Shown piece by piece: positions 1-64,000 of a DNA stretch of 64,000 nt (position 1 is the first letter of the stretch; each line of letters opens with the position of its first letter). Under the pieces are notes generated by a model that was given only the letters and a program-made list of their open reading frames with translations, made no database searches and was not told where the DNA came from. Both the position numbers and the translations under genes were made by a program. The DNA lies in contig CP000066.1 in the NCBI GenBank assembly GCA_000002445.1, positions 448,001 through 512,000 of the forward strand. The letters run 5' to 3'. This DNA comes from Trypanosoma brucei. Taxonomy: Eukaryota.

Positions 1-614
1 ATCCAAACTACCAGTTCTGCTTGAATTGTCCCTGCGCAGCTTCTGTGTCTCGCCCACTGCTAGCCAATATGCTTTTCGTAACTTAAGAACCTCACGGTGT
101 GTGAGCCGGACTCCGCTAGTTTTGAGGTCTTCCAAACGCTTACAGGCTTCGATAATCAAATCAAGTTGTCTGTGCATCTCCTCAACCGTCGCAGGAGGAG
201 TTGGGTCGAACTCTGCATTGTAACTTGATGCGCTTTCAGCGCTGATCTTTTGAAGCATCACTTCAAACCTACGCACACAAACGTAAGTGTCCCTAATAAA
301 CTATGTACGCGCGTATACGCTTCTTTTCTTCCTCCTCTGCCTCAGTGGATGACCATGAAAGACAACCGAACAAAATGAAGCAAGGGATCAGATGGTGTGA
401 TGGCGAACCATACACGCGGAACCGACGCCTCCTCGGTCGTAAGTACGAGGGAAAAGAAAAATAATAAACAAAATAGCACCCTCGAACTTAAATGTGTTTA
501 TATGAATAATAGCCGCTTCGATAGAATGTGTAAAAAAAAAAACAAAAACACCATATTTCCTTGCATTTTGTACACGTCATTTGACACGTCGCAATCTACC
601 CGCAAACGATAGTG

Positions 615-1853
615 TCAAACATGCTTCACACTTTCCTCAGAGGTGTCTAACTCATCCTCATCGTCATCCAAGTCATCGTCGTGTTGTTCGTTTTCGGTTG
701 CTACCCCTTCTTTGGCTTCAGCCATTTCCTTTGCCGCAACCTCTTCCATTTCTGCTTCAATTTCCTCGACATGCATGGCAATCGCTTCCTGCCACTCCGC
801 AGGGAGTGATGAAGTGTCGGAAGCATTAACAGTGTCAAGTAACCGCTCGCCCAGCATTGCACACGCCATATCGATAACATCAGTCTGAAACTGACGCATA
901 TCCTCCGCGTTTTTCCGCCGCAGCGGTTCATGGAACTCATAAGAGTGCTTTAAGCTCTGGACAAAATGCTCTTCCATGGCCTCGAGGCGCTTGTCAACAA
1001 GAACCGCCTGCTCCGCCTCACGATCATATGTTGCTTCATCTGCATCCTGAATTGGTGTATCTTTTAAGGGATCGCCAACCTCAAGTTCATCGTTTACTGG
1101 AGGAATAGACATCAATATACCGCTTTCTAAGCTCATGCGTTTCTCCTCCATCTCCCCAGTCTCCTTGTTTCGTACCTTAACCATTTCGATATTGCATATT
1201 TCATTCGTGGATGGATCCACATGCCGTACCCGTGTCACACTAATTGGGTGCTCACGTTGAACTATTTGTTCCGGCCGCGACTCTGATGCCGGTATTACAA
1301 CATCTTGGACATTAATATTCTGCACAACAATTTCATTCTTATATTTGATTACAGCGATGATGGTACCACGCTGTCCAATGCCTTCGCCACTAACTACTTC
1401 CACAATATCACCTGGGTACCAAATCCATGGTGAAATCTCAAAATCAGGAGCAAAGTATTTATAACGGGCTGCTAATTGCTGTTTCTGGTGCTTTTCGAGG
1501 TCCCTTCGCAACCATTGGTTGTGATACGTGTGATCCTGATAAAAATCTCGCTCTCTCGGGTGTCGCATCGACTCCAGCAGCTCGAGACGCTCACGATCAC
1601 GCAAGTCTACAGTTTCATCACTATAAGTTCCTTTTAAAAGGCCACGTTTCACTTTGGGGCGACGCATCACATTTGGATCAACATTATATGCAAGCGCTGG
1701 TCGAGCGGGTCGAAAATAAAATTTCGATCGAGTCCGGAAACGAGCGTACATTATCGTACTCGCCACACTATTTCCAGCGTACCGACTTCCCACTAACGTA
1801 ATGCTCCCTATATTGCAACACAAACACCAAAAAGGAGAGCTAAATACACACAT
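615..1853 (-). CDS. KOW-domain protein (ribosomal uL24-like fold, possibly mitochondrial) with a long acidic C-terminal tail
   Basis: 412-aa ORF whose first codon is ATG (revcomp 'cat' at 1851-1853). It carries a KOW-like motif GDIVEVVSGEGIGQRGTIIAVIKYKNEIVVQNINV. The C-terminus is E/D-rich (DDDLDDDEDELD). A basic internal Met (MYARFRTRSKFYF, about 1751) could be the real start with a mitochondrial presequence. Confidence 0.6.
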   Translation of the reverse strand: MCVFSSPFWCLCCNIGSITLVGSRYAGNSVASTIMYARFRTRSKFYFRPARPALAYNVDPNVMRRPKVKRGLLKGTYSDETVDLRDRERLELLESMRHPRERDFYQDHTYHNQWLRRDLEKHQKQQLAARYKYFAPDFEISPWIWYPGDIVEVVSGEGIGQRGTIIAVIKYKNEIVVQNINVQDVVIPASESRPEQIVQREHPISVTRVRHVDPSTNEICNIEMVKVRNKETGEMEEKRMSLESGILMSIPPVNDELEVGDPLKDTPIQDADEATYDREAEQAVLVDKRLEAMEEHFVQSLKHSYEFHEPLRRKNAEDMRQFQTDVIDMACAMLGERLLDTVNASDTSSLPAEWQEAIAMHVEEIEAEMEEVAAKEMAEAKEGVATENEQHDDDLDDDEDELDTSEESVKHV

Positions 1854-2889
1854 ACATTCGGGCCATTAATAGAGGGAAGGTGAAGGATCATTGAGAAACT
1901 GCTGAACAGGACATCATGCAACCGAAGCAACGTTGTGAAGCATAGAGTATGTTTGATCAAACAAAGCAGTGTGTGCTCGTGAATAATATTGAACAAGGGT
2001 GGTAAAAAAAAAAAAACAGCAAATTATCGCCATGAAATATAACTTTCACGGCATATGAACCACGTGCCATCCAGCCCTCACGGGGCTGCAGGGAAAGATA
2101 AATACGGCTCAGACTTGAAACCACATAGAAATGCGCGCATGCGGTCACGTATAAGTTTCGAACCATCGGCACAGTGAAACCAATCCCACACGCCTGGCAT
2201 TTAAGTACTTGAATATTGATTAAAAGCGGTGCATTCCTCAGGTAAAGTAAAAAGGTAGTTTTCACTTGCACGTCTCATGCGCCTCCCTCACTGATGCAAC
2301 ACCGTGTGAAATGAAAAGTTGAAGCCGAACAGGTCCATGTGTTTAATTCCTCATTAACACTGAAAGAGTAGAAGGTAAACGCAACACAAAATGCGCTGAA
2401 TGGGCGTGACTAACCCATTCGAGTTTGTAACCACAGTTATGGCAACACCCAATCCCCTTCAGATATCGTAGCGTATTCGTTTCATCGCTTGTAGCTCCCT
2501 TGAATCTGGGAAAAAATTTTTTAAAAAGTAATTTCAGGAAGCATTGCCATCCTTCTCACACCTTTATTCACACTTCCCCCAACGACAAGTGCAAAAAAAA
2601 AAAAGAAATGAAATTACAGCTCGGTTCTTGACGTAATTGCACGCCACTGTAATAATGAACCTCGGATCAGTGACAATATCCCGCACGTGTTGGGATTAAA
2701 GTCAACACGAGGTAACAAAAAATTTCACAAAATAGCTTGTTGCGAAGACTACTAATACTTCCCACAATGGAATTAAAAAAAAAAAAACGTCACTTGTCGA
2801 TTTATTTATTTATTTCCCCTTCAACCCACTACCCACTCCTTGCGTTCGTGTGAAGACTCCACTCACCATCCCTCTCCATTTCATTTCAT

Positions 2890-2892
<3 letters not shown>

Positions 2893-2928
<36 letters not shown>
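2893..2928. repeat. (TA)n microsatellite, about 18 units
   Basis: Direct read. A second (TA)n lies at about 3129..3154. Confidence 0.9.
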
Positions 2929-2930
<2 letters not shown>

Positions 2931-3198
2931 ATGTATTGATGTACTTATTTATCACTTCCTCTCGTTCATGCGTTAATACACACACAAGCACGGAAAAGTA
3001 AGGGATGTCGAGTACATGAAAAAAGACATCCAAAGGAGAAACTTCTTCCGTTGGCGCACGTGACTCCCTTCTATTTGTTTTCACTTTCTCACAGAACCTT
3101 CACATATCTAATGCACACAGACACACGCATATATATATATATATATATATATATCTTTTATATCACTTAATTCCACTGTGCAACATTTCGCAGAGTCC

Positions 3199-3483
3199 CT
3201 ACCAGAATTTCCACCAGAATTTAGTCTTATCCACATTGCGGTGTTTTTCCATGCACGTCATGTACCCACGCAATTCCTTCTGACAAAACATCAACGAAGT
3301 CTTTGCTGTAATCCTATCCGTAGGTTCCTTCATTACCGCATGCTCCTCGAAACAAGTAAAGAACTGATTTGTCTCCTCCGTACATTCCTTCACTGTGGTG
3401 GGGAAGTATTGCGGTAAGCGTAAAATAAGTGTGTCACCAGTTGCATCTTCAGAAGTACTGCCACGATCCAAAACGTCAGCCAT
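3199..3483 (-). CDS. Small twin Cx9C (CHCH-domain) protein, candidate mitochondrial intermembrane-space / COX-assembly (Cmc-like) factor
   Basis: The track ORF 3199..3528 begins with GTG, so I take the first in-frame ATG at aa 16 (MADVLDRG...). There are two Cx9C motifs, CTEETNQFFTC and CQKELRGYMTC, spaced as in CHCH-fold proteins. It is on the same strand as its neighbours. Confidence 0.45.
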   Translation of the reverse strand: MADVLDRGSTSEDATGDTLILRLPQYFPTTVKECTEETNQFFTCFEEHAVMKEPTDRITAKTSLMFCQKELRGYMTCMEKHRNVDKTKFWWKFW

Positions 3484-3555
3484 CACTAGCCGCCGAGTTT
3501 CAGCCGTCGATATCCACCGGCAAGTCACGATTGTTTCCCTCTCCTCCTAAATTTT

Positions 3556-3588
3556 AATAATAATAATAATTATTATTATTATTATTAC
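3556..3588. repeat. (TAA)n/(TTA)n trinucleotide microsatellite
   Basis: aataataataataattattattattattatta, read directly. Confidence 0.85.
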
Positions 3589-4072
3589 ACCAATATACAC
3601 CTTTCCTTCTTGTATATTCACAAATCACCTCAGCCTTTATGAGCTTTACTACTGGTACCCCACTTTGCCTTCGTTTTTTTTTGTTTTGTTTCTCTTCGTT
3701 TTCAACAAATGAGTCTCTCAAATCCCTTCAACCGCTGTCAGTCCGCTGCGTCCTGCGGTGAAAGAACAAGAGATCAATAAACAAATAATCGATAAATGAT
3801 GGCAGACGGAAACAACCACGTAAAAAAATAAATAAATATATGTATAGTTTTCTAATTTGTTTCTTCCTTGCACCTATTCGTTGTAATTATATGCACAAAA
3901 AGATGTGATACGAAAAGGAAACAAAGCAAAAAGAAAAAATTTGTCACAACGCGTGGCAGCACGACAGAAACAGAATGGGTTCATATTTCTTTCGGATAAA
4001 AAAAAAAGAAATTAGTGTGACGAAACCAACTGTGATTCACAAACGGTAGACACTCCCCCTCCTCCCCCAATA

Positions 4073-4093
4073 AACACACACACACACACACAC
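4073..4093. repeat. (CA)n microsatellite
   Basis: acacacacacacacacacac, read directly. Confidence 0.85.
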
Positions 4094-4165
4094 CTCAACG
4101 TAAGTGAAGTAACGCAAGAACAAAAACATCCCCCCATAACAAAACAAAACAAAAACGACAATACC

Positions 4166-4861
4166 TCACGTCGCCCGTCCGCCAAAAGCTGCGGTACCAT
4201 CGGGTTTTATCACCACCTTCACTTTATCATTCACCTGCACCGAGTCGTTCACACCAATTATACCATCGCACTCAACAAATGCTGCCATTTTGTACATTCC
4301 TTTCAGCGTGAGTTTTTCCACCGTGTAGGTGTAATTACTTGGCATAACAACCTCAGACCAAATATCTTTTTCATTCGGGGACTCATCATCATCAGGCATG
4401 ATGTGCAGCACATCAACAGGCATACCACAGCAAAGAAACTTCTGCTGTAATTCCGGCAGCGAATCACCAGGAATGTTTACCTCCTTTCCCGCATCACTAC
4501 TATGCTCAGGATATACAAAACACGCCATATCATCATCATCGAAACCACTGAACAGCAACCGCACGCGTTCGGCGCGAGCCTCAGCAAAATCATGCCCGTG
4601 ACCAGCTGTTACTTCTTTTTTACGGCCGGTTCCCACTTCTGTGAGTTTGATATTAAATGAAGCAGCATTTTGTCCCTTTTGCGACCGCGTGTTGGCGAGG
4701 ACGCGATAATAACGCTTGTCCACCTTCAGAATCATTCCGGCTCGCACCCTATCGGCAAAGACGCCCCGCTGCGAGCACAAAAGTGGCGATGCCGGTCGCG
4801 CCATGTGGCCATAATTATTGAGAACCGCTAACGAAGGCCTTCCAAAGAGGGAGCGAAGCAT
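4166..4861 (-). CDS. Elongation factor P (EF-P)-like protein, probably organellar
   Basis: The track ORF 4166..4966 starts at GTG (revcomp of 'cac' at 4964-4966). The first ATG is at 4859-4861 (MLRSLFGRPSLAVLNN, presequence-like). The body has an EF-P domain-I pattern, GMILKVDKRYYRVLANTRSQKGQNAASFNIKLTEVGTGRKKEV (KOW-like, Lys-containing loop, 'L..v.tG...e'). It is followed by acidic and OB-like domains II and III. Confidence 0.6.
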   Translation of the reverse strand: MLRSLFGRPSLAVLNNYGHMARPASPLLCSQRGVFADRVRAGMILKVDKRYYRVLANTRSQKGQNAASFNIKLTEVGTGRKKEVTAGHGHDFAEARAERVRLLFSGFDDDDMACFVYPEHSSDAGKEVNIPGDSLPELQQKFLCCGMPVDVLHIMPDDDESPNEKDIWSEVVMPSNYTYTVEKLTLKGMYKMAAFVECDGIIGVNDSVQVNDKVKVVIKPDGTAAFGGRAT

Positions 4862-5790
4862 CGAAAAACTAACGAATGTTTTGTGCTGGGTGAAACTGAA
4901 GTAATGATTTCGTTCCGTTACCGTAGCTCCCTTTATGTTTCCTTTTTTTTTTCTTTGTAATATCACTTGGCTTATGTTTCAGCAATACAAATCTTTGATA
5001 CCGCTCCTCCTTCTCTCCCCGCTTCTCTATCAGTCAAAAGAAAAAGGCTTAGGTTTCTGAGATCTGCGAGCGCGTAGAAATGAAGTGACGGCAAAAGGCT
5101 CCTTCCCCTGATGTTGTGAGCGTTGTCCTGGGGAAGCACCTTTTTAGAGAAAATTTTTTGTTTAGTTTCAAGTGTTAGAGAGGAAGATACAGCAAAGAGG
5201 AAAAATAAAAAGAAAGAAAGAGAGAGGGGAGGAGAAAGCAACGGTACAGGAAACAGGACCACCAATTAAGCAAAAGGAGAAGTGAAGGATGTGAAACTGA
5301 AAACAGACAGACGCTTCCCAATAGAGGAGATGATAAAGGGACAAGCCGCTACATGTTCCACCCCCACAACAACTGGAGAAGCTGTATTGCACTACAGTAG
5401 TTGTTATTATTCATACATTACATCAAAAAATTCGAGTAAAGTTACACAAACAACGGTAGCGCAGCGCAGCACAGCGATGAGAAGAAGAAAGGAGAGAAGA
5501 GGAATTTGTCACAAAGCGAGTGTAGAGCTCGCATGGACGCGGAAAACAGAACAATACGCAGCGGGTGTTTCTCCCTTTTATTTGATTTTTGTTTTGTGTT
5601 GCATTTCTTCCTGATTTCCGCGTTTCGTCACACACTATACCCTTCCTCTTAATTGAGTACTCCAAGCCCCTCCTCTCTCCACATCACATCTGACTTCCGT
5701 CACCCCAACTTCCCTCACACACACAAAAATACAAAAGTCCCATCAAATCCCAAAGACATTTCCTCCCCCTTTTTTTTGTTGTTGTTGTCA

Positions 5791-7842
5791 TTACTTAACC
5801 AACTCAGGGAGAACTGGCAGTGGGCCTTCATGACTCACACGCTTCCGCACCAGTCTTCGAATGGACCGTGGGCCCTTTCCGCCATAATCGCATGTAAAAC
5901 TGACAAAATCTAAAGTAATGCCGTTAAGTTCGAAAGTTTTCTTGTGCCGCGTCCTCGAAAGAAACGAGTGCTCCGTCAGCAAGGCGAACCTTCGAGGCAT
6001 GGACTCCCACATGGCGTGCTTAATAACGCCCTCAACGGGATCAATCATCTGCACTGGATTTGTGCAAACCTGCCAGTTCACACTTCCATCCTCTATCGTG
6101 CTCTTTACCTGAGAGCTACGTTTAACTTCAAAGTAATGATCTACATATTGTGCGCGAACAAGCGTTGCAGGATTGAGCCGAAGACGGTCTTGCATACGGA
6201 CGGTCAAATATGAATGAATCGCGACATAACGCGACCGTCGAGCAACCTCTAGCATTTCCCCACGAAGCTTCTTGGCGACCACCTTAGCCACTGCCTGGTC
6301 ATCTTCCGGAATAACAGCATCTTTTACGCTACCGTGGAGACAACCTATTGAAGAGAGTACAACATGTGTCAAGCCGTTGCGATCGTCATATGCGGTGATA
6401 CTTTTGACGCGAAACATGGAACACATCGGGAGGAGCCATTCCCGATCGTACGGGTGCATGGAGATATCACATATTTCCACCGCATCGGTGACGTCGTGGA
6501 TTTCAAACAGAACGGCGCTATCCGGTACTGCGAACGCCTCTTCATCCAACCAGTTAACATTTGGTCGTACCATTGTAAAGCATGGAAACATATACCAATC
6601 ACCGTCAGGTATGCTTCGTAAGTATCGAAGCTCCTCTTGTGGTAATTCCTTCACACCATAAAACAATGGAGGGCGAGCCGTGTGCGGCGGTGCGGAAGGC
6701 GATTCCCTGTGCAGGACCAGCAGCAACACAGAGGCGGTATATTCCCACTTCTTCATTCCCTCCGCATCCCCAATACGAAAATAACTGTAAATCTCTTGCG
6801 CTACGGATAATTGTGGGGGATCCACCAAAAATGTTCGCGCAATATCGATGGGCTCCATTGTGAGAAGGCGAATGACTAAAAGCACGGGACTGGAAAAGTT
6901 TGGGTACAGCGACCCGTACAACATATTCAGCACATCCTGGAAAACAATGACGGCACCAACCTTCAGACCAAGGTTCTTTGCTATCTCACGCTGCAATGAA
7001 AGTTTGTCCCGCTTTTTGACAGAGGAAATTGCGCCCTCCATAAGAGTTTTCAATAGCAGACCACACTCTTCATACTCGTGAAACACCTCTACGGCGATAT
7101 GCCACTGAAATCCTACCGGATATGGACAGCGCGCATATGCGGACTCGGTTATGTGATCCAATTCCTCAACTGAGAGCTCTTCACCGGCGAATTGATCATC
7201 TTTTTCGAGATCACCTGCTTTGTCCATCACAAGCATGAGATTCTTATACTCGTTGATTTCCTCAATCACCGGTCGCTTTTTAACCTCCTGTGTCGAAAGG
7301 ATAACTTGCTTTAATATTTTCCCATCCTGAGCATGCACGACATCGCCACGTATCTTAAACTTAGAGGCATTCAGCGCGACCTTATCAGGGGAAACCAATC
7401 CGAGTGCAAATGGAATGGAAATTGAAACATGTTGATCCATTTCTATACGCCGGACGCACTTAAGTAATACTGTTTGTTTTTGTGACGCCCTCTTGTCACC
7501 CCTTACGCCATCCCCAGTCCAAAAACCTTGAAAGTAAGTGGGTAGCAGCCCCCCTTGTGAGTCCAAACATTCCGCAGTAAAGACGGTTGGTTTTGCCTTA
7601 AAACCCGGCAATGAGAGCTGAATGACATCACCCTCAAGAATAGGAACGCTACAACGGAACTGAAGCCCAATTCCTACTTCCACACGGGGGATGGGAGGTG
7701 AAATGGTAAGAACCGTATCCACCACTTCTGCATCTGCTGTTTCTATTGCTTCATTGGTATTCAGTATCCCAACCGGCTGGAATTTGCCTAGACGAGCAAA
7801 CACATCAACAACTGCCTTCTTTTTACCTTTACCCTTAGCCAT
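5791..7842 (-). CDS. Conserved hypothetical protein, 683 aa, Lys-rich N-terminus (MAKGKGKKK)
   Basis: Long uninterrupted ORF with a verified ATG start (revcomp 'atggctaagggtaaaggtaaaaag'). Codon usage matches its neighbours. I recognise no domain with confidence. Confidence 0.7.
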   Translation of the reverse strand: MAKGKGKKKAVVDVFARLGKFQPVGILNTNEAIETADAEVVDTVLTISPPIPRVEVGIGLQFRCSVPILEGDVIQLSLPGFKAKPTVFTAECLDSQGGLLPTYFQGFWTGDGVRGDKRASQKQTVLLKCVRRIEMDQHVSISIPFALGLVSPDKVALNASKFKIRGDVVHAQDGKILKQVILSTQEVKKRPVIEEINEYKNLMLVMDKAGDLEKDDQFAGEELSVEELDHITESAYARCPYPVGFQWHIAVEVFHEYEECGLLLKTLMEGAISSVKKRDKLSLQREIAKNLGLKVGAVIVFQDVLNMLYGSLYPNFSSPVLLVIRLLTMEPIDIARTFLVDPPQLSVAQEIYSYFRIGDAEGMKKWEYTASVLLLVLHRESPSAPPHTARPPLFYGVKELPQEELRYLRSIPDGDWYMFPCFTMVRPNVNWLDEEAFAVPDSAVLFEIHDVTDAVEICDISMHPYDREWLLPMCSMFRVKSITAYDDRNGLTHVVLSSIGCLHGSVKDAVIPEDDQAVAKVVAKKLRGEMLEVARRSRYVAIHSYLTVRMQDRLRLNPATLVRAQYVDHYFEVKRSSQVKSTIEDGSVNWQVCTNPVQMIDPVEGVIKHAMWESMPRRFALLTEHSFLSRTRHKKTFELNGITLDFVSFTCDYGGKGPRSIRRLVRKRVSHEGPLPVLPELVK

Positions 7843-8316
7843 CTCACCCTTTTGGTTTCCTCCTGTATTCCTTTCTCCTCAAATATGATGATGTGACTAA
7901 AAATATCCCCTATGCTTATCCCGCACTCTAACTTTGTATGTTCTTGTTTAAAATTGTTTCAGCTGTTGTTCCCTTCCCTTCTCCCCAGCGCCCACAACCG
8001 AATCGGTTTATTGGCTCATAATTAAGAGGGAAAGTATGCAACACCAGCGTAATTAAAGAATAAGGATGAAAAGGATGGATGATCACTCGAACGACATGCC
8101 GCAAATAAATAAAAAAAGGTAAAACAAACACGAAAACTTACGAAAAAAAAACCTTCCAAATAACTCTCACGCATTCATCAGCGCTATTTCCTTCAGTCTT
8201 TTTTTTTAATGATTTCAGAATTTCCTCAACAGGGAAGAAAGGAAGCTGAAAACATTTCATGCAGCACATGCACTCGTGTATGCCTTTACACGATATGAAG
8301 TAATGACACAAATCTT

Positions 8317-8922
8317 CTATGAACCATCTCTATAAGCCACGGATGCACTTACGCTATGAAAACTTGTCGAGAATGAACGCAATGTAACCTCGCTACTCCC
8401 CATAATTAGCCGCGGGTCGCTAAGCTCCCACGAACCGGTTGGAAGCTCCGTGTCGGGATCCGCATAAACCAGCATATCAAAGTAGCATGGACGGTGCAGT
8501 AAAGGAAGATACGAGACTGATGATGTTACTTGACGCAGCACCGCTTGAATCTCCTTCCGAAGCGTGTCATCGGATTTGGAATTAACACCTTCTACCGCCT
8601 CCAGTCCCTGAGTTGCGATGTCAAACACCCACCGCTCGACAACATCGCCTTTTGTCTCTGCATCAACTAAAACTAAAACAAGCTTTCTAAGTTTATCTTG
8701 TGAGACCCACTTTATCACCTGCTGGAGAACTTCTGCAAGATACGAATTAAGCTCTTCATCAACGGATACCATCAGTTGCACACCATATCGGGTGACCTGC
8801 TGAAAACTATCACTAGGGTACACGCCGCGTTGATAAAGTACGCAATAAATAGCAAACCCCAGGAATTCTGTAATAGTAGAGACACTGCTCCTAAAAGTAA
8901 TGGTTTGTAACCTCTCTGCCAT
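8317..8922 (-). CDS. MAD2: Mitotic arrest deficient 2 (MAD2), HORMA-domain protein
   Basis: 201 aa with a verified ATG. It aligns along its whole length with MAD2. Matching motifs include FLGFAIYCVLYQRGVYPSDSF (versus FFSFGINSILYQRGIYPSETF), LVLVLVDAETKGDVVERWVFDI, LPLLHRPCYFDMLVYADPDTELP and EVTLRSFSTSFHSVSASVAYR. Confidence 0.9.
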   Translation of the reverse strand: MAERLQTITFRSSVSTITEFLGFAIYCVLYQRGVYPSDSFQQVTRYGVQLMVSVDEELNSYLAEVLQQVIKWVSQDKLRKLVLVLVDAETKGDVVERWVFDIATQGLEAVEGVNSKSDDTLRKEIQAVLRQVTSSVSYLPLLHRPCYFDMLVYADPDTELPTGSWELSDPRLIMGSSEVTLRSFSTSFHSVSASVAYRDGS

Positions 8923-9501
8923 TTCTTGCGAGATGCAGCACCAATAAACTAGTTTTGGTGTATTTCACTGCGTTTGGTGGAGTGAATGTGTTTTGAATAT
9001 GCGGATTCCCTCTCCCACGATGTATCCTTCCTTTTTTGTTTTGGTTTTCGTTTTGTGTGTTTGCGTGTTTCGGCCACCGCGGTAGGCAGCCGCAGTTAGA
9101 AAAAATAATTTAAACTGGTAACCCCAGAAATAACAGCAAAGAGAAGCAAATACACATCACATAAACTCCACACACACCAGAGGGTTAAATAAAGCACAAA
9201 AAAAAGGAGATTGCGTTTGTGCGTCAATGATTATCAACACCGCAACTCGTTTTGAAGGATACGCTAACGCTTTTGTTTATTTTAACGAAGCAAAAATAAT
9301 TTTTAAAAAGGAAAAAGAAAAAAAATGAGCCAGTGATCGTTTTTCTTTTTTTCTTTTTTGATACAATCAGTGTAGCATATCTTCAACTAATACTCTGCAC
9401 CCGTCGCTCATATCATTGTCACACAAGAACCCAGTGACTTGGGTGGGTGGAAAATTACAACGAATAAAACGAAACAACTAAAATACAACGTCGTTAGGTT
9501 T

Positions 9502-10284
9502 TTAAACACCCTTTGGGACCGCTTCGTTAATGTTCCCAAGACAGTCTTTCGCCTTCTCAAGGATATTCCGCACGTAAGTCCACTCCAAAACACTGCGGCG
9601 AAACCCCTGAAAGTCCTCCGCATCCCATTGCGCCTTGGTTGCTTCGTAGCACTCCATGTGGCGTTCCTCCAGATGAGCAATGAGAATGACGAGCCTGTCT
9701 CGGTACTCATTTGTTTCCTCAGGAGAAAACACGTACTCATTGGCTGCCATCATTTCAGCAAGAAACTCCTCTGGCAGGCTCATGTTCTCACCGGCATCCT
9801 GAAGTCGTTTGTTATCCTCCACATTACGGCCATCATCGTCACTCATGAGCATTTCCTCCTCCAACGGATCCAGAGGACGTCCCTTTACAGCTTCAGCACG
9901 ACTCAAGCGAGAAAGGTATTTGCAACGGCGGAATGGATCACGCAATGTTTCATATGACAAATTGGCATACATCGAATCATCAACATTCGCCACATCAGTT
10001 GTTGTCGATGTCGTTACCGATCCCACCACGCCGCCAGGCGGTTCCGTTGAGTTGTTGGCATCTTGCACGTTAGCCAAATCGGGATGAACACGACGCTGCA
10101 GTTTGTGGTAGCTTCGCTGAACATCTGCAGCATCCAAATCGGGGGATTTCGGCAGTGACAAGTACGCAAAGAAGTTTCCCCTTCCAACGGTGCCAGCGGT
10201 GTGTAGATTTCGCGTCATTCCGTTAGAAAACCCCAGCCACGCGCTGGTTGCTAAGAAACGACGGTTCATCCCCACCACCACCAT
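9502..10284 (-). CDS. HSCB: J-domain co-chaperone of HscB/Jac1 type (mitochondrial Fe-S cluster assembly)
   Basis: The track ORF starts at GTG. In-frame ATGs lie at 10284 and 10269; the second gives MNRRFLATSAWLG, a presequence-like N-terminus. The J-domain is NFFAYLSLPKSPDLDAADVQRSYHKLQRRVHPDL with the HPD motif. Next comes TLRDPFRRCKYLSRLSR, which parallels HscB TLRHPLMRAEYLLSL, and then a helical C-terminal domain. Confidence 0.75.
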   Translation of the reverse strand: MVVVGMNRRFLATSAWLGFSNGMTRNLHTAGTVGRGNFFAYLSLPKSPDLDAADVQRSYHKLQRRVHPDLANVQDANNSTEPPGGVVGSVTTSTTTDVANVDDSMYANLSYETLRDPFRRCKYLSRLSRAEAVKGRPLDPLEEEMLMSDDDGRNVEDNKRLQDAGENMSLPEEFLAEMMAANEYVFSPEETNEYRDRLVILIAHLEERHMECYEATKAQWDAEDFQGFRRSVLEWTYVRNILEKAKDCLGNINEAVPKGV

Positions 10285-10819
10285 CACCACCCTTTGTTGT
10301 TTACTGCACCTATTCCAATACTATGTTTCCTTTAGTGAGGCAGATACATAAAGACAAAGAAGAGGGAAAGTGCAGACGCCATGTGGTAGAATCACAGTCA
10401 GGTTGATTTTTGTGCTATTGATTTAAAGGAAAGCCCAAAGTAGAAGAAGAGGGGGCAGGCGGATGAGCTTCCATGGGAACGAGGAGAACCTTAATCATAC
10501 ACGGCAAGTTTTACGTACCGGAGCGCTTAAGACGAGACAAAAGCACGAACGGAACAGGGGAAGAGGGATAATAAAAGTGTAATACGTGAGAAGGAAAGAG
10601 GAATCGACTCTGTGCAATTCCACACTCCTCATTAAGGAGTTCTCAAGTGACTCGCAGAACGGAGTATATAAATAATGAATATACATGAAGATTACGACGA
10701 GCAACAACAAGAGACCTTAGGCACCAAGAGAGAGAGAGAGAGAAAAATCGAGTAAGACAGGAGGAAAAAAAGAAAATGAAAACACGATGCGAAAAAAAAA
10801 AAAGATCCCAGAGTGACCG

Positions 10820-13513
10820 TCACACAGGGGTTGTGTTCGAGCGAAAGTAAGATCCTACCTCCTGTGCGTTCAGCCTCAGTATCCCTTCAATATCAACGAA
10901 ATTGTTAAGAGCACTTTCTTCACTCATGCCTGAGAGTCTCATTGCCTCCTGTAACCTCTCATAGTACAACGAGGCCGCCTGCAGCTTTGAAAATCGCTTA
11001 GGCAGCGCATCGCCCAGATCACCAAGCTCTTTTACCGCTGCATCACATTCCTCCTTAAAATACTCCAATCTACATCGCACAAAAGGCAAATACAACATGA
11101 GGTCCAGTAGTGCTGTGTTCAGCGTTAAAACCGGCTGCTTTGTTGCAGAAGCAGCGGCTGCCTCGCGCCCCACATGACGTGACTCGGACCGCGTGGGTGA
11201 AACTCTCCTTCCGGACCGGCGATCACTTCTGGAACGCCCTGCACTAGGGGAGCGGTGGTTCCGTTTACTTTCCGTAACACTTGCAGTGCATTTATCGTCC
11301 ATTTCGGAGGTAGGCTTCGGGAGAGTTTCTACAGTTCTAGATAGATACGCATTAGCAAATGCATCAGTAAGATTTTGAAGTGAAATGTTTTTTAACCCGC
11401 TATCAAAATCAAGCATATTCATGAGGCGCCTGGTCGTATTGCGATCTGGTAGTCCAAACTCCACATTTGTTGCGGCCATAATAATTTGAGTCCGCTGGGA
11501 AGCCGAAGCGGTAGCAATACCCTGAAGAAGCGCGCCAGATCCTGCAGGAAGTCGAGCCGCATCACCCAATGCTCTCTTCTCTTTCCGTGAAGTTTTCTTT
11601 CCACGTTGGTGCTCCGGATGTGGGAACGAATCCGCCATACCTGCCATGAGGTGGGACTCTATGGCACTTAATTCTGAAGGAAGCAAAAGTACCATCATGG
11701 CGTTGCAGAGGAACTCCTGGCGGTCTCTTGTGACAACTATGCTTGTACTGGTCTCATCTCCCTCCCATGGCTCAGGTATAGTGCAATCCTTGCACTGCTG
11801 AATTTCACAAAGAAGTTGACTGTGGTCGAATGCCACAGCGGAACTACCCACCGACCCCTTTTTCTGACTCGCAGTTAGGAAGTTCGAGGCCTTGTCGAGT
11901 AGATTTTTCATATTTTCTAAGCGGTGAGGATTCGGTAAACAGGAAGGTTTCCCCCAGATTCTCTTTTCTACCTTATCCTCACGGTGAAGAAGGGCATCGT
12001 ACATGACACTATGGTCAGTGTCACCTGGTAACTGGGGTGGGAGATTTGGCAGTTGGATGCGATCCAACGAGACAACTGGAGCCGGCGCCGCTTGTTTTAC
12101 CGCCCATTTCCCTGTTGTGTCAGGCGCCTGCTGCTTCGCTACCGAAGCCCTTCTGCGCATTAGCGCATTGCGAGGGGATACGTTCGTTTGTTCGACATTG
12201 CCTGCATTTTGAGAGGTTTCCTGTTGCTTAGACATCGCTCCGAGTTTCTCAGCGCAGAGAGGCATCCCCTTACCTGACATGGCCCAGACCAGGTGGAACC
12301 GTTTGTGGGTCTCAACCACCTCTTCTCGTTTCATTTCATTTTCCCTGGCCTCGCGCATTTCGCGCAGCGCCTTTTGTTTCCCTAGACGGTGCATACTTTT
12401 CCCGAGGTATAACTCACAAGCAGAAGGTCTGAACGCCCTCCTTGGCACCACCTTTGGGTCATCCGCTCGTTGCCGAGCAGGTGTAAAAGTTTTAAAGAAC
12501 GCTAAGGTCTTTAACACGGGTTCCTTACCTATAGTAACTGAAAAGAACCTTGGATCTGTGTGAGCCACCGTTGGTAGCCCCTGTGTACGCCCGTCTTGCA
12601 GAGGCGATAATTGCAAGCTCCTTCGCTGAATACTGCTGTCTATCGATCGTCTTTGGAGCGGGGCTGATGAAGCCAGTATGTTTCCAAGCTCACACATGCT
12701 ACCAAGCTCCCTATCTTTTTGGACTAACTGACTCACAACAGTGTTTCGCTCCTCCATTTGTACTAGTCGCCGATCAAGCAGTTCCAGTTGAGGTTGCTCA
12801 CGAATGAGATAGGGTCGATAGCCCAGTTCATCACAGAGTGGATTGCCGCGTAAATCCAATTCACGGAGGTCGCGTAGTCGCTTAAGTTGTGTGGATACAG
12901 CAACCAAGTTAGCTAAACGGTTGTAAGCCAACAGCAAAACCCTCAAATGACGCAAACGGGGAATATCTCCGTCAATCGTCCATATCATGTTGTGCGACAG
13001 AAACAGACTCCGCAGAAGGTGACAACCCCGTGGCCTACACCATAATGTTTCTACTCCATCATCAACGGCAGCATCATTCTCAGCTCTAGAGTTGCCGTCA
13101 GCAGTTCGCTTGGGAGGTAAAAGAAATGAAACCTCGCTTATCCGGTTGTTGGATAAGACAAGTGTATCTAGATTTTCCAGATATTGAACGTTCGTATGAA
13201 GACGCGTGATATTTTTTCTGCACAGTTCCAACTCCTTTGTATTTCGGTATTCCGAGCGTGGGATCTTGAGGGCAATGATGGGGTCAATGCAGTGATCCTG
13301 TTGCTCCGTTGGGTCTACGAACGCGGGAAACTTCTCCAGCTCGCACGACTCCTCATCTTCACTGTTTGAAGCCTCTCCACTCGTTTCTACTCTGGAGCTG
13401 CCTTTGTACGCAGCCCTCGAAAAGGATATCGCACGACTTGCAATACGATTCATTCGTTCCTTATTTTTGGAACGCAGGAGATCCGGATATGACCTATTTG
13501 CGGTTGTGTACAT
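10820..13513 (-). CDS. Leucine-rich-repeat protein (about 897 aa)
   Basis: The track start is TTG (the revcomp reads tga ttg agg ...). The first ATG is at aa 9 (MYTTANRS). LRR units include LENLDTLVLSNNRISEV, LRSLFLSHNMIW, LRHLRVLLLAYNRLANL and LRELDLRGNPL. The rest is a long low-complexity, Ser- and Arg-rich stretch. Confidence 0.65.
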   Translation of the reverse strand: MYTTANRSYPDLLRSKNKERMNRIASRAISFSRAAYKGSSRVETSGEASNSEDEESCELEKFPAFVDPTEQQDHCIDPIIALKIPRSEYRNTKELELCRKNITRLHTNVQYLENLDTLVLSNNRISEVSFLLPPKRTADGNSRAENDAAVDDGVETLWCRPRGCHLLRSLFLSHNMIWTIDGDIPRLRHLRVLLLAYNRLANLVAVSTQLKRLRDLRELDLRGNPLCDELGYRPYLIREQPQLELLDRRLVQMEERNTVVSQLVQKDRELGSMCELGNILASSAPLQRRSIDSSIQRRSLQLSPLQDGRTQGLPTVAHTDPRFFSVTIGKEPVLKTLAFFKTFTPARQRADDPKVVPRRAFRPSACELYLGKSMHRLGKQKALREMREARENEMKREEVVETHKRFHLVWAMSGKGMPLCAEKLGAMSKQQETSQNAGNVEQTNVSPRNALMRRRASVAKQQAPDTTGKWAVKQAAPAPVVSLDRIQLPNLPPQLPGDTDHSVMYDALLHREDKVEKRIWGKPSCLPNPHRLENMKNLLDKASNFLTASQKKGSVGSSAVAFDHSQLLCEIQQCKDCTIPEPWEGDETSTSIVVTRDRQEFLCNAMMVLLLPSELSAIESHLMAGMADSFPHPEHQRGKKTSRKEKRALGDAARLPAGSGALLQGIATASASQRTQIIMAATNVEFGLPDRNTTRRLMNMLDFDSGLKNISLQNLTDAFANAYLSRTVETLPKPTSEMDDKCTASVTESKRNHRSPSAGRSRSDRRSGRRVSPTRSESRHVGREAAAASATKQPVLTLNTALLDLMLYLPFVRCRLEYFKEECDAAVKELGDLGDALPKRFSKLQAASLYYERLQEAMRLSGMSEESALNNFVDIEGILRLNAQEVGSYFRSNTTPV

Positions 13514-14142
13514 CGTTAGCGTGGCCTTCTGCCTCAATCAATATTATAAAACAACACAGTGGACAAACGCCACGGCGAAAACAATACAATATATATATAT
13601 ATATATATAACACAGAGACGTGCAAACACACGCACCTGTGTCTACGTTGTTCGATGCGCAAACCCTATTTTCGAACTCTACGTTTTCTTCTATCTACTTC
13701 GAACTAAAGGGTTAAGGGTGACTTGGAATACTACTATGAATAAACGTGAGATGAGCAATGCATGCAGAAGTTCAAAGATGAAAATAGAAGAAAGAGTCGT
13801 AGTTTTACCTCAATACACTCACAAAAACAAACGTCACAAACCGACAAGAAAAATTTATTCCCGATGTAACTAAGCTCAAGAACAACAGTAACCAACAAAA
13901 AGAGGAATGTGTCACGTCTTTAATGGATATAGGGTATTATCAACAAACCAAAATGAGAGCAGTCGCATGCGCTATATTCCTTCTGATGCAAGCTAATAAT
14001 CACCGCGCGGACATGTAATTGACTACAAAAAAAAAAAGAAAGCAGAGAACATGAGCCTAACCAGCGTTGTGATTCCCACCAACTCGAGCAGCGACGACCG
14101 ATGAATTAGTGCAACGTCATCAGAACTCACAATCATCTCCCG

Positions 14143-14532
14143 CTATCCACCTTTAACTGAAGCTGTTGCTGAGCGCGCCACACGTTCCACTACCGGTAAG
14201 TTACGACCCCTCCAAAGTTTCCTGCTCAACTTTGCCTCCTCCACCGTATTAACAGAAGCAACACACACCACATCACTGCCACGAATCATCAACACACCTA
14301 AGGAATGTTCCCGCATCTCACCACCAGGGGGAGTCGCACCATTTGTACCGTTACGATTATTTTTAATATCATTTGGGTCAGTTGAGTCCTCCGCCTCATC
14401 ATCAAAAACACGCTCTGCACATGATGTTAACACGAGATTCATGAGTTGATCCGCTGCATGAAGAACACCGACGAGATACCGCCCATCCACAGTAACAACG
14501 GAGACGCGGCGCCTGAGATATTGGGAAAGCAT
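14143..14532 (-). CDS. Sm-like (LSm) protein with an extended loop between the Sm1 and Sm2 motifs; candidate LSm8
   Basis: 129 aa with a verified ATG. Sm1 reads VSVVTVDGRYLVGVLHAADQLMNLVLTSCAER. Sm2 reads LGVLMIRGSDVVCV. About 40 aa of acidic, Asn- and Gly-rich insert sits between them. Its position immediately upstream of PDH-E1beta fits my recollection of the T. brucei LSm8 locus. Confidence 0.75.
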   Translation of the reverse strand: MLSQYLRRRVSVVTVDGRYLVGVLHAADQLMNLVLTSCAERVFDDEAEDSTDPNDIKNNRNGTNGATPPGGEMREHSLGVLMIRGSDVVCVASVNTVEEAKLSRKLWRGRNLPVVERVARSATASVKGG

Positions 14533-14566
14533 TCGAAGTAAATGCGCGTATAACTAACTAGTTATA

Positions 14567-14597
<31 letters not shown>

Positions 14598-15277
14598 TTA
14601 TATGCGAACGCTTGTGTCGAAAGCTCCAACCGATTTGAATGACCACAAAGGAAGAAAACTTGGGGCCAATCTTATGTTTGTAACGCATAAAGAGAAACAA
14701 AAAAAAAGAGAAAACAGAACGGCAGAGTACGTTACATAATCGAAGGGTGCGTAGGAAGTATCCTGCTGCTACCGACTTTCACGGAAACTATGCATAGAAA
14801 ACACACAAAAAGAGAGATTACGGCGATAACTATTATATGGACGGAGAAAGGCAATCACAAGTGTGGGGACAAAAAAAAGAACCAAAAAAAGGGAAAACAT
14901 CCCAGCGGGACAAAGTGATGGGAAAGCAACGGTTTGATGGGGAAAAAAACGAAAAAAGATAAATATACCCGCCGCACTTCATTCCCACCCGAATAAAAGG
15001 AAAAAATCATGCACGCGGAGCACCAGCTCAGGAAGATTGGGAAACGCACATACGCTTGTTCACACGGAGCAAATGGAACCAATGCCCTCAATTCGCTCCG
15101 CTTGGACATATGAACAGGAGAGGAGGGAAACGGAAGAGGAAAGAGGAAAGAAGAGGAGGGGGAGCGAAAAAAATAAAAATAAAAATGATAAAAATAAATA
15201 AAAAGAGGACGGTATGGAAGAATACGGGACCATAAAGCGCATATTTTTTATGCATTCGGCTACAAGAAAAATAGATG

Positions 15278-15282
<5 letters not shown>

Positions 15283-15316
<34 letters not shown>

Positions 15317-15338
15317 TACATATATATATATATATATA
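15283..15338. repeat. Compound (CA)15-(TACA)-(TA)9 microsatellite
   Basis: Direct read in the LSm-PDHB intergenic region. Confidence 0.9.
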
Positions 15339-16117
15339 TGTATGTATACCCGGATGGAGTGCTGCATATGCATTTACCGAACGCAGATATTGCCGAAACG
15401 CAATTCGTTTTTCTCTTTTCTTCTCCCCTCCACTTTTCCTTTCTCTCTTTCCTTTTACTTTCCTGCTCCGTCTGTTTCATTACCCCTCTGCACGTACACC
15501 ACACCAATCCGCTTCTTAGCCACTGGATATTTTTTAAAAAACCGCGCTGTTGAACACCAATGTAAAATTTTAAAAAGTTCTACTACTTCCTCCTTTTTTT
15601 TTACGCGGCATGCTGACTTTACCGTATATTCACGCAAGCATCCACTCTCTTATGCCCACGCCAACGTTTTCCTTAGACAACAATAAGAATAACTAGAAAC
15701 GTTTTTCCCCCTTTCGTTACACACTTATTCTCCTTTTACCCACTCCTTGCTTCTCAGTTCTTTTTCTTCTTGTTTTTTTGTTTCAAATTCGTCCTCGTGA
15801 TCGCGTTCATTAAAAATCCGCTCCTCTTTTGTTACTAACTTACGTGACGCACAACAAACAAAAAACTAACAAAAATAGAAAAAAAAACATGAACGTATAT
15901 ATATATATATATATACTTTACCACCAGCGTACATACTCTCTCCAACATATAAAATGCACCAACATCCAGTTTCAGAGGTATTTGAACGTTAGTCCAACTC
16001 AATCTCAAGACAAAATCCCCGCACCATAACACAAACACACACGTACACACGCGCCCTTTTTCTCTATTTCTGTCAAGAAGCAGAGAAAAAGTCGCTCAGT
16101 CGGTGCGACGGGTTTAT

Positions 16118-17164
16118 TTAGCTCAGAATGCGACGTGCCACGTCGAGAACATCAGAGACTTGCGGTTGTGATGCAACTTCCAAATTTTTCGAGTATGGTG
16201 TTGGGCAGTCGGCACATGAAACGCGCTCCATCGGGGCGTCAAGATAATCGAACGCCTCGCTCTCCATTACAATGGCGCATATCTCCGCACCAATATTGCA
16301 AATAGGGAAGGATTCATCAACAGTCATCGCACGACCAGTTTTCTTCACGGATTGAATGATCGTTGCGCGATCCAGAGGACGAAGGGAACGAAGGTTAATC
16401 ACTTCAGCCTCAATACCGCTCTTGGCAAGTTGCTCCGCTGCTTTAAGGCAAAGAGAAACACCACGCGAGAAACCAATCATTGTGATATCCTTGCCAGGTC
16501 GCTCAATTTTAGCCTTTCCAAAAGGAATGACAAAGTCTTCTCCCATCGCCTCATCACTTACTTTGAATGTCTCACCATACATAAGCTCATGTTCAAGCAT
16601 AACGACGGGATTGTCATCGCGAATTGCAGCTTTCAGCATTCCACGAGCGTCTTCGCTGCTGTATGGGGAGAATACCTTCAGTCCAGGAATTGAGGCATAC
16701 CAAGCAGCAAAACACTGAGAATGTTGAGCCCCAACACCGGCTGATGCGCCGTTGGGACCACGGAACACAATAGGACACTTAAGTTGACCTGCTGACATGT
16801 ACAATCCCTTACCAGCGGAGTTCACAATTTGGTCAATGGCTTGCATGGCGAAGTTCATCGTCATGAATTCACACACGGGTCTCATGCCATTCATGGCGGC
16901 ACCCACAGCCATACCCGCGAAACCATGTTCCGTAATGGGTGTGTCAATAACACGAGATGTTCCATACTTATCAACAAGTCCTCTTGTCACCTTGTAGGCT
17001 CCTTGATACTGTCCGACCTCTTCACCCAACACAAAAACAGTTTTGTCTCGACTCAGCTCCTCATCGATTGCACTGTTTAGTGCGTCACGAACAGTCAAAC
17101 TCGTCACTGTCCGAGAACCAAGTGCAGCAGATGAAGCTGAGAAAGTAGTAGCAAAACGGCGCAT
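16118..17164 (-). CDS. PDHB: Pyruvate dehydrogenase E1 component beta subunit, mitochondrial
   Basis: 348 aa with a verified ATG. Similarity to PDH E1-beta runs the full length, with motifs [89 protein letters not shown] and [11 protein letters not shown]. The N-terminus is presequence-like. Confidence 0.92.
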
Positions 17165-17707
17165 TTTAAATAATGTTCTTTCTTCTTCCTCTCTTTTTTT
17201 TTTTCGTTACCTTTGGGTTTCCTGTTTTAGGATAATTCTACAACCTTCAGGTATCTTTTTATCTTTGATTTCTTTCGTTGACGGGCTAGACACTCTCGAA
17301 TATTTGTAGTTTGTTTGGTTGTGTAGGTGCAACGAGAGCGATTAGTAAGTTAGAAGAAGAAGTTTAAAGATAAAAATTCAAAACAGTTCAAAACTGTTTG
17401 TTTCTCATATTCGGACAAAGAACAAACTTCTCCGCAATATTTCCCTCCCCCCTCCCTCATTCGAACCGAATTGTTGGTTAAGTGGCACAACGATAGAAAC
17501 CAATTAAAAGCTATTTAAACACTCCTTTAGTACCTCTCCCGTTCCTTGAAGTAGCACAAACGCAGAGCGTTGTCCCCATTACCCACAACACGAACTGTGG
17601 GGTACATGGTACTTACGGGGGCAGCAGCGTGTTCAAATGCACACTTCGTGTAAACAAGGTAATGTTTGAGGAAGTACAAAAAAGAAAAACTGCTCAAACA
17701 ATAAATC

Positions 17708-20700
17708 TCATTGGCCTCTGTCACGTTTTCTCCACCTTCGGTACCTGCGGTTATGTCCATGATGCTCATCATCCTGTTCATCTCGATCAAAATCCCATTC
17801 CCAATGCCGATCCCGGTCGCGGTTAGCATCACGATCCCGTTCACGGCCACGGCTGACCTCACGATCACGGTCATAATCGCGAACCGCCCCACGGTCATTG
17901 TCACGCTCACGAGAACGATCCCGGTCGCGGGCCCGGTCTCCACCACGTCGACGCAAGCGACCATGCCGGTGGTCGTGATTACTATCAGCCTCATGATCGT
18001 TCTCACGATCTCGTTTTCGCTTAGATGAACCCGTAGTACGACCATCAACACCTGCTGAACCTTGCGTCTCGGTTCGTGCTGCCACGGACGTTTTGGGGTC
18101 TGGTGAAACCATGAACAACTGCTCAGCACTTACCGCAGGCCCTGTCATCCTCTCTAGAAGTGGACATTCCACAGATGCTAACAGATTGACAGGATGAGTG
18201 CTATCCGTTGACAGAATTATCCCGAGCGTTTGCTGACGTTTCTTCACAGCGTCCAGGAACAGTTCCTTGTTTCGCCTGACGAGCCCAATAACACGCCGCA
18301 TGTGAAAAGTTAGAGTGTAAGCCTTCCAATCACCGAGAGAAGTATTCTCACCGAGAAACCGAGCAATGTTCCGCGTCGTATCCATAATAAGTGTTTGGAG
18401 AAGTGCGGCAGCATCCTTTCCTGAAGCAGGAAGCACATCATGGATCCAGTTGTTTTGAGTACCCTCGGTTCTTGCAGGCACGTTCGCCTCTGCAGTCGTT
18501 GGTGGTTGCTTTTGCTGATCCCCATGAGGAGGGACAGCACGACAGGGATTCAACCTATAGGGCAAAACAATTTCATCCACCAAAACGCCCAGGAATGCCG
18601 CGAGGGCAGTGCACTCCATTTTCGTGGCGTGTAAAACTTTTGCGTTCGCCTGCAAAACGATACGACGCACGGCATTCAATAGTGCACGAGATTCAAGATT
18701 ACCAGCGCATGATATCAGCCACTTCTTCACTGCAATTCCGGTCAGCACGGCATCTGCTACAGAAGTTCGCGCGCGCATTACAAACACAGTGATCACTGCA
18801 TCCATATAGGGTTTTACAACCGCATTCAGCAACTTGTCGTCACCTGAAGCAGGGGCTTCAGAGCCCTTATTGATTGCACTACCCGTTACTGCAATTGGGG
18901 CTTCTGCTTGTGCACCCGTAGTTGGGGAAACTGTCGATTCTTCCTCCACCTTCAAAGTAGCGCTCGAAGTATCAGTAGTCGTGTTAGCAACCTCCTTTTT
19001 CTCTTCTACCATTGAGTCAGTGGGAACGGGCCCCACCTGCTGCTGGACGTCTGCCGGTGCGTTGTTAGCTGCCCTTTGGCGAAGCGCATCGAAATCGTGT
19101 TTGACAGATGCCGATATACCCGTGTCCAATTTCTCCTGTGTTGATATGTCTTTCTCTTTCGTTGTGGGTTGTTCTAGCATGGCGCGGCATGCTAAAAGCG
19201 TTTTCGTTGGAATACTCTTCATATAATTTCGGTTGCACAACCTCAATAAATTCATTGCACACACGTTCGCACGTGAGTCAATATCCTCTAACTCCATACT
19301 GCACAAGTAATCACACCAAGCATGAGGAATATGTGGCTTAACTTCCTCATCGTACGCCACGTTGCCCTGTAAGAGGACTGCTAGTGCGAGCCGTGGCAAA
19401 ACTGGTCCTTCCCGAGCCACATTAGCCCTAGAGAGTAGTTTTTCCACGATGGCTTTTTGTACTTGCTGACGTCTTGACACATCCCAGTAGGTTACTGTAT
19501 TGCATAGACGCATCACACCCATGAAAAAAGCTGTCATCGCATCGACGACAACACACCCCGCACCAGTTGGCCCAAGAAGACGCGCTTCGCCTACACCTCG
19601 CAACCGCGCCATCACCAACTCTCCAATGTGTGCAACAATTTCAACGAAGAGCCGCCGGACCACATCAGCCTCCTTCTCCTTCTCTCCTCCGCTTTTTGAC
19701 ATTTTGTCATCACCATCCCTCTCTTTCTTTACTGATCCCGGGGTCATAAGAATGTTGTGGAAGAACTGCAGGGCATCGTTTTTCGCATTTAAAGCGAGCC
19801 GCTGCGGTTGACGGCTATAGTATCCACGCGGCAACTCCTCCAGATACGCGACCTCAGCACAGCGCGGGTACCGCAGGGCACAAGCCACGTGCTCAGCGTC
19901 TTTTGCAGTACTGTGATCCACTCCAATAGCCCTTAGCGGAGGAAGAAAGAAGGCGACGAGCCCGTACTGGTGTCGCTGCCTTATGAGACGATGAAGACAC
20001 GACATCATGGGCAGACCAGGCGCAAAGAAACGGCGAGCAGCCAGTCGAACATGCTGAATCGTCGTTTTTTCAAAGAGTGGTGAGTCACTTGCCACAAACC
20101 CTAAGAACATGAGCCACTCGCTCACAGCTACACTACAGCTTCCAGTTCCACTTGTAATTATGGATTCCTCGAGGGCGGCTGCAAAAAGTCTTTCAACAAA
20201 TTGCGAAGTATTGACGGTATGATCAGCGACACAGCTATCTTTTCCAGCCGCTGTGGAGTTCAGAACCGACTTCACATCTTCGCACAAACTTGCCAAAGAG
20301 CTTTCAATGAAGTTGGCGACAGCAAAGAATTTAGGGAAAAACATGAAGGCCACATCATCCGCATCGAGGGTTGCCTCACTAAACGCTGTAGAACGTGATG
20401 CACTAGACATGCCCCGATCGGTAATGATGGCCTCAAAGTCACACCTATCCGCTTCAGCCCCTGTCGCACACAATGACTTAATCAGATGCTGCAATGTCGC
20501 AAGAGGCCTGTGAACAAGAAGTACACGCAACGCTCTCTTGTGTATATCGCTTGGCACACTTGTCTTATCAAGAGCAGAGGAAATGATGCCATTTAGTGCC
20601 TTGCTACATGCTTCAACAAGGGTTAACGGTGTCCCTCTGCTTACCATGGCATTCGATGATGACAGCAGAGGCGTCGCGACTGCTCTGCTATGCCACGAGA

Positions 20701-22093
20701 GAAACGCTCTCATAGCGGTATGCTCCCTAAAACCCTTCGTAATGTTCGCGTTATCCCTACATTCTTCGCTGTCGGTGGGTTGCACCCGTTCTCGTGCGGC
20801 ATGAAATGTGCGGGACGCAATGTCTGCAAGTAACACGGGCCACGGTGTAAACTCGTCAAGCTGTTCAAGAAGAACAAACACTCGTTGAACTTCCTGCTGT
20901 AAACCTCTGAGCAAACCACGGGCTTCTGCTGCAGGGAGCATACCCTCAGTTTTGGGACACTCGGTGCCCTTGCTGTCCTTATCCCCATCGATACATTTAT
21001 GTGCGCTGACCCCGTGAGAATCACCACCAGCAGAACCTTCACTCTTGAGGGCGTTAAAGCACGTAAGCATGGAATGGAGAAAATCTCCGCACACGGGAAG
21101 CCACCTCCCAAGGGATTGCACCATGGCACCGGCCATTGAAGAGGTTGCGACAACAACATAACCGTTGCCCTCGTTGTTGTTAAGATCTTTTGTAGATTTC
21201 CTGGCGGAAGTCTCAACATACAACTTCCTGAGCACTTTGGTCACGTTGGAAACGAGGGAGCGCACCTCGAAGTCCTTCACAGCATCACCGGTTTCTCCCT
21301 CGGCTCCCGATACTGCGTGTGTCCCGCACGACCGCAGCATCGTCTCTTCCAATTCCAAAAGCTCCACATGAAACAGCTCCCACATTCGCTGTACGAACTT
21401 CGGTAACAATTGTATCTGTTCAACAAAAGTTATTTTTAAATGATTTTGGAGATAGTGACCGAGAGCTCCAAGCAAGTCATCTTGACTCAAGGTGTCCTCA
21501 CCTGAAGAAGAGGCACAAATCCAATGGTTAACGTGCGTGAAGGCAATTCCTTCAAGAAGGCAGTCCACGAGGGCACTGAACCGGTTTGCTGTTTCATCTC
21601 CGCCGCCAGCGGCATCGAAGTGTGTCTTCCACTCAAGAAAAATAACGTCAAGCACGATATGGAGGGCCTTTTGATGAAGGGCAATTGTTTCTCTCCTACT
21701 CACAGCGACTACGGAAGCCTGCTTTTCCGGACTCCCTTCAACCTTATCCTTCTCACACTTCCCCTGTGCTTCAGTGAAGGCAGACAGTAGTTGATTGCGT
21801 GCCTCCACAAGTTTTTTGTGCCATGCCAATGTCATTGTTGATTTCCACCCCTCAGCATTCCGCTTGGCACGTGGGGATGTTGTCGTATCCACAACAACCC
21901 GTGCCCTTGCTTTCACTTCATCTTTACAAGACTGAATCACACCCTCTACATATGGGTTTGAGAGTGCACTTTTTAGTTCGACTGTCAGGGTTCGATGAGT
22001 CCACCAAAACTCAAAGAGAGGTCGCTCCTCCGGTTGCTTTTCTTCCGCTTTGGACTGAGTCCCCTTTCCCTTTTGTCGCTTTTCCCGCTTCAT
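17708..22093 (-). CDS. Large (about 1460 aa) conserved hypothetical nuclear-type protein with a C-terminal Arg-Asp/Arg-Glu dipeptide-repeat tail
   Basis: The track start is TTG. The first ATG is at aa 4 (MKREKRQKGKG). The last 110 aa or so read RKRDRENDHEADSNHDHRHGRLRRRGGDRARDRDRSRERDNDRGAVRDYDRDREVSRGRERDRDANRDRDRHWEWDFDRDEQ. The body is predicted to be helical, consistent with HEAT/ARM-like repeats. I recognise no catalytic motif. Confidence 0.7.
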   Translation of the reverse strand: MKREKRQKGKGTQSKAEEKQPEERPLFEFWWTHRTLTVELKSALSNPYVEGVIQSCKDEVKARARVVVDTTTSPRAKRNAEGWKSTMTLAWHKKLVEARNQLLSAFTEAQGKCEKDKVEGSPEKQASVVAVSRRETIALHQKALHIVLDVIFLEWKTHFDAAGGGDETANRFSALVDCLLEGIAFTHVNHWICASSSGEDTLSQDDLLGALGHYLQNHLKITFVEQIQLLPKFVQRMWELFHVELLELEETMLRSCGTHAVSGAEGETGDAVKDFEVRSLVSNVTKVLRKLYVETSARKSTKDLNNNEGNGYVVVATSSMAGAMVQSLGRWLPVCGDFLHSMLTCFNALKSEGSAGGDSHGVSAHKCIDGDKDSKGTECPKTEGMLPAAEARGLLRGLQQEVQRVFVLLEQLDEFTPWPVLLADIASRTFHAARERVQPTDSEECRDNANITKGFREHTAMRAFLSWHSRAVATPLLSSSNAMVSRGTPLTLVEACSKALNGIISSALDKTSVPSDIHKRALRVLLVHRPLATLQHLIKSLCATGAEADRCDFEAIITDRGMSSASRSTAFSEATLDADDVAFMFFPKFFAVANFIESSLASLCEDVKSVLNSTAAGKDSCVADHTVNTSQFVERLFAAALEESIITSGTGSCSVAVSEWLMFLGFVASDSPLFEKTTIQHVRLAARRFFAPGLPMMSCLHRLIRQRHQYGLVAFFLPPLRAIGVDHSTAKDAEHVACALRYPRCAEVAYLEELPRGYYSRQPQRLALNAKNDALQFFHNILMTPGSVKKERDGDDKMSKSGGEKEKEADVVRRLFVEIVAHIGELVMARLRGVGEARLLGPTGAGCVVVDAMTAFFMGVMRLCNTVTYWDVSRRQQVQKAIVEKLLSRANVAREGPVLPRLALAVLLQGNVAYDEEVKPHIPHAWCDYLCSMELEDIDSRANVCAMNLLRLCNRNYMKSIPTKTLLACRAMLEQPTTKEKDISTQEKLDTGISASVKHDFDALRQRAANNAPADVQQQVGPVPTDSMVEEKKEVANTTTDTSSATLKVEEESTVSPTTGAQAEAPIAVTGSAINKGSEAPASGDDKLLNAVVKPYMDAVITVFVMRARTSVADAVLTGIAVKKWLISCAGNLESRALLNAVRRIVLQANAKVLHATKMECTALAAFLGVLVDEIVLPYRLNPCRAVPPHGDQQKQPPTTAEANVPARTEGTQNNWIHDVLPASGKDAAALLQTLIMDTTRNIARFLGENTSLGDWKAYTLTFHMRRVIGLVRRNKELFLDAVKKRQQTLGIILSTDSTHPVNLLASVECPLLERMTGPAVSAEQLFMVSPDPKTSVAARTETQGSAGVDGRTTGSSKRKRDRENDHEADSNHDHRHGRLRRRGGDRARDRDRSRERDNDRGAVRDYDRDREVSRGRERDRDANRDRDRHWEWDFDRDEQDDEHHGHNRRYRRWRKRDRGQ

Positions 22094-22815
22094 ACAATTC
22101 AATAATGCCTTCGTACTCTGCAGAAACCGTCTACGTCCTTACTCACCTCTGGTGTAGGCGTGAGTCAGAACGACAACGAGGAAAAAATAGAAAACGCAAA
22201 CGGATATTCCACGAGAAAGTTGAGAGAACACACAAATTCACTCACATATATACTACATATAGTAAGCAAAAAGATATGCGAAGTATCATCCTTTCAGATA
22301 CCCTCCTGTGAGAACATGTAGTCGCAACATGAATCAAATGTAAGATGTAGAACTGCAAATAAATACCCGAGAAACATGAAAATAAATTTAATTAATCCTC
22401 CTCCCGCAGTTCGCCTCGCTTTTATCCCTCTAAAAAAAGCTCACTTGAGTCCCTATATCGGCGATGTGAATCAGACGATATCGAACCTCTGACAAACTCA
22501 AAGGATGAACGAATGAATCAGGTGAAAAACCGATTTGTTGCGCCACATTAATTTTTGTTGTTGAAGGAACATGAAATTACAAACTATTTTCACACGTGTT
22601 GCCTCCGCTTTCAATGTTTCCCTGTTTATGTGCCGTGCTTCCCTGCTATTCGTCCCATTACTTCTCCATTCATCAAAGGACCCCCCCCTCCTCTACAACA
22701 TCATACCCACCCCTTCCGTCCCCCAGAAACATCTTAGAGCAAAGGAGCGCGTACAAGGCATAGTAAAACGCAATTTCACTGTATTCCCTTTGAAGTAGAA
22801 AAGCCCACTATAACG

Positions 22816-23796
22816 TCACTGGGTGTGCTGTGGCTCCTGCGACCGCTGCAAAGCCATTGAACGACGAACATGAAAAGTATGCTCACCGCGACCCTGCTGC
22901 CGCACCTCAAAGTATTGCGGATACCTCTCAAAGAATTGCATTGCCTTCAACCCGGGTTTTCCCATGCATCGGACGCGCACCTCCTCCGGAATGCCCAGTT
23001 CTGTAAAGGGAGACCATTCGTTAGGGATGTACTGAAGCACGGTGTTTAAACGTTGCTGCTTTTCTGAAAGTGGGTCATGTTGAAGAACGCGAGCATTGAT
23101 GTCATCCGGTTTCAAGGGACTCGACGCTGGCGCCTCAGGAGATGAGGGAGAAGACGACGACCTTACACCTGCAGCATAAGTAGAAGCGGAAATATGAGAA
23201 GTGTTTTCGAGCACCATCGGCCTCGCATTCGCCGGTACCAAATGCGGTGGTGAGCAAAAGATCGTACGGTTGCGCAACGCCCCCTGCTGATACAAAGCAA
23301 AGTTTCGTGGATACTGCAACAGAAGCTGCTCAAGTGGAACCTTGTTCTTCACCAGCGTTTTCTTGCTGTCAGCCGACAGTGCACGGAAGAGTGATCCGAT
23401 TGGTACGGGCCTGCTCAACAGTGCTTGAACCTCCTCCAGCAGGTTATTTACAGCCTCCTCCTGTTCCGTCGACTTTGCAGAAGCGGAGTTGGTAGGTTTG
23501 GTTCCAACTGAGGCGCCACCTTCAAAACTATGTTGCTCGCAGTGCTGATGTAAATCTGTATTAGTGCCCCCACCGACTGCAGAATGTAAGCGGCATCGTG
23601 TGGAAAATGTGGGGGTAACAAACGCCGCAGAAGTGATCATATCTCCTCCAATAATGCGGTGGGAGCCCATAATAAAACTGTAGTTACGCGTACTCCCAGT
23701 CCCGCAACTGCCATGTGATGCGAGACGAGTGTTTAAATGGCCTGGGAGAAAAGCCAGTTGTCTCCAATACAGTGAACCATGCGTGGTTGTTCGCAT
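22816..23796 (-). CDS. Hypothetical protein, 326 aa, Ser/Ala/Pro-rich
   Basis: Uninterrupted ORF with a verified ATG ('cat' at 23794-23796). It is on the same strand as its neighbours. I recognise no domain. Confidence 0.55.
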   Translation of the reverse strand: MRTTTHGSLYWRQLAFLPGHLNTRLASHGSCGTGSTRNYSFIMGSHRIIGGDMITSAAFVTPTFSTRCRLHSAVGGGTNTDLHQHCEQHSFEGGASVGTKPTNSASAKSTEQEEAVNNLLEEVQALLSRPVPIGSLFRALSADSKKTLVKNKVPLEQLLLQYPRNFALYQQGALRNRTIFCSPPHLVPANARPMVLENTSHISASTYAAGVRSSSSPSSPEAPASSPLKPDDINARVLQHDPLSEKQQRLNTVLQYIPNEWSPFTELGIPEEVRVRCMGKPGLKAMQFFERYPQYFEVRQQGRGEHTFHVRRSMALQRSQEPQHTQ

Positions 23797-24806
23797 ATGT
23801 AAGTCTTTCCCAACTTTTTAAGTTAAAAAGAAAGTACAAATAAATGCACGAAAACAAAGTTCACCGGACCTTGAGAGCAGTAATATGGCACAAACCCTAA
23901 AATTAGCACACAAGAGGGAGGAGAAATGATAGTCCTGTGGGAGCAGCGTCCAATACCGTTATGAATTAAGGCAACATACTGCAGAGCACGTTCAAAAAAA
24001 AAAGATGAAAGAGTGTGAGGAAAAAGAAATGACAACGAAAAAAATAACAATAAATATACCACACACGCATTTGTTTCGTCTATCACCGTCGTTGCTTCTT
24101 TCCTTACTCTCCCACCGTCCCCCTGTACCCACCCTCAGACCCCTTATCATTCTACTTGCACCGCATAGGGAAAAGAGATCACAGTTGAATTGCTCCACAA
24201 ATTCTGCGCTCTCTTCTGAATGATATTATCAAATTTCACAGTGACTCTTTTTCTTACCCTTATTTATTCATTGCTTTTGAAAAGCGATGTTTTACTGAGC
24301 ACTGTCTCTCTTTTCTTTTTTTTTTTCCGGTGCATCAACATGCAGTAGCGAGAACCGTAGCGGGAACATGCACAAAGCGCATGATGTGAGCATTTGCTTC
24401 CCCAGCCACCACGGCTTCACATTTCATCACATATAGCGTGCAAAAAAAATGTTGATGGAAGCAGTTGAGGAAACGGGTGTGTTTTAAAAAACAAGGACAC
24501 AGAAGAGGGATGCCTCCTTCAACTAAGGGAAAATCAGTCCTCAGATTTTCTGAACTACACATGACCTAAACAACAACGGCGAACAAAAAAATCTGTGAGC
24601 GCCACCGAGGCACGAACAAAGTACTTGCACAAAATAACACAAAAAGAATACAAGAAATTTTTGGGAGGAGGAGGAGGAAGAGGAAGAGGGGGAAAACGAA
24701 TGAAACTAAGCAAAGTGGAAAATGTTAGCTGCACATACCCCGACCCACCGTAAACGGATAACACCGTCGCTTGCTTTCCGCTTCTACATATCTTAATTTA
24801 AGCCTC

Positions 24807-25676
24807 CTAGCGGCGGTATTGCCCCCCAAATCCACGCTCCTCACCTCGCCCCATTCGACCGCTGTCCCTTCCCCCGTTACCTCTGCCACCTCTGAAGCCA
24901 CCACCACCACCACCGCCTCTATCATTCCTTCCCCTGTCCTCTCCTCCTCCTCCTCCTCCTCTACCTCTTCCTCCTCCCCCTCTTCCTCCTCCAGCGCCAT
25001 TCCGGCCCCTAAAACCGCCACCGCCACCATTCATGGGCCTCCCTCCCCTGCCGCGGCCTCCACGGCGTGTCAACCCAAGCATTTCTTGCATGGTTTCCCG
25101 CTGTCGTTCCCGTGCAGTGAGCTTCTGATACGCTAGTGGTGTAGCGGCAACGTATAGCACACCATCGGAAGGATTAGCCTTCACAACAAAAAGTTGTTTG
25201 CGTTGCTCCAAAAAGCTTTTGAGGCCGCTATGCTTCTCTGAAACGGCTTCTTGCACATCGGGTGAAAGCTGGGCGTTAAGGCTCTTTATCGTTATGGCTC
25301 CGTTCTGCGGAATGTGCTTGATAACGCTCATCAACACCTTGGTATCATCTCGCATAACTACTCGGGTACCCTCACTGAGCTCACCATCAAATGTTTGATT
25401 GATCAGTGCACGTCGCTGAGGCGCGTCTGTGGGAGGCTTCCCACTGCCACCACCGCCACCGCCGCCAAACCCGCGACCTCCGCTCCTGCCGTCTCCACGT
25501 CTGAAATTACCCCCTTCACGGCCGAAGGATCCTTGGGTTCGCATGGAAAGAAAGATTGGAAACGTAGCACCGACACACGGGGGACAAAAGTGTCTGTTGC
25601 TGACGAAACTCGGCCTAAAAGCAGCCAACCGCCGAATCAGCACGGGCAAATCAACGATACCAAATGCGGCAGACAT
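24807..25676 (-). CDS. Arg/Gly-rich (RGG-box) RNA-binding protein with a mitochondrial-presequence-like N-terminus; candidate MRB1/RESC-complex RGG protein
   Basis: 289 aa with a verified ATG. The N-terminus is MSAAFGIVDLPVLIRRLAAFRPSF. A folded middle region sits between two long RGG/GGRG tracts: RSGGRGFGGGGGGGSG, and a C-terminal run RGGRGRGGRPMNGGGGGFRGRNGAGGGRGGGGRGRGGGGGG... Its position between PDHB and RMI1 fits my memory of MRB1820, which is recollection only. Confidence 0.75.
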   Translation of the reverse strand: MSAAFGIVDLPVLIRRLAAFRPSFVSNRHFCPPCVGATFPIFLSMRTQGSFGREGGNFRRGDGRSGGRGFGGGGGGGSGKPPTDAPQRRALINQTFDGELSEGTRVVMRDDTKVLMSVIKHIPQNGAITIKSLNAQLSPDVQEAVSEKHSGLKSFLEQRKQLFVVKANPSDGVLYVAATPLAYQKLTARERQRETMQEMLGLTRRGGRGRGGRPMNGGGGGFRGRNGAGGGRGGGGRGRGGGGGGEDRGRNDRGGGGGGGFRGGRGNGGRDSGRMGRGEERGFGGQYRR

Positions 25677-26526
25677 CTCTCACGCGACCCGCTACTACCA
25701 AAAAAAAAAAACAGATGTTATGCAGATACCACTTTTGCTTTTGATGTTATTCGACCCCAATTCCCGACACCCTTCGTGGTTCAGAAAAGCAACTGAGCAG
25801 GTTGTTGTTGTTGTTCTAAACCCTTCCCGTTACCTTTCAACAAATAATGTGAAATCTTGGTCTCCTGTTGCGCCCTATGGACTTATTCTCTCCTGGACTG
25901 TAACCTTACTCTGAAGTGTGCTAGTGGGCAAATTTCTAATTAAGCACAGTGCCTGTGGACGGAGTTTTGTAGGTGGCCAACAGAAACCTTAATCCCTGTG
26001 CTGCTGCAGGAGTGTCAGTTCAGTACTCCTCTCCTGAAGTGACTATATATATATATATATATATATATCTTTTTTTTTGTGGAATAAAACTTGCGTCACT
26101 GACTCCGCTGTCCCTAATTAATCCACCTCCTCTTTTAGGTAATTGTTACTTCGCCCCTTCGTCCGTTCCTACTGCACACAGTTATTCGAAACAAACGAAT
26201 AGGATTTACGTGACTTTTATAACCTATACGAATTTAAACAACCACAAAAAAAAAGTCTGAAGAAGTCGTAGTGTTATGACGAACGATGCTGTTTCAAACT
26301 GAAAAAAAAAAAGACTTAACGGTATCGATAGCCATCGCACACGCATGTTGGCCTTCCACGCACCACTTATGCACATACAAACAAGTATGGTGATGAAGGT
26401 GAGCAAAGAGGGAGAAAGAATCAACTGGAATCAGCGGCGCACATGTAGCCAGTCAGCAAAAAATAAATAAATAATCCCGTGAGCAGCCCACAGCCGCTCC
26501 ACAAGCGCAGCGCTCCATTACCAAAG

Positions 26527-27954
26527 TTACTCCAATTGTCGCACATGAACGACTTCAAGTATACCGTCTGACAAACGTCGCCGGATATGAAACTCAGCAA
26601 TGCCGAAGTTCTCCAGCGTACGACCAACTTCATCCACCAATTGGTTGATTCGCGCAAGGTCATTGGGAAGTTGCGAGGAAGTTAACGACCGGAACGAAGC
26701 GACATTCATTCCAAGTGCACGTTGCAGCCACGCATTACCGAGATCCACGACAATTGCGCCATCTTCCCCAACATCAAGACTGGGCGTCAGTGGTTGCTGA
26801 ACGGAGAGGAGAACCTTAAGTGAGAAGGATGGAGGTTCTCCAGGACTGCAATTCTCACCGTCACGGATGGTTAAGTCCGACATAACATCGGTAATTTTGC
26901 CGATCGCAGTTGAAAATGGGGGAGTTGCAGTTGGTGGCTGCTCAGGTGTAGGAGTGGCAGGCACAAAGTACTCTTGCGTAACCCTCGGATGTGACAAAGG
27001 CTCAGGAGTTGGTGTCAAGCGCGCTGCCGGTCTTGTGGGGGGTGTTGGTTGTGCAGATGCTGCCGCGGGGGGCGATGGTTGCACCACAGGCCCTGAAACT
27101 CCTTCATTGGTCTGATGACGATACTCTAATAGTTGCTGTTGTTGCTGTTGCCTCTGCTGTTGTTTTTGATGTTGTTTTTGATGTTGTTTTTGATGTTGTT
27201 GTTGGGTTGGTCCCGGCGCCACCCCACTGTGATTCGTATCACCCGCAATTCGAGGCGCAGGGGCGGATGAGAAAGTGGCGGTATTCGTATTCGTGTTCAT
27301 ATTCGTTGCAGAAGAAGCCTGCGCGATCCGCCCCGGGCGACCGGATAATTCGTGGAGTTTCTTGACGGCATAATCTTCCCAGAAAGATTGAATCTCCTTC
27401 ACGAAACCACCCAGAAGTTCTGTCTTTTCTGACTCCAAAATAATTACCCCGTTCAACAAGCGCAGGGGTGCAAACAAACGCAGTTTGGATCCCAAAACCA
27501 CGCCAGTCCGTAGCGCATCGCAACCCCGGCGACAGTCTTCCACCGCAAAGACCCGTACGAAACCATCTGTAAGGACCAGACGAAGCAGCCTCTGCCGCCG
27601 GCCATGATGACGTGCGGAATTATCTTTGCTCTCCAATGAACGAAGTGTTTCTTCAAGGCTTCCTGGCTCCGTTATTTCGGTGCAAACTCCCTCTGTGTCA
27701 GCACCCGTTGGTGCAATCTCACGAAGTCGCTGAGCGAGTGGAAGTGACACGTCTGCAACTTCGTTCACCTGAAGAATTATCGATGGTACTATTTTCTGCC
27801 CGATAGCACCTTCTGGTACTGACAACTGAAAGTCATGTGGAAGCAGCCCACCACCATCATGCAACGGGGGAAGTTGTCTGACAACACCGGGTGGGTCAAG
27901 TGAAGCTAAATATTCAAAGTTAGAGTTGAGAAACTCAGCGCTCGGCTGCTCCAT
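26527..27954 (-). CDS. RMI1: RecQ-mediated genome instability protein 1 (RMI1/BLAP75)-like, OB-fold N-terminal domain, Q/H-rich linker
   Basis: The track start is TTG, and the first ATG gives MEQPSAEFLNS. The N-terminal region RLLRLVLTDGFVRVFAVEDCRRGCDALRTGVVLGSKLRLFAPLRLLNGVIILESEKTELLGGFVKEI matches the RMI1 DUF1767/OB1 pattern (LQLTDG...AVE...G.K..L.G...NG.LLL....VLGG). The central region contains a (HQKQ)n / poly-Q stretch and a Pro/Thr-rich linker. Confidence 0.7.
   Translation of the reverse strand: MEQPSAEFLNSNFEYLASLDPPGVVRQLPPLHDGGGLLPHDFQLSVPEGAIGQKIVPSIILQVNEVADVSLPLAQRLREIAPTGADTEGVCTEITEPGSLEETLRSLESKDNSARHHGRRQRLLRLVLTDGFVRVFAVEDCRRGCDALRTGVVLGSKLRLFAPLRLLNGVIILESEKTELLGGFVKEIQSFWEDYAVKKLHELSGRPGRIAQASSATNMNTNTNTATFSSAPAPRIAGDTNHSGVAPGPTQQQHQKQHQKQHQKQQQRQQQQQQLLEYRHQTNEGVSGPVVQPSPPAAASAQPTPPTRPAARLTPTPEPLSHPRVTQEYFVPATPTPEQPPTATPPFSTAIGKITDVMSDLTIRDGENCSPGEPPSFSLKVLLSVQQPLTPSLDVGEDGAIVVDLGNAWLQRALGMNVASFRSLTSSQLPNDLARINQLVDEVGRTLENFGIAEFHIRRRLSDGILEVVHVRQLE
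27130..27215. repeat. Coding 12-nt tandem repeat, (ttgtttttgatg)x3 flanked by (ctgttg)n, encoding (HQKQ)n / poly-Q in RMI1
   Basis: gttgtttttgatgttgtttttgatgttgtttttgatgttgttgttg on the plus strand. On the minus strand it translates to HQKQHQKQHQKQQQRQQQQQQ. Confidence 0.85.
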
Positions 27955-29831
27955 GCAAATAAAACTAAATGGGTTTACAACAACAACAACGTAAACCCGG
28001 GGTACTTGGTAGAAAAGTTCTGAAACAACTAAGAGAGAAAGGAGGTGCAATGGAATTGATGCGCACTCACTCGGAGGTTTTTCAGTACAAATATCATAAG
28101 AAGGGTAAAGTTGACAAGTATTATTTGTGCTTGGAGGGTAACCACAGTAACGAAAGTGATTTTTTTTAAAAAAAGAAAAAGGTTCACAGGGAGAGTGAGC
28201 AGTAGTGATAAGTCACGGGTGACTTTTCGCAAGCCGGTTCGGTTGCGCCAAGGCAATATTTTCGCTATGCTCTCCATTCTCCGCCCAATCCCGCCGATTT
28301 GTTTGTGCATCCACAACATTATTTAACAAACGCATGCACCATTTCGTGTGTTCGTGCTTCTTTCAAAATAATAATTAAAAAAAGTAGCGCCGAATCCTCG
28401 TCACATTGAACTGTTGCAGCAAAAAAAAAAAACTCCTAAAGGTGGAAAAAGGTGAAAAGAAAATGGAGGCACATGAAGGAAAATACTGTTGTGAGTACAA
28501 TTTCGTAAAGCAAAATGATTTTTTTTTTAAATAAAAAAGACGTCGAAAGCAGTAATACCCCCCCCCCTCCTTCCCTTCCTATGTTTTTCTTCGTTTCCTT
28601 TCAGATATTTCTTTTATCTGTAATTTAATTGTACTCTTCCTAAATGTCAGCCTCCCATGCATCACTTTTCTCTCTCGTTGCTACTAAAACAAAACAAAGC
28701 ATAAAACCTCCTTCCCCTTTCAATTCCCCTTCATCACCATGAATCCTAAAACAGCTTAGCAAAGGGCAAGAATTTTTTTAAAAAAGGAAAGCAAATGAGA
28801 AATGGGAGAAACCCACTACACATATGCTAAAATCCCCATTGCAGTACTAACCTCGTACCAAACACAATTAACTTATTTTCCTATCGATATTTATTATATA
28901 TTATTATTTTTTTTTGTAACTACAACAAAGGCGTCAATCTGAGACCTCATTTGTGTCGACAAACCGGGGAGGAAAACTTTACGTGATTGAAAAATACAGG
29001 AAAGAGGGTAATGCGAGAGATAAATGGTGACTAAACATTGTCAAATGAGACCGATCTTGGACCAAGAAAAAAAAAAGAAAAGGGGAAAGGAAAAGAAAGG
29101 AAAGGGGGAACTAAACTAAAACTTCCGGTTTTTCTTTACGCTTTTCAGTTAAATCCCACAACTCCCAAGACGCGCGCACAGTTCACCCATAAATTAATTC
29201 AACCTTTGCTTTTACCCTTCCTTTTCCCTCATTCACTCTTACAACTCACCATCGAAACAACAAAATAAGAGAAATAATAACAAATGAAAAAAAAAAAGAA
29301 CTTTCCCATCCTTCTCCTCCTATACCTTAATGATTACATTTATTTCTTCGGTAGCACAATTTTCTCTTCTTTCTTTTTTTTTCAATTTGTTTAGTTGATG
29401 ATAAATGTTCGCTGATTCATGATATTCCCTCTCCCTTTTTTTCCTCTTAATATTTGCCTTCTTCTATTCATTTCCTTTACAAGTTACCATTCCTCGCAAA
29501 TGTAGCTAATAAAACAAAAGAGATAATTGATAAACTAAAACACAAAGAACAAACAATGAAAAATTTTAAAATTTTTTTAAAAAAATGTAAAGAAGGAAAT
29601 GAGGATGGACGTTTCGAGAGAAAAGATGTAATGATACAACAAATCATAACAAAACGAAACAAAAAAAAAGGAACCGGATGTGTCACAAACGGGTGCCTCA
29701 CTTCAACCAACCCAGCGCCTCATGGACGATGTAACTGGTATCTGCACCAACTTCCCTTTTTTTTTGTTTTCCTCTTTTTATCCATCTCACTCCCTCACAT
29801 CACACCACTCATTTTCTTCTCGTTGTTGTTT

Positions 29832-29852
29832 TCGTGTACGTGTGTGTGTGTG
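29832..29852. repeat. (GT)n microsatellite
   Basis: gtgtgtgtgtgtgtgtgtgtg, read directly. Confidence 0.85.
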
Positions 29853-30147
29853 TGTGTGTGTTTTTGCTTTTCACCCTGCATAGAATTATAATATTTATTT
29901 GTAAATAACCCCTCGTGTTGTGATTTCTTTTTTTGTCTTGTTCACGGTACTGAGGTGTTCACTCCCCATTTTAAACCTCTACTAATCCAAATTTCGGCCC
30001 CCAACGAAAATTCAACTTTTCTTCAAGGTAACGGTAACGGGTATCATCTCCCCCGTCCCCTCCATCATTCATTCATTCCTTTCTTACTTCCTGCAATAAA
30101 AATGCATTTTCTTTTCTTCTTTTTGCGGAGTAGCGTCCACACAAACA

Positions 30148-30181
<34 letters not shown>

Positions 30182-31078
30182 CTACAGAAGGAATGGTAAC
30201 ATGGCCTTCTTGTTGCGCACCGATGGATCTGTTTTAATATAGTTCTTGTGTTTCTTCACAGCCCACTCCGCCATTTGTACGAGTCCTGCAAATGTAAAAC
30301 CCCAGGAGGTTAGCATACTCGTACCAAGAGAAAAGGCCACCCAAGAAAGGATCTCAAATAAGTAATTGGGACAAGACACCAGTGAAAAGAGAATTCCTTT
30401 GGGTACCGGCCGCGTCGCGTCACCATCTCCCTTTCGCATCCCACTCAACTGCACATGCACGGCAAAGTTAAGGAGCTCGAATATTACCATCGCCACCGCT
30501 GAGGCATTCACAAGTGTGGGGGACGCGGGTTCCGTGTAGTACGGGCTGCATAGAGCATAGCCAATGCCAAGTGCAAAGGTCCAGTAATACACGCAATTTT
30601 TGATGATGTTGCGCCGCGGCATAGTGGGGTGAGAGAACTTGTGCACAAAGAACGTCTCCAGCTCCCGCTTAATGAAGTGGGCACAGAAGAGAGCAATGTA
30701 AAGCTTCTGCGTGTAGCAGTACTCCTTAACAATGCTGCTGCCGTAAATGAAGGAGGGGCGTGCCGCATACGCCAACATGATTGCCAAAGGACCGGCGTAT
30801 TCCACAACGAATACGGTACGGTATCCCACCTGTGGGCCGAGATCCTTGTAAACAACTTCAGATCCATCCTTTACACCCTGTTCCGTGAGAGCCCGCTTTG
30901 CGTCGAGGGTTATGTACGCCGATTTATCATTCTTGTCGCCACCACTACGAAGGATTTTGAAAGACTTGCGATGAATATCCACTCTTGGTTTGTACACCTT
31001 TTTGAGGTCAGTGAGACCGGCATTTGAGGGTAGTTCAACCACCTCTGAGGATGAGCCTGATATCACGGTAACCTTCAT
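30182..31078 (-). CDS. TECR: Trans-2-enoyl-CoA reductase / 3-oxo-5-alpha-steroid 4-dehydrogenase family (TECR/Tsc13-like), with an N-terminal ubiquitin-like domain
   Basis: The track ORF starts at TTG (31246). The first ATG is at 31076-31078 (MKVTVISGSSSEVVELP, a ubiquitin-like beta-grasp). The C-terminal polytopic steroid 5-alpha-reductase domain reads FVHKFSHPTMP...NCVYYWTFALGIGYAL...SCPNYLFEILSWVAFSL. Confidence 0.85.
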   Translation of the reverse strand: MKVTVISGSSSEVVELPSNAGLTDLKKVYKPRVDIHRKSFKILRSGGDKNDKSAYITLDAKRALTEQGVKDGSEVVYKDLGPQVGYRTVFVVEYAGPLAIMLAYAARPSFIYGSSIVKEYCYTQKLYIALFCAHFIKRELETFFVHKFSHPTMPRRNIIKNCVYYWTFALGIGYALCSPYYTEPASPTLVNASAVAMVIFELLNFAVHVQLSGMRKGDGDATRPVPKGILFSLVSCPNYLFEILSWVAFSLGTSMLTSWGFTFAGLVQMAEWAVKKHKNYIKTDPSVRNKKAMLPFLL

Positions 31079-31138
31079 GATTTGGACTTTTGGCAGTTTC
31101 TTTTTTTTGTTGTTGCTTTTGTTGGCGTGAGATAAATT

Positions 31139-31228
31139 CTGTACAAGATGAACGTAGATGAGTAAACACAAATATATATATGCATATATGCATAGACATA
31201 GCCGTACACGTAAAAAAAAAAACGATAA
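31139..31228 (-). promoter_or_regulatory. Example polypyrimidine tract plus first downstream AG (candidate spliced-leader acceptor) upstream of the TECR gene
   Basis: On the minus strand the sequence reads ...tttatcgtttttttttttac... and shows no AG until ...tcttgtacAG (plus-strand 'ct' at 31139-31140). This lies about 60 nt upstream of the ATG at 31078. Comparable T/C tracts precede every gene in the window. Confidence 0.35.
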
Positions 31229-32260
31229 ATTAGAATTCAGTAGCAAACGTTAGGGAGATGCGAATTTAATTAAAATATAATGAAAAGCAGGCTAAACAAC
31301 AACACGAATGAAAAGGTGTTACGAGAAGAGAAGCAACTGAAATGCGCGACTCTTCCATTCACCTTCTCATTCAGGAAGTTAAATAATGTTTTTTTTTCCT
31401 CTTTCTTTCTTTTTTTTGAAGAAGGAAAGAAACGTGCAATATAAATAATCGACCCAACAAATTAAGCAGGTTTTCTAAACTTCTGAAAGGGGTAACGTAA
31501 CGCAACATGAAAAGGTCAGCTTGATGAAATGGGATTGGGGCAAGCTACAAAATATACAAAAAAAAAAAGAAGGGGGAGGAAAAAAAAAACGCCTCAGTAA
31601 ATCAATAAAATTGAAAGAAGTACTGAGGGGCCACCCATTTGGGAGGAAATTCGTATCGACTACCATTGAAGAAAAGATAAGGGAGAAGTATTAAGACAGA
31701 TGAGATAGGGCGAAGTTAATTAATGAGGGGGGAAGAATATTTTAAGTATAAAACAAATTGAAGATATATACATATGTATTTCTGTATACAAAAAAATGTA
31801 GTAACAATCAACAAAAAAACAAAAAGAAAGAAACAAATGAGAAATAAATGAGAAATAAAGTACCAAAGAAACCAAGCGTTCCAGCTGGAACGCCCACCAG
31901 TAACACTGCGCCATAATTAAAATCACTACAAACAACCGTATTCCCATACATGTGAATATATACATCCCTTAGTAAACAATGCGGAGGCGAATCGAAGCTG
32001 CAAAAGGAGCAATCCCAAGCTCACGATGTCCCATGACACCTTTAATCCGCGCTCCTTTACACCTTATTATTATTATTGTTATTTTACGCTTCCCCTTCCT
32101 TTCCCACGTCCCTCCAACGCACACACACACAACCATCCAATCTTAATATCGTTTACATAACAAAAAAGTGTACTCAAAGAAAGGAAAGGAAAACCAGGCA
32201 CCACTTTTTCCCTCTCCCACTTCCCAATTAGTCACTAAGATGTTCACCAAACACACATCA

Positions 32261-34048
32261 CTAAGAACTCACATCAAGATTAAAGAACGGATGGCAAAGT
32301 GCACTGGCTGCCGTCATACGTTGCCTCGGGTCTCGCTCGAAACAGCGCATAACAAAATCATTTAACACTGAAGGCCATGCCTCCGGATGCCGCAATGCTG
32401 GGGACAAAAAATTCTCCTCCATGGCCATAAACGTAGCGGCTGGATCCCACACTGCGTACTCAAGCCCATTAAGCATTCTCAAAAGGACACAACCTACACT
32501 CCACATATCGCAGGAGGCGGCGAAAGTTGCAACACGGTTGGCTTCATATCTGGGTTCAGCACTGGCAGATGCCCAATACACCTCAGGCGCCATTGTACTG
32601 AAGTCGCCAAGTTGGGAAATGGGCGATCCGAGACGCTGCGCGAGGCCAAGGTCAGTCAGCACAACACGCGGAAAGGAAAAATCCTCCACCAAAACCTGTT
32701 TAAGTGTTAGGGGTGATGAAAGAAGGCTCTCAGCGCCTGCATCACCAAATGGCCATGGTTTGGATAGGAGGATATTCTCCGCCTTCACATCAAGATGGCA
32801 CAAGTTGCACACATTGTTGAGAAAGTAAAGCGCATGACATATGCTCCACGCTACGTGCTGGACCTCTCGCACAGTAAACAGCGTCCGAGGCGTAGCGCCA
32901 GTACCTCCCGTGCCATCATGGGAAGGGAAGGGGCACCCCGTTGCGGATGAAACTTTATAAATCTCGCTGCGCTTATTAATACAGTCGCCTAGAGAAGTGG
33001 GATAGAGTTCTAGCGGGAAAAGCAACGCATCCCGCTTGATGCTGTACATTACGCTGCCAACGAGCTTTACTACAAAAAGTGAGCCCGTCAGAAAGGTACG
33101 CAGGACATGCAGACGCCCTTCTAACTCCGTTATGTTGTTCTTGATATGTGAAAGCTCGCTCTCATCGCCCTCCGTGCATTCCTCCGATACTCCTGCTGCT
33201 TGTCGTTTAAGCTGCTCCAACTCTCTTTCCACAGTCCGCACATCAGTTTCAAGTCGATGAGTTGCACTAGTTACCGTCTGAAGGGCACAACTTTCATCAA
33301 GAGTCCACTTTCCCTGAACGCGACTAATCTTAATGGCAACACGGCGGGCCTTAATGGATGCGCCCGTGGGAGTCCCATTCCATAGCACACAGTCGGAACC
33401 CTGATTACGACTTGTAGCAGTGCTATCAGCGCATACGCCATCCACTTCCACAACTGACTTCCGTTTGGCAGGGACGACAATCCCATAGTTTCCGCGACCT
33501 ATGTAACCTGTGAAGCTGCTGCCACACGTAGACGACAGTTGCCTCAGACTGAAACACGATTCAAGCTCTTGGTCACTTTTTAAAAATTCATACGGTGAAC
33601 TTTCCTCTTCGGGGAACATTTGCAACAATTGCGACGGAGTCGGTTCGATCTCTCGCTGGAGATCAAATTTACTGTCGTCGTCAGTTCTCGGACCGCTGCT
33701 TCCCCCCAAAGGAGCCTCGTCTCCTCCTTCATTTGTAACGGCTTCACCTCTTTTATATTCGTCACGGCCCCTCGCCATCGTATCAAATGGCAAAACGGCA
33801 CTACACGTACGGCTAAGGCCAAACTGTGCCATTGGTGGGGCACTCCACGTATGAATGAACTCCATGACATTTTTTGGACGGTTAATAACAATGTCGACGA
33901 GGAGGTTGTTAACAATATTCTGCGCACCGCTCTGATGCATCCAGCGGTCAATAGCCAAAGTGGGTTCTTTCTTATTTGCTTCATTGCTGGGATCGTTGCA
34001 GCCGTCCCCCGTAATTTTGTCCATCCCGGTAATTAAGTTCCCCCTCAT
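32261..34048 (-). CDS. Ser/Thr protein kinase with an N-terminal RIIa/DPY-30-like dimerisation-docking motif and non-canonical catalytic motifs (HLD, DLG)
   Basis: 595 aa, and the ATG is confirmed (atgaggggg...). The N-terminus reads GAQNIVNNLLVDIVINRPKNVMEFIHTW, which parallels the RIIa/DPY-30 consensus VPILLQGL...RP.NP.EFL. The kinase has a Gly-loop GRGNYGIVV, VAIK, a large insert, HLDVKAENILLS (normally HRD...), DLGLA (normally DFG) and MAPEVYW. Confidence 0.85.
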   Translation of the reverse strand: MRGNLITGMDKITGDGCNDPSNEANKKEPTLAIDRWMHQSGAQNIVNNLLVDIVINRPKNVMEFIHTWSAPPMAQFGLSRTCSAVLPFDTMARGRDEYKRGEAVTNEGGDEAPLGGSSGPRTDDDSKFDLQREIEPTPSQLLQMFPEEESSPYEFLKSDQELESCFSLRQLSSTCGSSFTGYIGRGNYGIVVPAKRKSVVEVDGVCADSTATSRNQGSDCVLWNGTPTGASIKARRVAIKISRVQGKWTLDESCALQTVTSATHRLETDVRTVERELEQLKRQAAGVSEECTEGDESELSHIKNNITELEGRLHVLRTFLTGSLFVVKLVGSVMYSIKRDALLFPLELYPTSLGDCINKRSEIYKVSSATGCPFPSHDGTGGTGATPRTLFTVREVQHVAWSICHALYFLNNVCNLCHLDVKAENILLSKPWPFGDAGAESLLSSPLTLKQVLVEDFSFPRVVLTDLGLAQRLGSPISQLGDFSTMAPEVYWASASAEPRYEANRVATFAASCDMWSVGCVLLRMLNGLEYAVWDPAATFMAMEENFLSPALRHPEAWPSVLNDFVMRCFERDPRQRMTAASALCHPFFNLDVSS

Positions 34049-35929
34049 TGCTCTCTCCTTGCCATGTGACTTCCCAATCTTTCCCTTTCTGCAGTTCTTC
34101 AGCAGATTTATTTATTCCTTTCCTTTTCCCCTTTTTGCTGTTGTTATAACCTACTATTCTTTTTTTTTTCTTTTATGACCTTAACCGTACCCTCTCTTCA
34201 CTTCCCCTGGAATTAGTTTTACGTACATATAAACAAACACACACACACACAATATATACATATATGTATATGTGTGGTAAGACGTTCAGTGGCGGAGCAG
34301 AAAGAAAAAACAATAGGGGAAAGAGAGCAGAGGTGAATTTAAAAATATACATGCCAATGTGAGATGTTAATCATTCACAAAGATTCATTAAGTAATAAAA
34401 AAAAAAGAAAAGATACTAAGAACGGAGCAGGAAAAGATTCTCGCGGCAGTAAATGACGCAGAAACTGTAAACACGAGGCGCAACCCGAGTGCAGCACTTC
34501 ATTCAACATCAAAAAAGTAAATAAACAAAGGTAATAAAAAGAAGTGCGTTTATTTGGCAGTGGCTTGCAACAATGCGGAACGAACATGAAAAAAAAAAAA
34601 AGGGGGCGCACATGAACAACAACAGTAATAATAATACCAAAAATAATGATCGTAAAAAGCGGAAGTTTTTCTTTTCGTTTGCACGGCCCTTAACCATTCA
34701 TACCCCTCCAAATTGCGCGCCACCCGTTTGTTCAAAAGAAAAAAAGGAGGTAATGGGAAACGGAGGCGGACAAAAGGGAAATAAACCAACAGCAGCGATT
34801 TATGCCCCACCAAATTTTTCAAAAAAAAAAACATAATTTTTTTTGGCTGAAAAAAAAAACATGAAAACATAATGTGAGCCATGTAAAGACATCCTTACGT
34901 GTGTTTGTGTGGGCATCGATGCGCGGTAGAGATGCCATCAACAAAATATAACAAAAAAAGGAGAAAAAAACAGAAAAGTTAATTTGTTGAATTCCCCTTA
35001 TGTGTTTTATCATTTTCACCACGCAGAGTCAGGTCGCAGTAGCGTTCTTTCCTTGCGTCACGCTTCAAAAACCACCTCCACACACATATTTTATGCCATA
35101 TGCACTCCATACGACTATTATTTTCTTTTTTTTTCCCTCACCCCTCCCTCTTTTCCTACACCATTATATTTTTGCGTGTCACTCCTTCATTCAAAAACCC
35201 CTCCCAAACCCGGTCCTAATCACACTTCCCTAACATCATCTTAACTTATTCAAGTGAGTGTGCTGGTGTGTATTTGTATGTGTGTCTATATAACTTTCAT
35301 CACTTGCTTGAAGCTCATCTACAACTTTGTTTTTGTATGTGTATATAATTGTATAAATACTTCGGGCCCCGTTTCACTTGACACACAGGAATTTTTTTTT
35401 CTTTCATTTGCATCGTGCATTCTCCCTATGCTTAATTGTTGTTCGCAATCCTTCATTTATAATTTTGCTCTTTTTTTCTTTTTTTGAACATTCCGTCAAG
35501 ATTCCAGTCCCACTGTCAAGTTCAAAAACAATCACTCTATATGGTCTCGTGTGATACGGATCCCATTCTCAGCGGAATAACAAACATAAATATATGTATT
35601 TTAAAATATATATATATATATAAAGGAAAAAGGGTGATGTGCTCTATGGGTTCCGGTGAAGAATGAGGAAAACCGCTGCCCACACGCATTTCACTGCATA
35701 AGAGCATGAGCACCAATGATATCTATACAAATATATATGTATATATAGATAGATAGATAAACAGATAAATAGATATAGGAAGATATCTCAGATATAAATG
35801 TATCTTTTATTTATAAACGTGTGCGTGCAGGTATATAGTGAAACTACAGGAAAAAAAAACAAAAAAGGTATCGGGGAAAAATAGAGTACACCGTATCATG
35901 GATTAAATCGTTACCAGTTGTCGGTGTGG

Positions 35930-38245
35930 TTATTTTTTACCCCCGTGCCCTTTTGTGGAACTGTCGCTGCCGGAGTGGTTATTGGCATTAACTGATGAAC
36001 CGCTACCACCAGGCGCACTGCTCCCAGACGAGGCGGAGGAATTTGAAGCTGTTGAGTGCGCACCGGCGTGCTGCGAAGATTGTCCACCGTTTCTTCCACT
36101 GGACGAGCGCTTCTTCAACATGCGCTCCGCCTCACGATCCGCCTTTTGTTTATTCCACGCTTCCTTTTTCTCTCGTAACATTTGCCGCACCCCTCGCCCC
36201 TCCAGCACGCGAGGTGTTGGTGGTGATGGAAAGATAACACTCCGACAGTTGCGGGTGCCACAACTGCATGCAAATGGCGGCATACGTTCGTCACATAACG
36301 TGGCATAATCCACGGTTAACTCCTCACCACTATTAATTGTCCGCTTAGAGACAAGCGTCAGCGTCCGGCCCTGCAAGAAATGCATATTGGGTTCACAAGA
36401 GTGACGAATTGCAACTGCCTGATGAAGGCGATCACCACGTAAAATCACACACCCCACCACTGGATCCTCTTCCCCAAGTTTATATACAGCCTGAGCAATA
36501 ACGGGAACAGTGTGGGCCGCATCACTGAAGAGCGCCTTGCCGGGCCGTACGGTTCGGCTCGCTTTACTCGAAAAATTTCCACGAGAATCGTGACTGATGA
36601 AGTACCATGGCCGCCTTGCCTTCTGCTCACGGACTGCGCGGTTCACTGCATTGTCCACAAAGCGGTCGTGATCCCATGATTTATCGCCCACCACCATCAA
36701 GTCCGCGAAGTCACCGCCATCCTTCTCGCTGTACCACATCCCACAGTTTGGGTTGATTTCCAAAAAGTATACATCACCTTTGGGGTCTATACGAAAGTCA
36801 ACACGGCCATATCCGACCCCGTTCATAATGTGTTGGAAAGCATTCCGGGCCATGTCAATAATCCGTGGGTAGGCCGGGTCATTATGAGGAAGAAAACTGC
36901 ATGCCTCATCGTTGCATTCCATGGACCACTTCTTGTCAAAATAGGCAAAGTCATCTTCATTTTGCAAAAAGTTAAACATTAAAGGCCTGAACACCTTGAC
37001 GCCATGCGGACTCCCGCTGTCGGCACATGCGAGAACGGTGCCCTCACGTCCTCGAATAAACTCCTCCACCAGAGCGTGATTGAACTCTTTCAGAAATGTT
37101 CCAACCTTCACTTTCAACTCGTCCAGAGTGTCACAACGGTTATCCTTGTTAATGCCAACAGAAGCGTAACCGGAAAGATGTTTCACGATGACAGGGAACC
37201 GCAGATGACGACATTTCTTCGCCAAACCTTCCGTTTTATCCAAAAGCACAAAGTTAGGTGTATTCACACCGGCCCCGGCAACAAGCACTTTCATATCAAT
37301 CTTGCTGGGTTCAAAACTGCGCGAGTCTGTGCCCGTAAATGCTGCGTTGTGCTCCTCCAGTGCCTCTAATACGTCGATACCAGCACGCTTCTCATCTTTA
37401 CCACCGTCACAAAGGTTAAAGAAAACGTCGAAGTTGTTTGAGGTTACCAATTCTCGCACCTGACGATAGGCATCATCTTTACGCACAGCAACTTCCGTGA
37501 AGGAGTACCTGTTCTTGTCCTTCCGCACCCTGTGAGCGGGGCTGCAGTGGTAATTGTCCATTTCCGCAGTGACAGAATTGGTCCCTTCGTAGCTGCTGTT
37601 GAGGACACATACGCGCAATTGCTTCTTTACGCTCGCCCTTCTCCTGCCTAGAGTTTGAGATACCACCATCCCAGTCGCCGATTTTGTGCAGTGGGAACCA
37701 TTAGCGGATGAAGAGCCCGTTGACATTGCTGTTGCTGTGTTCGTGGTCGATGCACCGGATCTATTCACCACTGACTTGGAAGAGGAAGCTTTTACTTTCT
37801 TCAGCCCAATCACATCTTCTTTTCCTTTTCTTGCTGACCTTCCCCGATTCGATCCCTGCCCTATTTCCACTGCTGTAGTCATCCCTGAGCTTTTACCTGA
37901 CGCACCACCGCCGTTACTCGTACCTGATGCACTCAACAGGGCTGCACTCTTCGTGCCGGGGTTAATGCCATTACCTCCAGGATGAGCGGATGTACCGACG
38001 GCGGCGGGAGGCACGGCGCCTCCAACTGTCAAACAACTTGAAGTACCACCACTTTTACTGCTCACAGAAGAGGCAGCACCACGGGATGGGAGAATAATAG
38101 TTGTGTTGGATGACTTCCATCGCAGGGTGTGAACAGTCACGCAACTCCACACAGCCACTGTTGGGGTTTTGGGTATTAATACATCTGCAAGGGGACATCG
38201 TAAGACTGAAGCCACACCAAAACGTCGAATTGCTATTCTGTACAT
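35930..38245 (-). CDS. Fusion protein: D-Ala-D-Ala-ligase-like ATP-grasp domain followed by a SET-domain methyltransferase with post-SET Cys cluster, and a Ser/Gly-rich C-tail
   Basis: 771 aa with a verified ATG. The ATP-grasp part reads FPVIVKHLSGYASVGINKDNRCDTLDELKVKV...LVEEFIRGREGTVLAC...GYGRVDFRIDPKGDVYFLEINPNCGM. The SET part reads GCVILRGDRLHQAVAIRHSCEPNMHF...INSGEELTVDYATLCDERMPPFACSCGTRNCRSVI. Confidence 0.85.
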   Translation of the reverse strand: MYRIAIRRFGVASVLRCPLADVLIPKTPTVAVWSCVTVHTLRWKSSNTTIILPSRGAASSVSSKSGGTSSCLTVGGAVPPAAVGTSAHPGGNGINPGTKSAALLSASGTSNGGGASGKSSGMTTAVEIGQGSNRGRSARKGKEDVIGLKKVKASSSKSVVNRSGASTTNTATAMSTGSSSANGSHCTKSATGMVVSQTLGRRRASVKKQLRVCVLNSSYEGTNSVTAEMDNYHCSPAHRVRKDKNRYSFTEVAVRKDDAYRQVRELVTSNNFDVFFNLCDGGKDEKRAGIDVLEALEEHNAAFTGTDSRSFEPSKIDMKVLVAGAGVNTPNFVLLDKTEGLAKKCRHLRFPVIVKHLSGYASVGINKDNRCDTLDELKVKVGTFLKEFNHALVEEFIRGREGTVLACADSGSPHGVKVFRPLMFNFLQNEDDFAYFDKKWSMECNDEACSFLPHNDPAYPRIIDMARNAFQHIMNGVGYGRVDFRIDPKGDVYFLEINPNCGMWYSEKDGGDFADLMVVGDKSWDHDRFVDNAVNRAVREQKARRPWYFISHDSRGNFSSKASRTVRPGKALFSDAAHTVPVIAQAVYKLGEEDPVVGCVILRGDRLHQAVAIRHSCEPNMHFLQGRTLTLVSKRTINSGEELTVDYATLCDERMPPFACSCGTRNCRSVIFPSPPTPRVLEGRGVRQMLREKKEAWNKQKADREAERMLKKRSSSGRNGGQSSQHAGAHSTASNSSASSGSSAPGGSGSSVNANNHSGSDSSTKGHGGKK

Positions 38246-39183
38246 CCCTTTTCTTATACTCCTTCACGAAAGGGAATAAGCCGTTACGAAAGACAGGGAG
38301 GAGAGCGGAGGAAGTAAAGTGCACACAAAGGAAGGAGGAAAAAAAACAGTGCCAGTTTCATTATCAGGGAAGAACAACCTCCACTCAACAAATACACGCC
38401 AATGTTGCGAACACTTCACACACCAGCATCAACCACACTAAAACACGCGTCCAAACGCATGGCACGGCGACCTATATATATATATATATATAATAGATGT
38501 AGACGTCACTGGGATGGGAAAGGTAGAGAGTTGAAGTAGGGAACCGCATGGCACTTATTGTGTTAGACTCTAATAATAAAGTATTTTACGTGTCCCTTTA
38601 CCTTCATCCTCTTATTGACAGTGAGACCAAGTATTCATCGAATTCTCAGAAATCACGGCAAGAATACACATGCACAAATATGTGTATGCGAATAACAAAG
38701 ACACTTCTTTCCACTTTACCGTAAATAGGTTTCGCTCGCCCATGACACTGGAGTGAAAAAAAAAAGGTGACTTGAGAGAGAGGTTAAAGAAAAAAAAACG
38801 TATAAAAAATATATTAATAACAAAAATAATAACTAAACAAATAAGCATATAAACCAAGAAGAAAAGAAACAACAGCTGCCCTCGATGCTCTCGGCCAAAT
38901 GAAGGATCATGTCTTCCACCGAATAATCTCTTTTTCCTCACACTTCCCTTCACACATACACACACCCACACGCATACAAGAGCAGATTCTGTAGACACCC
39001 AACAAGCATATTGCTGCAACAAAACAAACATGAGTACAGAAGAAAAACGGTAGTAACAAAAAAAACAATGGAGTATGGAACAGGAAAATTAAAGGAAGGC
39101 TGTAAACGCATTTGCTTAGGAATAATAACGATGACCATCAGTACAATGTCACCTCTTAAGAGGTGTAGAAATGAATAGAGAAA

Positions 39184-40053
39184 TCACAAGTCACCGAAGA
39201 AACTCGCGTCCTCTAAAAGTTTTCCAACGCGCACGTGGCCCATGAGAGGCGGTCCATCAGGGTCTTCCAAAGAAGCTCGATCTCCGCGCATCCATGTGAA
39301 TTTGAGCACCCTTGAAAAGTTTCTCCCCTCCCAGTTCTTGTTATCGAAGTTTTGTTCAGCGATGTAAACAAGTGAGGGCTGTCGACGCTCCTTCTTCAGT
39401 TCGCGAAGTGCCGCCTCTCCACCAGCAGCAGATACGTCATCTTCCACCTTCACAACCACGGCAACGTGACCGCGTGGAAAGTATGCCTTATAGTCCGAGT
39501 CCCATACCACAACATCGCCCACGAGCGGCGTGTGCCGCTTGCGCCTCTTCGTTGTCGTGACTTCCACCTTATTTTCGAAGTTAATCCGCTCGTATAGACG
39601 GTGCATCCCGCTTGAACCAAAAAACTTGAGGTTCTCCCAGTACAAATCGTGTCTGCTTCCACCGAAATAGACGAAAATTCCTCGGGTGTGTAAAAGGTAG
39701 CGAGCAACAAACTCATCCGCGGTCCAACACAACCCAGTTGGTGCTCGCTTCCACTCGGACCCATACGGCATTTTCTTCATCACTTCATGTGGATAACCAA
39801 TTGTAGTGTAGGCGTATGTCTCTGACAGCCAGTGGCGGTGGCAGTTGCTCATAGAAGGGACGTCTGAACTATAACCTACAACAGAGTCCATGGGAGCGTT
39901 GCAATGCTCAAGTGGGTTGAAATCCATATGCATCCCATGTCTCTTTGATTTCTGCGTGGATCCCCCACCGAGGAGAACGTAGACGAATAGAAAAAGCAGG
40001 AGAGTAGCCGGCACAGCGAGCTGAAACTTCTGTTTTCGGTTTAGAGACACCAT
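39184..40053 (-). CDS. Stand-alone CHAP-domain amidase, related to the glutathionylspermidine/trypanothione amidase domain, with an N-terminal signal-anchor
   Basis: The track start is TTG, and the first ATG is at 40051-40053 (MVSLNRKQKFQLAVPATLLLFLFVYVLLGG, hydrophobic). The catalytic region reads GLCWTADEFVARYLLHTRG...GDVVVWDSDYKAYFPRGHVAVVVKVEDD...LVYIAEQNFDNKNWEG. It parallels trypanothione synthetase-amidase YQCVEFARRWLLERKG...[28 protein letters not shown]. Confidence 0.75.
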   Translation of the reverse strand: MVSLNRKQKFQLAVPATLLLFLFVYVLLGGGSTQKSKRHGMHMDFNPLEHCNAPMDSVVGYSSDVPSMSNCHRHWLSETYAYTTIGYPHEVMKKMPYGSEWKRAPTGLCWTADEFVARYLLHTRGIFVYFGGSRHDLYWENLKFFGSSGMHRLYERINFENKVEVTTTKRRKRHTPLVGDVVVWDSDYKAYFPRGHVAVVVKVEDDVSAAGGEAALRELKKERRQPSLVYIAEQNFDNKNWEGRNFSRVLKFTWMRGDRASLEDPDGPPLMGHVRVGKLLEDASFFGDL

Positions 40054-40403
40054 TTGTGGCGTGATTTGTTGATTCGCGTCCTTTACAAAATAATAATAAT
40101 AACAATACCAATGCCAATGCCAATAAGGTTTTATAGCCCTCCCGTGAAAGGATGGAAGAAAGATAGAAAGAAGAGCATTGACAGAAACGTGCCAACAGGA
40201 AAGAACCCGATCATCGGACACACAGAATGTACCGCTGAAGCGATATAGTAGGTAAAAAGTGCGAGACACAAATGGCAAAAAAAATTTTCAAAGTTCGTAT
40301 GATGGGAAAAGGTGTAAAACATGTGAAATCCTCCCCACATTCATCTGATTATTGCGCCGTACATCAGACCAGTAGACTGCCGCCGATTTTCTCCACGCAC
40401 CAA

Positions 40404-42431
40404 TCAGTAGACACAAACACAGTTACATCCCCTGGGGCAACGGTGCACACTCTGGTCATTCCACCACGCCATAATATGCGACATGTGCCCCCCATGACCG
40501 CAGTAAATACAACGCAAAATGAGGCAGCCATTCCTCTTGCTTGAAGGAGGCGGTGTGGCGCCTCCTTCAGCTCCACCACTCCCATGTCCTTGCCCGCCCG
40601 GTAATAGCGAGAGACCACAAATAGCACATGTGTCTGTTGGTAGTAAAGCTGGGCTTAGGTCCTTGTCCTTCGCTCCAACAGTGCCAGGGCCTCCGCTACC
40701 GCTATCACCATACGCATTAATTGGTGAACTCCTGCTGGCCATGTGTAGTTGTTGATTTAGGGTAGCATTACAATAGGCGGTCTCAATAGCGCTCATGACA
40801 AGTTCTACCTCACGGAACTTTACAGGCTGATCCATGATAAAGAATACATGAGAAACAACAGACACACAGCGATAGCACTCTACCGGATGAATCAGATGCT
40901 TTGCAATGTCTGGAAACGCCGGTTCCTCACTTAATATGGAGGGAAGTACAACACAACAGACGACTACACCCGCCCAAAAGGGTTGCCGCTGTGCCTGCAT
41001 CGTCTCCACGGATTGAGCAAGAGCTGGTATGAGGAGTTTTCGAGCACAGAGCAGAGGTGTCTGCACTACCAGCGCTCCCTTCACGATATGGGACAACGTG
41101 CGAAACGTCAGCGATACCCCGCGAAGCGCTTTGGCGTTACGTGTTATATGAGCGTTCTTGCATAAGGCGGAATGGGGTTTATCGTCATACAGGCACACAT
41201 CATTCATCGTATATTTTTTCGTATGCAGTATATTTTCCGGTGCTAATAGTGAAGGAAGTAGCATCCTCCTTTCTTTACTTACCCCCTTTGGCACCACAGA
41301 TAGGTCAAGTGCAGAATTAGTCAAAAAAATCCGCCCCTGGACCGATTGGCTATCGGGTCCGTGCGAAAAAACACCAGCCACACCTGTCAAACCAATCGTG
41401 TTTCCATCGATACCGTCCCCACATTCTGTATTACCACACCCGCGGTTGAAAAGCGGTGAAGACGACGAAAAGCCACCTGAAGACGTCGCATCGGGATGTG
41501 GTCTTCCCTTTGCAAGAGATGCAGATGCAGAGCGATCATCAATTCCTTTTGCTTCCGATCGGTCTGAGCGTCCCCATGAAAGGATTCCGCCGTTCGGCAT
41601 GAATGCGGCGGCAAACTGACGCTTCGGCCTCAGAACCATATTACTCCCCATGAAGTCTTCAAAATGCCCAACAAAATCATCCCGCAGTGACCAACCATTA
41701 CTTTCCTCGTATAATGCCGTCGTGCTTCCCGAGTGCACGCAGTCACGCTCAAGCACTAAGCAACTCTCGTCCAGTTCCAAGGCCCCCCACCAAGTGCAGA
41801 GAAAAGAGAAACCAGACAGAAACAATGACCCAGTCGCCTGCTCAACACCACGTCCCACTGCCCCAGCGTCCATGGATACCTCTGTCGACGAACCCGAGGC
41901 ATCCACAGGCCTCAGTGATGTGAGTCGCGAGCAGCCATACCGCAATTTGCCGTAGTAGTCCGCAGCGTTCTCAACAGTATCATTGCAACCCCCATTGTGT
42001 GACAGTTTTGGCGCAGTGAGTTTCGATATAGCTTCCTCTAAGACAAACGACTGCAACCCACAGCATCTGTTGGCACCACCCCCGCTATCATGCTCGCTGC
42101 CTTGTACGCAACCGTCCTTGGCGTAGCGCCAGCTGCAGGGAGCCGCCGGATACGAAGGTGGGAAAACAGCGACCCACTCCGCTACAACCATGAACCCTGA
42201 AACAGAATTCTTGGGTTCTACAGCCCCTTGGAATTCGCGCTGAAGCCGCACAACCACCATACAAGTCCCGTCTACTTCTGAAACCGGGTCGCACACTATT
42301 ACGGTAGGCGCTCCTCTCCCCGACGGCAGTTTCGCTGGCGTGGCCTGAATACCTACGCACGGTGCGAAGTAAACGCTAGCACGTTTTCTTGCCTCCTCAA
42401 CCTCCGGCGATACAACAACTAAAGGTCCCAT
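40404..42431 (-). CDS. Protein with a GATOR2/SEA-complex-type C-terminal RING-like zinc finger (WDR59/WDR24/MIOS-like)
   Basis: 675 aa with a verified ATG. The C-terminus reads CAICGLSLLPGG...CLILRCIYCGHGGHMSHIMAWWNDQSVHRCPRGCNCVCVY. This matches the signature CxxC...CxxCGHGGHxxHxxxW...CPxGCxC of Sea2/3/4 and WDR24/WDR59/MIOS. Upstream Trp/Gly-containing segments could be degenerate beta-propeller blades. Confidence 0.65.
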   Translation of the reverse strand: MGPLVVVSPEVEEARKRASVYFAPCVGIQATPAKLPSGRGAPTVIVCDPVSEVDGTCMVVVRLQREFQGAVEPKNSVSGFMVVAEWVAVFPPSYPAAPCSWRYAKDGCVQGSEHDSGGGANRCCGLQSFVLEEAISKLTAPKLSHNGGCNDTVENAADYYGKLRYGCSRLTSLRPVDASGSSTEVSMDAGAVGRGVEQATGSLFLSGFSFLCTWWGALELDESCLVLERDCVHSGSTTALYEESNGWSLRDDFVGHFEDFMGSNMVLRPKRQFAAAFMPNGGILSWGRSDRSEAKGIDDRSASASLAKGRPHPDATSSGGFSSSSPLFNRGCGNTECGDGIDGNTIGLTGVAGVFSHGPDSQSVQGRIFLTNSALDLSVVPKGVSKERRMLLPSLLAPENILHTKKYTMNDVCLYDDKPHSALCKNAHITRNAKALRGVSLTFRTLSHIVKGALVVQTPLLCARKLLIPALAQSVETMQAQRQPFWAGVVVCCVVLPSILSEEPAFPDIAKHLIHPVECYRCVSVVSHVFFIMDQPVKFREVELVMSAIETAYCNATLNQQLHMASRSSPINAYGDSGSGGPGTVGAKDKDLSPALLPTDTCAICGLSLLPGGQGHGSGGAEGGATPPPSSKRNGCLILRCIYCGHGGHMSHIMAWWNDQSVHRCPRGCNCVCVY

Positions 42432-42952
42432 GATCCCTCCTATTTCTACTTTTGCGCGGTTTCCTTTCTTTTTTCAAGCCCTGATGTAAAGGCTCTACCG
42501 TGTGGCAGTTCCCTCTCCCTCCGCTACAATGGTTTTCCCTTGTGCTCGCGCGTGCGCACCAAAACTTATAATGGGGCTCTTGCGTGAATTCAGGTGCAGT
42601 TCTTAACACAAGGGGGGAAACAATAATAAAACTAGAGGTTTCTGTCATAGTAGTACAGCCCGCAAGTAAACATGCAGTTGACGAACGACAACCTACCTCC
42701 AGCAGCATAATAAAGAAGTAAATGCGGATGCAAGAATATAATGATGTACGAACGTAATGCGGAAGTTACCTAAACGCCAAATCACAAGGAGGAGAACTTC
42801 ATATGTGCAGAAAGACCCACCCAACCCTCATTAATTCAATACCTCTACATATATTACCTTATCCTGCACCATATTGCTGCAGTCATAATACTTCCACCAT
42901 TCCTCCATATATATGAATAGACATACAGGTACGCGTGCAGACGAGTATACCA

Positions 42953-43807
42953 CTAGAATTCTTCCATTTGTGGCTCAGGACCATATGACAGTTTCTCTCC
43001 AAACACAGATTTTAGGCGCCACTCGTCTCGCACCTGGTCATCAACCTTTGGTTCCACGAACTTCCGGAAAAACCAGGCACGGCGAACGGACACTTGCTTC
43101 CAGTAGTTGTGCAGTCGTGCTTGCGCTTTGCAGTAAAACTTCACAACTGACTCCTCCAACACCTGAGCCATCGCGGGACCGGCGGAAGAATAATACATCT
43201 CTTCTGCCTCCAGAGCCGTAACAGGTTGCCCCTCCCGCTTGCGACGCGTGACCTCCCGCTCAACACCGGAGTACAACTCCTCCCGGAACTCGGCGGGAGG
43301 CTTAAATTCCAAATCCGTCCAATGACCCCCACTAAAGCCTTTAACCTGAGGGTAGCGGACAAGATTCCTGGTAAGTTGGGGTGTGGCATCCTTACTCACT
43401 TCGTAGAACTTAAGATTCGGATAGCGGTCAGCGCTCTGGTGGCAAAGAAATTCAAACGTTTTGTCGAGTGCATTACACGCTGTGCAGTTCTCCTGATGAT
43501 ACCGCACAACCATAACGTCATCCGAGTGAGAAAAGTAGTGCAACTTCTCCCGCATCTCCTCTACCGAATGAATTGGCTTCACACACCTGGTTGGAAATTT
43601 CATCCAAATTGGATTCACTGGCAACTCGTTGTTTGCGCCCAAACCGCTACGGATACCTGCGCTGTTCATCATCAGTGCCTTCATTTTGTGCGAAGCCGAT
43701 TGGTAAAGCTCGAGCTTCTCCCGCCGTCGCTTGATCCCAGCAACGACTTCAGACCGGCCGCCCGGTACCTCCGGCTCGCTCCATTCTTCTTTTCGGGTTT
43801 CGGCCAT
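42953..43807 (-). CDS. Thioredoxin-fold protein with atypical CTAC active-site motif
   Basis: 284 aa with a verified ATG. The motif is VVRYHQENCTACNALDKTFEFLCHQSADRYPNLKFYEV, laid out like thioredoxin WCGPCK...F.KVD. N- and C-terminal extensions are present. Confidence 0.6.
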   Translation of the reverse strand: MAETRKEEWSEPEVPGGRSEVVAGIKRRREKLELYQSASHKMKALMMNSAGIRSGLGANNELPVNPIWMKFPTRCVKPIHSVEEMREKLHYFSHSDDVMVVRYHQENCTACNALDKTFEFLCHQSADRYPNLKFYEVSKDATPQLTRNLVRYPQVKGFSGGHWTDLEFKPPAEFREELYSGVEREVTRRKREGQPVTALEAEEMYYSSAGPAMAQVLEESVVKFYCKAQARLHNYWKQVSVRRAWFFRKFVEPKVDDQVRDEWRLKSVFGEKLSYGPEPQMEEF

Positions 43808-44067
43808 TACACCTAAGTGTTTTATGGCAGTACCCGACCAAACAGACGTTACAGTTTCAACGAAAATAACAGTACAGTGACGACAAATTGTGTTGTGGTA
43901 AAGAGACGATAAAACCTTGCAGAAGCACTACGAAAGTTAAGCGATAACGACTAAATAACTAATGGAGCGGAACCACAATAGCAAAAACACGAGCCAGTTG
44001 TGGTATCTCCGATATTCCTATCAAAACAAACTCTTCAGCTTCGACTGCCCCCACCGGAGCTACGCAA

Positions 44068-44091
44068 ATATATATATATATATATATATAT
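44068..44091. repeat. (TA)n microsatellite. Similar (TA)n tracts lie at about 14565-14586, 15895-15915, 26044-26068, 30150-30173, 38474-38491, 48984-49008 and 51017-51036.
   Basis: Direct read. Nearly every intergenic region carries one. Confidence 0.85.
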
Positions 44092-45733
44092 GCGTGCGGG
44101 TGCTCGTGTTTATGTATGTATGTATATATGTGTATTAATTTAAAAATAAAGAAATGGCTTTTAGGGTTACTACTATTTTCCCCCCTTTGAAAGTCGGAAG
44201 AATGTCCTCCACCCTATTATCTTTACAACTGGAACCCCCTGGTACGAACCCCACTAGATTTCGTGGGGCGAACCGTGTCTTCGTTCGAAGTGAAATGATG
44301 TGTAACGAGAAAAAGGGGGGAAAGCGGAAAAAATTAGATAATAGTTTAGAGGAATTGTACACACGAGTTAGGCGGGGAGATAGTGTGCACAAACACTCAC
44401 TCTCTCTCCCTCTCTCTCACACACACACATACATACACGCATTGACCGGTACAGCACATGCCAATTTGCGTAAGATTTGTGGTGACAAAAAAAAATAAAT
44501 AAATACATGAGCAGCAAATTGACCTCGTGATTTTTGCACACACTCAAACATCTCTACAGCGGAACATACCCGCCCATGTTCTATTCTCACCTTTTTTTTT
44601 GTGTTGCTCATCTCATATTTCATTTCGCTCCAGCTTCTCAAGTCACAAAAAAAAAGGTCCCCGCAACTCGATCTCCATCATGTTTGTTTACTTCCCCCCC
44701 CCACACACACACACATCGTCAGCGGCACATTCCGAAGCCTCGTTATGCTTCCGGTGTTGCCCTCAGCGGTGAGGCATAAAGTAGTAAAAATGGGAGGAGG
44801 AGGAGGAGGAGGAGGACAGTAATGAAAATGGGGAACAGAAGCGGCGTGATATCATATCCTCCCACCACCCCTGGCACTTGTTTCTCCCGACATTAATCGG
44901 CACAACTCAAATCTTCTCGTCTCCTTTGCCACACAACTTCTAAGAGTTCGCGTTACTTTGTTATCCGGTCCCACCCAACCTTACAAATTGCTTTCCCTCT
45001 CAGCGCACCACACCAACATGTAACGAACATCATATACATCAACCATGAAAAAATAAAGGATGTACAGAGGGGAAGGTGAAGCAGGGGGGGGTGAACAAGA
45101 ATTACAAAGAAAAAAACAAATGAGGGTAAAAGAGCAAAAGCCCTATAAAGGAAGAAAAGGGAACATTACTTAACAACGCGGAAAGGAATTGCATCAGCAG
45201 CGGAAATAGAACACGATGCGGAATAAAATTGGTCTCGTAGGAAATGAAAGCGTGAGCATGAGATGGGCATAATTCTATTCTTTTTTCACTTTGTTTTTAA
45301 TTCTCCTTCCGCCTTTTGGTGTACCATTTTTGTTTTTTCTACGAGCACAAGTATAGGATGAACAGAGAGTTAACGCACATAAAAGAATCGGCAAACAATA
45401 AGAAACAAAAAATGATACGCACAAAAGCGAGAATTGACACATCGGCAGCTCCCACTGTCACTTTCTGCAGTACGATTCTCAGACGCAGCGCAAGGTCTTC
45501 TTTTTTCTCCCCTTTCCTCCTTCTCAAGTCCCTACCGGGTCCACAGGTGGCGGCGCGGGCATCATCAAAAACTGCAACTTCCATCCACTTCAGCCTTCAA
45601 CGTTACGGCTGATGTATATTAAAGATGCCTCCGCCCACTCCCTACGTACAACGAACAAAAAACGAATAAAATGGTAAATGTTACATGCTTTTACAGCTTT
45701 TTCTTTGTGTTTCCTTCAACATTCTTCATTCCC

Positions 45734-48337
45734 TTATGCTTCATCTTCTATCTCATCTTCACCTGTGCCAGACGCACGGGCAACATCATTCCCACTAAGT
45801 TCTTCGCTCCCAATAGAGGAAGATGATGAAGAAGCGTTCTTTCGACCTTTGGATACGCTAGAGCTTGACCGAGACGTCCTTTTACTGCTCGATTCTTTGG
45901 ACGATGCACCATCCGCTGAGTCCTTCGCCGCGTCGGCACCGGACGCCTCATCCACAGCCTCGCTCTTTACCGCATCAGAATCTAGCTCATCTACATCCTG
46001 ATCGTTAACATGTTCGTCCTCTACAACCTGTTGCACAGCCTCACCCTTTTCAGATGATGGCGATCTCTCCAGTTCGTCGCCGTACTCGAACTTATCCCCC
46101 TCCAGTTTAGCGGATGATTCGGATTTCTTCGATGATGAGCGGGACTGCTCCGACTCGGTATCTTTCTTTTCAGATGTCTGGGACTTGTCAAGCTCCTCAG
46201 TGTATTCATCCTTCTGTTCATCATCCTCAGGCTTCTTCGATGATGAGCGGGACCGCTCCGACTCGGTATCTTTCTGATCCTCAGCCTCGGTATCTTTCTT
46301 TTCAGATGTCTGGGACTTGTCAAGCTCCTCAGTGTATTCATCCTTCTGTTCATCATCCTCAGGCTTCTTCGATGATGAGCGGGACCGCTCCGACTCGGTA
46401 TCTTTCTGATCCTCAGCCTCGGTATCTTTCTTTTCAGATGTCTGGGACTTGTCAAGCTCCTCAGTGTATTCATCCTTCTGTTCATCATCCTCAGGCTTCT
46501 TCGATGATGAGCGGGACTGCTCCGACTCGGTATCTTTCTTTTCAGATGTCTGGGACTTGTCAAGCTCCTCAGTGTATTCATCCTTCTGTTCATCATCCTC
46601 AGGCTTCTTCGATGATGAGCGGGACCGCTCCGACTCGGTATCTTTCTGATCCTCAGCCTCGGTATCTTTCTTTTCAGATGTCTGGGACTTGTCAAGCTCC
46701 TCAGTGTATTCATCCTTCTGTTCATCATCCTCAGGCTTCTTCGATGATGAGCGGGACCGCTCCGACTCGGTATCTTTCTGATCCTCAGCCTCGGTATCTT
46801 TCTTTTCAGATGTCTGGGACTTGTCAAGCTCCTCAGTGTATTCATCCTTCTGTTCATCATCCTCAGGCTTCTTCGATGATGAGCGGGACCGCTCCGACTC
46901 GGTATCTTTCTGATCCTCAGTGTCAGGATCCTTCTTTCCGGACTCGGAGGCTTCAAATTCGTCACCATAATCATTCTTGGTTGTATCAGCAGTTGGTTCA
47001 TCATCCGTCTTGTCTGCATCATCCTTCGTCAGTTCCTCAGGCTTCTTCGATGATGAGCGGGACCGCTCCGACTCGGTATCTTTCTGATCCTCAGTGTCAG
47101 GATCCTTCTTTCCGGACTCGGAGGCTTCAAATTCGTCACCATAATCATTCTTGGTTGTATCAGCAGTCGGTTCATCATCCGTCTTCTCTCGTCCTTCCCT
47201 GCCGGATCTCTCAGACTTCCTTGACGATGGTCGAGAACGGTCAGATTGAGTGTCCTTCCCATCTTCAGCATCGGTGGTGTCCTGTTGCATCGCTTTTTGA
47301 CTGGCGCTTGCAGATGCAGAGGACGGGCGAGCAGCAGATGCAGGACGGCTATTGCCACCATCCTTCAAAATTTCCTTGCTCGTCGACTGCTCTGTCGAGG
47401 CTGGTTGCGGAGATGCTGTAGAAGGTCTGCTTTCCCTCTTAGCTTCGCTGGGTTGCGCCACACTTGATGTAGAACCCTTCCCAGTTGCAGAGTCTTCCGC
47501 GACTGATGATGAAATTGGGGCCTCGTCTTCGGTCACAGCACCGTGCTTACTGCTTTCAGTTAACCCTCCACCGGACTTCCGGCCGCCAACGGGAGAAGCG
47601 GCTCCTTTGCCCTTCTGTGGTGTGGCGGGTCGGGAAGAGTCCGAATTTAGAGTTTCTCTAATGGTCTTGAGTAATATATTCTTGGGAGGGGACGAAGTTT
47701 TGCCCTTTCCCTGACTGCTGCAGGCACCCGGTCGGCCACCTCGTTGGCCCACTGTATCAGGACGCTTTTGTTTGGGTGGCTTAGGAACTGTCGCCACGGC
47801 GCGTTTCTTGGATCCAGTAGCTCTACTCGACACAGTACGTTGACGCTTCTTCGCAACTTCTTTTCTACCCGATGTAGTCTCTTTCGGGCTGGTCAACTCC
47901 TCGGCCTCAACACGCCTCTGCGTAGCGAATCCCGTCCGGCATGCGAGTTCCTCCAACTCCCTCTGGCGCCGTTCCTCAAATCGCCGGCGAGCCACTTCAC
48001 GCCGATGTTGCTCCAACCGCTTCTGCCGCCTCATCTCTTCCCGGCGCTCGGCCGTTTCACGGATCAACATCTCCCTTCGGGCCCAGTAAGGTGCAAGGTA
48101 TGGATCTTCCAAATCGTTATACGGAGGAAGACTTTGGTCTTGTAGTGGCCCAAGTGTGAATTCTGTTTCTAGGAAGCGCTGAGCGGACTGTGGGCGTAGA
48201 TTACTGTTTACTGTAGATCTTGGTGTAACAACACACAAAGCATTGGTAGCAGCCGGACCATGTGACGCGTAGACGCCCACTCGAGCTGCCTCACCGCCGC
48301 GAGATGAACTCTCCAGTGGGGGGAGCGACTTCGACAT
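45734..48337 (-). CDS. Highly acidic Ser/Lys/Glu/Asp-rich tandem-repeat protein (867 aa) with an Arg-rich coiled-coil N-terminus
   Basis: Verified ATG (atgtcgaagtcgctcccc). The N-terminus reads RREMLIRETAERREEMRRQKRLEQHRREVARRRFEERRQRELEEL. It is followed by at least 8 near-identical 44- or 36-aa units SE(R/Q)SRSSSKKPEDDEQKDEYTEELDKSQTSEKKDTE(AEDQKDTE). Two longer 62-aa units precede them. Confidence 0.85.
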   Translation of the reverse strand: MSKSLPPLESSSRGGEAARVGVYASHGPAATNALCVVTPRSTVNSNLRPQSAQRFLETEFTLGPLQDQSLPPYNDLEDPYLAPYWARREMLIRETAERREEMRRQKRLEQHRREVARRRFEERRQRELEELACRTGFATQRRVEAEELTSPKETTSGRKEVAKKRQRTVSSRATGSKKRAVATVPKPPKQKRPDTVGQRGGRPGACSSQGKGKTSSPPKNILLKTIRETLNSDSSRPATPQKGKGAASPVGGRKSGGGLTESSKHGAVTEDEAPISSSVAEDSATGKGSTSSVAQPSEAKRESRPSTASPQPASTEQSTSKEILKDGGNSRPASAARPSSASASASQKAMQQDTTDAEDGKDTQSDRSRPSSRKSERSGREGREKTDDEPTADTTKNDYGDEFEASESGKKDPDTEDQKDTESERSRSSSKKPEELTKDDADKTDDEPTADTTKNDYGDEFEASESGKKDPDTEDQKDTESERSRSSSKKPEDDEQKDEYTEELDKSQTSEKKDTEAEDQKDTESERSRSSSKKPEDDEQKDEYTEELDKSQTSEKKDTEAEDQKDTESERSRSSSKKPEDDEQKDEYTEELDKSQTSEKKDTESEQSRSSSKKPEDDEQKDEYTEELDKSQTSEKKDTEAEDQKDTESERSRSSSKKPEDDEQKDEYTEELDKSQTSEKKDTEAEDQKDTESERSRSSSKKPEDDEQKDEYTEELDKSQTSEKKDTESEQSRSSSKKSESSAKLEGDKFEYGDELERSPSSEKGEAVQQVVEDEHVNDQDVDELDSDAVKSEAVDEASGADAAKDSADGASSKESSSKRTSRSSSSVSKGRKNASSSSSSIGSEELSGNDVARASGTGEDEIEDEA
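46100..47130. repeat. Coding tandem-repeat array: 8 copies of a 132-nt unit, or 108-nt where a 24-nt segment is missing, inside the acidic-repeat gene
   Basis: The marker 'gatgatgagcggga' recurs at about 46131, 46239, 46371, 46503, 46611, 46743, 46875 and 47049. The spacings are 108, 132, 132, 108, 132, 132 and 174 nt. The copies are nearly identical apart from C/T differences (gggaccgc versus gggactgc). Confidence 0.9.
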
Positions 48338-51300
48338 GCTTCAAGTAATAAGTCCACTACGCACTATGAGCGTAACCACGGCGGCTCGCACAAGGTTTGG
48401 GTGTAGGTTGCAACTCCACCAACACTTAAATAAATTGCGCAACCAAGTAGGGAGGGAATATTTCTTCTCTTGCTGTACCCCTCTATGCGGTGGCTGAATA
48501 GTTCGTCTGATTCAACAATCGTTGCCTATTAAATTTAAAGTTATATACCTCCTCCCCTCTTCCTTTCGCTCCGGGTTCCCCGCTATCTAATTAAATGTAA
48601 TTGGGAAACAAGAACAGTGGAAGTGCGAACGCTCCCCCAATGCACTCAAATTAAATCGAACCAACTTTTCCCTTCCTTTACTTCCTTTAATAACCTGAGA
48701 TGCGTGTGCAAGGTACTGCAATACTTCCTGGTTTCCTTCCTTGTTTCCTTACTCAGAAAAACTGCTTAGCTTTCCTTCGAGCCCCTTGCGCCTTTACTCT
48801 CTTTTTCGACCACACTTATGTTCTTCCTTTTTGTTTTATCTATTTTTCTGTTGTATGTTAAAAGCATGACCACGCCGGTGATTAGAATTGTTTGCAAAAA
48901 GAAAAAAAAGGTATATACACAGATAGAAAGAGAGAATAGGAAAGGAAAGAGGCAAAAATTGAAGCGAAGACTAAAAAAGACGCATATATATATATATATA
49001 TATATATAATAACAATTAAAGAATACGTAAGGTAAGAGTTAGTGGAGAGACGTGTGTATATGCCCCAACGACTTCAGTGTGAAGGAAGATCAGGAAGAAC
49101 AAGAAAAAAAACGTATTTGAAGTAGAAATAGCACAGAGAGGAGGGAGAAAGGAAAAAAGAGGGATCACAGTTAATGAAACATAAATAAATATATATATAT
49201 ATTTATTTATTTATTGGTGCTGTAGACAGGCAATGCGACTCAGCTCGGCCAAAAAGGAGGGGGGAGGACAAGCAACAAACAAAACGAAACAACAACAACA
49301 ACAATAATAATAATAATAACCAAAAAGTTTAGTAAAGTTTGAAACATGAGTCACCACTCCACCCACAGGTTTGTCATAACAACGGAACTGCTGCGAGACG
49401 CTACAGCACAGAAAAGAAAACGAAAAAAAAACAAAGATACCAGCCGAGAAACAAAAAACAAAACAAAAGAGGTAGCAGGTGGTAACTCCCTCAGCAGTGG
49501 GTACACAAAACAATGACATGCGGCACCGATATTTCAGCCCGATGTACATTTAAAAACATAAATACAATTTTAATGGTAAAGTAAAGAAGACAAAAGAAGT
49601 AAAGTAGAAAAGTAAAAGAATGCATAAATATGAAGATGAGGAACGCAAATACAACAGGAGAAGCAGCACTGAGTAAAAAAGAAAGAAAGGGGAAAAGGGC
49701 ACTCATTCCGACAAAAATGCGGGGGGAACACAATGCAAAATTTTTTTAAAAAAAAAAATGAAGCATCTTTTCTGGCTTCCAACAATGACGGAGGAACAAA
49801 AATGAAGAGCGCCAAACCAAATTAAGAACAGCACAACAAAAAAAAAAAAGAAAACAAATGGCAACATACAAATACGCACACACTTCCCTCCACTCCACTC
49901 CACTCCAGTCCATTTTTGGATACAAACATGGTAACACAAACCACAATAAACAAATGCGCGTAATTTAATTTATTTGCGCAAAAACACGAAAAAAAAAACA
50001 GACGGGGGATGTGGAGGCACCCGGGCCAAAACAGTTATTTCCGCAAAAGAAACCAGCAACCAACAAGATACGAAAAAAAAAAAAAGAGCAAACGGACACT
50101 CGGGCACATATATGCATGTGCTAACGAAAATATTTATGTCTATTTACAAATATTTATATATATGTATGTATCTATGTGCCTGTCTCGGACTCTTTCTTCC
50201 CCTCCCCCTTCTTCCCCTTCGCCTCTTCACTCATTTTTTTTTAAAATTGTTTCGTTTGTTTCTTTGATATTTCACATCACTTATCAAACACAAACCCTCT
50301 CCTCTCTCCCTTTTTCTTTTTGTGTGTATCCTCTCATGGTTTCGCTAAATGCCTTCCTCCTTCCTCTTGTGTTCCCCTCCCAAAAATACACACACACAAA
50401 CACAAAAAAAAAGGGTGGTATTTTTCGCACTCATTTACACTCTTTTGGATTCTTAATGTTCCTTCTCCTCCGCCAACGCGTGAATTAACCTTTCTGAGGC
50501 ACACACAAAAAAAAAACAAAAATACATCTGCTTTCCTCCTTTCATTTCACATACACATTCTCTCTATGAATACAAAGTTAAACAATTTAAGATTCACAAA
50601 TAAAAATAAACAAAAGAATTTACCTTCTGAAAGTTACGTTTGAACCACAGAGCATACAATAAAAGTTTTGGGCATCACCGTGCCGACAAAAACTTTCCTT
50701 TTCGCCATCTCGCAAAATGTAATTCCTCATATTATCCATTGAACCACAGTGAGGCCATCCATATAACTCATTTCTACAAAAACGAGCCGAATGAATAACA
50801 CAAATAACCCACTCCACTCCACCCCCCCCCCAAAAAAAAAAGAAAAAAGGCCGGAGAGAATGAGGAAACACTGACTCAAACATTCACAGGTAATAAAACA
50901 CACCTCAGACATTTGGATGGTTTGATGGTTGTGCCTATCGCATGCTTATGGAGTTTGTTTGTTTGTTTGTTTTTAGGAAAAAAAAAAAAGATCAGACACA
51001 CAAATATTTATAAATTTATATATATATATATATATTTATTTATACGTGACAAGTTGTGAACACGTCCAATTATTTCTTTTTTTTTTTTTGCAGCTCCTTT
51101 CCTATTTCTATCATTATCATTTTTTTTTCTTTTTTCCTTTTAAATTAGCATAACTGATGTACTTTCCTCTTTTTTTTTCCCCCCTTACCATATCGTCATT
51201 CCAGCGACGTTGATCTCAGATATTTTCTTTTGTTTTTTTTTCTCTTATTTCCATCTTTCCTTTTTTTTCTTTTGTTCATTTCACCTCAGCTTTACGTCAT

Positions 51301-52959
51301 TCCCTCATTAACGCAATCTTTAATGAAGGCAGGAGAAAAAAAAATGGAAACACCATACAACAACAACATCGATGATGACAATAAGAGGAAATAAACTGAA
51401 AGCAATAAAAGAAAATAAATCGGAAACAATTTGAAAGATATATGAAATATAAAAAACATAAATGAGACCCAACCACCATCCCCCTCTCCCACCCCAAAAA
51501 AAAAAAAGAAAAAAGAAAAAAAAAGGATCAAAGCAATCATAAAACTGCAGCAGAGCCTCCTCATCTCTCCTCCTTCCTCTACTCTTCAGCCACCTCACCC
51601 ACAACAATGAAGAACTGCATAATTTAACGACAAAATAATAAATAGTCAAAAAAAAAAAATAGAACTGATGAAAAGAGGGAAAAAAAGACAAAAAAAAGAG
51701 AAAGAAAAAGAAAGAGAGGAAATGAGGGAAGGGGATTTATTTAAAAAAAAAAAAAGACGGCCGAATAGAGAGAGCACTGGTTCAGTAAAAGTGCACTCTG
51801 CAACGACTCGGGTGATTAAACAAACAAACAAACAAAAGAAAGAAAAAGGAAACCAAAAATTGAGAGAAAAAAAAGGGAGAAACCCTGTAGATATGAATAC
51901 ATGTGTGTACTTTATTTATTTGTATATATTTGTATTCATTTAAACACATGGTGATATCAGGCGATAAACCCCACACACATACACACGTACACACATAATT
52001 GGAAGAACACTCCCCCTTCTATCAAGCTAAACAGTTAAATGAATGTGTTGGCCATTGTGATGTTTCAGCTTCGGGGAAAGGAAGCAGAACCAGACCAGAA
52101 GATGGGGAAGGAAGAAAAAAAAAAGCACAGAAAGAAATGGCAGCAACACCTCCACTGTACATTTACATAATAATATTCTTCCAATACTCATGAATGTACG
52201 AATACGGAAACATACACACAAACACGAAGAAAATAATAACAAAAAAAAAGCAAACAAAACAGTGTGCAGTGGTCGAACATGATCCACTGGAAAGAGAAAG
52301 AAAGAGAGAAATATGGGGGGGGGGATGCCCTTCATTACCCACTTCGAGGTGATTACATTATCACAATCACTCTTCCTTGTCTTACCAGGTTCGCAACCAC
52401 CGACAAAAACAAAACAAAACAAAACAAATCGCGGCAGGTCCACATCACTTTCCGAACACCCTCAAGTATTCCTGATATTCTCTCACAAATCTTCTTCACA
52501 CATTGCTTAGTTTTCCGGACAATTTGGTTAATATTATCTTCAATATAACTATAACTCCTCTTTTTTGTCATCTTCTCTTTAAACCAACGTAGCGATATGG
52601 AGAAGCCGAATCATAAGCGCCAATCGCTCACATGAACAGCAAACAGTATGGGAGTTTACCGGCACTTTTGTACCTTACATCGGAAGTATAACTTGCATCT
52701 CATTGACATCAACCCCACCCCCACCCTTTTCTACACATGGTAACGGCGCCGCAAAGATGCTGAACAAACAAACAAACAAACGGGCACTAACATGTACAAG
52801 CTCGCATACATACACGTACACATACACATACACATACACAAGCGCACACAAACACGTGAACACGTGAACACATGTCAAAACGTGCCGAGGAACCGAAGCA
52901 TATCCCTTCCCCATATCCATCTCCTGAAGGGTCGGGAAACTTATGATTGCTTTCATGTA

Positions 52960-54735
52960 CTACTGACGCTGCTGGCGTAACGAATTCCCCCACCCCTCAT
53001 GTCCCACACACATGGGTGATGGGGGCGCCAAGTTCGTCACACCGACACCATTGTAATAAGAATAGTGATGATGATTAGGTGACGAGTGTGGAGTGGCGCG
53101 GTGCCCTCCGTAAGGCGAGTGGTAGCCACCTGCGTAAACGTTATTCCAGCAGTGGTTTGTGTTGTCCATATATGTCCCACACCCATTTCCAGGGGCACTG
53201 CATCCACTTGTAGAGTTGTAAGAGTAACCAACGCTGCGTTGAGCTCCATGTTGTATTGGTGATCCCTGACGAGAAGAATCGGCCCAATGTGGTGAGTAAA
53301 TGGTAGGCTGAGCAAGCACAGACAGGAACGGGGGCATGTGACTGCTGTTGGAATGAGTACTGCCGTAATATGGCGTGTGTGGTGTATTTGGAATGGAACA
53401 AGTACCACCACCGCCACCGCAAACATTTGAAGAGCATACATTGGGCATACCCATACTGGGCCCGTGAGGTCCACCGACTGCAGAAAGACCGCCCACTGCA
53501 TATGGTCCCGGGCGCTGGTGCGAAGCGGAAGGCATAGACACCGATACATCCCGTCGCTGATTGCGGGTGACAACAGGAGTACATGCGACAGTGCCCGCCA
53601 TCGTGCCAACCACACCGTGCGCTGTTGTTGGTGTAAAGGACAGAAATCCACACGATTGCTCATCAGCAGCGTTCTGCACCCGCTCCAAACCAAGACGCCC
53701 CAGCGTTGGAATGCCAATTCGTGTGTACTGTGGAGCTAAGTTATCTGCGTCATAATCATCCCAGAGGTGCAACTGCCGCCGCCACACGTTGAGATACCTA
53801 TCGAATGTGCGTTTACTGCAATCATACTCGGGACGTGGTGTCATGGGATGCATTGGATTGCGGAACTCACGATCACAACGGGATGGCACGGCTCTGATGT
53901 AGTTTTCGTAACCCGCCGTTTCTTTGCCGTATTGTACCTGCCTTAGACGCTGCTGAAGACGACGTGCCCGCTCCGTAGTGTCACCACGGTTAAGGTCAGC
54001 GGGATCCAATTCCACGCCACTATAATTTAAGTGCTTCTCCTCCGCTTCTACCATGCGGAGAGCAATGGGGCACTGCAGTGGTTCCGAAGCGTTGTAAACA
54101 CCAGGACCCGCACAGTCGGCATCGTTACCCAAATGAACAATGGTCGCCATACGTTTGTTGCCATTGTTGTTTAAGACACGAGTAGAAACAATGTGTGATG
54201 AACCATTAGTGGTTCCACCACCAGCGACAGCCGTATCGTGTGGTGTTGCAGAATGTGTAACATCCCCGCCGCACATGTCCCCCGCGTGTCCAATGTCACC
54301 TCCGTCCAGCACTGCAATGGGTGAGCGCTGCGAAGAGCACTGGGAAGGAATATACCCACACCGGGCCATCGAATCAGGTGTGCGGGATACCACAGATTTA
54401 TATACCGATGTCACGGGAACGGCAGTTTCCGCAGGGTTGCGTGTGTACCTCTCCAGTTCTGATTCCACACCAAATACAGACGGTGGAATGCTACGATACG
54501 GCTGGTGGACCGTCACCATGGGAGATCGAAGCTGCTGCGACATTGTCGCCGCAACCGATGTTGTCGAAGAGGCACCGTTGCGAATAGGCGTTTGTGAGGT
54601 TGAAATGTCAATCTTTGGGGATCCGGTTCCCAGAGAAGTATCGAACTTCGGATGATTGGCGCCGCTGTAGCTGTTGTTCATCCACACACCGCTTGAGCCC
54701 AACGCCCGCCTAGTGCTGCTCTCAGTCATGGACAT
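52960..54735 (-). CDS. SLBP: Histone-mRNA stem-loop-binding protein (SLBP)-family RNA-binding protein; candidate SLBP2
   Basis: 591 aa with a verified ATG. The central region reads ERARRLQQRLRQVQYGKETAGYENYIRAVPSRCDREFRNPMHPMTPRPEYDCSKRTFDRYLNVWRRQLHLWDD. It matches the SLBP RNA-binding domain [24 protein letters not shown]...[23 protein letters not shown]..WD. The remainder is low-complexity and Ser/Gly/His/Tyr-rich. Confidence 0.8.
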   Translation of the reverse strand: MSMTESSTRRALGSSGVWMNNSYSGANHPKFDTSLGTGSPKIDISTSQTPIRNGASSTTSVAATMSQQLRSPMVTVHQPYRSIPPSVFGVESELERYTRNPAETAVPVTSVYKSVVSRTPDSMARCGYIPSQCSSQRSPIAVLDGGDIGHAGDMCGGDVTHSATPHDTAVAGGGTTNGSSHIVSTRVLNNNGNKRMATIVHLGNDADCAGPGVYNASEPLQCPIALRMVEAEEKHLNYSGVELDPADLNRGDTTERARRLQQRLRQVQYGKETAGYENYIRAVPSRCDREFRNPMHPMTPRPEYDCSKRTFDRYLNVWRRQLHLWDDYDADNLAPQYTRIGIPTLGRLGLERVQNAADEQSCGFLSFTPTTAHGVVGTMAGTVACTPVVTRNQRRDVSVSMPSASHQRPGPYAVGGLSAVGGPHGPSMGMPNVCSSNVCGGGGGTCSIPNTPHTPYYGSTHSNSSHMPPFLSVLAQPTIYSPHWADSSRQGSPIQHGAQRSVGYSYNSTSGCSAPGNGCGTYMDNTNHCWNNVYAGGYHSPYGGHRATPHSSPNHHHYSYYNGVGVTNLAPPSPMCVGHEGWGNSLRQQRQ

Positions 54736-57713
54736 TCAAGGGGGGGGAAATGTAGCGTCTATGGAACTGTCTTTTCTTTATCTTTCTTTATATTTTTATA
54801 TATTGTTCTCTCCTTTTTGTTTTTTTTTAAAAAACCTTTTAAAAATCCTTTATTTAATTTTCTTTTTAACAATCGAACGGCTAAAACCGCTACTAGTAAT
54901 AATAAATGTGGGGTCTACCTTCCACCTCCCCCCTTCACTTCTTCCTTTTTTCTCCTATGCGAAAACTTTTCAGAAACTTTTATTGCTCTCGCGTTTTGTC
55001 TTGTTTTTTTGTTTGCAAAGAAAAAATTTGGCTGCCGCGTACGGTTTCTTTCGTTCCTTTTCCTCAGTTTCCTGAAATGCTCTTATTCTACCTTGAAAAA
55101 TATTTTTTAAAAAAAATTCCCCTCCGACCGTGCAGTCGTAACAAACAAATCACAGAATGCAAATCAATCAATTTCTCCCCCCTTTTTTTTCTTTTTGATT
55201 CCCTCGCCTCTACTGTGGATTACACGGTTAGTATATTCAGACTGTTAAAATATTCCCTTGGCCGTTTTTCTTCCTTCTTACCTTCGCGTTATTTTCCCCC
55301 CTCTTCCTTTTTCCTTCTTGAAAGAACAGGCCGATTTTAACCCAAACTGGCGAAGCTCACCGGTCTTCGACTAACGAGTTTGAATTCGTCCTTTCTCTTT
55401 ACACCCCAATTTCTGTCGTTGTTGTTGTTGTTGTCTCTTGTTTTTGTTTTTTTTGTTTTCGTTCTGATTTGTTGAGGTTTTGTGTCGTCTTGATTTGACT
55501 AATTTTTTTTCTTTACTTTTCGTTACACGGCAATGACACACGTCTGTGGTTTATATATTTCCCCCACCTTCCCCCCTAATATGTGCTGTCCCTGCCTCGC
55601 TTGGATGAACAGACGGACAGAAGCGGGGGAAAAGGGGAAAAAAAAAAAGAACAGAACAGAACAGAACAGAGCGAAAAGCAAGGTAAAGTAAAGGAAAGGA
55701 AAGGAAAATTATGTCAGGAGTTAAACTCAACCGCCACCGCTGCTCGTAACAATAATAACAACAGTGAGGATTATTATTATTACTATTATTATTACTATGA
55801 TACCCAACACCGGCTCGTGCACCCCTGCTCACAGAAACGAAGTAAATATATATAAATATATATAAATATATATGAACTATATTTGCTTTTCCACCTTCCC
55901 CCTTCTTGTTTTACCTTATTTCAATTATTCTCCCCAACCCCTTTCTTCAAACTTATGCAAGAGTTTGTGTATGATAATTGCACTTGCTTACTCCTGTTGA
56001 GTAGCTTCTTCCCTTTTTCTTTTGTTTTGTTGCTTTCGTTTTTGATGTCACCTTACGTCTAAAATGAGTGTAGATTATTCAATGCACTGTAATATATATA
56101 TATACGTGTACAAATAACCGTAATTTTTATTACGGCTAATCTGGAGAGCAAAAAACAAAAAAAGAAATACACTAATTGTATTTATATTTGTAAATGGCGA
56201 TTCGGTATTTTTTAAAAAAAGGGTATTGTACAGACAAAAAAAAAACACACACACAAAAACCTAAACCCTATCTTTCTATCCGTCAACACCTTTTCTTTTT
56301 GTTTTCCCTGTTTGTTTATCCCCCTTATGTTCCCTAAATAATAACAGCAACAACCTCCTTTGGTAATGCGGTCACTTATGATTTAACCAGCAAACAATGT
56401 TTTTTTTTTACAGAAAAAAAAGAATGGGGGAGAAATACTCGTTACAGCTCGATACCATAATATAAAAGGAAGAAAAGGAAAATGAAGCAACCTGTAAGAA
56501 GATGAGCATCAATAACATTCAGTTAATAATTATAATATATAATCATCATACTCTTATTATTATTATAAATGGGACCAAAGCCCCAAGCAGAGTTAGGAGT
56601 AATGTTGCGCACTCGGCAAATGGAAAAGCAGAAGGAAGAGAAAGTGTGCGAAAGGCAAAAATATCCGCACAATTATTGTCTGCCTTTTTTTTTTCCTCTT
56701 TTTTTTTTAATTTTATTTTACTAATAACAGCGAAATTAGACAACAAATAAGAGGAAGTAAAAGGAAAAGATAGGAAAGGAAACTCAATGAGAACTTTTTA
56801 CACGCACTTAAAAATGCACAATACATTAAAGTAAATGACCCCATTTCCTCCCCCATTCCCCCTTTCCTCTGAATTTGTTTTACTGTTCTTTGCTTTCTCA
56901 TGTCTCATCTACTTCATCATTTCCTCCGCCACAAATGACACATACACACGTATGAAAGAGAAAAGAAACACACGCGCTATCGGACAATGTATCACATTGT
57001 TTGTTTGTTTGTTCGTTTGATCTTTTTTTTTTGCCTTTTTATCCGTTCATTATTTTCCCACCTCTGCGTTCCCCATCATACCTCAAAGGGAATAACACAA
57101 CAATAAGAGTAATATTTTTTTTAAAAAAGAAAAAGGACCTCAATTTCCCGTTTCAGCTGCTTGTTTTATTAAAACAAGTATCATGTAGAGAAACAGAGTA
57201 CAAACCCACATCCCGATCTTGCTCCCTCCATTCCTACTTTTTTTCTTCCTCACCATCACCGCACCGCCATTGCCTTTTCGAATTCTTGAACGTTATGGAT
57301 GTGTTGCGTGTTGAACCTTTAAGTTTCGACCATCAACAACGGGAGCGAGAGGGGAAACAAAAAAAAAACATTGTGGCGACATGGAAAAACATGAGCCGCT
57401 GGAAGTAACAGCAAATATTGGGAGGCGTTGCGGGCAGAAACGGATGAAAGAATAAGAATTTCCCCCCCCACACACACACACACCCAAATCCCCTCAGCGT
57501 CTTCATTTCAGCTTCCCCTCGTTTATCATGCTTCTTTGACAGCTCTCCACCTGTTCTTTTTTTTTTCTTTTCCCCCCTTCCCTTCCCTTCATTATTTCCC
57601 TTCATCCCGCGTAAACACAGACACACGCACATACACATGAATGTAAACGTAAATCCATACAGTCCCTTCCTCACCACTGATTTGCACTTTCCTTACTTCA
57701 GGTGAAGAAGTGT

Positions 57714-59528
57714 TCAACGCAGCTCATTCTCGAGGTATTTGTAATCAAAAACGAAGTCTTCTTTTTCTTCCAAATTCCAGCCTTCCTCAAAGTTGAAGAA
57801 CTGAAACGACCCGCGCTCGCTCCCCTCCAGAGATTCTTTTGGGGGACCATTTCGCTTAAACCAAGTGTTGAGTTGAGTGTGGTAACGGAAGGAACGCTCC
57901 TTAATTTGTCCCGCGGCACAATACTGCTGATACGTGTTCTGGTGATAGTAAAAGATAAAGAAAAGGGTCTCAAGCTCAAATGTCCGGTAAATCTCCGGAG
58001 AAGCTAACGCTGGGAGAACCTGCTGTGGAAAAAAAGGAACGTGCACTGTTGGATTGGAGGGCTCAAATGGACGTTGCCGGTCAACGTCCTGCGTATGTGG
58101 CAAGTTTGCTAAGGACATGTCAATAAGCTGCAGCATGGTGTTCCTGTCCAAAAAATCATCGTGTGCTGTTGAAACCGGTGCGGGGGAAACATGGGAAGCG
58201 GGTGCAGCGCTGAGTTGCCTCGTTTCTCCAGTAGCGGCGGTGTTGGCACTGCTGGGAGACATGGAAGCCATCCCGGATGCCTGAGATGGAGCCGCTGCCG
58301 CAGGTTGCTCAAGGTTTGACTTCTTACTTGTAGTGGAAGGTGGCGACACGAGACTTGCAGGTCGGCCCTTCTCCCAATCACCCAGCCGTGAACCGGTGCT
58401 CGTTGCCCTCGCCATATCTGCTAAAGAACCGGTCCCAACCATGGCCATCGCATCGTCGCCGAAGGTGTCGTCGTTCATTTTGTCCATGTCGTCTTCCGGA
58501 AAATCTGCGTTTTCGTCCCAGTTGTCGTGCAACCCGTCCCTGCCACCTACCGTCGATGTTATTGAGGTGTTTCCCTTGTGTGGGCTCGGGCTTCCGGAAC
58601 CCAACCGCTTCGCCCCATCCATTCTGTTTGCCGTTGCGGAACCGGGGCCTTTCCTGGCATCAGAGGAAGTGGGACCGCTCATCTTCGCACTGGAAGAAGG
58701 TGTATTGGATTTTGTCCCTCCCATTCTCACCGGACTCAGTTTGTTATTTGGGTTGCGGGAATTAGGAGAAGCCGCATCCTCATCCTCCCCAACCGTGCTA
58801 CCACCCCGTCGCCTCTCTGAAACTAACTGCTCGTCGAAACCAAATTGGGCGTACAGGTCTTCATCTTCATTGTTGTCATCATCGTCGCTGCCGTTGGTAT
58901 CACCACGTTTGATTGCCTCTACACGCTCTTTGATTCCGTAAACACTTTCGGGGTTTACATCTCCGTTTGCGATACCTTTGAGGAGCAACTCAAGGCGTGC
59001 TACGTGAAATTTAAGTTTTTGCGTACGGGTCGAAGTGGTTGCAGACACAGAATTCTTATTACGTCCGTGGTTTCCACGCCCACTGCGTTCCGCATCCGAC
59101 TCGGAGAGCTGCACTTGCTTCCGCAAACTATCTGTTGTGTTCTTGAGCCATGCCTCCACATCCTTTACTCCTTCCTGCTGCGCCTCGCTCAAGGCACCAG
59201 TGCCTAACCCATCTTTCCCAGATCCCTTCGTTTTCATCGCCTGCTCACACATCTTAAACGTTTCGATCCTCTCGTGAAGTTTTTGCATCCACGGCTCAAC
59301 GCTCCCTTTCGAGTCCTTGGAGTCCGAAGGTGGGCAAGTGGCCTTTATTAAGTCATAGCTGCGTTGAAGCTTCCTAGCCTCCCTTCTGAGTTCGGCCTCT
59401 AGTTTCTCCCTCTGGGGTGACGTACTGTTGTTGAACTTCGTGTAAACACTATCGTAGCTGTTAATTTCCTCCTGTGTACGGCGAAGGAGCCGCTCGATCT
59501 CCTGTTGACTCTTTTTATTATTTGTCAT
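57714..59528 (-). CDS. NOT5: CCR4-NOT complex subunit NOT3/NOT5 family
   Basis: 604 aa with a verified ATG. The N-terminus is the Not3 coiled-coil domain (EIERLLRRTQEEINSYDS...REKLEAELRREARKLQRSYDLIK). The C-terminal NOT-box reads TLFFIFYYHQNTYQQYCAAGQIKERSFRYHTQLNTWFKRN...FQFFNFEEGWNLEEKEDFVFDYKYLE. Confidence 0.9.
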   Translation of the reverse strand: MTNNKKSQQEIERLLRRTQEEINSYDSVYTKFNNSTSPQREKLEAELRREARKLQRSYDLIKATCPPSDSKDSKGSVEPWMQKLHERIETFKMCEQAMKTKGSGKDGLGTGALSEAQQEGVKDVEAWLKNTTDSLRKQVQLSESDAERSGRGNHGRNKNSVSATTSTRTQKLKFHVARLELLLKGIANGDVNPESVYGIKERVEAIKRGDTNGSDDDDNNEDEDLYAQFGFDEQLVSERRRGGSTVGEDEDAASPNSRNPNNKLSPVRMGGTKSNTPSSSAKMSGPTSSDARKGPGSATANRMDGAKRLGSGSPSPHKGNTSITSTVGGRDGLHDNWDENADFPEDDMDKMNDDTFGDDAMAMVGTGSLADMARATSTGSRLGDWEKGRPASLVSPPSTTSKKSNLEQPAAAAPSQASGMASMSPSSANTAATGETRQLSAAPASHVSPAPVSTAHDDFLDRNTMLQLIDMSLANLPHTQDVDRQRPFEPSNPTVHVPFFPQQVLPALASPEIYRTFELETLFFIFYYHQNTYQQYCAAGQIKERSFRYHTQLNTWFKRNGPPKESLEGSERGSFQFFNFEEGWNLEEKEDFVFDYKYLENELR

Positions 59529-60341
59529 TATCCCCTGGGTTTTTTTTGCACGTTCCCACTTCCCGCCCTCAATAACCCTTTGCGTACCGCAGAACTGCCA
59601 CTCCGTATAATCTTGATTCCCCTTCTTTCCTACCCAACCTCAAGAAATTGCGTTTGTAGTTCCACACTCTTCCGATGTTTACTCCTCTCGGTGCCTTCTT
59701 CCTTCTACACTCCTTTCTTATGCTCTTCTTTCGTGCCTCAGTGTATTTAAAAAAAAAAACTCCCTTCCCCTCGTTCCTAATAGTTTTATTGTTTCTATCA
59801 TTTGGCAAAAAAAAAAGGAAGTGAAGTGCAGGTTACAAGTCCGAGCAAACGCGATCGCGCCAATGGAGACAGCTCACCTTAACGCCTTGAAAATAGCAGG
59901 ATATTCGCAAACTTTTGTATGCGTACGTATTTTACTCGGTGGAACCTCAATACTATTCGTTGTAGAACGGGTAAAGCACGACACCACGTGTAGCGCATAT
60001 GTGCACAGAAAAAAAAAAGCGATAAAACATGGTGAGCGCCTTTGTTATCTCCAATACCGCCCGCCTTCCATACAAGAAAGTGTGTGAGCGGGGAGAAGAA
60101 ATGGAAGAGAAATGTCGCGAGTTAGAAAATAACCATGGTGGCTCGTATTCGTATACACCCTGTCCTCACGTCAGTCCATAGCCATAAATGCACTTAAACC
60201 CAATTATGTTACCTGCACAGCTTTACACGTGAAAGCACTTCCCTTCGCGTGTCACTAAAAGTTGCAGCGGTAAAACAAATTAGCATCGTTTCCACACACA
60301 CACACACACACACAAAATATTTTTAAAAAAAAACAGCACCA

Positions 60342-61781
60342 TCACGCCCATGTCTTAATGGCACCATCCCACGCTGAGGTGACAACGCGGGAAGCCTCAA
60401 CTGGGTGCCAGCGATGCGACACAAGAGTTTGAGTGTGGGCTGAAAAAGATCGTAGTAGCTCACCAGTAGCCCACGACCAGATAAACAACTTACCATTGAT
60501 GTCACCACTCGACAAATAGCGGCCATCAGGACTAAATGCCAGTTGACAACGCGTGCCTGAAATTGTGTGGCCGCTAAATACACGATGACGAAGTAACTTC
60601 ACTTGTCCTCCACCACCATCAGAGAATACAAGTGCTTGATTGTTGAGCGATTGGGCAACAAGCATGTCTTCTGTGGGGTGCCGCACGACATGAGTGATGG
60701 CATGCATAGAGACATCCGCAATCTGTTTGATTTGAACTGGAACCCTAAAGTCCCACGTGCGGAGCGTCTTGTCCTCCGCTGTCGTTAAAAGTTTCTTCCC
60801 TCCACTAAGCAGCGAGAGATTAAAAATGGTCCCCATATGGCCCGTGTACTCGCGTTGGTACTTCTGGTAACTCACCCGCACGTCATAAAGGACCACTTTC
60901 CTGTCCAGTGCTACAAGTATTAAGGAAGTTGGATCTAGAGGATGATGCAGGTGCTGCACGCAGGGAAGCCGCTCCGAATTCGTCAGCACGCCTCGGCACT
61001 CACCATGTTCAACGTCCCACATCGCTACCGTCCCATCAACAGAACCTGTGGACATTGTTTCCCCATCCGGAGTCACCTCTAGGGATTTCACTGGTTGTGA
61101 ATGGGCTACAAATGAAGCAATGCACTGACGGCGGGAAGAGAAGGTCTCGTAAAGCCTCACCTCACCCTTTAAATCAGCGGCAAACAACAAATGACCAACG
61201 GGAGGTAGCCACTGAAGCTGTTGAATGCCCGCCGCATGCTTGTCGCAACTGCCTTTCATTTGTCGTGGGAGACGGCACTCATGCGAGCGCGGTTGCAGCG
61301 ATGGGGGAGGCTCCAAGAAAGACCTGCCCAAGTAATTGGTGCGCTCAAATGATGGATCAAAATTAGCTTGAAGTGTATTTGCCGCTACAGAGGTGGAGAC
61401 GTTAGTATTCACCTCTGTAGCACCAGCAGCAGAAATAACCGCAGGTGTGGCTGAATCGGAGACCCCCACCTGCGCGGGTCCTTCACCACTTCGTACCCGC
61501 TTGCGCGCCACTGGCTGAGTGGTTCGCTTCTCAGGTAATCCGCCGCCATCAGTTTTTTTCACATAAGCCTCCTCAAACCCCTCCGGCGGAGGCAAATATG
61601 CCCGTTTCACATCCTCCGGGGTGGCTAAAAAACGCAGCGGAAGTCCGGCGTGCAGATCTGCGCTCGCGTCTTGCCTCCGTTGTTCAGAACTATCCTCGGA
61701 AACGGGCAACGTATATCCCTTCTCTCGAGCCACACGCTGCAGGACTTTGGGATCAATATGCGGTGCAAGGTCAAAAAGCAT
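60342..61781 (-). CDS. PRP17: Pre-mRNA-processing factor 17 (PRP17/CDC40)-like WD40-repeat protein
   Basis: The track start is TTG, and the first ATG is at 61779-61781 (MLFDLAPHIDPKVL). The C-terminal half holds seven WD repeats. It ends HRWHPVEASRVVTSAWDGAIKTWA, which parallels human CDC40 [22 protein letters not shown]. Confidence 0.8.
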   Translation of the reverse strand: MLFDLAPHIDPKVLQRVAREKGYTLPVSEDSSEQRRQDASADLHAGLPLRFLATPEDVKRAYLPPPEGFEEAYVKKTDGGGLPEKRTTQPVARKRVRSGEGPAQVGVSDSATPAVISAAGATEVNTNVSTSVAANTLQANFDPSFERTNYLGRSFLEPPPSLQPRSHECRLPRQMKGSCDKHAAGIQQLQWLPPVGHLLFAADLKGEVRLYETFSSRRQCIASFVAHSQPVKSLEVTPDGETMSTGSVDGTVAMWDVEHGECRGVLTNSERLPCVQHLHHPLDPTSLILVALDRKVVLYDVRVSYQKYQREYTGHMGTIFNLSLLSGGKKLLTTAEDKTLRTWDFRVPVQIKQIADVSMHAITHVVRHPTEDMLVAQSLNNQALVFSDGGGGQVKLLRHRVFSGHTISGTRCQLAFSPDGRYLSSGDINGKLFIWSWATGELLRSFSAHTQTLVSHRWHPVEASRVVTSAWDGAIKTWA

Positions 61782-62640
61782 CGCTTCACCGCAGGTACAC
61801 GTAGGACGGGTTAAACAAGGGAGAAACAAAAGAACAAAAGCAACAGTTATAGCAATTACAATAAAAGAGTAATGGAAGAGGAGGCCGGAGTGATAGCGGC
61901 ATATTTGAACCAAACGATGAACGGTAGAAATTAGTCGTAGACAAGGACAAACACAAACATTGAGTGCGCCCCGTTATGGTCGTACCGACGCCACACAAAA
62001 GTTCGTGCACGGGTTAAAATGATAAAGTGAAACTAGACAAACAAAGGACGAACAAATAACTAGAAAGAAAAACGTACGCAACGATACTTCTAACAACAGG
62101 TATGCTTTACGCGTGCTTTCGATGCCGCTCCACACGCCGCCCAAGCACATGAAGATATGAGGGAACTCTCACACTCCTTTGCGACGCGCCGCTGCAGCCG
62201 CTTTCCAAGTTGACTTCCCTCTCCTCCGCACTGCGCTCATCAGTTGTTACCACACCGGTAAAAATGATAAGATGCTTCTACAGATGGACTGGAAACGAAC
62301 TGGTGAGTTTCATTCATGTGGTATGTAACAATTTAAGTTCCTGCAACGCAGGAAAAACGCACAAGTTTCTGTACATCGACGCATGGCGAATAAATAATGT
62401 GATGTTATCCCGACCGTCGGAAAAGATAAGGTTGAGGCAACCACAGTGGGTTGTAGGGACGGCATTGTTTGTTGGACTATATGCACGAACCTACGCGCTC
62501 AACAAGAAAGGACGTGGTTTACCGCGGCTACAATATCCCATTCTCTTTCTAGTTTTGATCATGAACCATTTCACCTTTTCCACACCTTTTTACTATTACT
62601 TCTTTTTTTGTTTTTTTTCTTTTTATTCCACCACCTTCCA

Positions 62641-63957
62641 CTACAGCTTTATTCCGGTCTTCTTGTGTGTGCTCGCACGGTCAATAAGAAAGTCATACCA
62701 GTTCGCCTCTGAGGTGGTGTCAATAGGTCGAAGTAATGGAAGCAGCACCTCCCTTCCAATCCTACAATTCTCGCATGTGTACAGCAACTGCTTCAGCCCG
62801 TCCTCTTCCTTTGTTGGAAGTTTCTGCACTTCCTTCGTTAGTGTGCAGGTGTAATAATTACAGTCCATGCATTGCAAACACCTGGTGCTTTGGTGCAGGT
62901 CACGTGATGTCAGTGTCACGCGGGAGCTGTCAGCGCAGCGTGGGCATTTCCACACACGGTAATGCGCGCAACCGTTGCTGAACTCCAGGTACTGTCCACG
63001 AGTCATGATTGATTGAAGGGTGGCGTCGTCCCTGACACGGTGCATCGAGCCGTAGCAAGTTGGGCACATGGTGTCGATGATTTGATTCACAAGCACCGTT
63101 GAGCAGAGACCGAAGAATATGATGCCGATTAGGAGGTACGGAACTGATGTCACGCCGTATGCAGCGGTTTTCGCAGCAAACCGCACTTTGTTTCGTGTGG
63201 GCAACGCCAGAAATCCCCTGTTCCACAGCGTGTGCATTTCCTGAGCTTGACGGGCGATGGCATACACAAGCTGTACCACGGCATAACTGGCTTTTCCCTC
63301 TCGTACGAGTGGTTGAAATATTTCCTTGACTGCTGCCTGGAGAAAGTGCTCTGCAAAATACTCCTCGATGGCAGGACTAGTCACGAGTTGGACGCTTGCC
63401 TCGCTCTGCGCAATCAACAGCAACAAGCCATTTCCACGCGGCTCTCCGATTCCCCAATCAAACAGTATGGAATTAGCAAAGGCTCTCGGCGTGGTATAAC
63501 CAACTGTGGGAACAAGCACAACATACATGTCCACCTCACACAGAGATTGCATTTTGTCAATGGCCTGCTCGATCTCCATTCGGTCCTCGCTTGAAAGCAA
63601 GCCACACAAATCACTTACACGCTTTTTCGCATAGCGAGGCACGAGTTCCCATGGCCGGTCGGACTTTCGGTAGTGAATCTCATCGAACGTTTGTATTTTC
63701 TCAAAAGAGGCGATAACTTCTTTGTTGTTGCGATGGCGACCTGCCTTAATGTCCGCAGCTAAGTCACGACTTTGTCCTAATTTTGCCAAAGGTGATAGAA
63801 GGTTGACACCAGCGCTACGTTGCGCCATGAGCAGCACCGGCCTGAACACCGCCGAACCTCCTCGTCCTCCTGAAAAAAAGACGATGTCGCTAAGAATGCG
63901 ACGAGCAGGAGATGAGGACACTCGGAGAGGGGAGAAGTTAATCCGTGTCCGCTCCAT
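62641..63957 (-). CDS. TPM-domain (TLP18.3/Psb32/MOLO-1 family) protein with downstream transmembrane helix and Cys-rich C-terminal region
   Basis: 438 aa with a verified ATG (atggagcggacacggat). The TPM core reads LSSEDRMEIEQAIDKMQSLCEVDMYVVLVPTVGYTTPRAFANSILFDWGIGEPRGNGLLLLIAQSE. A TM helix follows, VPYLLIGIIFFGLCSTVLV. The C-terminus contains multiple CxxC pairs (CPTC, CPRC, CLQC, CENC). Confidence 0.7.
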   Translation of the reverse strand: MERTRINFSPLRVSSSPARRILSDIVFFSGGRGGSAVFRPVLLMAQRSAGVNLLSPLAKLGQSRDLAADIKAGRHRNNKEVIASFEKIQTFDEIHYRKSDRPWELVPRYAKKRVSDLCGLLSSEDRMEIEQAIDKMQSLCEVDMYVVLVPTVGYTTPRAFANSILFDWGIGEPRGNGLLLLIAQSEASVQLVTSPAIEEYFAEHFLQAAVKEIFQPLVREGKASYAVVQLVYAIARQAQEMHTLWNRGFLALPTRNKVRFAAKTAAYGVTSVPYLLIGIIFFGLCSTVLVNQIIDTMCPTCYGSMHRVRDDATLQSIMTRGQYLEFSNGCAHYRVWKCPRCADSSRVTLTSRDLHQSTRCLQCMDCNYYTCTLTKEVQKLPTKEEDGLKQLLYTCENCRIGREVLLPLLRPIDTTSEANWYDFLIDRASTHKKTGIKL

Positions 63958-64000
63958 GCAGCTAAATGTACTTAATAAAGTTTTTTTTTAATTTTGTAAA

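What the first reader, a model, noticed from the sequence alone, without database searches (positions are those of the whole stretch)
32261..34048. Non-RD protein kinase (HLD/DLG) with an N-terminal RIIa/DPY-30 docking domain
The kinase has an intact Gly-loop, the VAIK lysine and the APE motif. But it reads HLDVKAEN where HRDLKPEN is expected, and DLG where DFG is expected. Its N-terminus carries an RIIa/DPY-30-like four-helix docking motif (NLLVDIVINRPKNVMEFIHTW). RIIa domains anchor proteins to AKAP-like amphipathic helices, classically in the flagellar axoneme. A kinase that brings its own RIIa domain would be tethered directly to such scaffolds. The HRD-to-HLD change removes the Arg that couples activity to activation-loop phosphorylation.
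Basis: seen in the sequence. Interest (0 to 1): 0.5.

Follow-up and report, generated by a model that had tools for sequence, protein, structure and literature searches.

The report
Trypanosome kinase with built-in docking domain
An orphan protein kinase of Trypanosoma brucei (Tb927.3.1850) carries at its N-terminus the small dimerisation/docking module that anchors PKA regulatory subunits and radial-spoke enzymes to scaffolds; I found no earlier description of this fusion, and it predicts a kinase controlled by where it is docked rather than by activation-loop phosphorylation.

Summary
The 595-aa ORF at 32261-34048 (-) is T. brucei Tb927.3.1850, an "orphan/unique" kinase with no fitness phenotype in bloodstream-form RNAi. 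All catalytic residues are intact. The catalytic loop reads HLD, and that Leu is invariant in all 16 family members. DLG is not special (D-[LFCYW]-G), and no Ser/Thr is conserved in the activation segment.

The RIIa call needs nuance. Pfam RIIa on the T. brucei sequence is sub-threshold (13.7-15.6 bits against 22.4). Three further lines support an RIIa/DPY-30-type D/D domain at residues 29-69:
- Homologues from uncultured kinetoplastids have the same architecture, and three pass the Pfam RIIa threshold at the aligned position.
- hhalign against canonical D/D domains gives 95.9% probability (score 39.3; best of 200 shuffles 15.1).

The catalytic domain is a divergent STE20/MST-like one. Flagellar tethering is untested: the flagellar proteomics that detect the protein also detect a non-flagellar control. 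TbArl13, which docks on the axoneme through its D/D domain, is a close precedent. I rate this a new variant of a known kind, of moderate interest.

The parts
32261..34048 (-). Complete CDS of Tb927.3.1850 (595 aa plus stop codon at 32261-32263)
   Evidence: ORF list. 100% identical to T. equiperdum SCU72130.1; T. brucei TREU927 XP_843779.1 / Q57ZC6 is in the same >=90%-identity cluster. The Jones 2014 RNAi primers for Tb927.3.1850 match at 33786-33805(-) and 33384-33402(+).
33842..33964 (-). RIIa/DPY-30-type dimerisation/docking (D/D) domain, residues 29-69: N-terminal helix 29-40, helix I 42-56, RPKN turn 57-60, helix II 61-68
33656..33841 (-). Poorly conserved, low-confidence linker, residues 70-131 (22 of 62 residues are G/S/P/T; 11 acidic, 7 basic). 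It contains phospho-Ser117 (33698-33700)
   Evidence: AF2 pLDDT below 50 for residues 70-133. Variable length and sequence in the alignments. Composition by script. pSer117 reported for Tb927.3.1850 in the bloodstream-form phosphoproteome (PMC2716717).
33611..33655 (-). Family-specific pre-kinase motif, residues 132-146 (REIEPTPSQLLQMFP; family consensus RPT..EL..FP.P)
   Evidence: R132, P136, T137 and L141 are invariant in Trypanosoma. The motif is shared by distant members. It aligns with the N-terminal extension of MST1, 'PPRRQLKKL'.
32282..33526 (-). Protein kinase catalytic domain, residues ~175-589, divergent STE20/MST-like
   Evidence: Pfam Pkinase 70.3 bits against a cut-off of 31.7; only the C-lobe aligns because of insertions. 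The minimal family member P0024 matches Pkinase positions 4-263 at 109 bits. The family profile is closest to MST1/2, PAK, MAP4K3, SLK and TNIK.
33482..33499 (-). Glycine-rich loop GRGNYG (184-189)
   Evidence: G186, Y188 and G189 are invariant in 16 family members.
33329..33340 (-). VAIK with the beta3 lysine K240
   Evidence: K240 is invariant.
33293..33307 (-). WTLDE, start of helix C with the presumed K240-pairing Glu, E252
   Evidence: W248 and E252 are invariant in all 16 sequences. A helix starts at residue 248 in the AF2 model. The assignment of E252 as the helix-C Glu is inferred.
33080..33292 (-). Trypanosoma-specific helical hairpin inserted after helix C (residues 253-323)
   Evidence: AF2 helices 248-289 and 293-323 with pLDDT 84-94. 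Weak coiled-coil-type Pfam hits. Absent or much shorter in distant family members.
32774..32797 (-). Catalytic loop HLDVKAEN (418-425): non-RD, Leu in place of the HRD arginine
   Evidence: H418, L419, D420, K422 and N425 are invariant in 16/16 family members.
32645..32653 (-). DLG (466-468), the Mg-binding Asp motif
   Evidence: D466 and G468 are invariant. The middle residue is L/F/C/W/Y across the family, and T. theileri has DFG.
32582..32614 (-). Activation-segment end QLGDFSTMAPE (479-489). The family signature is QLGDF..M.PE, with invariant D482 where STE20 kinases have the Thr of GTPxWMAPE
   Evidence: Q479, L480, G481, D482, M486, P488 and E489 are invariant. Alignment to MST1. No position between DxG and APE has Ser/Thr in more than 8 of 16 sequences.

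Best explanation
Tb927.3.1850 encodes a catalytically competent Ser/Thr kinase of divergent STE20/MST-like type. An RIIa/DPY-30-type dimerisation/docking domain (res 29-69) is fused directly to its N-terminus through a flexible, phosphorylated linker of about 60 residues. Shown here: the domain identities, the conservation of all catalytic residues, the invariant HLD, the lack of a conserved activation-loop phospho-acceptor, and the existence of the same architecture in other kinetoplastids. Inferred: two D/D protomers (a homodimer, or a heterodimer with another D/D protein) form an X-type four-helix bundle whose groove docks on an amphipathic helix of a scaffold. This places a kinase that needs no activation-loop phosphorylation next to its substrates, so control is by localisation and dimerisation. 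It puts on one polypeptide what PKA splits between the R subunit (D/D) and the C subunit (kinase). The scaffold is unknown. The axoneme or flagellar cytoskeleton is the leading guess, by analogy with TbArl13 and the radial-spoke enzymes, but this is not established.
Against: The T. brucei sequence itself is below the Pfam RIIa cut-off. There is no localisation datum. In the flagellar TMT and APEX2 data sets that contain the protein, the non-flagellar control Tb927.3.1840 shows the same pattern, while flagellar PKA-R is about 5-fold higher. No PDB chain matches this protein, so it is not among the proteins modelled in the T. brucei 96-nm axonemal repeat 9e5c. There is no loss of fitness in bloodstream-form RNAi. 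No orthologue is reported in L. major or Herpetomonas, which argues against a core axonemal role. Dimerisation, helix binding and kinase activity are all untested.
Confidence: 0.6

Rival explanations
1. The D/D domain serves mainly as a dimerisation device, the way the SARAH domain dimerises MST1/2. It regulates the kinase through dimer formation and does not anchor it to any scaffold.
For: The catalytic domain is closest to MST1/2, which I recall are dimeric through a C-terminal SARAH domain. D/D domains are obligate dimerisers, and the TbArl13 D/D mediates self-association. There is no localisation evidence for this kinase.
Against: In every characterised D/D protein the dimer creates a groove that binds a partner helix (PMC8339350; PMC11779644). 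A non-RD kinase without a conserved T-loop phospho-acceptor has less obvious use for dimer-driven trans-autophosphorylation.
Confidence: 0.2
2. The D/D domain docks the kinase to a non-flagellar scaffold, for example a cytoplasmic, cortical-cytoskeleton or nuclear complex (DPY-30-type modules bind Ash2L/Bre2 in COMPASS).
Against: The best structural matches are axonemal or PKA-type D/D domains: EFCAB10, FAP385, RI-beta, NME5, AK8, RSP7/11. The only functionally tested kinetoplastid-specific D/D fusion, TbArl13, is axonemal.
Confidence: 0.25
3. The N-terminal helices are not a D/D domain. They are a lineage-specific helical extension of the kinase, and the resemblance to RIIa is due to chance or to amino-acid composition.
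For: Pfam RIIa on the T. brucei sequence is below threshold at 13.7-15.6 bits. Individual Foldseek E-values are all above 1. Short helical hairpins are easy to match.
Confidence: 0.05
4. The protein is a pseudokinase or scaffold whose kinase fold no longer catalyses phosphotransfer.
For: It has unusual features: HLD, Asp in place of the conserved Thr of GT(P)xWMAPE, large insertions in the N-lobe, only C-lobe coverage by Pfam, low AF2 confidence for the C-lobe, and loss of the first Gly-loop glycine in distant members.
Against: K240, E252, D420, K422, N425, D466, E489, D514 and R577 are all invariant over a deep divergence. This is the pattern expected under selection for catalysis. Parsons et al. 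list the gene among the 'Unique' ePKs in their ePK table.
Confidence: 0.07

Closest known systems
D/D domains of PKA regulatory subunits (RI-alpha/beta, RII-alpha; Pfam RIIa PF02197)
   Same: A ~40-residue helix-turn-helix with a conserved Pro in the turn. The model superposes on RI-alpha/beta and RII-alpha D/D protomers, and the profiles align over 42 columns. Like RI, it has an extra N-terminal helix. Like RII, the second loop position is hydrophobic (RPxDV) and a Gly starts helix I (criteria from PMC8339350).
   Different: The domain is attached to a kinase catalytic domain, not to cNMP-binding domains; there is no cNMP_binding hit. The 'YF' of helix II is W-S/W-F. The sequence is too divergent for the Pfam cut-off in Trypanosoma. 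In PKA the D/D and the catalytic activity are on separate polypeptides.
TbArl13 (T. brucei Arl13b orthologue with an N-terminal D/D domain; PMC6140319)
   Same: It comes from the same organism and follows the same logic: a kinetoplastid-specific N-terminal D/D module bolted onto a signalling enzyme. For TbArl13 the D/D domain mediates self-association and axoneme docking.
   Different: The effector is a GTPase/GEF, not a protein kinase. The TbArl13 D/D was recognised by CDD, SUPERFAMILY and InterPro. I could not obtain its sequence to compare the two directly, and whether they share docking sites is unknown.
Axonemal enzymes tethered by RIIa/DPY-30 domains (AK8, AK7, NME5/RSP23, FAP385, EFCAB10)
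   Different: Those enzymes are nucleotide kinases that regenerate ATP or GTP, not protein kinases. No eukaryotic protein kinase appears in the D/D superfamily inventory (PMC8339350).
STE20-group kinases, especially MST1/2 (STK4/STK3)
   Same: These have the highest profile similarity of all solved kinases, at about 100 bits. The similarity includes the pre-kinase segment (RPT..EL.. against PPRRQLKKL), VAIK-x-V and MAPEV.
   Different: STE20 kinases are RD kinases (HRDIKxxN) with GTPxWMAPE and, as I recall, a T-loop phospho-site (MST1 T183). This family has HLD and GDF..MAPE, and its activation segment is 4 residues shorter, lacking the stretch 'rntv' that HMMER treats as an insertion in MST1. 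MST1/2 dimerise through a C-terminal SARAH domain (from memory), whereas here the D/D is N-terminal.
Other non-RD kinases (e.g. CLK3, HTD)
   Same: The HRD arginine is absent. CLK3 was the top single-sequence PDB hit, aligned across its HTDLKPEN loop.
   Different: There is no specific relationship: with the family profile the STE20 kinases outrank CLKs.

Membership tests
RIIa/DPY-30 D/D-domain superfamily | The sequence itself reaches the curated Pfam threshold for RIIa (PF02197) or Dpy-30 (PF05186) | tested here: not met
   T. brucei scores 13.7 bits (full length) and 15.6 bits (isolated N-terminus) against a cut-off of 22.4. RIIa is nevertheless the top family for 6 of 8 Trypanosoma orthologues, best E 0.0018.
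RIIa/DPY-30 D/D-domain superfamily | Demonstrable homology to the family by profile-profile comparison or through intermediate sequences | tested here: met
   hhalign 95.9% (family) and 94.3% (Trypanosoma only), with clean shuffle and reversal controls. The homologues P0027/P0162/P0163 pass the Pfam RIIa cut-off at 23.9-24.2 bits at the aligned position.
RIIa/DPY-30 D/D-domain superfamily | Helix-turn-helix protomer fold with a Pro in the turn, superposable on solved D/D domains | tested here: met
RIIa/DPY-30 D/D-domain superfamily | Forms an antiparallel X-type four-helix-bundle dimer | not testable with these tools
   Only monomer prediction was available. This needs SEC-MALS/AUC, a crystal or NMR structure, or a multimer prediction.
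RIIa/DPY-30 D/D-domain superfamily | The dimer groove binds an amphipathic helix of an AKAP-like partner | not testable with these tools
   No partner is known. This needs pull-down, BioID or peptide-array experiments.
Catalytically active eukaryotic protein kinase (Pkinase PF00069) | Pfam Pkinase above threshold, plus the Gly-loop, beta3 Lys, helix-C Glu, catalytic Asp/Lys/Asn, DxG Asp, APE Glu, helix-F Asp and subdomain XI Arg | tested here: met
   70.3 bits against 31.7. G184/G186/G189, K240, E252, D420, K422, N425, D466, E489, D514 and R577 are present and conserved. Enzymatic activity itself was not tested.
RD kinases | Arg immediately before the catalytic Asp (HRD) | tested here: not met
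   H-L-D, with Leu in 16 of 16 family members. It is therefore a non-RD kinase.
STE20 group of protein kinases | Closest profile similarity lies with STE20 members | tested here: met
   MST1/2, PAK1-6, MAP4K3, SLK, TNIK and STK10 fill the top of the PDB profile search. In one search most of the top non-family hits were also STE20-type (MAP4K, STK4, PAK, myosin-III kinase domains).
STE20 group of protein kinases | Group signature motifs HRDIKxxN and GTPxWMAPE (recalled from the kinase literature) | tested here: not met
   The motifs here are HLDVKxxN and QLGDFxxMAPE. Published classifications were 'Unique', 'Orphan' and 'CMGC'. I therefore call it STE20-like, not a member.
PKA regulatory subunit | D/D domain followed by an inhibitor site and two cNMP-binding domains | tested here: not met
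   There is no cNMP_binding hit; the rest of the protein is a kinase domain.

The most novel reading that the evidence does not exclude
Kinetoplastids possess a family of 'self-anchoring' protein kinases. This would be the first case of a eukaryotic protein-kinase catalytic domain fused directly to an RIIa-type D/D domain. The kinase would dock as a dimer on AKAP-like amphipathic helices of the flagellar axoneme, possibly at the same sites used by TbArl13. That would supply the scaffold-anchored kinase activity that kinetoplastid PKA, an R-C heterodimer rather than R2C2, cannot provide through its own R subunit.
Probability: 0.3. Interest if true: 0.7.

Novelty: new variant of a known kind. 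Interest (0 to 1): 0.5.

Why it matters
D/D domains are the universal plug that positions PKA and many axonemal enzymes on scaffolds. In every described case of protein-kinase anchoring, the plug sits on a separate regulatory subunit. A kinase that carries the plug itself, has lost the HRD arginine and has no conserved activation-loop phospho-site would be a minimal localisation-controlled kinase.

This gives a concrete, testable handle on an orphan kinase of a major parasite. The test is to tag it, delete the D/D domain and identify the helix it binds. It also extends the TbArl13 observation that kinetoplastids repeatedly bolt D/D modules onto signalling enzymes. The authors of that study proposed this docking machinery as a parasite-specific drug target.

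The limits are real. The gene shows no fitness phenotype in cultured bloodstream forms, and it is absent from Leishmania. Domain databases I could not query (CDD, SUPERFAMILY, InterPro) may already flag the domain.

Tried and rejected
1. Direct Pfam scan for RIIa/Dpy-30 on the T. brucei protein was sub-threshold. I did not treat this as a refutation, because the model is only 38 positions long, and I used profiles and structure instead.

2. The first full-length AF2 model, from 9 sequences, had mean pLDDT 51. I used it only for secondary structure, not for fold search.

3. I suspected a Wee1/Myt1 relationship because I recalled HLD/HMD catalytic loops there. I rejected this: the family profile ranks STE20 kinases first and no Myt1/Wee1 chain appears in the top 60.

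4. Flagellar proteomics looked like localisation evidence. Tb927.3.1850 is present in demembranated flagella (TMT) and in APEX2 labelling by DRC1, FAP45 and FAP52, with 0 counts in the no-APEX control. I rejected it after calibration: the non-flagellar enzyme Tb927.3.1840 behaves identically.

5. The TrypTag and axoneme-asymmetry supplements hold no entry for the gene in the stored text.

6. I thought PDB 9d5n, with its 'RIIa domain-containing protein' chain, might be from a trypanosome. It is Trichomonas.

7. Word-indexed homology searches with the family alignment and with P0027 returned no named non-Trypanosoma relatives. The organisms of the distant members remain unnamed, apart from L001, which its ribosomal protein S8e places as a kinetoplastid.

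8. The top PDB hit of the broadened N-terminal profile, a de novo designed repeat protein (9u78), was dismissed as a repeat-summation artefact.

9. Literature searches for RIIa as an accessory domain of protein kinases found nothing relevant. Parsons et al.'s accessory-domain table has no RIIa or Dpy-30 entry.
Full report
OBSERVATION. The window contains a 595-codon ORF at exactly 32261..34048 on the minus strand. It lies in a run of same-strand, intronless genes, which is typical of a kinetoplastid polycistron.

GENE IDENTITY. The protein is 100% identical to T. equiperdum SCU72130.1. It shares a >=90%-identity cluster with T. brucei TREU927 XP_843779.1 / UniProt Q57ZC6, which lies on a 1,653,225-bp contig. 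It is Tb927.3.1850 (old name Tb03.30P12.590). The gene-specific parts of the RNAi primers published for that gene match the window at 33786-33805(-) and 33384-33402(+). [quoted passage not shown]

What is published about this gene:
- It is classed 'Unique', with T. cruzi orthologues but none in L. major (Parsons 2005).
- It is classed 'Orphan', with no loss of fitness in the bloodstream-form kinome RNAi screen (Jones 2014).
- Phospho-Ser117 was found in the bloodstream-form phosphoproteome, where the gene is listed as CMGC (Nett 2009). Residue 117 is a Ser in this sequence.
- No orthologue was found in Herpetomonas.
- The accessory-domain table of the TriTryp kinome paper lists no RIIa or Dpy-30 domain.

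KINASE DOMAIN. Pfam Pkinase scores 70.3 bits against a cut-off of 31.7, but it aligns only the C-lobe, because the N-lobe carries two insertions. One is a stretch of ~38 residues between the Gly-loop and VAIK. The other is a ~70-residue helical hairpin after helix C (AF2 helices 248-289 and 293-323, pLDDT 84-94), which is specific to Trypanosoma. All residues needed for catalysis are present and invariant in nine Trypanosoma orthologues and in a 16-member family alignment: G184/G186/G189, K240, E252, H418, D420, K422, N425, D466, G468, P488, E489, D514 and R577. A pseudokinase is therefore unlikely.

The residue before the catalytic Asp is Leu in 16 of 16 sequences, so the non-RD state is a fixed family character. 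By contrast, the middle residue of DxG is L, F, C, W or Y, and T. theileri has DFG. Between DxG and APE no column has Ser/Thr in more than 8 of 16 sequences. The segment ends in an invariant QLGDF..M.PE, in which Asp482 takes the place of the Thr of the STE20 signature GTPxWMAPE. Loss of the HRD arginine together with the lack of a conserved phospho-acceptor fits the established rule that non-RD kinases are generally not gated by activation-loop phosphorylation (established knowledge, applied here by inference).

WHAT KIND OF KINASE. As a single sequence the domain is very divergent: the best PDB hit is CLK3 at 45.7 bits. With the family profile, the closest solved kinases are all STE20-group members: MST1/2 at about 100 bits, then PAK1-6, MAP4K3, SLK, TNIK and STK10. 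In one search most of the top non-family hits were also STE20-type. Even the conserved pre-kinase motif (RPT..EL..FP.P, residues 132-146) aligns with the N-terminal extension of MST1. Because the STE20 signature motifs are not kept, I call it STE20/MST-like rather than a member of that group.

THE FAMILY BEYOND TRYPANOSOMA. An exhaustive profile search of 1.84 billion representative proteins found a distinct tier of hits (P0016-P0030, E 1e-82 to 1e-25), well above the generic kinase background near 1e-12. Their sequences share these features:
- the pre-kinase motif;
- W.LDE at the start of helix C;
- an invariant HLDxKxxN;
- QLGDF..M.PE in the activation segment;
- in 8 of the 11 that I aligned, an N-terminal block [WY]L...(G)V...L..L......RP.D[VL]..[FY]...W that aligns in register with the Trypanosoma block.

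All of these come from unnamed environmental or SRA assemblies. One of them, P0162, sits on the contig L001. That contig has densely packed same-strand genes. Its ribosomal protein S8e scores 309-315 bits against five ribosome chains that I recall as Leishmania, T. brucei and T. cruzi, against 217 bits or less for all other eukaryotes. L001 therefore comes from an uncultured kinetoplastid. The fusion is thus older than the genus Trypanosoma and was apparently lost in the Leishmania/Herpetomonas lineage.

IS THE N-TERMINUS AN RIIa/DPY-30 DOMAIN? Four further lines of evidence are positive.
1. Consistency. RIIa is the top Pfam family for 6 of 8 Trypanosoma N-termini, best E 0.0018. Profile searches of PDB sequences return PKA RI-alpha/beta D/D domains, the radial-spoke protein FAP385, a Trichomonas axonemal 'RIIa domain-containing protein', ropporin-1-like and EFCAB10.
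2. Transitivity. P0027, P0162 and P0163 pass the Pfam RIIa threshold as full-length proteins (23.9-24.2 bits) alongside Pkinase. The isolated N-terminus of P0027 scores 28.9 bits.
3. Profile-profile comparison. hhalign of the 13-sequence family N-terminal alignment against seven canonical D/D domains gives 95.9% probability, P 6.4e-9 and score 39.3 over 42 columns. The Trypanosoma-only alignment gives 94.3%. The best of 200 column shuffles scores 15.1 for the family alignment and 18.4 for the Trypanosoma-only one. The reversed alignments score 8.8 and 8.3.

By the criteria of Dahlin et al. 2021 the domain is intermediate between the two subtypes. [quoted passage not shown]

FUNCTION. Nothing here shows directly where the protein is or what it binds. 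Its peptides are present in purified demembranated procyclic flagella. They are also present in APEX2 labelling by three axonemal baits: 9-21 spectral counts against 0 in the no-APEX control. However, the non-flagellar enzyme Tb927.3.1840 shows the same pattern, while flagellar PKA-R gives 64-87 counts. These data prove expression, not localisation. No PDB chain matches the protein, so it is not among the proteins modelled in the T. brucei 96-nm repeat (entry 9e5c).

The mechanism I consider most likely rests on analogy. D/D-bearing enzymes such as AK8, AK7 and NME5 dimerise with a neighbouring D/D protein and dock on amphipathic helices of RSPH3 or CFAP91. In T. brucei itself, the kinetoplastid-specific D/D domain of TbArl13 mediates self-association and axoneme docking. 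T. brucei PKA is an R-C heterodimer, not an R2C2 tetramer. From memory, its R subunit lacks a D/D domain. A kinase that carries its own D/D domain would fill that gap.

I therefore propose a D/D-mediated dimer docked on an as yet unknown amphipathic helix. This would position a kinase that needs no activation-loop phosphorylation. The disordered linker, phosphorylated at Ser117, could act as a tether. Rival readings are listed with their probabilities: dimerisation only, a non-flagellar scaffold, chance similarity, and pseudokinase.

NOVELTY. The gene and its kinase domain are known. I found no report of the D/D domain, of the family outside Trypanosoma, or of any eukaryotic protein-kinase catalytic domain fused to a D/D domain. 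I could not query InterPro, CDD or SUPERFAMILY, which may already flag it. I rate it a new variant of a known kind, of moderate interest.

Noticed in passing
window 33080-33292 (-), residues 253-323 of the kinase: A ~70-residue antiparallel helical hairpin is inserted right after helix C. It is the most confidently predicted part of the full-length AF2 model (pLDDT 84-94) and is specific to Trypanosoma; distant family members lack it. It could be a second interaction surface, or even an intramolecular docking site for the D/D domain.
   Followed up: partly
window 35930-38245 (-): The next gene encodes a 771-aa protein that combines a D-Ala-D-Ala-ligase-type ATP-grasp domain (57 bits) with a C-terminal SET domain (33 bits). 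This is an unusual pairing.
   Followed up: no
window 39184-40278 (-): A 364-aa ORF has a CHAP (cysteine/histidine-dependent amidohydrolase/peptidase) domain just above the Pfam threshold, 28.8 bits against 26.
   Followed up: no
window 46125-47189, inside the 867-aa ORF 45734-48337 (-): Near-perfect (99-100% identical) coding tandem repeats with 132- and 108-bp units. They explain the strong AT-skew anomaly (-0.32) at 46-48 kb and the long overlapping ORFs on both strands.
   Followed up: partly
outside the window: PDB chains 7zhy_B, 9vp7_B, 8fuy_A and 8u2w_A: The N-terminus of Leishmania donovani glucose-6-phosphate dehydrogenase matches the D/D model structurally. Separately, two different deposited enzymes, a G6PDH and an acetyl-CoA synthetase, contain the identical D/D-like segment DTILDNLREQVLDKKPDDVLKFIS. 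D/D-like modules may sit on metabolic enzymes in some protists, or that segment may be an engineered tag.
   Followed up: no
L001:5334-5987 and L001:8343-8996: In the uncultured-kinetoplastid contig that carries the RIIa-kinase homologue, two copies of ribosomal protein S8e flank a transketolase gene. A PDEase_I phosphodiesterase and a myosin lie downstream on the same strand.
   Followed up: no
alignment A3, Gly-loop columns (T. brucei residues 184-189; window 33482-33499): The distant subgroup of the family (P0023, P0024, P0025, P0027, P0028) has lost the first glycine of GxGxxG and reads xxGHYG, while the Trypanosoma-like subgroup keeps GxGNYG.
   Followed up: partly
window 33983-34048 (-), first ~22 codons of the ORF: Most orthologues start about 20-50 residues later than the T. 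brucei ORF in the alignment (T. conorhini is annotated with an even longer N-terminus), and a second in-frame Met is at codon 9. The true start codon is therefore uncertain, but either choice keeps the whole D/D domain.
   Followed up: no

Follow-up and report, generated by a model that had tools for sequence, protein, structure and literature searches.

Described proteins with one or both domains

The SET domain is usually seen as a feature of enzymes of chromatin and of protein lysines, and nearly all characterised SET enzymes do methylate lysines of proteins. BurB, in contrast, is a SET-domain methionine S-methyltransferase (MSMT; PDB 9l4t) of DMSP and malleicyprol biosynthesis. It is a stand-alone protein of 172 aa, tetrameric in solution according to a published report, and it contacts methionine via main-chain atoms and hence without a side-chain signature. 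Of the ATP-grasp ligases, Ddl and VanA (PF07478) share the fold, and about 20% identity, with SET30, the Trypanosoma brucei protein considered here, from which they differ by having no fused SET domain. RimK and LysX/ArgX, which like TTL are ATP-grasps that work on proteins, are clearly farther from SET30 than Ddl is.

Has a single chain with both types of domain been described? TTLL12, reported in trypanosomes too (PMC3520985), is a eukaryotic chain with a SET-type and an ATP-grasp-type domain, as SET30 is. However, the order in TTLL12 is reversed, the SET-like part being N-terminal and TTL C-terminal where SET30 has ATP-grasp and then SET; its ATP-grasp is of a different family (TTL), and its SET-like part is closest to SETD3/4/6. 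Critical catalytic residues are missing from both TTLL12 domains, and in vitro no activity of the protein was found (PMC3520985). SET30 does not have the TTLL12-family architecture, and the two are independent, convergent combinations. A guide of another kind, mechanistic only and with no claim of homology, is Ngg of NAGGN osmolyte synthesis. The ligase part of Ngg is presumably an ATP-grasp, and its modifying domain is an acetyltransferase where that of SET30 is a SET methyltransferase. One Ngg polypeptide N-modifies an amino acid and joins it by a peptide bond to a second, the product being a capped dipeptide (PMC8070244).

A sequence-only reading of the locus had remarked that the combination was not familiar from characterised enzymes. 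That holds in so far as no functional study came up in a literature search on ATP-grasp with SET, on D-Ala-D-Ala ligase with SET and on the gene ID, and no characterised member of the ATP-grasp-SET family was found in the literature searched. It needs to be balanced by the TTLL12 precedent, by the presence of this domain make-up in database product names and by the naming of the gene as SET30 in a survey of 2021. TbSETD, a mitochondrial SET protein described in a preprint, is the product of a different gene, Tb927.9.11350.

The gene, its protein and the two active sites

In the window (the whole 64,000-nucleotide stretch of T. brucei DNA analysed) the gene is a single ORF at 35930..38245 on the minus strand, ATG to TAA, of 771 aa plus the stop codon, with neither internal stops nor ambiguous bases. 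Its protein is 100% identical to XP_843780.1/AAZ10221.1; the gene ID Tb927.3.1860 and the name SET30 (UniProt Q57ZC5) are those of Staneva et al. 2021, Suppl. Table S1. An assembly join or frameshift between the halves had been named as what would undo the fusion, and is very unlikely to be its source, since the same protein is present in other Trypanosoma records and the two domains are ordered alike family-wide. The identical 771-aa protein recurs in records of T. b. brucei TREU927 and of T. equiperdum, 771-aa proteins of T. b. gambiense and T. b. equiperdum share a 90%-identity cluster with it, and every trypanosomatid orthologue, together with hundreds of bacterial and eukaryotic homologues, has both Pfam domains, ATP-grasp ahead of SET. 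Identity among trypanosomatids is 66–90% in both domains versus 14–46% in the tails, and an alignment of 100 sequences has 27 invariant columns distributed over both halves. The reading of one polypeptide with two domains has thus stood, and SET30 is a real, conserved fusion of a Ddl-type ATP-grasp with SET whose catalytic sites, to judge from their residues, are both intact. An AlphaFold model of aa 205–700 (pLDDT 94, pTM 0.90) predicts with high confidence that the two domains are packed rigidly against each other. Because of that predicted packing, the earlier suggestion of coupled modification of one substrate is a reasonable one; the ‘chromatin-linked’ sensor offered as its alternative is not supported.

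The ATP-grasp ligase, aa 211–545 (36611..37615, minus strand), has the Ddl fold and is built of three subdomains, one N-terminal, one central and one C-terminal. Its motifs are NLCDGG (277–282), PSKIDMK (313–319), VIVKH (352–356), RGRE (398–401), DKKW (437–440), GRVDF (480–484) and EINPNCG (496–502), followed by a linker helix at approximately 526–544. Pfam PF07478 (Dala_Dala_lig_C) matches aa 321–503 with E=1.9e-15 and 57.4 bits, the gathering cutoff being 24. SET30 K315, K355, E394, E401 and K439 align with K97, K144, E180, E187 and K215 of DdlB, and R481, D483, E496, N498 and G502 with R255, D257, E270, N272 and G276; the majority of them are invariant in the 100 sequences. The full residue set for binding of ATP and Mg2+ and for acyl-phosphate chemistry is thus present.

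Is the ligase then a D-alanine-D-alanine ligase to which SET has been added, as automatic annotations (‘D-alanine-D-alanine ligase’, K01921) have it? Its top Pfam, NCBIfam and PDB matches are Ddl, and homologues are so named in their source records. However, with the NCBIfam Ddl models TIGR01205/NF002378 it scores far below the cutoffs (72.1 bits versus 245.65; 71.4 versus 243). Glu15, Ser150, Tyr216, Ser281 and Leu282 of E. coli DdlB we take to be the D-Ala-binding residues, with Tyr216 as the specificity residue of Ddl. Tyr216 is replaced by an invariant Trp (W440 in SET30) and Ser150 by Ala361, while Glu15 and Ser281/Leu282 are outside the alignable region and have no alignable counterpart in SET30. 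The motifs NLCDGxxDE and NPNCG...AD also mark the ATP-grasp-SET proteins apart from Ddl/VanA. Moreover, hosts of the family include trypanosomes, moss and a giant virus, which have no D-Ala-D-Ala-containing wall. By all these signs SET30 is not a D-Ala-D-Ala ligase, and the annotated activity is hardly credible; of the label ‘Ddl-like’ the fold survives, the family scores and the substrate residues do not.

The compact SET methyltransferase domain, aa 546–672 (36230..36610, minus strand), has RHSCEPN at 614–620, ELTVDY at 642–647 and the post-SET CSCGTRNCR at 660–668. With these, all the motifs first quoted from the letters (RGRE, xVDF, EINxxxG, RHSCEPN, ELTVDY and the CxCGxxxCR cluster) have been located in the translation. 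The SET beta-fold is present, though SET-N is divergent and SET-I shortened. Pfam PF00856 recognises aa 612–647 only (E=1.1e-7; model positions 64–104 of 105), at 32.6 bits versus a threshold of 22.4, so that both domains are above their gathering thresholds; the short paralogue, like members from bacteria, virus and moss, is matched over the full length. Within the 100 sequences H615, C617 and P619 of RHSCEPN are invariant and Y647 of ELTVDY is at least 90% conserved. The first position of (N)HSxxPN varies across the family, being Asn in most members and Arg in SET30. C617, C660, C662 and C667, i.e., CxCx4C plus the Cys of NHSC, are invariant and are predicted to form a post-SET Zn(Cys)4 site. 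Conservation of the four cysteines, of the SET core motifs and of the ATP/Mg2+ residues extends from bacteria to trypanosomes.

It has to be considered that only one domain is catalytic, with SET serving the ligase as a SAM-binding sensor or regulator or as a module that recognises the substrate, or with the two roles exchanged. The divergence of SET-N and SET-I in the long clade to which SET30 belongs, the restriction of its Pfam match to the C-terminal half and the Arg at the start of its HSxxPN are compatible with such a role, for which the non-catalytic SET-like domain joined to an ATP-grasp in TTLL12 is a precedent. Yet in the SET domain all four zinc cysteines, as well as the His and the Tyr of the catalytic site, are invariant or at least 90% conserved, the ATP-grasp set is complete, both domains are well kept in trypanosomatids, and TTLL12, unlike SET30, is missing critical residues in both. 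A single working site is accordingly unlikely.

What would a SET domain of this type methylate? Its best PDB match is BurB, with whose His93 (the HSCxPN His) and Tyr124 (the ELTVDY Tyr) the core residues align, and the family shares with BurB DYA(S/T)xxDxxMxxFxCxCG, which bears the substrate- and SAM-contacting positions of that enzyme. The BurB sequence match in SET30 covers only aa 611–678, the C-terminal ~70 residues, and in the fold search MLL1 and CpSET8 score nearly as high, the margin over lysine methyltransferases being small. Since the nearest solved SET relative methylates free methionine, the lysine methyltransferase role originally attached to the domain should not be assumed. The misleading automatic names ‘D-alanine-D-alanine ligase’ and ‘histone-lysine methyltransferase’ can both be corrected.

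The bacterial family and its gene neighbourhoods

The ~490-aa ATP-grasp-SET core is present in many bacterial phyla, and also in a giant virus, moss, a green alga, plasmodiophorids and a jakobid. Profiling across Euglenozoa had been suggested, but the fusion is no Euglenozoan speciality: the family, by its breadth and in a rough NJ tree, is bacterial in origin, with a patchy presence in eukaryotes and one giant virus. A scan of viral contigs found nothing. Kinetoplastids have two paralogues, a long, mitochondrial-type one and a short one; the one copy found in T. brucei is of the long group, and the short one has probably been lost there. Behind the pair may lie one acquisition from bacteria and a later duplication in Discoba. 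That group gained extensions beyond the core and its SET-I lost ~16–20 residues, a deletion specific to it. SET30 is thus a nuclear-encoded, predicted bifunctional enzyme built on a core of bacterial ancestry. The bacterial members are mostly compact, stand-alone and without adaptor domains.

Approximately 5 of the ~23 distinct bacterial fusion loci are informative operons, the others having no informative neighbours. At four loci, in four phyla, a stand-alone SET gene of 159–181 aa is directly upstream of the fusion on the same strand, and it is BurB-like; that of Chlorobium matches BurB with E=8e-13 versus ~1e-4 for any histone methyltransferase. Transporter genes, either ABC-type or of the MFS ‘secretion effector’ type, come after the fusion gene at L019, L028, L024 and L001, with a second Ddl-type ATP-grasp in addition at L028 and a third SET at L019. 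The cultured Chlorobium ferrooxidans DSM 13031 has the complete operon, which makes it an easy experimental entry; its fusion gene is at L019 6457–7926 and the genes run SET, fusion, ABC, SET, while those of the Bacteroidota operon run SET, ATP-grasp, fusion, ABC. Spurious antisense ORFs in high-GC loci were excluded from the comparison, and in four bacterial lineages retrieved by exact protein match there was no conserved partner gene. The conserved synteny of ATP-grasp-only relatives in Anaerolineae is of housekeeping genes (ABC transporter, GH4, galactokinase, MraZ/RsmH), and neighbours of the other ATP-grasp-only relatives have no common theme.

Because of the BurB-like SET upstream, the transporters downstream and the compact stand-alone form of the bacterial enzymes, we favour a two-step enzyme whose active sites ligate and then methylate one amino-acid-derived small substrate, with a probability somewhat short of even, roughly 0.45. 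The ATP-grasp would activate a carboxylate as acyl-phosphate and couple it to an amine, and SET would then move one or more methyl groups from SAM onto that molecule, at a nitrogen (or sulfur), so that a methylated dipeptide or amino-acid amide is formed. The small operons would be the setting of the reaction in some bacteria, with an exporter, a second ATP-grasp and SET enzymes of BurB type encoded alongside, and in T. brucei the basic tails would probably keep the enzyme at kDNA.

The layout at L019 and L028, modifying enzymes with ATP-grasps and an ABC exporter, resembles that of microviridin-type clusters, which comprise one or more modifying enzymes, one or more ATP-grasps and an ABC exporter. 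A graspetide-like RiPP, whose precursor peptide would be cross-linked by the ATP-grasp, methylated by the SETs and exported by the ABC transporter, was therefore considered. However, no conserved small precursor ORF was found in the operon gaps or flanks, most homologues are stand-alone and the ligase has a Ddl-like fold rather than being of MdnB/C type beside a precursor-peptide gene. That idea was rejected as very improbable.

The preference for a small substrate can be taken further, though only speculatively. The family may make methylated (‘onium’) dipeptides or amino-acid amides of a class not described so far, the ligase joining two building blocks, SET N- or S-methylating them and, in some bacteria, BurB-like helpers and exporters finishing the pathway. 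Trypanosomes would have recruited a copy to the mitochondrion, tethered to kDNA, where the biology of the kinetoplast would depend in some way on the product, or on a switch to the methylation and amino-acylation of proteins associated with kDNA. If true, either case would be a new SET activity outside chromatin and, as SET30 is without a human orthologue, a mitochondrial enzyme that is specific to the parasite and not shared with humans. More generally, this widespread bacterial and protist family, in which SET is predicted to be paired rigidly with a Ddl-like ligase, hints at uncharted amino-acid-derived metabolism or at a new paired modification of proteins.

SET30 at the kinetoplast

The first ~50 aa of SET30 (38096..38245, minus strand; MYRIAIRRFGVASVLR...) are presequence-like in composition, with 7 K+R versus 1 D+E, and are a probable mitochondrial import signal. 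Starts that are alike in being basic and hydrophobic are present in T. theileri, T. cruzi and most of the Leishmaniinae long orthologues listed, and missing from the T. vivax and Leptomonas pyrrhocoris entries and from the short paralogues. The low-complexity extension that follows, aa 51–210 (37616..38095, minus strand), is basic and rich in S, G, A and T (20 K+R versus 3 D+E). Its sequence is poorly conserved, 22–38% identity among trypanosomatids; conservation is rather of length and character, the N-terminal extensions of the trypanosomatid long orthologues being of 150–309 aa with 22–51 K+R versus 0–5 D+E. At the other end, aa 673–771 (35933..36229, minus strand) comprise, from the secondary structure of the model and from composition, a helix at ~684–699 and a basic S/G-rich tail, aa 691–771 having 14 K+R and 6 D+E; long basic low-complexity tails at both ends are general in the trypanosomatid long group.

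In TrypTag, a C-terminal tag places SET30 at the kinetoplast and mitochondrion, whereas with the tag at its N-terminus the protein mislocalises to the cytoplasm. From that and from the presequence-like start, SET30 is a nuclear-encoded mitochondrial protein, located at the kinetoplast and mitochondrion and not in the nucleus. What of a metabolism-coupled methyltransferase that works in the nucleus on histones or chromatin, as the ‘chromatin-linked’ proposal implied? SET with a post-SET cluster would suit it and the gene was among the putative chromatin factors surveyed by Staneva et al. (2021), but there the N-terminally tagged protein was undetected by western blot. Its location disfavours a histone role, and with the presequence-like N-terminus and the bacterial members of the family also against it, the proposal has to be given up as very improbable.

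A modifier of protein tails at the kinetoplast is another matter, and we regard it as a serious, though less probable, alternative. SET would methylate lysines of mitochondrial or kDNA-associated proteins, e.g., basic histone-H1-like KAPs or mitoribosomal and other translation proteins, and the ATP-grasp would add amino acids to their carboxylates in RimK/TTL-like ligation, with the basic tails bringing the enzyme to kDNA. The general preference of SET enzymes for protein lysines, the nearness of the MLL1 and CpSET8 scores to that of BurB, the existence of ATP-grasps that work on proteins and the linkage of TTLL12 to modification of tubulin and histones are all in its favour. So are the location of SET30, the conserved character of its basic extensions, a SET-I deletion that could open the substrate groove and the enrichment of a protein named SET30 (putatively Tb927.3.1860) on a ribonucleotide-containing dsDNA bait in a paper on DNA lesions; genes of enzymes that modify proteins, too, typically stand alone. 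On the other hand, RimK/TTL are much farther in fold from the ligase than Ddl and the L-amino-acid ligases are, operons with BurB-like SETs and exporters fit a housekeeping protein target poorly, and in the ~490-aa core no domain for docking of proteins or peptides can be recognised. None of the homologues examined is adjoined by a conserved gene that could encode the substrate, nor was an S6- or LysW-like partner gene found near any of them. For a small amino-acid-derived substrate, which we still prefer, the predominance of protein lysine methylation among characterised SET enzymes is awkward, and to the kDNA site, the long basic tails, the DNA pull-down and the remodelled SET-I a macromolecular target fits at least equally well.

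The T. brucei gene upstream (39184–40278) encodes a CHAP-domain protein, and a functional link was considered by analogy with glutathionylspermidine enzymes, in which an amidase and a synthetase are joined. As no CHAP homologue is near any bacterial member it was rejected as a partner, and the adjacency is treated as trypanosome synteny. In a genome-wide RNAi screen SET30 had a fitness effect during differentiation.

SET30, a predicted bifunctional enzyme whose active sites are both intact

The ORF for SET30 (Tb927.3.1860; window 35930-38245, minus strand) has 771 codons and runs from ATG to TAA uninterrupted with 0 ambiguous bases, i.e., no frameshift or assembly join separates its ATP-grasp and SET halves. 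All the motifs quoted in the sequence-only reading are present in its translation, RGRE (residues 398-401), GRVDF (480-484) and EINPNCG (496-502) for ATP-grasp, and RHSCEPN (614-620), ELTVDY (642-647) and the post-SET CSCGTRNCR (660-668). In HMM searches both profiles are significant and above the curated Pfam cutoffs, Dala_Dala_lig_C at residues 321-503 (E=1.9e-15, 57.4 bits vs 24) and SET at 612-647 (E=1.1e-7, 32.6 bits vs 22.4). An exact match (100% identity) is T. brucei TREU927 XP_843780.1 / AAZ10221.1 / UniProt Q57ZC5, and T. b. gambiense and T. b. equiperdum have 771-residue proteins in the same 90%-identity cluster. The fusion is real and conserved, and its annotation is wrong in places.

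What was already known? Q57ZC5 is listed as SET30, Tb927.3.1860, with 'SET' as sole domain (Staneva et al. 2021, Supplementary Table S1, PMC8559703), and fusions of this kind are already catalogued, with product names, e.g., 'ATP-grasp domain/D-ala D-ala ligase C-terminus/SET domain containing protein', recording the architecture. Literature searches found no functional study of SET30 or of the ATP-grasp-SET architecture; a 2008 microarray study names Tb927.3.1860 solely within a genomic clone also covering Tb927.3.1870, and a preprint on a 'mitochondrial SET protein TbSETD' was set aside as TbSETD is another gene, Tb927.9.11350. New here are the evidence for two intact and, by prediction, rigidly coupled sites, the mitochondrial specialisation of the long kinetoplastid paralogue to which SET30 belongs, the bacterial operons with exporters and SET genes resembling BurB (a solved SET enzyme), and the testable hypothesis that follows from these site, paralogue and operon data.

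A presequence-like, basic and acid-poor N-terminus (residues 1 to about 50) is followed by basic S/G/A/T-rich low complexity (51-210; 20 K+R, 3 D+E), the ATP-grasp (211-545), SET plus post-SET (546-672), and a helix with a basic S/G-rich tail (673-771). With a 100-sequence alignment as input, the AlphaFold model of residues 205-700 has pLDDT 94 and pTM 0.90, so that not just the individual folds but the placement of ATP-grasp relative to SET is confidently predicted. HMM-guided alignment to E. coli DdlB, a D-alanine-D-alanine ligase (Ddl), maps a complete catalytic set, DdlB K97, K144, E180, E187, K215, R255, D257, E270, N272 and G276 being SET30 K315, K355, E394, E401, K439, R481, D483, E496, N498 and G502, and most of these ten are invariant across the 100 sequences. 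In the SET half H615, C617 and P619 of RHSCEPN are invariant in the same sequences, as are the four putative zinc ligands of the post-SET part (C617, C660, C662 and C667), and D646 and Y647 of ELTVDY are conserved in at least 90%. The proposal that one polypeptide joins the two domains is thereby borne out, and both sites are intact.

Is it then a Ddl? 'Ddl-type' holds for the fold and catalytic residues, for which Ddl is the closest family, but not for family membership or substrate residues. The NCBIfam Ddl models give 72 bits, with cutoffs of about 245 not reached; at the specificity position Tyr216 the fusion family (proteins with a Ddl-fold ATP-grasp then SET, with a core of about 490 residues) has an invariant Trp, Ser150 is Ala in SET30, and Glu15 and Ser281/Leu282 have no alignable counterpart there in the HMM-guided mapping. 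A true Ddl is therefore rejected. The family has invariants of its own, an NLCDG motif and D515, which starts the helix after the NPNCG loop; by likeness to DdlB this helix start may be where a second substrate binds.

Likewise, of the 'SET lysine-methyltransferase' label the SET core stands and lysine as target is not to be assumed. The closest family, and best solved relative, is BurB/MSMT (E=4.5e-7 by sequence, 2e-19 by family profile), with a lead over lysine methyltransferases that is small. BurB, of 172 residues, S-methylates free methionine (PMC12542666), and 'lysine methyltransferase' is for that reason not a safe default. Since BurB contacts its substrate via main-chain atoms (PMC12542666), the substrate class of the SET half is not readable from sequence. 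TTLL12, the known SET-like plus ATP-grasp protein, has its domains in reverse order, its ATP-grasp is of the TTL type and its active sites are degenerate (PMC3520985), and so it is an independent combination and no relative.

Paralogues, ancestry and location

The fusion has a wide distribution, with 263 database clusters matching SET30 and 409 matching the short kinetoplastid paralogue at E<=1e-60. Long orthologues (64-82% identity, 458-1118 residues) have presequence-like starts in T. theileri, T. cruzi and most Leishmaniinae entries listed. In trypanosomatids their ATP-grasp is 75-86% and SET 66-90% identical, and the extensions just 14-46%, which despite this keep their length and strongly basic S/G/A/T-rich character (N-extensions of 150-309 residues, 22-51 K+R vs 0-5 D+E). 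The short paralogue, of about 500 residues and about 37% identity, begins directly at the ATP-grasp; it occurs in T. vivax, T. cruzi marinkellei, T. grayi, T. theileri, T. rangeli, Leishmaniinae, Angomonas, Trypanoplasma and Perkinsela. None of its database matches is from T. brucei, which therefore seems to retain just the mitochondrial-type copy, which suggests loss of the short one in the Trypanozoon lineage. The short paralogue and the bacterial, viral, moss and plasmodiophorid members match the Pfam SET model in full (positions 1-104). In the long clade, SET30 included, only its C-terminal half is matched, due to a SET-I deletion of about 16-20 residues (the 'WF.RYAWP..D..W..W' segment is gone in the alignment) and a divergent SET-N; the partial coverage thus has a biological cause.

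The enzyme is of bacterial ancestry. Scanning a single genome for each bacterial and archaeal species gave the complete fusion in Chloroflexota, Gemmatimonadota, Acidobacteriota, Chlorobiota (the cultured Chlorobium ferrooxidans DSM 13031), Planctomycetota, Actinomycetota, Desulfobacterota and Bacteroidota; other eukaryotes with it are plasmodiophorids, the moss Ceratodon, the snow alga Sanguina and the jakobid Andalucia, and one giant virus, Fadolivirus, has it too. In a rough NJ tree the two kinetoplastid clades are adjacent and apart from the bacteria/virus/moss/plasmodiophorid group, which fits a single acquisition followed by duplication, though the tree is crude. Near ATP-grasp-only relatives of about 340 residues occur in further phyla and one Asgard archaeon (Promethearchaeota MAG, locus L043, 5902-6912 in locus coordinates; 44% identical to the bacterial query across residues 36-320), whose neighbouring genes give no functional clue. 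A Solirubrobacterales MAG has its fusion gene split into several ORFs of 178, 128 and 322 residues (L041, 5971-7904), either a pseudogene or assembly frameshift errors. Distant SET-less relatives of the ATP-grasp (26-32% identity) in Omnitrophota and Planctomycetales MAGs (L054-L085) stand as tandem pairs of about 329 and 333 residues, apparently a separate, conserved two-ligase arrangement.

Where does SET30 act? TrypTag records 'kinetoplast, mitochondrion' for the C-terminal tag and cytoplasm for the N-terminal one, and N-terminally YFP-tagged protein was undetectable in bloodstream forms (PMC8559703). In T. brucei, SET30 is thus directed to the mitochondrion and kinetoplast and is very unlikely to be a chromatin enzyme; the C-terminal tag speaks against the chromatin-linked role once proposed. 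Its RIT-seq class, 1-1-1-0, denotes a loss of fitness confined to the bloodstream-to-procyclic differentiation experiment (PMC8559703). A dsDNA bait with a single ribonucleotide enriched six T. brucei proteins, including one called SET30, a match by name alone (PMC10220248, Table 1). Together with the basic tails and the SET-I remodelling specific to the long clade, the kinetoplast signal and this pull-down favour the main rival, serious though less probable than a small-molecule substrate, that SET30 modifies protein tails on kinetoplast DNA-associated or other mitochondrial proteins.

Bacterial operons and a possible small-molecule substrate

Most bacterial fusion genes stand alone. In four loci of four phyla a small stand-alone SET gene (159-181 codons) immediately precedes the fusion gene on the same strand, and the order by Pfam annotation is SET, ATP-grasp-SET, ABC exporter (ABC_membrane + ABC_tran) and SET in Chlorobium (L019); SET, Ddl-type ATP-grasp, ATP-grasp-SET and ABC_membrane_3 in a Bacteroidota member (L028); SET, ATP-grasp-SET and MFS in Solirubrobacteraceae (L024); and SET with ATP-grasp-SET in Caldilineaceae (L009). 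A Gaiellaceae locus (L001) has ATP-grasp-SET, ABC_tran and ABC2_membrane. These five look like mini biosynthetic clusters whose product is exported. No ORF that could encode a precursor peptide lies in the gaps of the operons, which with the Ddl-like fold argues against a graspetide-like RiPP system.

The C. ferrooxidans operon (L019, 5929-10219) is tight and same-strand, its products being a BurB-like SET of 172 residues (E=8e-13 to BurB, the next PDB match at about 1e-4), the 489-residue fusion, a 587-residue exporter and a second small SET of 120; here the pathway could be studied in a cultured host. A perfect hairpin (GTCCCGATGAAGTCGGGAC) in the 144-bp gap between fusion and exporter genes (7927-8070) could be a regulatory or terminator element, and an arylamine N-acetyltransferase gene lies just downstream of the operon on the opposite strand.

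A fold like that of Ddl, a SET domain like that of BurB, and operons that add further SET and ATP-grasp enzymes and exporters are the grounds for the leading, tentative reading (probability roughly 0.45) that SET30 acts on a small amino-acid-derived compound. The ATP-grasp would make an acyl-phosphate on a carboxylate and join it to an amine, and the SET domain would methylate that same molecule on a nitrogen or sulfur. A functional likeness is Ngg, which carries out both the N-acetylation of glutamine and its peptide linkage to another glutamine (PMC8070244). What probability this reading and protein-tail modification leave goes to one domain being non-catalytic and to minor alternatives.

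The rest of the window

Immediately upstream of SET30 is a gene (39184-40278, minus strand) for an amidase-type CHAP domain (Pfam PF05257, E=1.7e-6), probably starting at Met76 with one TM-like segment after it, and presumably Tb927.3.1870, a 'putative membrane protein'. A CHAP amidase beside an ATP-grasp ligase is reminiscent of glutathionylspermidine/trypanothione synthetase-amidase; no CHAP homologue was found near bacterial fusion-family members. Other neighbours are genes for a protein kinase (32261-34048), a steroid-5-alpha-reductase-like protein (30182-31246) and an RMI1 N-terminal OB-fold protein (26527-28050). The 867-residue ORF at 45734-48337 (minus strand) is a gene for a repeat-containing protein; its tandem repeats (46125-47189; 99-100%, units of 108 and 132 nt) coincide with a strong AT skew of -0.32 and long antisense ORFs. 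The 64,000 nt yielded no tRNA gene. The minus strand holds 22 of the 23 ORFs of at least 250 residues, only two of 32 sub-windows across 1-64000 lack a negative GC skew, and the whole looks like one polycistronic transcription unit.

What the first reader, a model, noticed from the sequence alone, without database searches (positions are those of the whole stretch)
39184..40053. Membrane-anchored stand-alone CHAP amidase resembling the amidase half of trypanothione synthetase
The catalytic Cys/His segments align closely with the N-terminal glutathionylspermidine/trypanothione amidase domain of TryS. The aligned segments are CWTADEFVARYLL...GDVVVW...GHVAVVVKVEDD...YIAEQNFDNKNWEG. Here the domain is free-standing and preceded by a hydrophobic signal-anchor, which suggests a secretory-pathway or surface amidase. 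A non-cytosolic thiol-polyamine conjugate amidase, or a peptidoglycan-type amidase acquired horizontally, would be unusual.
Basis: partly seen in the sequence, partly recalled or inferred. Interest (0 to 1): 0.5.

Follow-up and report, generated by a model that had tools for sequence, protein, structure and literature searches.

The report
Cysteine-less trypanothione-amidase-like protein, probably ER-resident

Summary
The ORF at 39184-40053 (minus strand, 289 aa) is real. It is identical to T. brucei TREU927 XP_843781.1 on chromosome 3 and is probably Tb927.3.1870. It is conserved, with conserved gene order, across trypanosomatids.

In "CWTADEFVARYLL" the Cys (C109) lies three residues before the nucleophile position and is Gly in T. 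vivax. The true position, E. coli Cys59 and L. major Cys59, is Ala112.

In 187 Cys-bearing homologues the W-Q-C-V-E-x-A-R-R residues are each 86-100% conserved (all but the Ala at least 97%). In this monophyletic 12-member clade the position is Ala in most, Ser in 2 and Cys in 1. His196, Glu233 and Asn235 remain invariant.

Three features point to the ER lumen:
- an N-terminal 19-residue hydrophobic segment;
- a Cys51/Cys71 pair found mainly in members with an N-terminal hydrophobic segment and in none of the 26 long bifunctional enzymes;
- a C-terminal DL in 10 of 13 clade members, comparable to T. brucei BiP's MDDL signal.

Best reading: an ER-resident pseudo-amidase that binds a ligand or partner and does not hydrolyse. 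Stand-alone C51 proteins in T. brucei were already catalogued in 2012; the new points are the lost nucleophile and the ER signal.

The parts
39184..40053 (-). Coding sequence: 289 codons plus a TGA stop at 39184-39186. Identical to T. brucei TREU927 XP_843781.1 / UniProt Q57ZC4. Probably Tb927.3.1870; that ID is inferred.
   Evidence: The ID is inferred from neighbours matching Tb927.3.1820 and Tb927.3.1840 and from PMC2504296, which calls Tb927.3.1870 a putative membrane protein next to .1860.
39970..40026 (-). N-terminal hydrophobic segment, residues 10-28 (FQLAVPATLLLFLFVYVLL). It follows a basic N-terminus (R6, K7, K9) and precedes GGGS. It is either a signal anchor or an uncleaved-type signal peptide.
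   Evidence: Kyte-Doolittle mean 2.3 over 19 residues. AlphaFold2 helix 6-27, then a disordered linker at 33-43. Orthologues carry hydrophobic segments at the same place.
39841..39903 (-). Segment bounded by Cys51 (39901-39903) and Cys71 (39841-39843), including the PxxxxxGY and SNC motifs. This is the N-terminal lobe shared with TryS/GspS ('PFGxxLGYA'). The Cys pair is inferred to form a lumenal disulfide.
   Evidence: C51 and C71 are invariant in the clade. The pair is present in 116 of 209 His-bearing homologues, most of which have an N-terminal hydrophobic segment. It is absent from all 26 long bifunctional GspS-type proteins.
39700..39726 (-). Degenerate nucleophile helix WTADEFVAR (residues 110-118), equivalent to WQCVE[YF]ARR. 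Ala112 (codon GCG, 39718-39720) occupies the catalytic Cys position.
   Evidence: alignments; the model helix 112-124 begins at A112. Q, C, V, A and R of the motif are lost in the clade; coordinates.
39451..39471 (-). GHVAVVV strand (residues 195-201) with His196, equivalent to E. coli His131 and L. major His130.
   Evidence: G195 and H196 are 100% conserved in the clade and in the 187 Cys-bearing homologues.
39376..39444 (-). Insertion between the His strand and the AEQN strand, residues 204-226 (EDDVSAAGGEAALRELKKERRQP). It is helical, well conserved within the clade, and absent or unrelated in GspS, TryS and most active paralogues.
   Evidence: a gap in E. coli and L. major opposite this stretch; helices 207-210 and 213-221 with pLDDT above 90.
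39349..39360 (-). AEQN (residues 232-235). Glu233 corresponds to the third triad residue (E. coli Glu147, by counting from Cys59 along the aligned sequence; L. major Asp146). Asn235 corresponds to the oxyanion-hole Asn (L. major Asn148).
   Evidence: Roles of the L. major residues are taken from PMC2427367.
39187..39198 (-). C-terminal FGDL, a candidate KDEL-type ER-retrieval signal.
   Evidence: A C-terminal DL occurs in 10 of 13 clade members despite tails of variable length and sequence. Only 7 of 196 other homologues end in [DE]L. T. brucei BiP uses MDDL (bioRxiv 10.64898/2026.04.03.716285). That FGDL functions this way is inferred.
40146..40175 (-). Polypyrimidine tract (CTCTTCTTTCTATCTTTCTTCCATCCTTTC) about 95 nt upstream of the ATG. 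Likely the trans-splicing signal for this mRNA. There is no in-frame ATG upstream of 40053.
   Evidence: This is sequence inspection only, so the role is inferred.

Best explanation
The gene encodes a secretory-pathway, most likely ER-resident, catalytically inactive paralogue of the glutathionylspermidine/trypanothione amidase domain: a pseudo-amidase.

Proposed mechanism:
1. The N-terminal hydrophobic segment takes the protein into the ER, probably as a type II signal anchor with the domain in the lumen (inferred).
2. Cys51-Cys71 form a lumenal disulfide in the N-terminal lobe (inferred).
3. The C-terminal ...GDL is read by the KDEL-receptor system and keeps the protein in the ER (inferred).
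4. The domain keeps the Gsp-amidase fold and the His196/Glu233/Asn235 half of the active site (shown).
5. The thiol nucleophile is Ala112, and the flanking conserved Gln, Val, Ala and Arg residues have decayed (shown). The acyl-thioester step of CHAP/papain-type catalysis therefore cannot occur.
6. It therefore most likely works by binding rather than cutting. It could bind a glutathionyl/gamma-glutamyl-amide-like ligand, as the engineered E. coli C59A mutant does when crystallised with Gsp. Alternatively it could bind a protein partner such as the Cys-bearing membrane-anchored paralogues encoded elsewhere in the genome (inferred).
For: Fold and subfamily:
- AlphaFold2 model, pLDDT 88.
- All top 20 Foldseek hits are GspS/TryS amidase domains; the best is 3A2Y at E 2e-9.
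- Family profile against PDB: E 3e-21 for GspS and 3e-18 for TryS.

Nucleophile loss:
- Ala112 aligns with Cys59 in three independent alignments.
- The model helix starts at A112.
- The Pfam CHAP match covers only the His half here, but the whole profile in the active T. brucei paralogue P0112.
- 187 homologues carry W-Q-C-V-E-x-A-R-R, each of these residues 86-100% conserved. The 11 clade sequences scored have A (9), S (1) or C (1) at the Cys position and have lost the Q, V, A and R.

Still a functional gene:
- The clade is monophyletic.
- A contig from a distant trypanosomatid carries the orthologue between orthologues of both T. brucei neighbours.
- 30 columns are invariant across the clade, including H196 and AEQN.
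- A genomic clone spanning Tb927.3.1860 and .1870 detected regulated mRNA.

ER targeting:
- Hydrophobic N-terminus.
- The Cys pair is absent from all long bifunctional enzymes.
- C-terminal DL in 10 of 13 clade members against 7 of 196 others.
- MDDL is the experimentally shown T. brucei BiP retention signal.
Against: - His196, Glu233, Gln234 and Asn235 are 100% conserved in the clade. Classic dead enzymes often lose such residues, so some chemistry may persist.
- One orthologue (Strigomonas) has Cys and two have Ser at the nucleophile position.
- T. brucei and T. congolense have a Cys three residues upstream (C109). I could not measure its distance to His196 because model coordinates are not returned.
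- No localisation data were found for this protein in the held, truncated supplements of the ER proximity-labelling and LOPIT studies.
- Whether FGDL is recognised by the T. brucei receptor is untested. T. congolense, Angomonas and Strigomonas orthologues lack the DL ending.
- No ligand or partner has been identified.
Confidence: 0.6

Rival explanations
1. It is an active membrane-anchored thiol amidase. Cys109 would act as a displaced nucleophile working with His196 and Glu233 on trypanothione, glutathionylspermidine or a related amide outside the cytosol.
For: Cys109 lies in the loop just before the active-site helix. The His/Glu/Asn machinery is perfectly conserved. Cys-bearing paralogues with the same topology exist, so substrates for such enzymes plausibly exist in the secretory pathway.
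Against: Cys109 is not conserved: Gly in T. vivax, Arg in T. cruzi, and other residues in the remaining orthologues. It aligns with E. coli Lys56, not Cys59. The conserved Gln before the nucleophile and the Val/Ala/Arg of the helix are also lost. From memory, the i-3 residue in papain (Cys22) points away from the active site.
Confidence: 0.1
2. It is still a hydrolase or transferase with a non-thiol mechanism. Examples would be His196/Glu233-activated water, or a Ser nucleophile in the orthologues that carry Ser, acting on a new substrate.
For: H196, E233, Q234, N235, W241 and R248 are strictly conserved across the clade. Ser sits at the nucleophile position in P0012, the orthologue confirmed by conserved gene order, and in P0011.
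Against: Most orthologues, including all African trypanosomes, have Ala, which cannot be a nucleophile. From memory, I know of no characterised CHAP or papain-like enzyme that works without the Cys. E. coli C59A was used as the non-reactive control for an activity probe and was crystallised with Gsp bound.
Confidence: 0.1
3. It is a peptidoglycan-type CHAP amidase or endopeptidase acquired horizontally from bacteria. This corresponds to the database label 'D-alanyl-glycyl endopeptidase-like' given to some family members.
For: The Pfam family is CHAP. Some T. cruzi orthologues and the T. brucei paralogue carry the 'D-alanyl-glycyl endopeptidase-like' name. Bacterial stand-alone homologues with signal peptides exist.
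Confidence: 0.02
4. It is a decaying or functionless duplicate, a relic on its way to pseudogenisation.
For: The catalytic motif is lost. The protein evolves fast: 30% identity to the same-position orthologue, while the neighbouring gene is 70% identical. One T. cruzi copy (P0011) has also lost AEQN.
Against: The ORF is intact in all trypanosomatid lineages sampled and keeps its gene order. There are 30 invariant columns, and the clade-specific insertion and the C-terminal DL are conserved.
Confidence: 0.05

Closest known systems
Amidase (CHAP, MEROPS C51) domain of trypanothione synthetase-amidase (L. major TryS, PDB 2VOB/2VPM) and of E. coli glutathionylspermidine synthetase/amidase (PDB 2IO7, 3A2Y/3A2Z)
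   Different: There is no synthetase (ATP-grasp) domain. The nucleophile Cys59 is replaced by Ala112, and the WQCVE[YF]ARR motif has decayed. Added features are an N-terminal hydrophobic targeting segment, a Cys51/Cys71 pair, a 23-residue insertion after the His strand and a C-terminal GDL. It is naturally equivalent to the engineered C59A mutant.
Trypanosomatid stand-alone C51 proteins with an intact Cys ('D-alanyl-glycyl endopeptidase-like protein' / DAL; e.g. T. brucei XP_951594.1 = P0112 on chromosome 2, L. donovani DAL2)
   Same: Stand-alone Gsp-amidase-like domain with the SNC/Cys pair and an N-terminal transmembrane segment. 24% identical to the window protein.
   Different: They keep WQCVEYARR, have longer cytosolic N-terminal extensions before the membrane segment, and lack both the insertion and the C-terminal DL (T. 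brucei P0112 ends VRYE). They are themselves functionally uncharacterised. C51 null mutants in L. mexicana were among peptidase mutants for which fitness loss in mice was less common (PMC7319358).
Trypanosomatid 'prozymes': catalytically dead paralogues that activate AdoMetDC, deoxyhypusine synthase and PRMT1 (from memory, not tested here)
   Same: A dead paralogue of an enzyme from polyamine/thiol metabolism is retained under selection next to active paralogues in the same genome.
   Different: No evidence here of heteromer formation or activation. The compartment is the secretory pathway, not the cytosol.
Non-catalytic NlpC/P60-type proteins such as M. tuberculosis RipD (from memory)
   Same: A papain-like amidase fold that has lost catalytic residues and is thought to act by binding.
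   Different: RipD is bacterial and binds peptidoglycan, and it belongs to a different subfamily. Here the His/Glu/Asn residues are retained and only the Cys side is lost.

Membership tests
CHAP domain / MEROPS family C51 (Pfam PF05257) | Significant match to the family profile | tested here: met
   31.6 bits against a gathering score of 26, E 2.5e-7. Only profile positions 40-72 of 81 are matched, the His half.
CHAP domain / MEROPS family C51 (Pfam PF05257) | Catalytic Cys at the N-terminus of the first core helix | tested here: not met
   Ala112 occupies this position. The model helix 112-124 starts at A112.
CHAP domain / MEROPS family C51 (Pfam PF05257) | Catalytic His on a beta-strand plus a third polar residue | tested here: met
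   His196 (GHVAVVV) and Glu233 (AEQN) are invariant.
Gsp/trypanothione amidase subfamily (N-terminal domain of GspS/TryS) | Full-domain homology, including the N-terminal PFGxxLG lobe, and fold match | tested here: met
Gsp/trypanothione amidase subfamily (N-terminal domain of GspS/TryS) | Conserved WQCVE[YF]ARR nucleophile motif | tested here: not met
   WTADEFVAR here. Q, C, V, A and the first R are all replaced, whereas these positions are 86-100% conserved in 187 homologues.
Gsp/trypanothione amidase subfamily (N-terminal domain of GspS/TryS) | Fusion to a C-terminal ATP-grasp synthetase domain | tested here: not met
   The protein is 289 aa and ends after the amidase-like domain. No PF03738 domain is present.
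Gsp/trypanothione amidase subfamily (N-terminal domain of GspS/TryS) | Hydrolysis of glutathionylspermidine or trypanothione | not testable with these tools
   Needs an enzyme assay.
KDEL-type lumenal ER residents of trypanosomes | N-terminal signal sequence or signal anchor | tested here: met
   Hydrophobic residues 10-28 after a basic N-terminus. Modelled as helix 6-27. Conserved in orthologues. Whether it is cleaved or acts as an anchor is not resolved, because no SignalP-type tool was available.
KDEL-type lumenal ER residents of trypanosomes | C-terminal retrieval tetrapeptide (T. brucei BiP: MDDL) | tested here: inconclusive
   FGDL. A terminal DL occurs in 10 of 13 clade members against 7 of 196 other homologues ending in [DE]L. 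Recognition of xGDL by the receptor is untested.
KDEL-type lumenal ER residents of trypanosomes | Experimentally observed ER localisation | not testable with these tools
   No entry was found for Tb927.3.1870 in the held, truncated supplementary tables of the BiP-TurboID and LOPIT studies.
Trypanosomatid prozyme-type pseudoenzymes | Catalytically dead paralogue co-existing with an active paralogue | tested here: met
   Ala112 here. The T. brucei paralogue P0112 has WQCVEYARR and a full CHAP match at 52 bits.
Trypanosomatid prozyme-type pseudoenzymes | Forms a complex with the active paralogue and activates it | not testable with these tools
   Needs co-immunoprecipitation or a co-expression activity assay.

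The most novel reading that the evidence does not exclude
The protein is an ER-lumenal pseudo-amidase acting in one of two ways. It could be a prozyme-like partner that switches on the Cys-bearing membrane-anchored C51 paralogues. Alternatively it could be a receptor or buffer for glutathionyl-polyamine conjugates. Either would imply that trypanosomatids run a trypanothione-related thiol-polyamine chemistry inside the secretory pathway, a compartment whose redox buffer in these parasites is unknown.
Probability: 0.15. Interest if true: 0.7.

Novelty: new variant of a known kind. Interest (0 to 1): 0.4.

Why it matters
Trypanothione metabolism is a parasite-specific drug-target area, and TryS is chemically validated as a target. 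A 2012 degradome survey proposed the amidase-only C51 proteins of T. brucei as possible amidases and drug targets, stating that their active-site residues align well.

For this member that statement does not hold. The nucleophile is missing across nearly the whole orthologue clade, so active-site-directed cysteine inhibitors would be pointless against it.

Conversely, a conserved, ER-directed, nucleophile-less Gsp-amidase fold sits beside Cys-bearing paralogues of similar topology. This raises a testable question: do glutathionyl-polyamine conjugates, or some related amide, exist and get processed in the trypanosome secretory pathway? It would also add another candidate to the unusually long list of pseudoenzymes in trypanosomatid polyamine/thiol metabolism.

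Tried and rejected
- Single-sequence phmmer and a 4-orthologue profile against PDB found nothing at E<=10. A broader profile from the representative-library search was needed.
- The third homologous-protein search, with the orthologue-only profile, returned only 5 proteins because of the word index. It did not settle whether Leishmania has an orthologue.
- The afdb50 structural library was unavailable.
- The E. coli Gsp-amidase structure paper (Pai et al. 2011) is not held. I therefore could not check conservation of individual Gsp-contacting residues.
- I looked for localisation data in the BiP-TurboID preprint and LOPIT supplements. Tb927.3.1870 appears only in an orthogroup table. The files are truncated, so absence is uninformative.
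- The conserved N-x-S sequon (N245) is not evidence for glycosylation. It also occurs in cytosolic bifunctional enzymes.
- I checked for a paralogue elsewhere in the window (the same-length ORF at 24807-25676 and the ORF at 42953-43807). They are unrelated: an RGG protein and a thioredoxin-like protein.
- The horizontally acquired peptidoglycan-amidase idea is rejected on fold scores.
- I could not measure the Cys109-His196 distance because model coordinates are not exposed.

Full report
**What is there.** The window is Trypanosoma brucei DNA. All long ORFs lie on the minus strand, as expected for a polycistronic unit. The ORF at 39184-40053 (minus strand) runs from the first in-frame ATG (40053) through 289 codons to a TGA stop. 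A polypyrimidine tract lies about 95 nt upstream. The protein is identical to T. brucei TREU927 XP_843781.1 / UniProt Q57ZC4 on the 1.65-Mb chromosome 3. It is 99% identical to the T. b. gambiense protein. Sources name it 'hypothetical protein, conserved', 'Peptidase C51 domain-containing protein' or 'CHAP domain containing protein, putative'.

**Gene identity.** The neighbours match Tb927.3.1820 (an RGG/MRB1 subunit at 24807-25676) and Tb927.3.1840 (steroid 5-alpha-reductase at 30182-31246). A 2008 paper describes Tb927.3.1870 as a putative membrane protein adjacent to .1860. I therefore infer, without having verified it, that this gene is Tb927.3.1870. An orthogroup table lists single T. congolense and T. 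vivax orthologues and three T. cruzi copies for that ID. This matches what I found by sequence.

**Checking the observation.** Pfam gives a CHAP hit above threshold (31.6 bits against 26). It covers only residues 169-206, the histidine half of the profile. The intact T. brucei paralogue P0112 matches the whole profile at 52 bits. The single sequence, and a profile of four African-trypanosome orthologues, found nothing in PDB. The resemblance to TryS is therefore real but remote.

Three alignments agree that Ala112 occupies the nucleophile position:
- In the MAFFT alignment with Cys-bearing relatives, 'GLCWTADEFVARY' lines up with 'GMKWQCVEYARRY'.
- In HMMER's alignment of the family profile to E. 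coli GspS, the same column is Cys59.
- An hhalign comparison used only the 11 orthologues, with no bridging paralogues. It aligns GLCWTADEF with GHKWQCVEF at 97.7% probability, E 2.2e-12. The L. major 'FGFKYQCVEFARRW' aligns the same way.

Ala112 therefore sits at the position of Cys59, which mutagenesis identified as the nucleophile in L. major TryS (PMC2427367) and which is named as the active-site nucleophile in E. coli (PMC6272389). The model's core helix, 112-124, begins exactly at Ala112.

His196 corresponds to E. coli His131 and L. major His130. Glu233 corresponds to E. coli Glu147 and L. major Asp146. Asn235 corresponds to the L. major oxyanion-hole residue Asn148. All three are present and invariant.

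**How unusual the loss is.** I aligned 211 collected homologues to the family HMM.
- 187 carry the Cys. In them the residues W, Q, C, V, E, A, R, R of the motif are 97%, 97%, 100%, 98%, 100%, 86%, 99% and 99% conserved.
- Among the 11 clade sequences scored column by column, the nucleophile position is Ala in 9, Ser in 1 and Cys in 1 (Strigomonas). A second T. cruzi copy, P0011, also has Ser.
- The Gln, Val, Ala and first Arg are also lost, as are several positions after the helix, for example an Ala that is 99% conserved elsewhere.
- GH-A-V, AEQN, W241 and R248 remain 100% conserved in the clade.
- Only three stray sequences outside the clade lack the Cys.

**The clade is real and old.** Its 12 members form a single group in a neighbour-joining tree. 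Named members come from T. brucei, T. congolense, T. vivax, T. cruzi, Angomonas, Strigomonas and Phytomonas, and a T. rangeli fragment also belongs. The unnamed member P0012 has Ser at the nucleophile site. It sits on a 7.4-kb contig between orthologues of both T. brucei neighbours: the ATP-grasp/SET protein at 70% identity and the zinc-ribbon protein. That confirms positional orthology. This is therefore not a sequencing error or a strain oddity but an old, retained state.

**Targeting.**
- Residues 10-28 form a 19-residue hydrophobic stretch after a basic N-terminus. AlphaFold2 models a helix at 6-27 followed by a disordered linker. Orthologues have hydrophobic stretches of about 16-23 residues in the same place. 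That length favours a signal anchor, but cleavage after the GGG/S motif cannot be excluded without a dedicated predictor.
- The Cys51/Cys71 pair is invariant in the clade. It occurs in 116 of 209 His-bearing homologues, most of which have an N-terminal hydrophobic segment. It is absent from all 26 long bifunctional enzymes. This is the pattern expected for a disulfide that forms only outside the cytosol (inferred).
- 10 of 13 clade members end in [G/D/E/A]-D-L although their C-terminal tails differ in length and sequence. Only 7 of 196 other homologues end in [DE]L.
- T. brucei BiP is retained by the tetrapeptide MDDL, and its removal causes secretion (bioRxiv 10.64898/2026.04.03.716285).

I therefore infer ER retention, not surface display. 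I found no direct localisation data.

**Most likely mechanism.** CHAP/papain-type amidases act through a Cys-His pair and an acyl-thioester intermediate (PMC2427367). With Ala at that position the canonical reaction is impossible. The engineered E. coli C59A enzyme was crystallised with glutathionylspermidine bound (3A2Y), and that entry is the best Foldseek match of the model. The natural protein resembles that mutant: half an active site is kept under strict selection, while the nucleophile side is free to vary. A well-conserved 23-residue helical insertion (residues 204-226) is absent from GspS and TryS.

I conclude that it is a pseudo-amidase that binds something in the ER lumen. That could be a ligand related to the ancestral substrate, or a protein partner. 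The most obvious candidates are the Cys-bearing membrane-anchored paralogues, such as T. brucei XP_951594.1 on chromosome 2 (24% identity).

Confidence by step:
- Loss of canonical catalysis: about 0.8.
- ER residence: about 0.6.
- A binding or regulatory role: about 0.4.

Rivals are listed separately: a displaced Cys109 nucleophile, a non-thiol mechanism, a peptidoglycan amidase obtained by horizontal transfer, and a decaying relic.

**Comparison with what is known.** The family is MEROPS C51/CHAP. The subfamily is the GspS/TryS amidase domain. Stand-alone C51 proteins of Leishmania and T. brucei have been listed since 2007 and 2012 (PMC2244715; PMC3516576). L. mexicana C51 null mutants were included in a bar-seq screen, where C51 was one of the peptidase families for which loss of fitness was less common (PMC7319358). 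[quoted passage not shown] If this protein is one of those five, it fails that claim at the nucleophile.

It should not be filed as a C51 peptidase or amidase, because a defining feature was tested and not met. It is a non-peptidase homologue with the Gsp-amidase fold. By analogy, and from memory only, it resembles the trypanosomatid prozymes and non-catalytic NlpC/P60 proteins such as RipD.

**Verdict.** The gene is a known, annotated but uncharacterised family member. What is new here is the demonstration that its whole orthologue clade lacks the nucleophile motif, together with the ER-retrieval-like C-terminus and the secretory-specific Cys pair. Interest is moderate at 0.4. It is not categorically new, but it corrects a published assumption and raises a testable question about thiol-polyamine chemistry in the trypanosome secretory pathway.

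Noticed in passing
window 35930-38245 (-): The gene immediately downstream encodes a 771-aa protein that combines a D-Ala-D-Ala-ligase-like ATP-grasp domain (PF07478, 57 bits) with a C-terminal SET domain. This is an unusual fusion. It is 70% identical to its counterpart in a distant trypanosomatid, and its adjacency to the amidase-like gene is conserved there. The GspS synthetase half is also ATP-grasp-like, but gene order in trypanosomatids is broadly conserved, so no functional link can be drawn.
   Followed up: partly
window 46125-47189: A near-perfect (98-100%) tandem repeat array with nested periods of 108, 132, 240 and 372 bp lies inside the 867-aa ORF at 45734-48337 (-). It coincides with a strong AT-skew dip (-0.32 at 46-48 kb) and with spurious overlapping ORFs on both strands. 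The ORF has no Pfam match.
   Followed up: partly
window 22816-23796 (-) and 24807-25676 (-): Two adjacent genes encode Gly/Arg-rich (RGG) proteins, each with a weak Egalitarian-type winged-helix hit. [quoted passage not shown] They look like a tandem paralogue pair.
   Followed up: partly
window 42953-43807 (-): A 284-aa protein has a sub-threshold thioredoxin-fold hit (17.9 bits against 23.5) around 'CTAC'. It lies two genes upstream of the amidase-like gene.
   Followed up: no
window 40404-42431 (-): The upstream neighbour (675 aa) ends in a Cys/His-rich zinc-ribbon (weak PF17034 hit). That ending is 53% identical over its last 43 residues to the same-position gene on contig L001, while the rest of the protein is poorly conserved.
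   Followed up: partly
P0004 and P0011 (same T. cruzi contig, 1,768,708 bp): T. cruzi carries several copies of this gene; the orthogroup table lists three TcCLB.506543 genes. One copy, P0011, has Ser at the nucleophile position, has lost the AEQN motif and has a scrambled C-terminal half, yet still ends in GGDL. It may be a frameshifted or decaying copy.
   Followed up: no
window 38300-39180: The intergenic / 3'-UTR region downstream of the gene is A/T-rich and low-complexity, with CA-rich runs such as 'cacacatacacacacccacacgcatacaa'. It produces several spurious ORFs on both strands.
   Followed up: no

Follow-up and report, generated by a model that had tools for sequence, protein, structure and literature searches.

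A propeller-less protein with a GATOR2/SEACAT-type finger in Trypanosoma brucei, probably a divergent Sea3/WDR59 subunit

Large subunits of SEACAT and GATOR2 and their kinetoplastid homologues

The yeast SEACAT subunits Sea2, Sea3 and Sea4 share a propeller, a domain-invasion motif, a solenoid and a RING, and an RWD domain has been described for Sea3 alone, where it lies between the propeller and a flexible linker (PMC9646525). Propeller and RWD form the part of Sea3 that binds and stabilises SEACIT, and the remainder is part of the SEACAT core, where Sec13 binds it (PMC9646525). Human WDR59 has an N-terminal propeller and an RWD domain and donates a blade to SEC13, and mutation of two cysteines of its zinc finger (C914A/C917A) weakens binding to GATOR1-KICSTOR (PMC12507694). 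In the solved GATOR2/SEACAT complexes the finger is a structural dimerisation module (PMC9646525; PMC12507694). In human GATOR2, contact with GATOR1 and with the sensors is reportedly made through the propellers, and mTORC1 capacity falls substantially once these are removed (PMC10938194).

Homologues of these subunits have already been listed in kinetoplastids. Faktorova et al. 2023 annotated Sea2, Sea3 and Sea4 in kinetoplastids and across Euglenozoa, kinetoplastid Sea2 and Sea3 falling outside all clades in their trees; in the diplonemid Paradiplonema, Sea3 and Sea4 co-purified, together with Sec16, with Sec13b (PMC10264103). Lypaczewski et al. 2021 listed homologues of WDR59, WDR24, MIOS, Sec13, Sestrin, RagA and RagC in Leishmania, the best BLASTP matches in L. 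donovani being LdCL_300009300 for WDR59, LdCL_200015700 for WDR24 and LdCL_250018400 (82 aligned residues) for MIOS (PMC7901767). Sestrin, RagA (essential) and RagC are thus on record in this genus, and NPRL2/NPRL3, Ragulator, KICSTOR and CASTOR were not found (PMC7901767). In T. brucei, Sharif et al. 2025 located TbSec13.2 to ER exit sites and observed neither a lysosomal signal nor a SEA-like pattern. What Faktorova et al. named kinetoplastid 'Sea3', and what Lypaczewski et al. listed as GATOR2 homologues in Leishmania, came from reciprocal or one-way BLAST, and we infer that these genes almost certainly belong to the gene family described here; neither paper sets out a domain architecture or comments on an absent propeller.

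A conserved kinetoplastid gene with a GATOR2-type finger

The window (the whole stretch of DNA analysed, 64,000 nucleotides of T. brucei contig CP000066.1) contains at 40404-42431 a minus-strand open reading frame of 2,028 nt, which encodes 675 aa and ends with a stop codon at 40404-40406; read on the plus strand, the same interval has stops throughout. The open reading frame of the preliminary description proved to be a real gene: its product matches T. brucei brucei TREU927 XP_843782.1 / UniProt Q57ZC3 exactly, an entry that was deposited as "hypothetical protein, conserved", and the gene lies within a run of same-strand genes. Fifteen codons before the ATG there is an in-frame stop, and the upstream intergenic region (42432..42952, minus strand) leaves 521 bp, with no propeller coding capacity, to the next same-strand gene at 42953-43807, so that the N-terminus cannot extend further. 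A split gene with its propeller encoded next door was ruled out, given this short spacer and the lack of a WD40 match in the same-strand neighbours scanned. Three short open reading frames of 101-153 aa, at 41158-41619 (plus strand), 41650-41955 (plus strand) and 42397-42708 (minus strand), run antisense to the gene or overlap its start and are most likely non-coding by-products of the opposite-strand long open reading frame.

A word-indexed homologue search with the full protein returned the T. b. gambiense cluster only, and an exhaustive HMMER search was needed to reach the wider family. This search found 31 relatives, among them proteins of T. congolense, T. vivax, T. grayi, Phytomonas, Leishmania, Lotmaria and Novymonas. 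Their lengths are 617-740 aa in Trypanosoma and Phytomonas, 970-1170 aa in Leishmaniinae and 1539-2006 aa in three proteins from Logan runs SRR35237954 and SRR29272243 (P0028, P0029 and P0033). Six sequence landmarks are collinear across the family, and the added length is low-complexity sequence; profile and conservation figures come from a 13-sequence alignment. The three longest relatives (P0029 at L001 1654-6273) carry hundreds of Ser-, Gly-, Lys/Arg- and Glu-rich residues inside the RWD-like domain described below and the linker, an extreme tolerance of inserts in a folded domain that leaves the landmark order intact. The compact 503-aa member P0035 (L003 3001-4512, environmental contig ERZ27280287), separated from its upstream gene by 33 bp, has the same layout. 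A metagenome scan returned generic GATOR2 fingers only, with no deeper family members.

The surroundings of the gene show some conservation too. At 35930-38245 (minus strand) lies a gene for a 771-aa protein that joins an ATP-grasp domain (D-Ala-D-Ala-ligase C-terminal type) and a SET methyltransferase domain. A gene for this fusion also lies downstream of P0029, at L001 6913-9273, on the contig of a distant kinetoplastid. Because their downstream neighbour is this same unusual gene, P0029 is a positional orthologue, and both gene and position are conserved. The immediate downstream neighbour in T. brucei, 39184-40278 (minus strand), has a CHAP (amidase/peptidase) domain (Pfam, 28.8 bits); as listed it begins at TTG, so its true start is probably an internal ATG. 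Upstream, no Pfam match at E<=1e-3 was obtained for the same-strand open reading frames at 42953-43807 and 45734-48337 (minus strand; 284 aa and 867 aa); in the shorter one, visual inspection suggests a thioredoxin-like C-x2-C (NCTACNALD).

The C-terminus of the protein reads C602-A-I-C605 ... C636-LILR-C641-IY-C644-GHGGH-MS-H652-IMAWWNDQSVHR-C665-PRG-C669-N-C671-V-C673-VY. The preliminary description had quoted these residues exactly and had given the finger about 65 residues, slightly short of the 74 that run from C602 to the end (CAICG...GCLILRCIYCGHGGHMSHIMAWWNDQSVHRCPRGCNCVCVY). The first zinc knuckle, C602-x2-C605 (aa 600-607; 40611..40634, minus strand), is invariant in 13/13 sequences, and so are the ligands of the RING core (GCLILRC-IY-CGHGGH-MS-H-IMAWW...CPRGCNCVCVY, aa 634-675; 40407..40532, minus strand). 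In total, 11 Cys/His positions are invariant in all 13 aligned orthologues (C602, C605, C641, C644, H646, H649, H652, C665, C669, C671 and C673). By position, C602 and C605 are probably the counterpart of the WDR59 pair C914/C917, and they fall within the region of the family profile (positions 521/523-640) that aligned to MIOS and Sea4.

The origin of this finger was clear from comparison with solved structures. Against 177,635 PDB sequences, phmmer with the single T. brucei sequence returned WDR59 at E=2e-4, followed by WDR24, Rtc1/Sea2 and MIOS; the 13-sequence family profile returned WDR59 (2.9e-7), MIOS (4.5e-5), Sea4 (8e-4) and Sea2 (0.013), and no match outside GATOR2/SEACAT at E<=1. 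Some PDB matches bear misleading names: entries 9dx0, 9dx1 and 9dx2 are engineered single-chain fusions, and their chains 'Protein SEC13 homolog', 'Nucleoporin SEH1' and 'WDR24' match through WDR59 or WDR24 C-termini. Matches labelled 'SEC13' or 'WDR24' that align to CLTCGHGGHTSHMMEWF are therefore WDR59 C-termini, and automated annotation can be led astray by the names that these entries give to their molecules.

In Pfam, the T. brucei protein matches solely the two GATOR2-finger models, in both cases below the curated cut-off (PF17034, 19.6 bits for a cut-off of 27; PF17120, 13.8 bits for 27.4). These low scores could speak for a chance resemblance or for an unrelated zinc-finger family. Against such a reading stand the profile E-values, which reach 3e-7 with targets exclusively in GATOR2/SEACAT, the independent recovery of Sea3/WDR59 by fold searches, and the fact that family members do pass the Pfam threshold: the slower-evolving P0035 scores 35.8 bits with PF17120 and, as the least diverged member, may be the best choice of template when the family is modelled. 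Judged by sequence, the resemblance of the finger is far beyond chance, and the PDB profile and fold searches effectively refute the unrelated-finger explanation, to which we attach a negligible probability. The type of finger proposed at the outset, that of Sea2/Sea3/Sea4 and WDR24/WDR59/MIOS, was borne out, since every significant sequence, profile and fold match is a GATOR2/SEACAT subunit; the outcome set beforehand as contrary, namely no GATOR2/SEA match or placement in another zinc-finger family, did not occur. Membership of the GATOR2/SEACAT finger family is in our judgement very nearly certain.

Domain layout and the missing propeller

An AlphaFold2 model built with the 13-sequence alignment has a mean pLDDT of 61.5, with confident islands. 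The predicted architecture is an RWD-like domain, a linker, a helical domain and the finger. The first of these is an N-terminal alpha/beta domain (aa 1-140; 42012..42431, minus strand) with a helix at 3-22, five strands and a helix at 128-139, containing the invariant motif F90...Y94-P95-x3-C99-x-W101. An RWD/UBC-like fold for this domain is moderately supported; at the sequence level, the N-terminal family profile found no match in PDB or Pfam. With hhalign, FPPSYP was placed on FPINYP of a canonical WDR59-like reference, a weak alignment (E=0.04, probability 1%). This reference (L019 40-3030), from a JGI metagenome contig, is an intronless gene for a 997-aa protein with WD40, the FPINYP RWD signature and zf-RING_16, and is useful as an outgroup.

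The linker holds three conserved elements and one variable insert. An amphipathic helix, 'FLxxWWxALELD' (aa 200-230; 41742..41834, minus strand), is modelled at 203-217 with a pLDDT of ~84; it is conserved family-wide, with collinear landmarks in more than 20 relatives. The motif RPKRQFAAAFMPNGGILSWG (aa 268-290; 41562..41630, minus strand) is the best-conserved stretch between the N-terminal and helical domains (majority fraction 0.54, occupancy 0.95), and is predicted at low confidence to form a beta-hairpin with strands at 273-277 and 283-288. It is followed by a low-complexity, disordered insert of variable length (aa 291-363; 41343..41561, minus strand; pLDDT 30-40, conservation 0.24), greatly expanded in Leishmaniinae and in the three longest relatives, and then by a short conserved strand, 'GRIFLTNS' (aa 364-372; 41316..41342, minus strand; occupancy 0.92), modelled at 366-370. 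The hairpin is a candidate for the first two strands of a blade donated to Sec13, and 'GRIFLTNS' for the third. The position of the hairpin agrees with the Sea3/WDR59 domain order. A motif HMM of aa 268-290 detected no look-alike sites in the canonical references above shuffles, so the Sec13-blade role of the hairpin should be read as putative. An apparent match of the conserved motif RxFAAxFLPxGGVxxWG to 'PRSSGARFCGDGNLVCFG' and 'PRYAGATFGRDGTLVVWS' in the canonical WDR59-like references was given up, since the motif HMM did not support it against shuffled controls. Nor did the hairpin region resemble its equivalent in the canonical references to any significant degree.

The remaining module is an alpha-helical, solenoid-like domain (aa 391-566; 40734..41261, minus strand) with an invariant 'PFWAGVxxCC' helix and a pLDDT of 80-94 over aa 396-566. 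An alpha-solenoid directly ahead of the finger is a feature of the large scaffold subunits of GATOR2/SEACAT, and it is found here.

The canonical propeller is missing from this layout. The T. brucei protein has no WD40 match even at E<=10, and its model contains no beta-propeller, in agreement with the preliminary description, which saw nothing obviously WD40 in the N-terminal ~550 aa. Of the beta-propeller plus RING-like finger that a structure prediction had been expected to reveal, only the finger appeared. A WD40 scan to E<=10, together with the collinear landmarks, showed that the propeller is absent from all 31 detectable relatives. Its retention in the long relatives (1539-2006 aa) was ruled out: their extra length is low-complexity sequence within and after the RWD, and the first helix of their RWD-like domain starts at residues 44-105. 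The protein is thus homologous to the GATOR2/SEACAT large subunits but not architecturally canonical.

Paralogue assignment and possible roles

Which of the three paralogues does this gene descend from? Leaving aside the trypanosomatid orthologues of LdCL_300009300 and LdCL_200015700, the other GATOR2-like finger proteins, Sea3/WDR59 is the closest of the three by sequence and structure, and we consider it probable that the gene is the kinetoplastid counterpart of yeast Sea3 and human WDR59, with the N-terminal WD40 beta-propeller lost. In fold searches, which the preliminary description had suggested running against Sea/GATOR2 structures, Sea3 and WDR59 were recovered independently of sequence, and the helical domain plus finger are closer to them than to any other solved chain. 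The order of RWD-like domain, linker, helical domain and finger points in the same direction, to a Sea3/WDR59 minus its propeller, the RWD-like domain lying N-terminal to the linker and helical domain as in that subfamily. There are also differences from the solved subunits. Sea3/Mtc5 (PDB 8ADL chain C; 1148 aa) and WDR59 (7UHY chain D; 974 aa) are much longer than the 675-aa T. brucei protein, which lacks their N-terminal WD40 beta-propeller and carries long low-complexity inserts; its RWD is seen by fold only, with YP-x3-C in place of YP-x3-P, and there is no demonstrable conservation of the Sec13-donated blade.

The gene could instead be an orthologue of Sea4/MIOS minus the propeller, as one-directional BLAST and the automatic UniProt name 'mio zinc-ribbon' have it. 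The T. brucei and Leishmaniinae proteins score best in Pfam with the MIOS-type finger model, PF17034, and the family profile aligns to MIOS and Sea4 across ~120 positions that include the first CxxC. Moreover, the best BLASTP match of human MIOS in L. donovani is a chromosome-25 gene (PMC7901767), and the L. panamensis family member LPMP_251880 is likewise on chromosome 25, so the Leishmania member is probably the "MIOS" match of Lypaczewski et al. Closer comparison favours WDR59: phmmer of the Leishmania protein against PDB gave WDR59 as the only GATOR2 match, and P0035 reached E-values of roughly 1e-3 or lower with WDR24, WDR59 and Sea2 but only 0.36 with MIOS. From such searches we regard the MIOS label as an apparent by-product of searching in one direction with nothing but the finger, and orthology to Sea4/MIOS as improbable. 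Descent from Sea2/WDR24, again without the propeller, seems to us similarly unlikely. Both MIOS/Sea4 and WDR24/Sea2 have a homologous finger (PF17034 / PF17120) with a helical domain ahead of it, but they rank lower by fold, MIOS lower by sequence too, and they have no described RWD and N-terminal propellers that bind CASTOR1 or Sestrin2.

Another explanation accepts descent from a GATOR2 subunit and places the protein outside the nutrient-sensing cage, either as a free-standing RWD-RING, for example ubiquitin-ligase-like, or at ER exit sites with Sec13.2/Sec16 as its partner. RNF25 and the C-terminus of listerin, both among the fold matches, likewise carry a zinc finger and an RWD-type domain on a single chain. 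Their RINGs are, however, canonical E2-binding RINGs and not of the GATOR2 CGHGGH type, neither has a Sea3-like helical domain in an equivalent arrangement, there is no sequence similarity, and the T. brucei protein gives no positive sign of E3 activity. A role at ER exit sites would agree with the localisation of TbSec13.2 there, with no lysosomal signal (Sharif et al. 2025), and with the Sec16, Sea3 and Sea4 pulled down by Paradiplonema Sec13b (PMC10264103). The failure to find NPRL2/3, Ragulator, KICSTOR and CASTOR in Leishmania also favours work outside the cage, but the lineage keeps Sestrin, RagA/RagC and two further GATOR2-like finger proteins (PMC7901767), and the finger itself is specifically of the GATOR2 type, a dimerisation module in the solved complexes, with every ligand conserved. 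We therefore give this explanation little credence.

If the gene is a Sea3/WDR59 counterpart, a working model can be drawn by analogy with yeast SEAC and human GATOR2. The C-terminal finger would heterodimerise with a Sea4/MIOS-like finger to form a cage junction, and the helical domain would pack on a Sea2/WDR24-like subunit. The hairpin at aa 268-290 and the strand at 364-372 might supply the seventh blade of a Sec13 propeller, the partner probably being the euglenozoan-specific paralogue TbSec13.2. On its long flexible tether, the RWD-like head could contact whatever replaces SEACIT/GATOR1, and the complex would feed into RagA/RagC and TOR. Given the role of the propeller in SEACIT/GATOR1 binding, its loss predicts a weakened or rewired link to GATOR1, which fits the BLAST-level absence of NPRL2/NPRL3 in Leishmania.

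A bolder idea, which we consider doubtful, is that kinetoplastids have a stripped-down SEA/GATOR, in which the Sea3 propeller was shed in parallel with NPRL2/NPRL3 being lost or diverging to an extreme, and the RWD-solenoid-RING protein acts with the lineage-specific Sec13.2 elsewhere or otherwise. If true, the protein might join Sec16 at ER exit sites, for instance, or serve as a ubiquitin-ligase-like RWD-RING module, and would not be a lysosomal brake-release on a Rag GAP.

All significant matches being to GATOR2/SEACAT, trypanosomes retain part of the SEA/GATOR module, as the preliminary description had supposed; this conclusion stands, but it was already in the literature (PMC10264103; PMC7901767), so the gain is incremental. 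As far as the literature consulted shows, the paralogue call by structure and the loss of the propeller appear to be the additions.

Amino-acid sensing upstream of TOR is still little understood in trypanosomatids, and the pathway matters for virulence; Leishmania RagC is needed for liver survival. What we describe is a real, conserved gene that probably encodes a divergent Sea3/WDR59-type GATOR2 subunit without a propeller. For a gene deposited as a "hypothetical protein", the Sea3/WDR59 assignment offers a concrete handle for tagging and pull-downs. A natural deletion of the propeller across a whole lineage is also a ready-made test of what the propeller is for, and hints at a rewired link to GATOR1.
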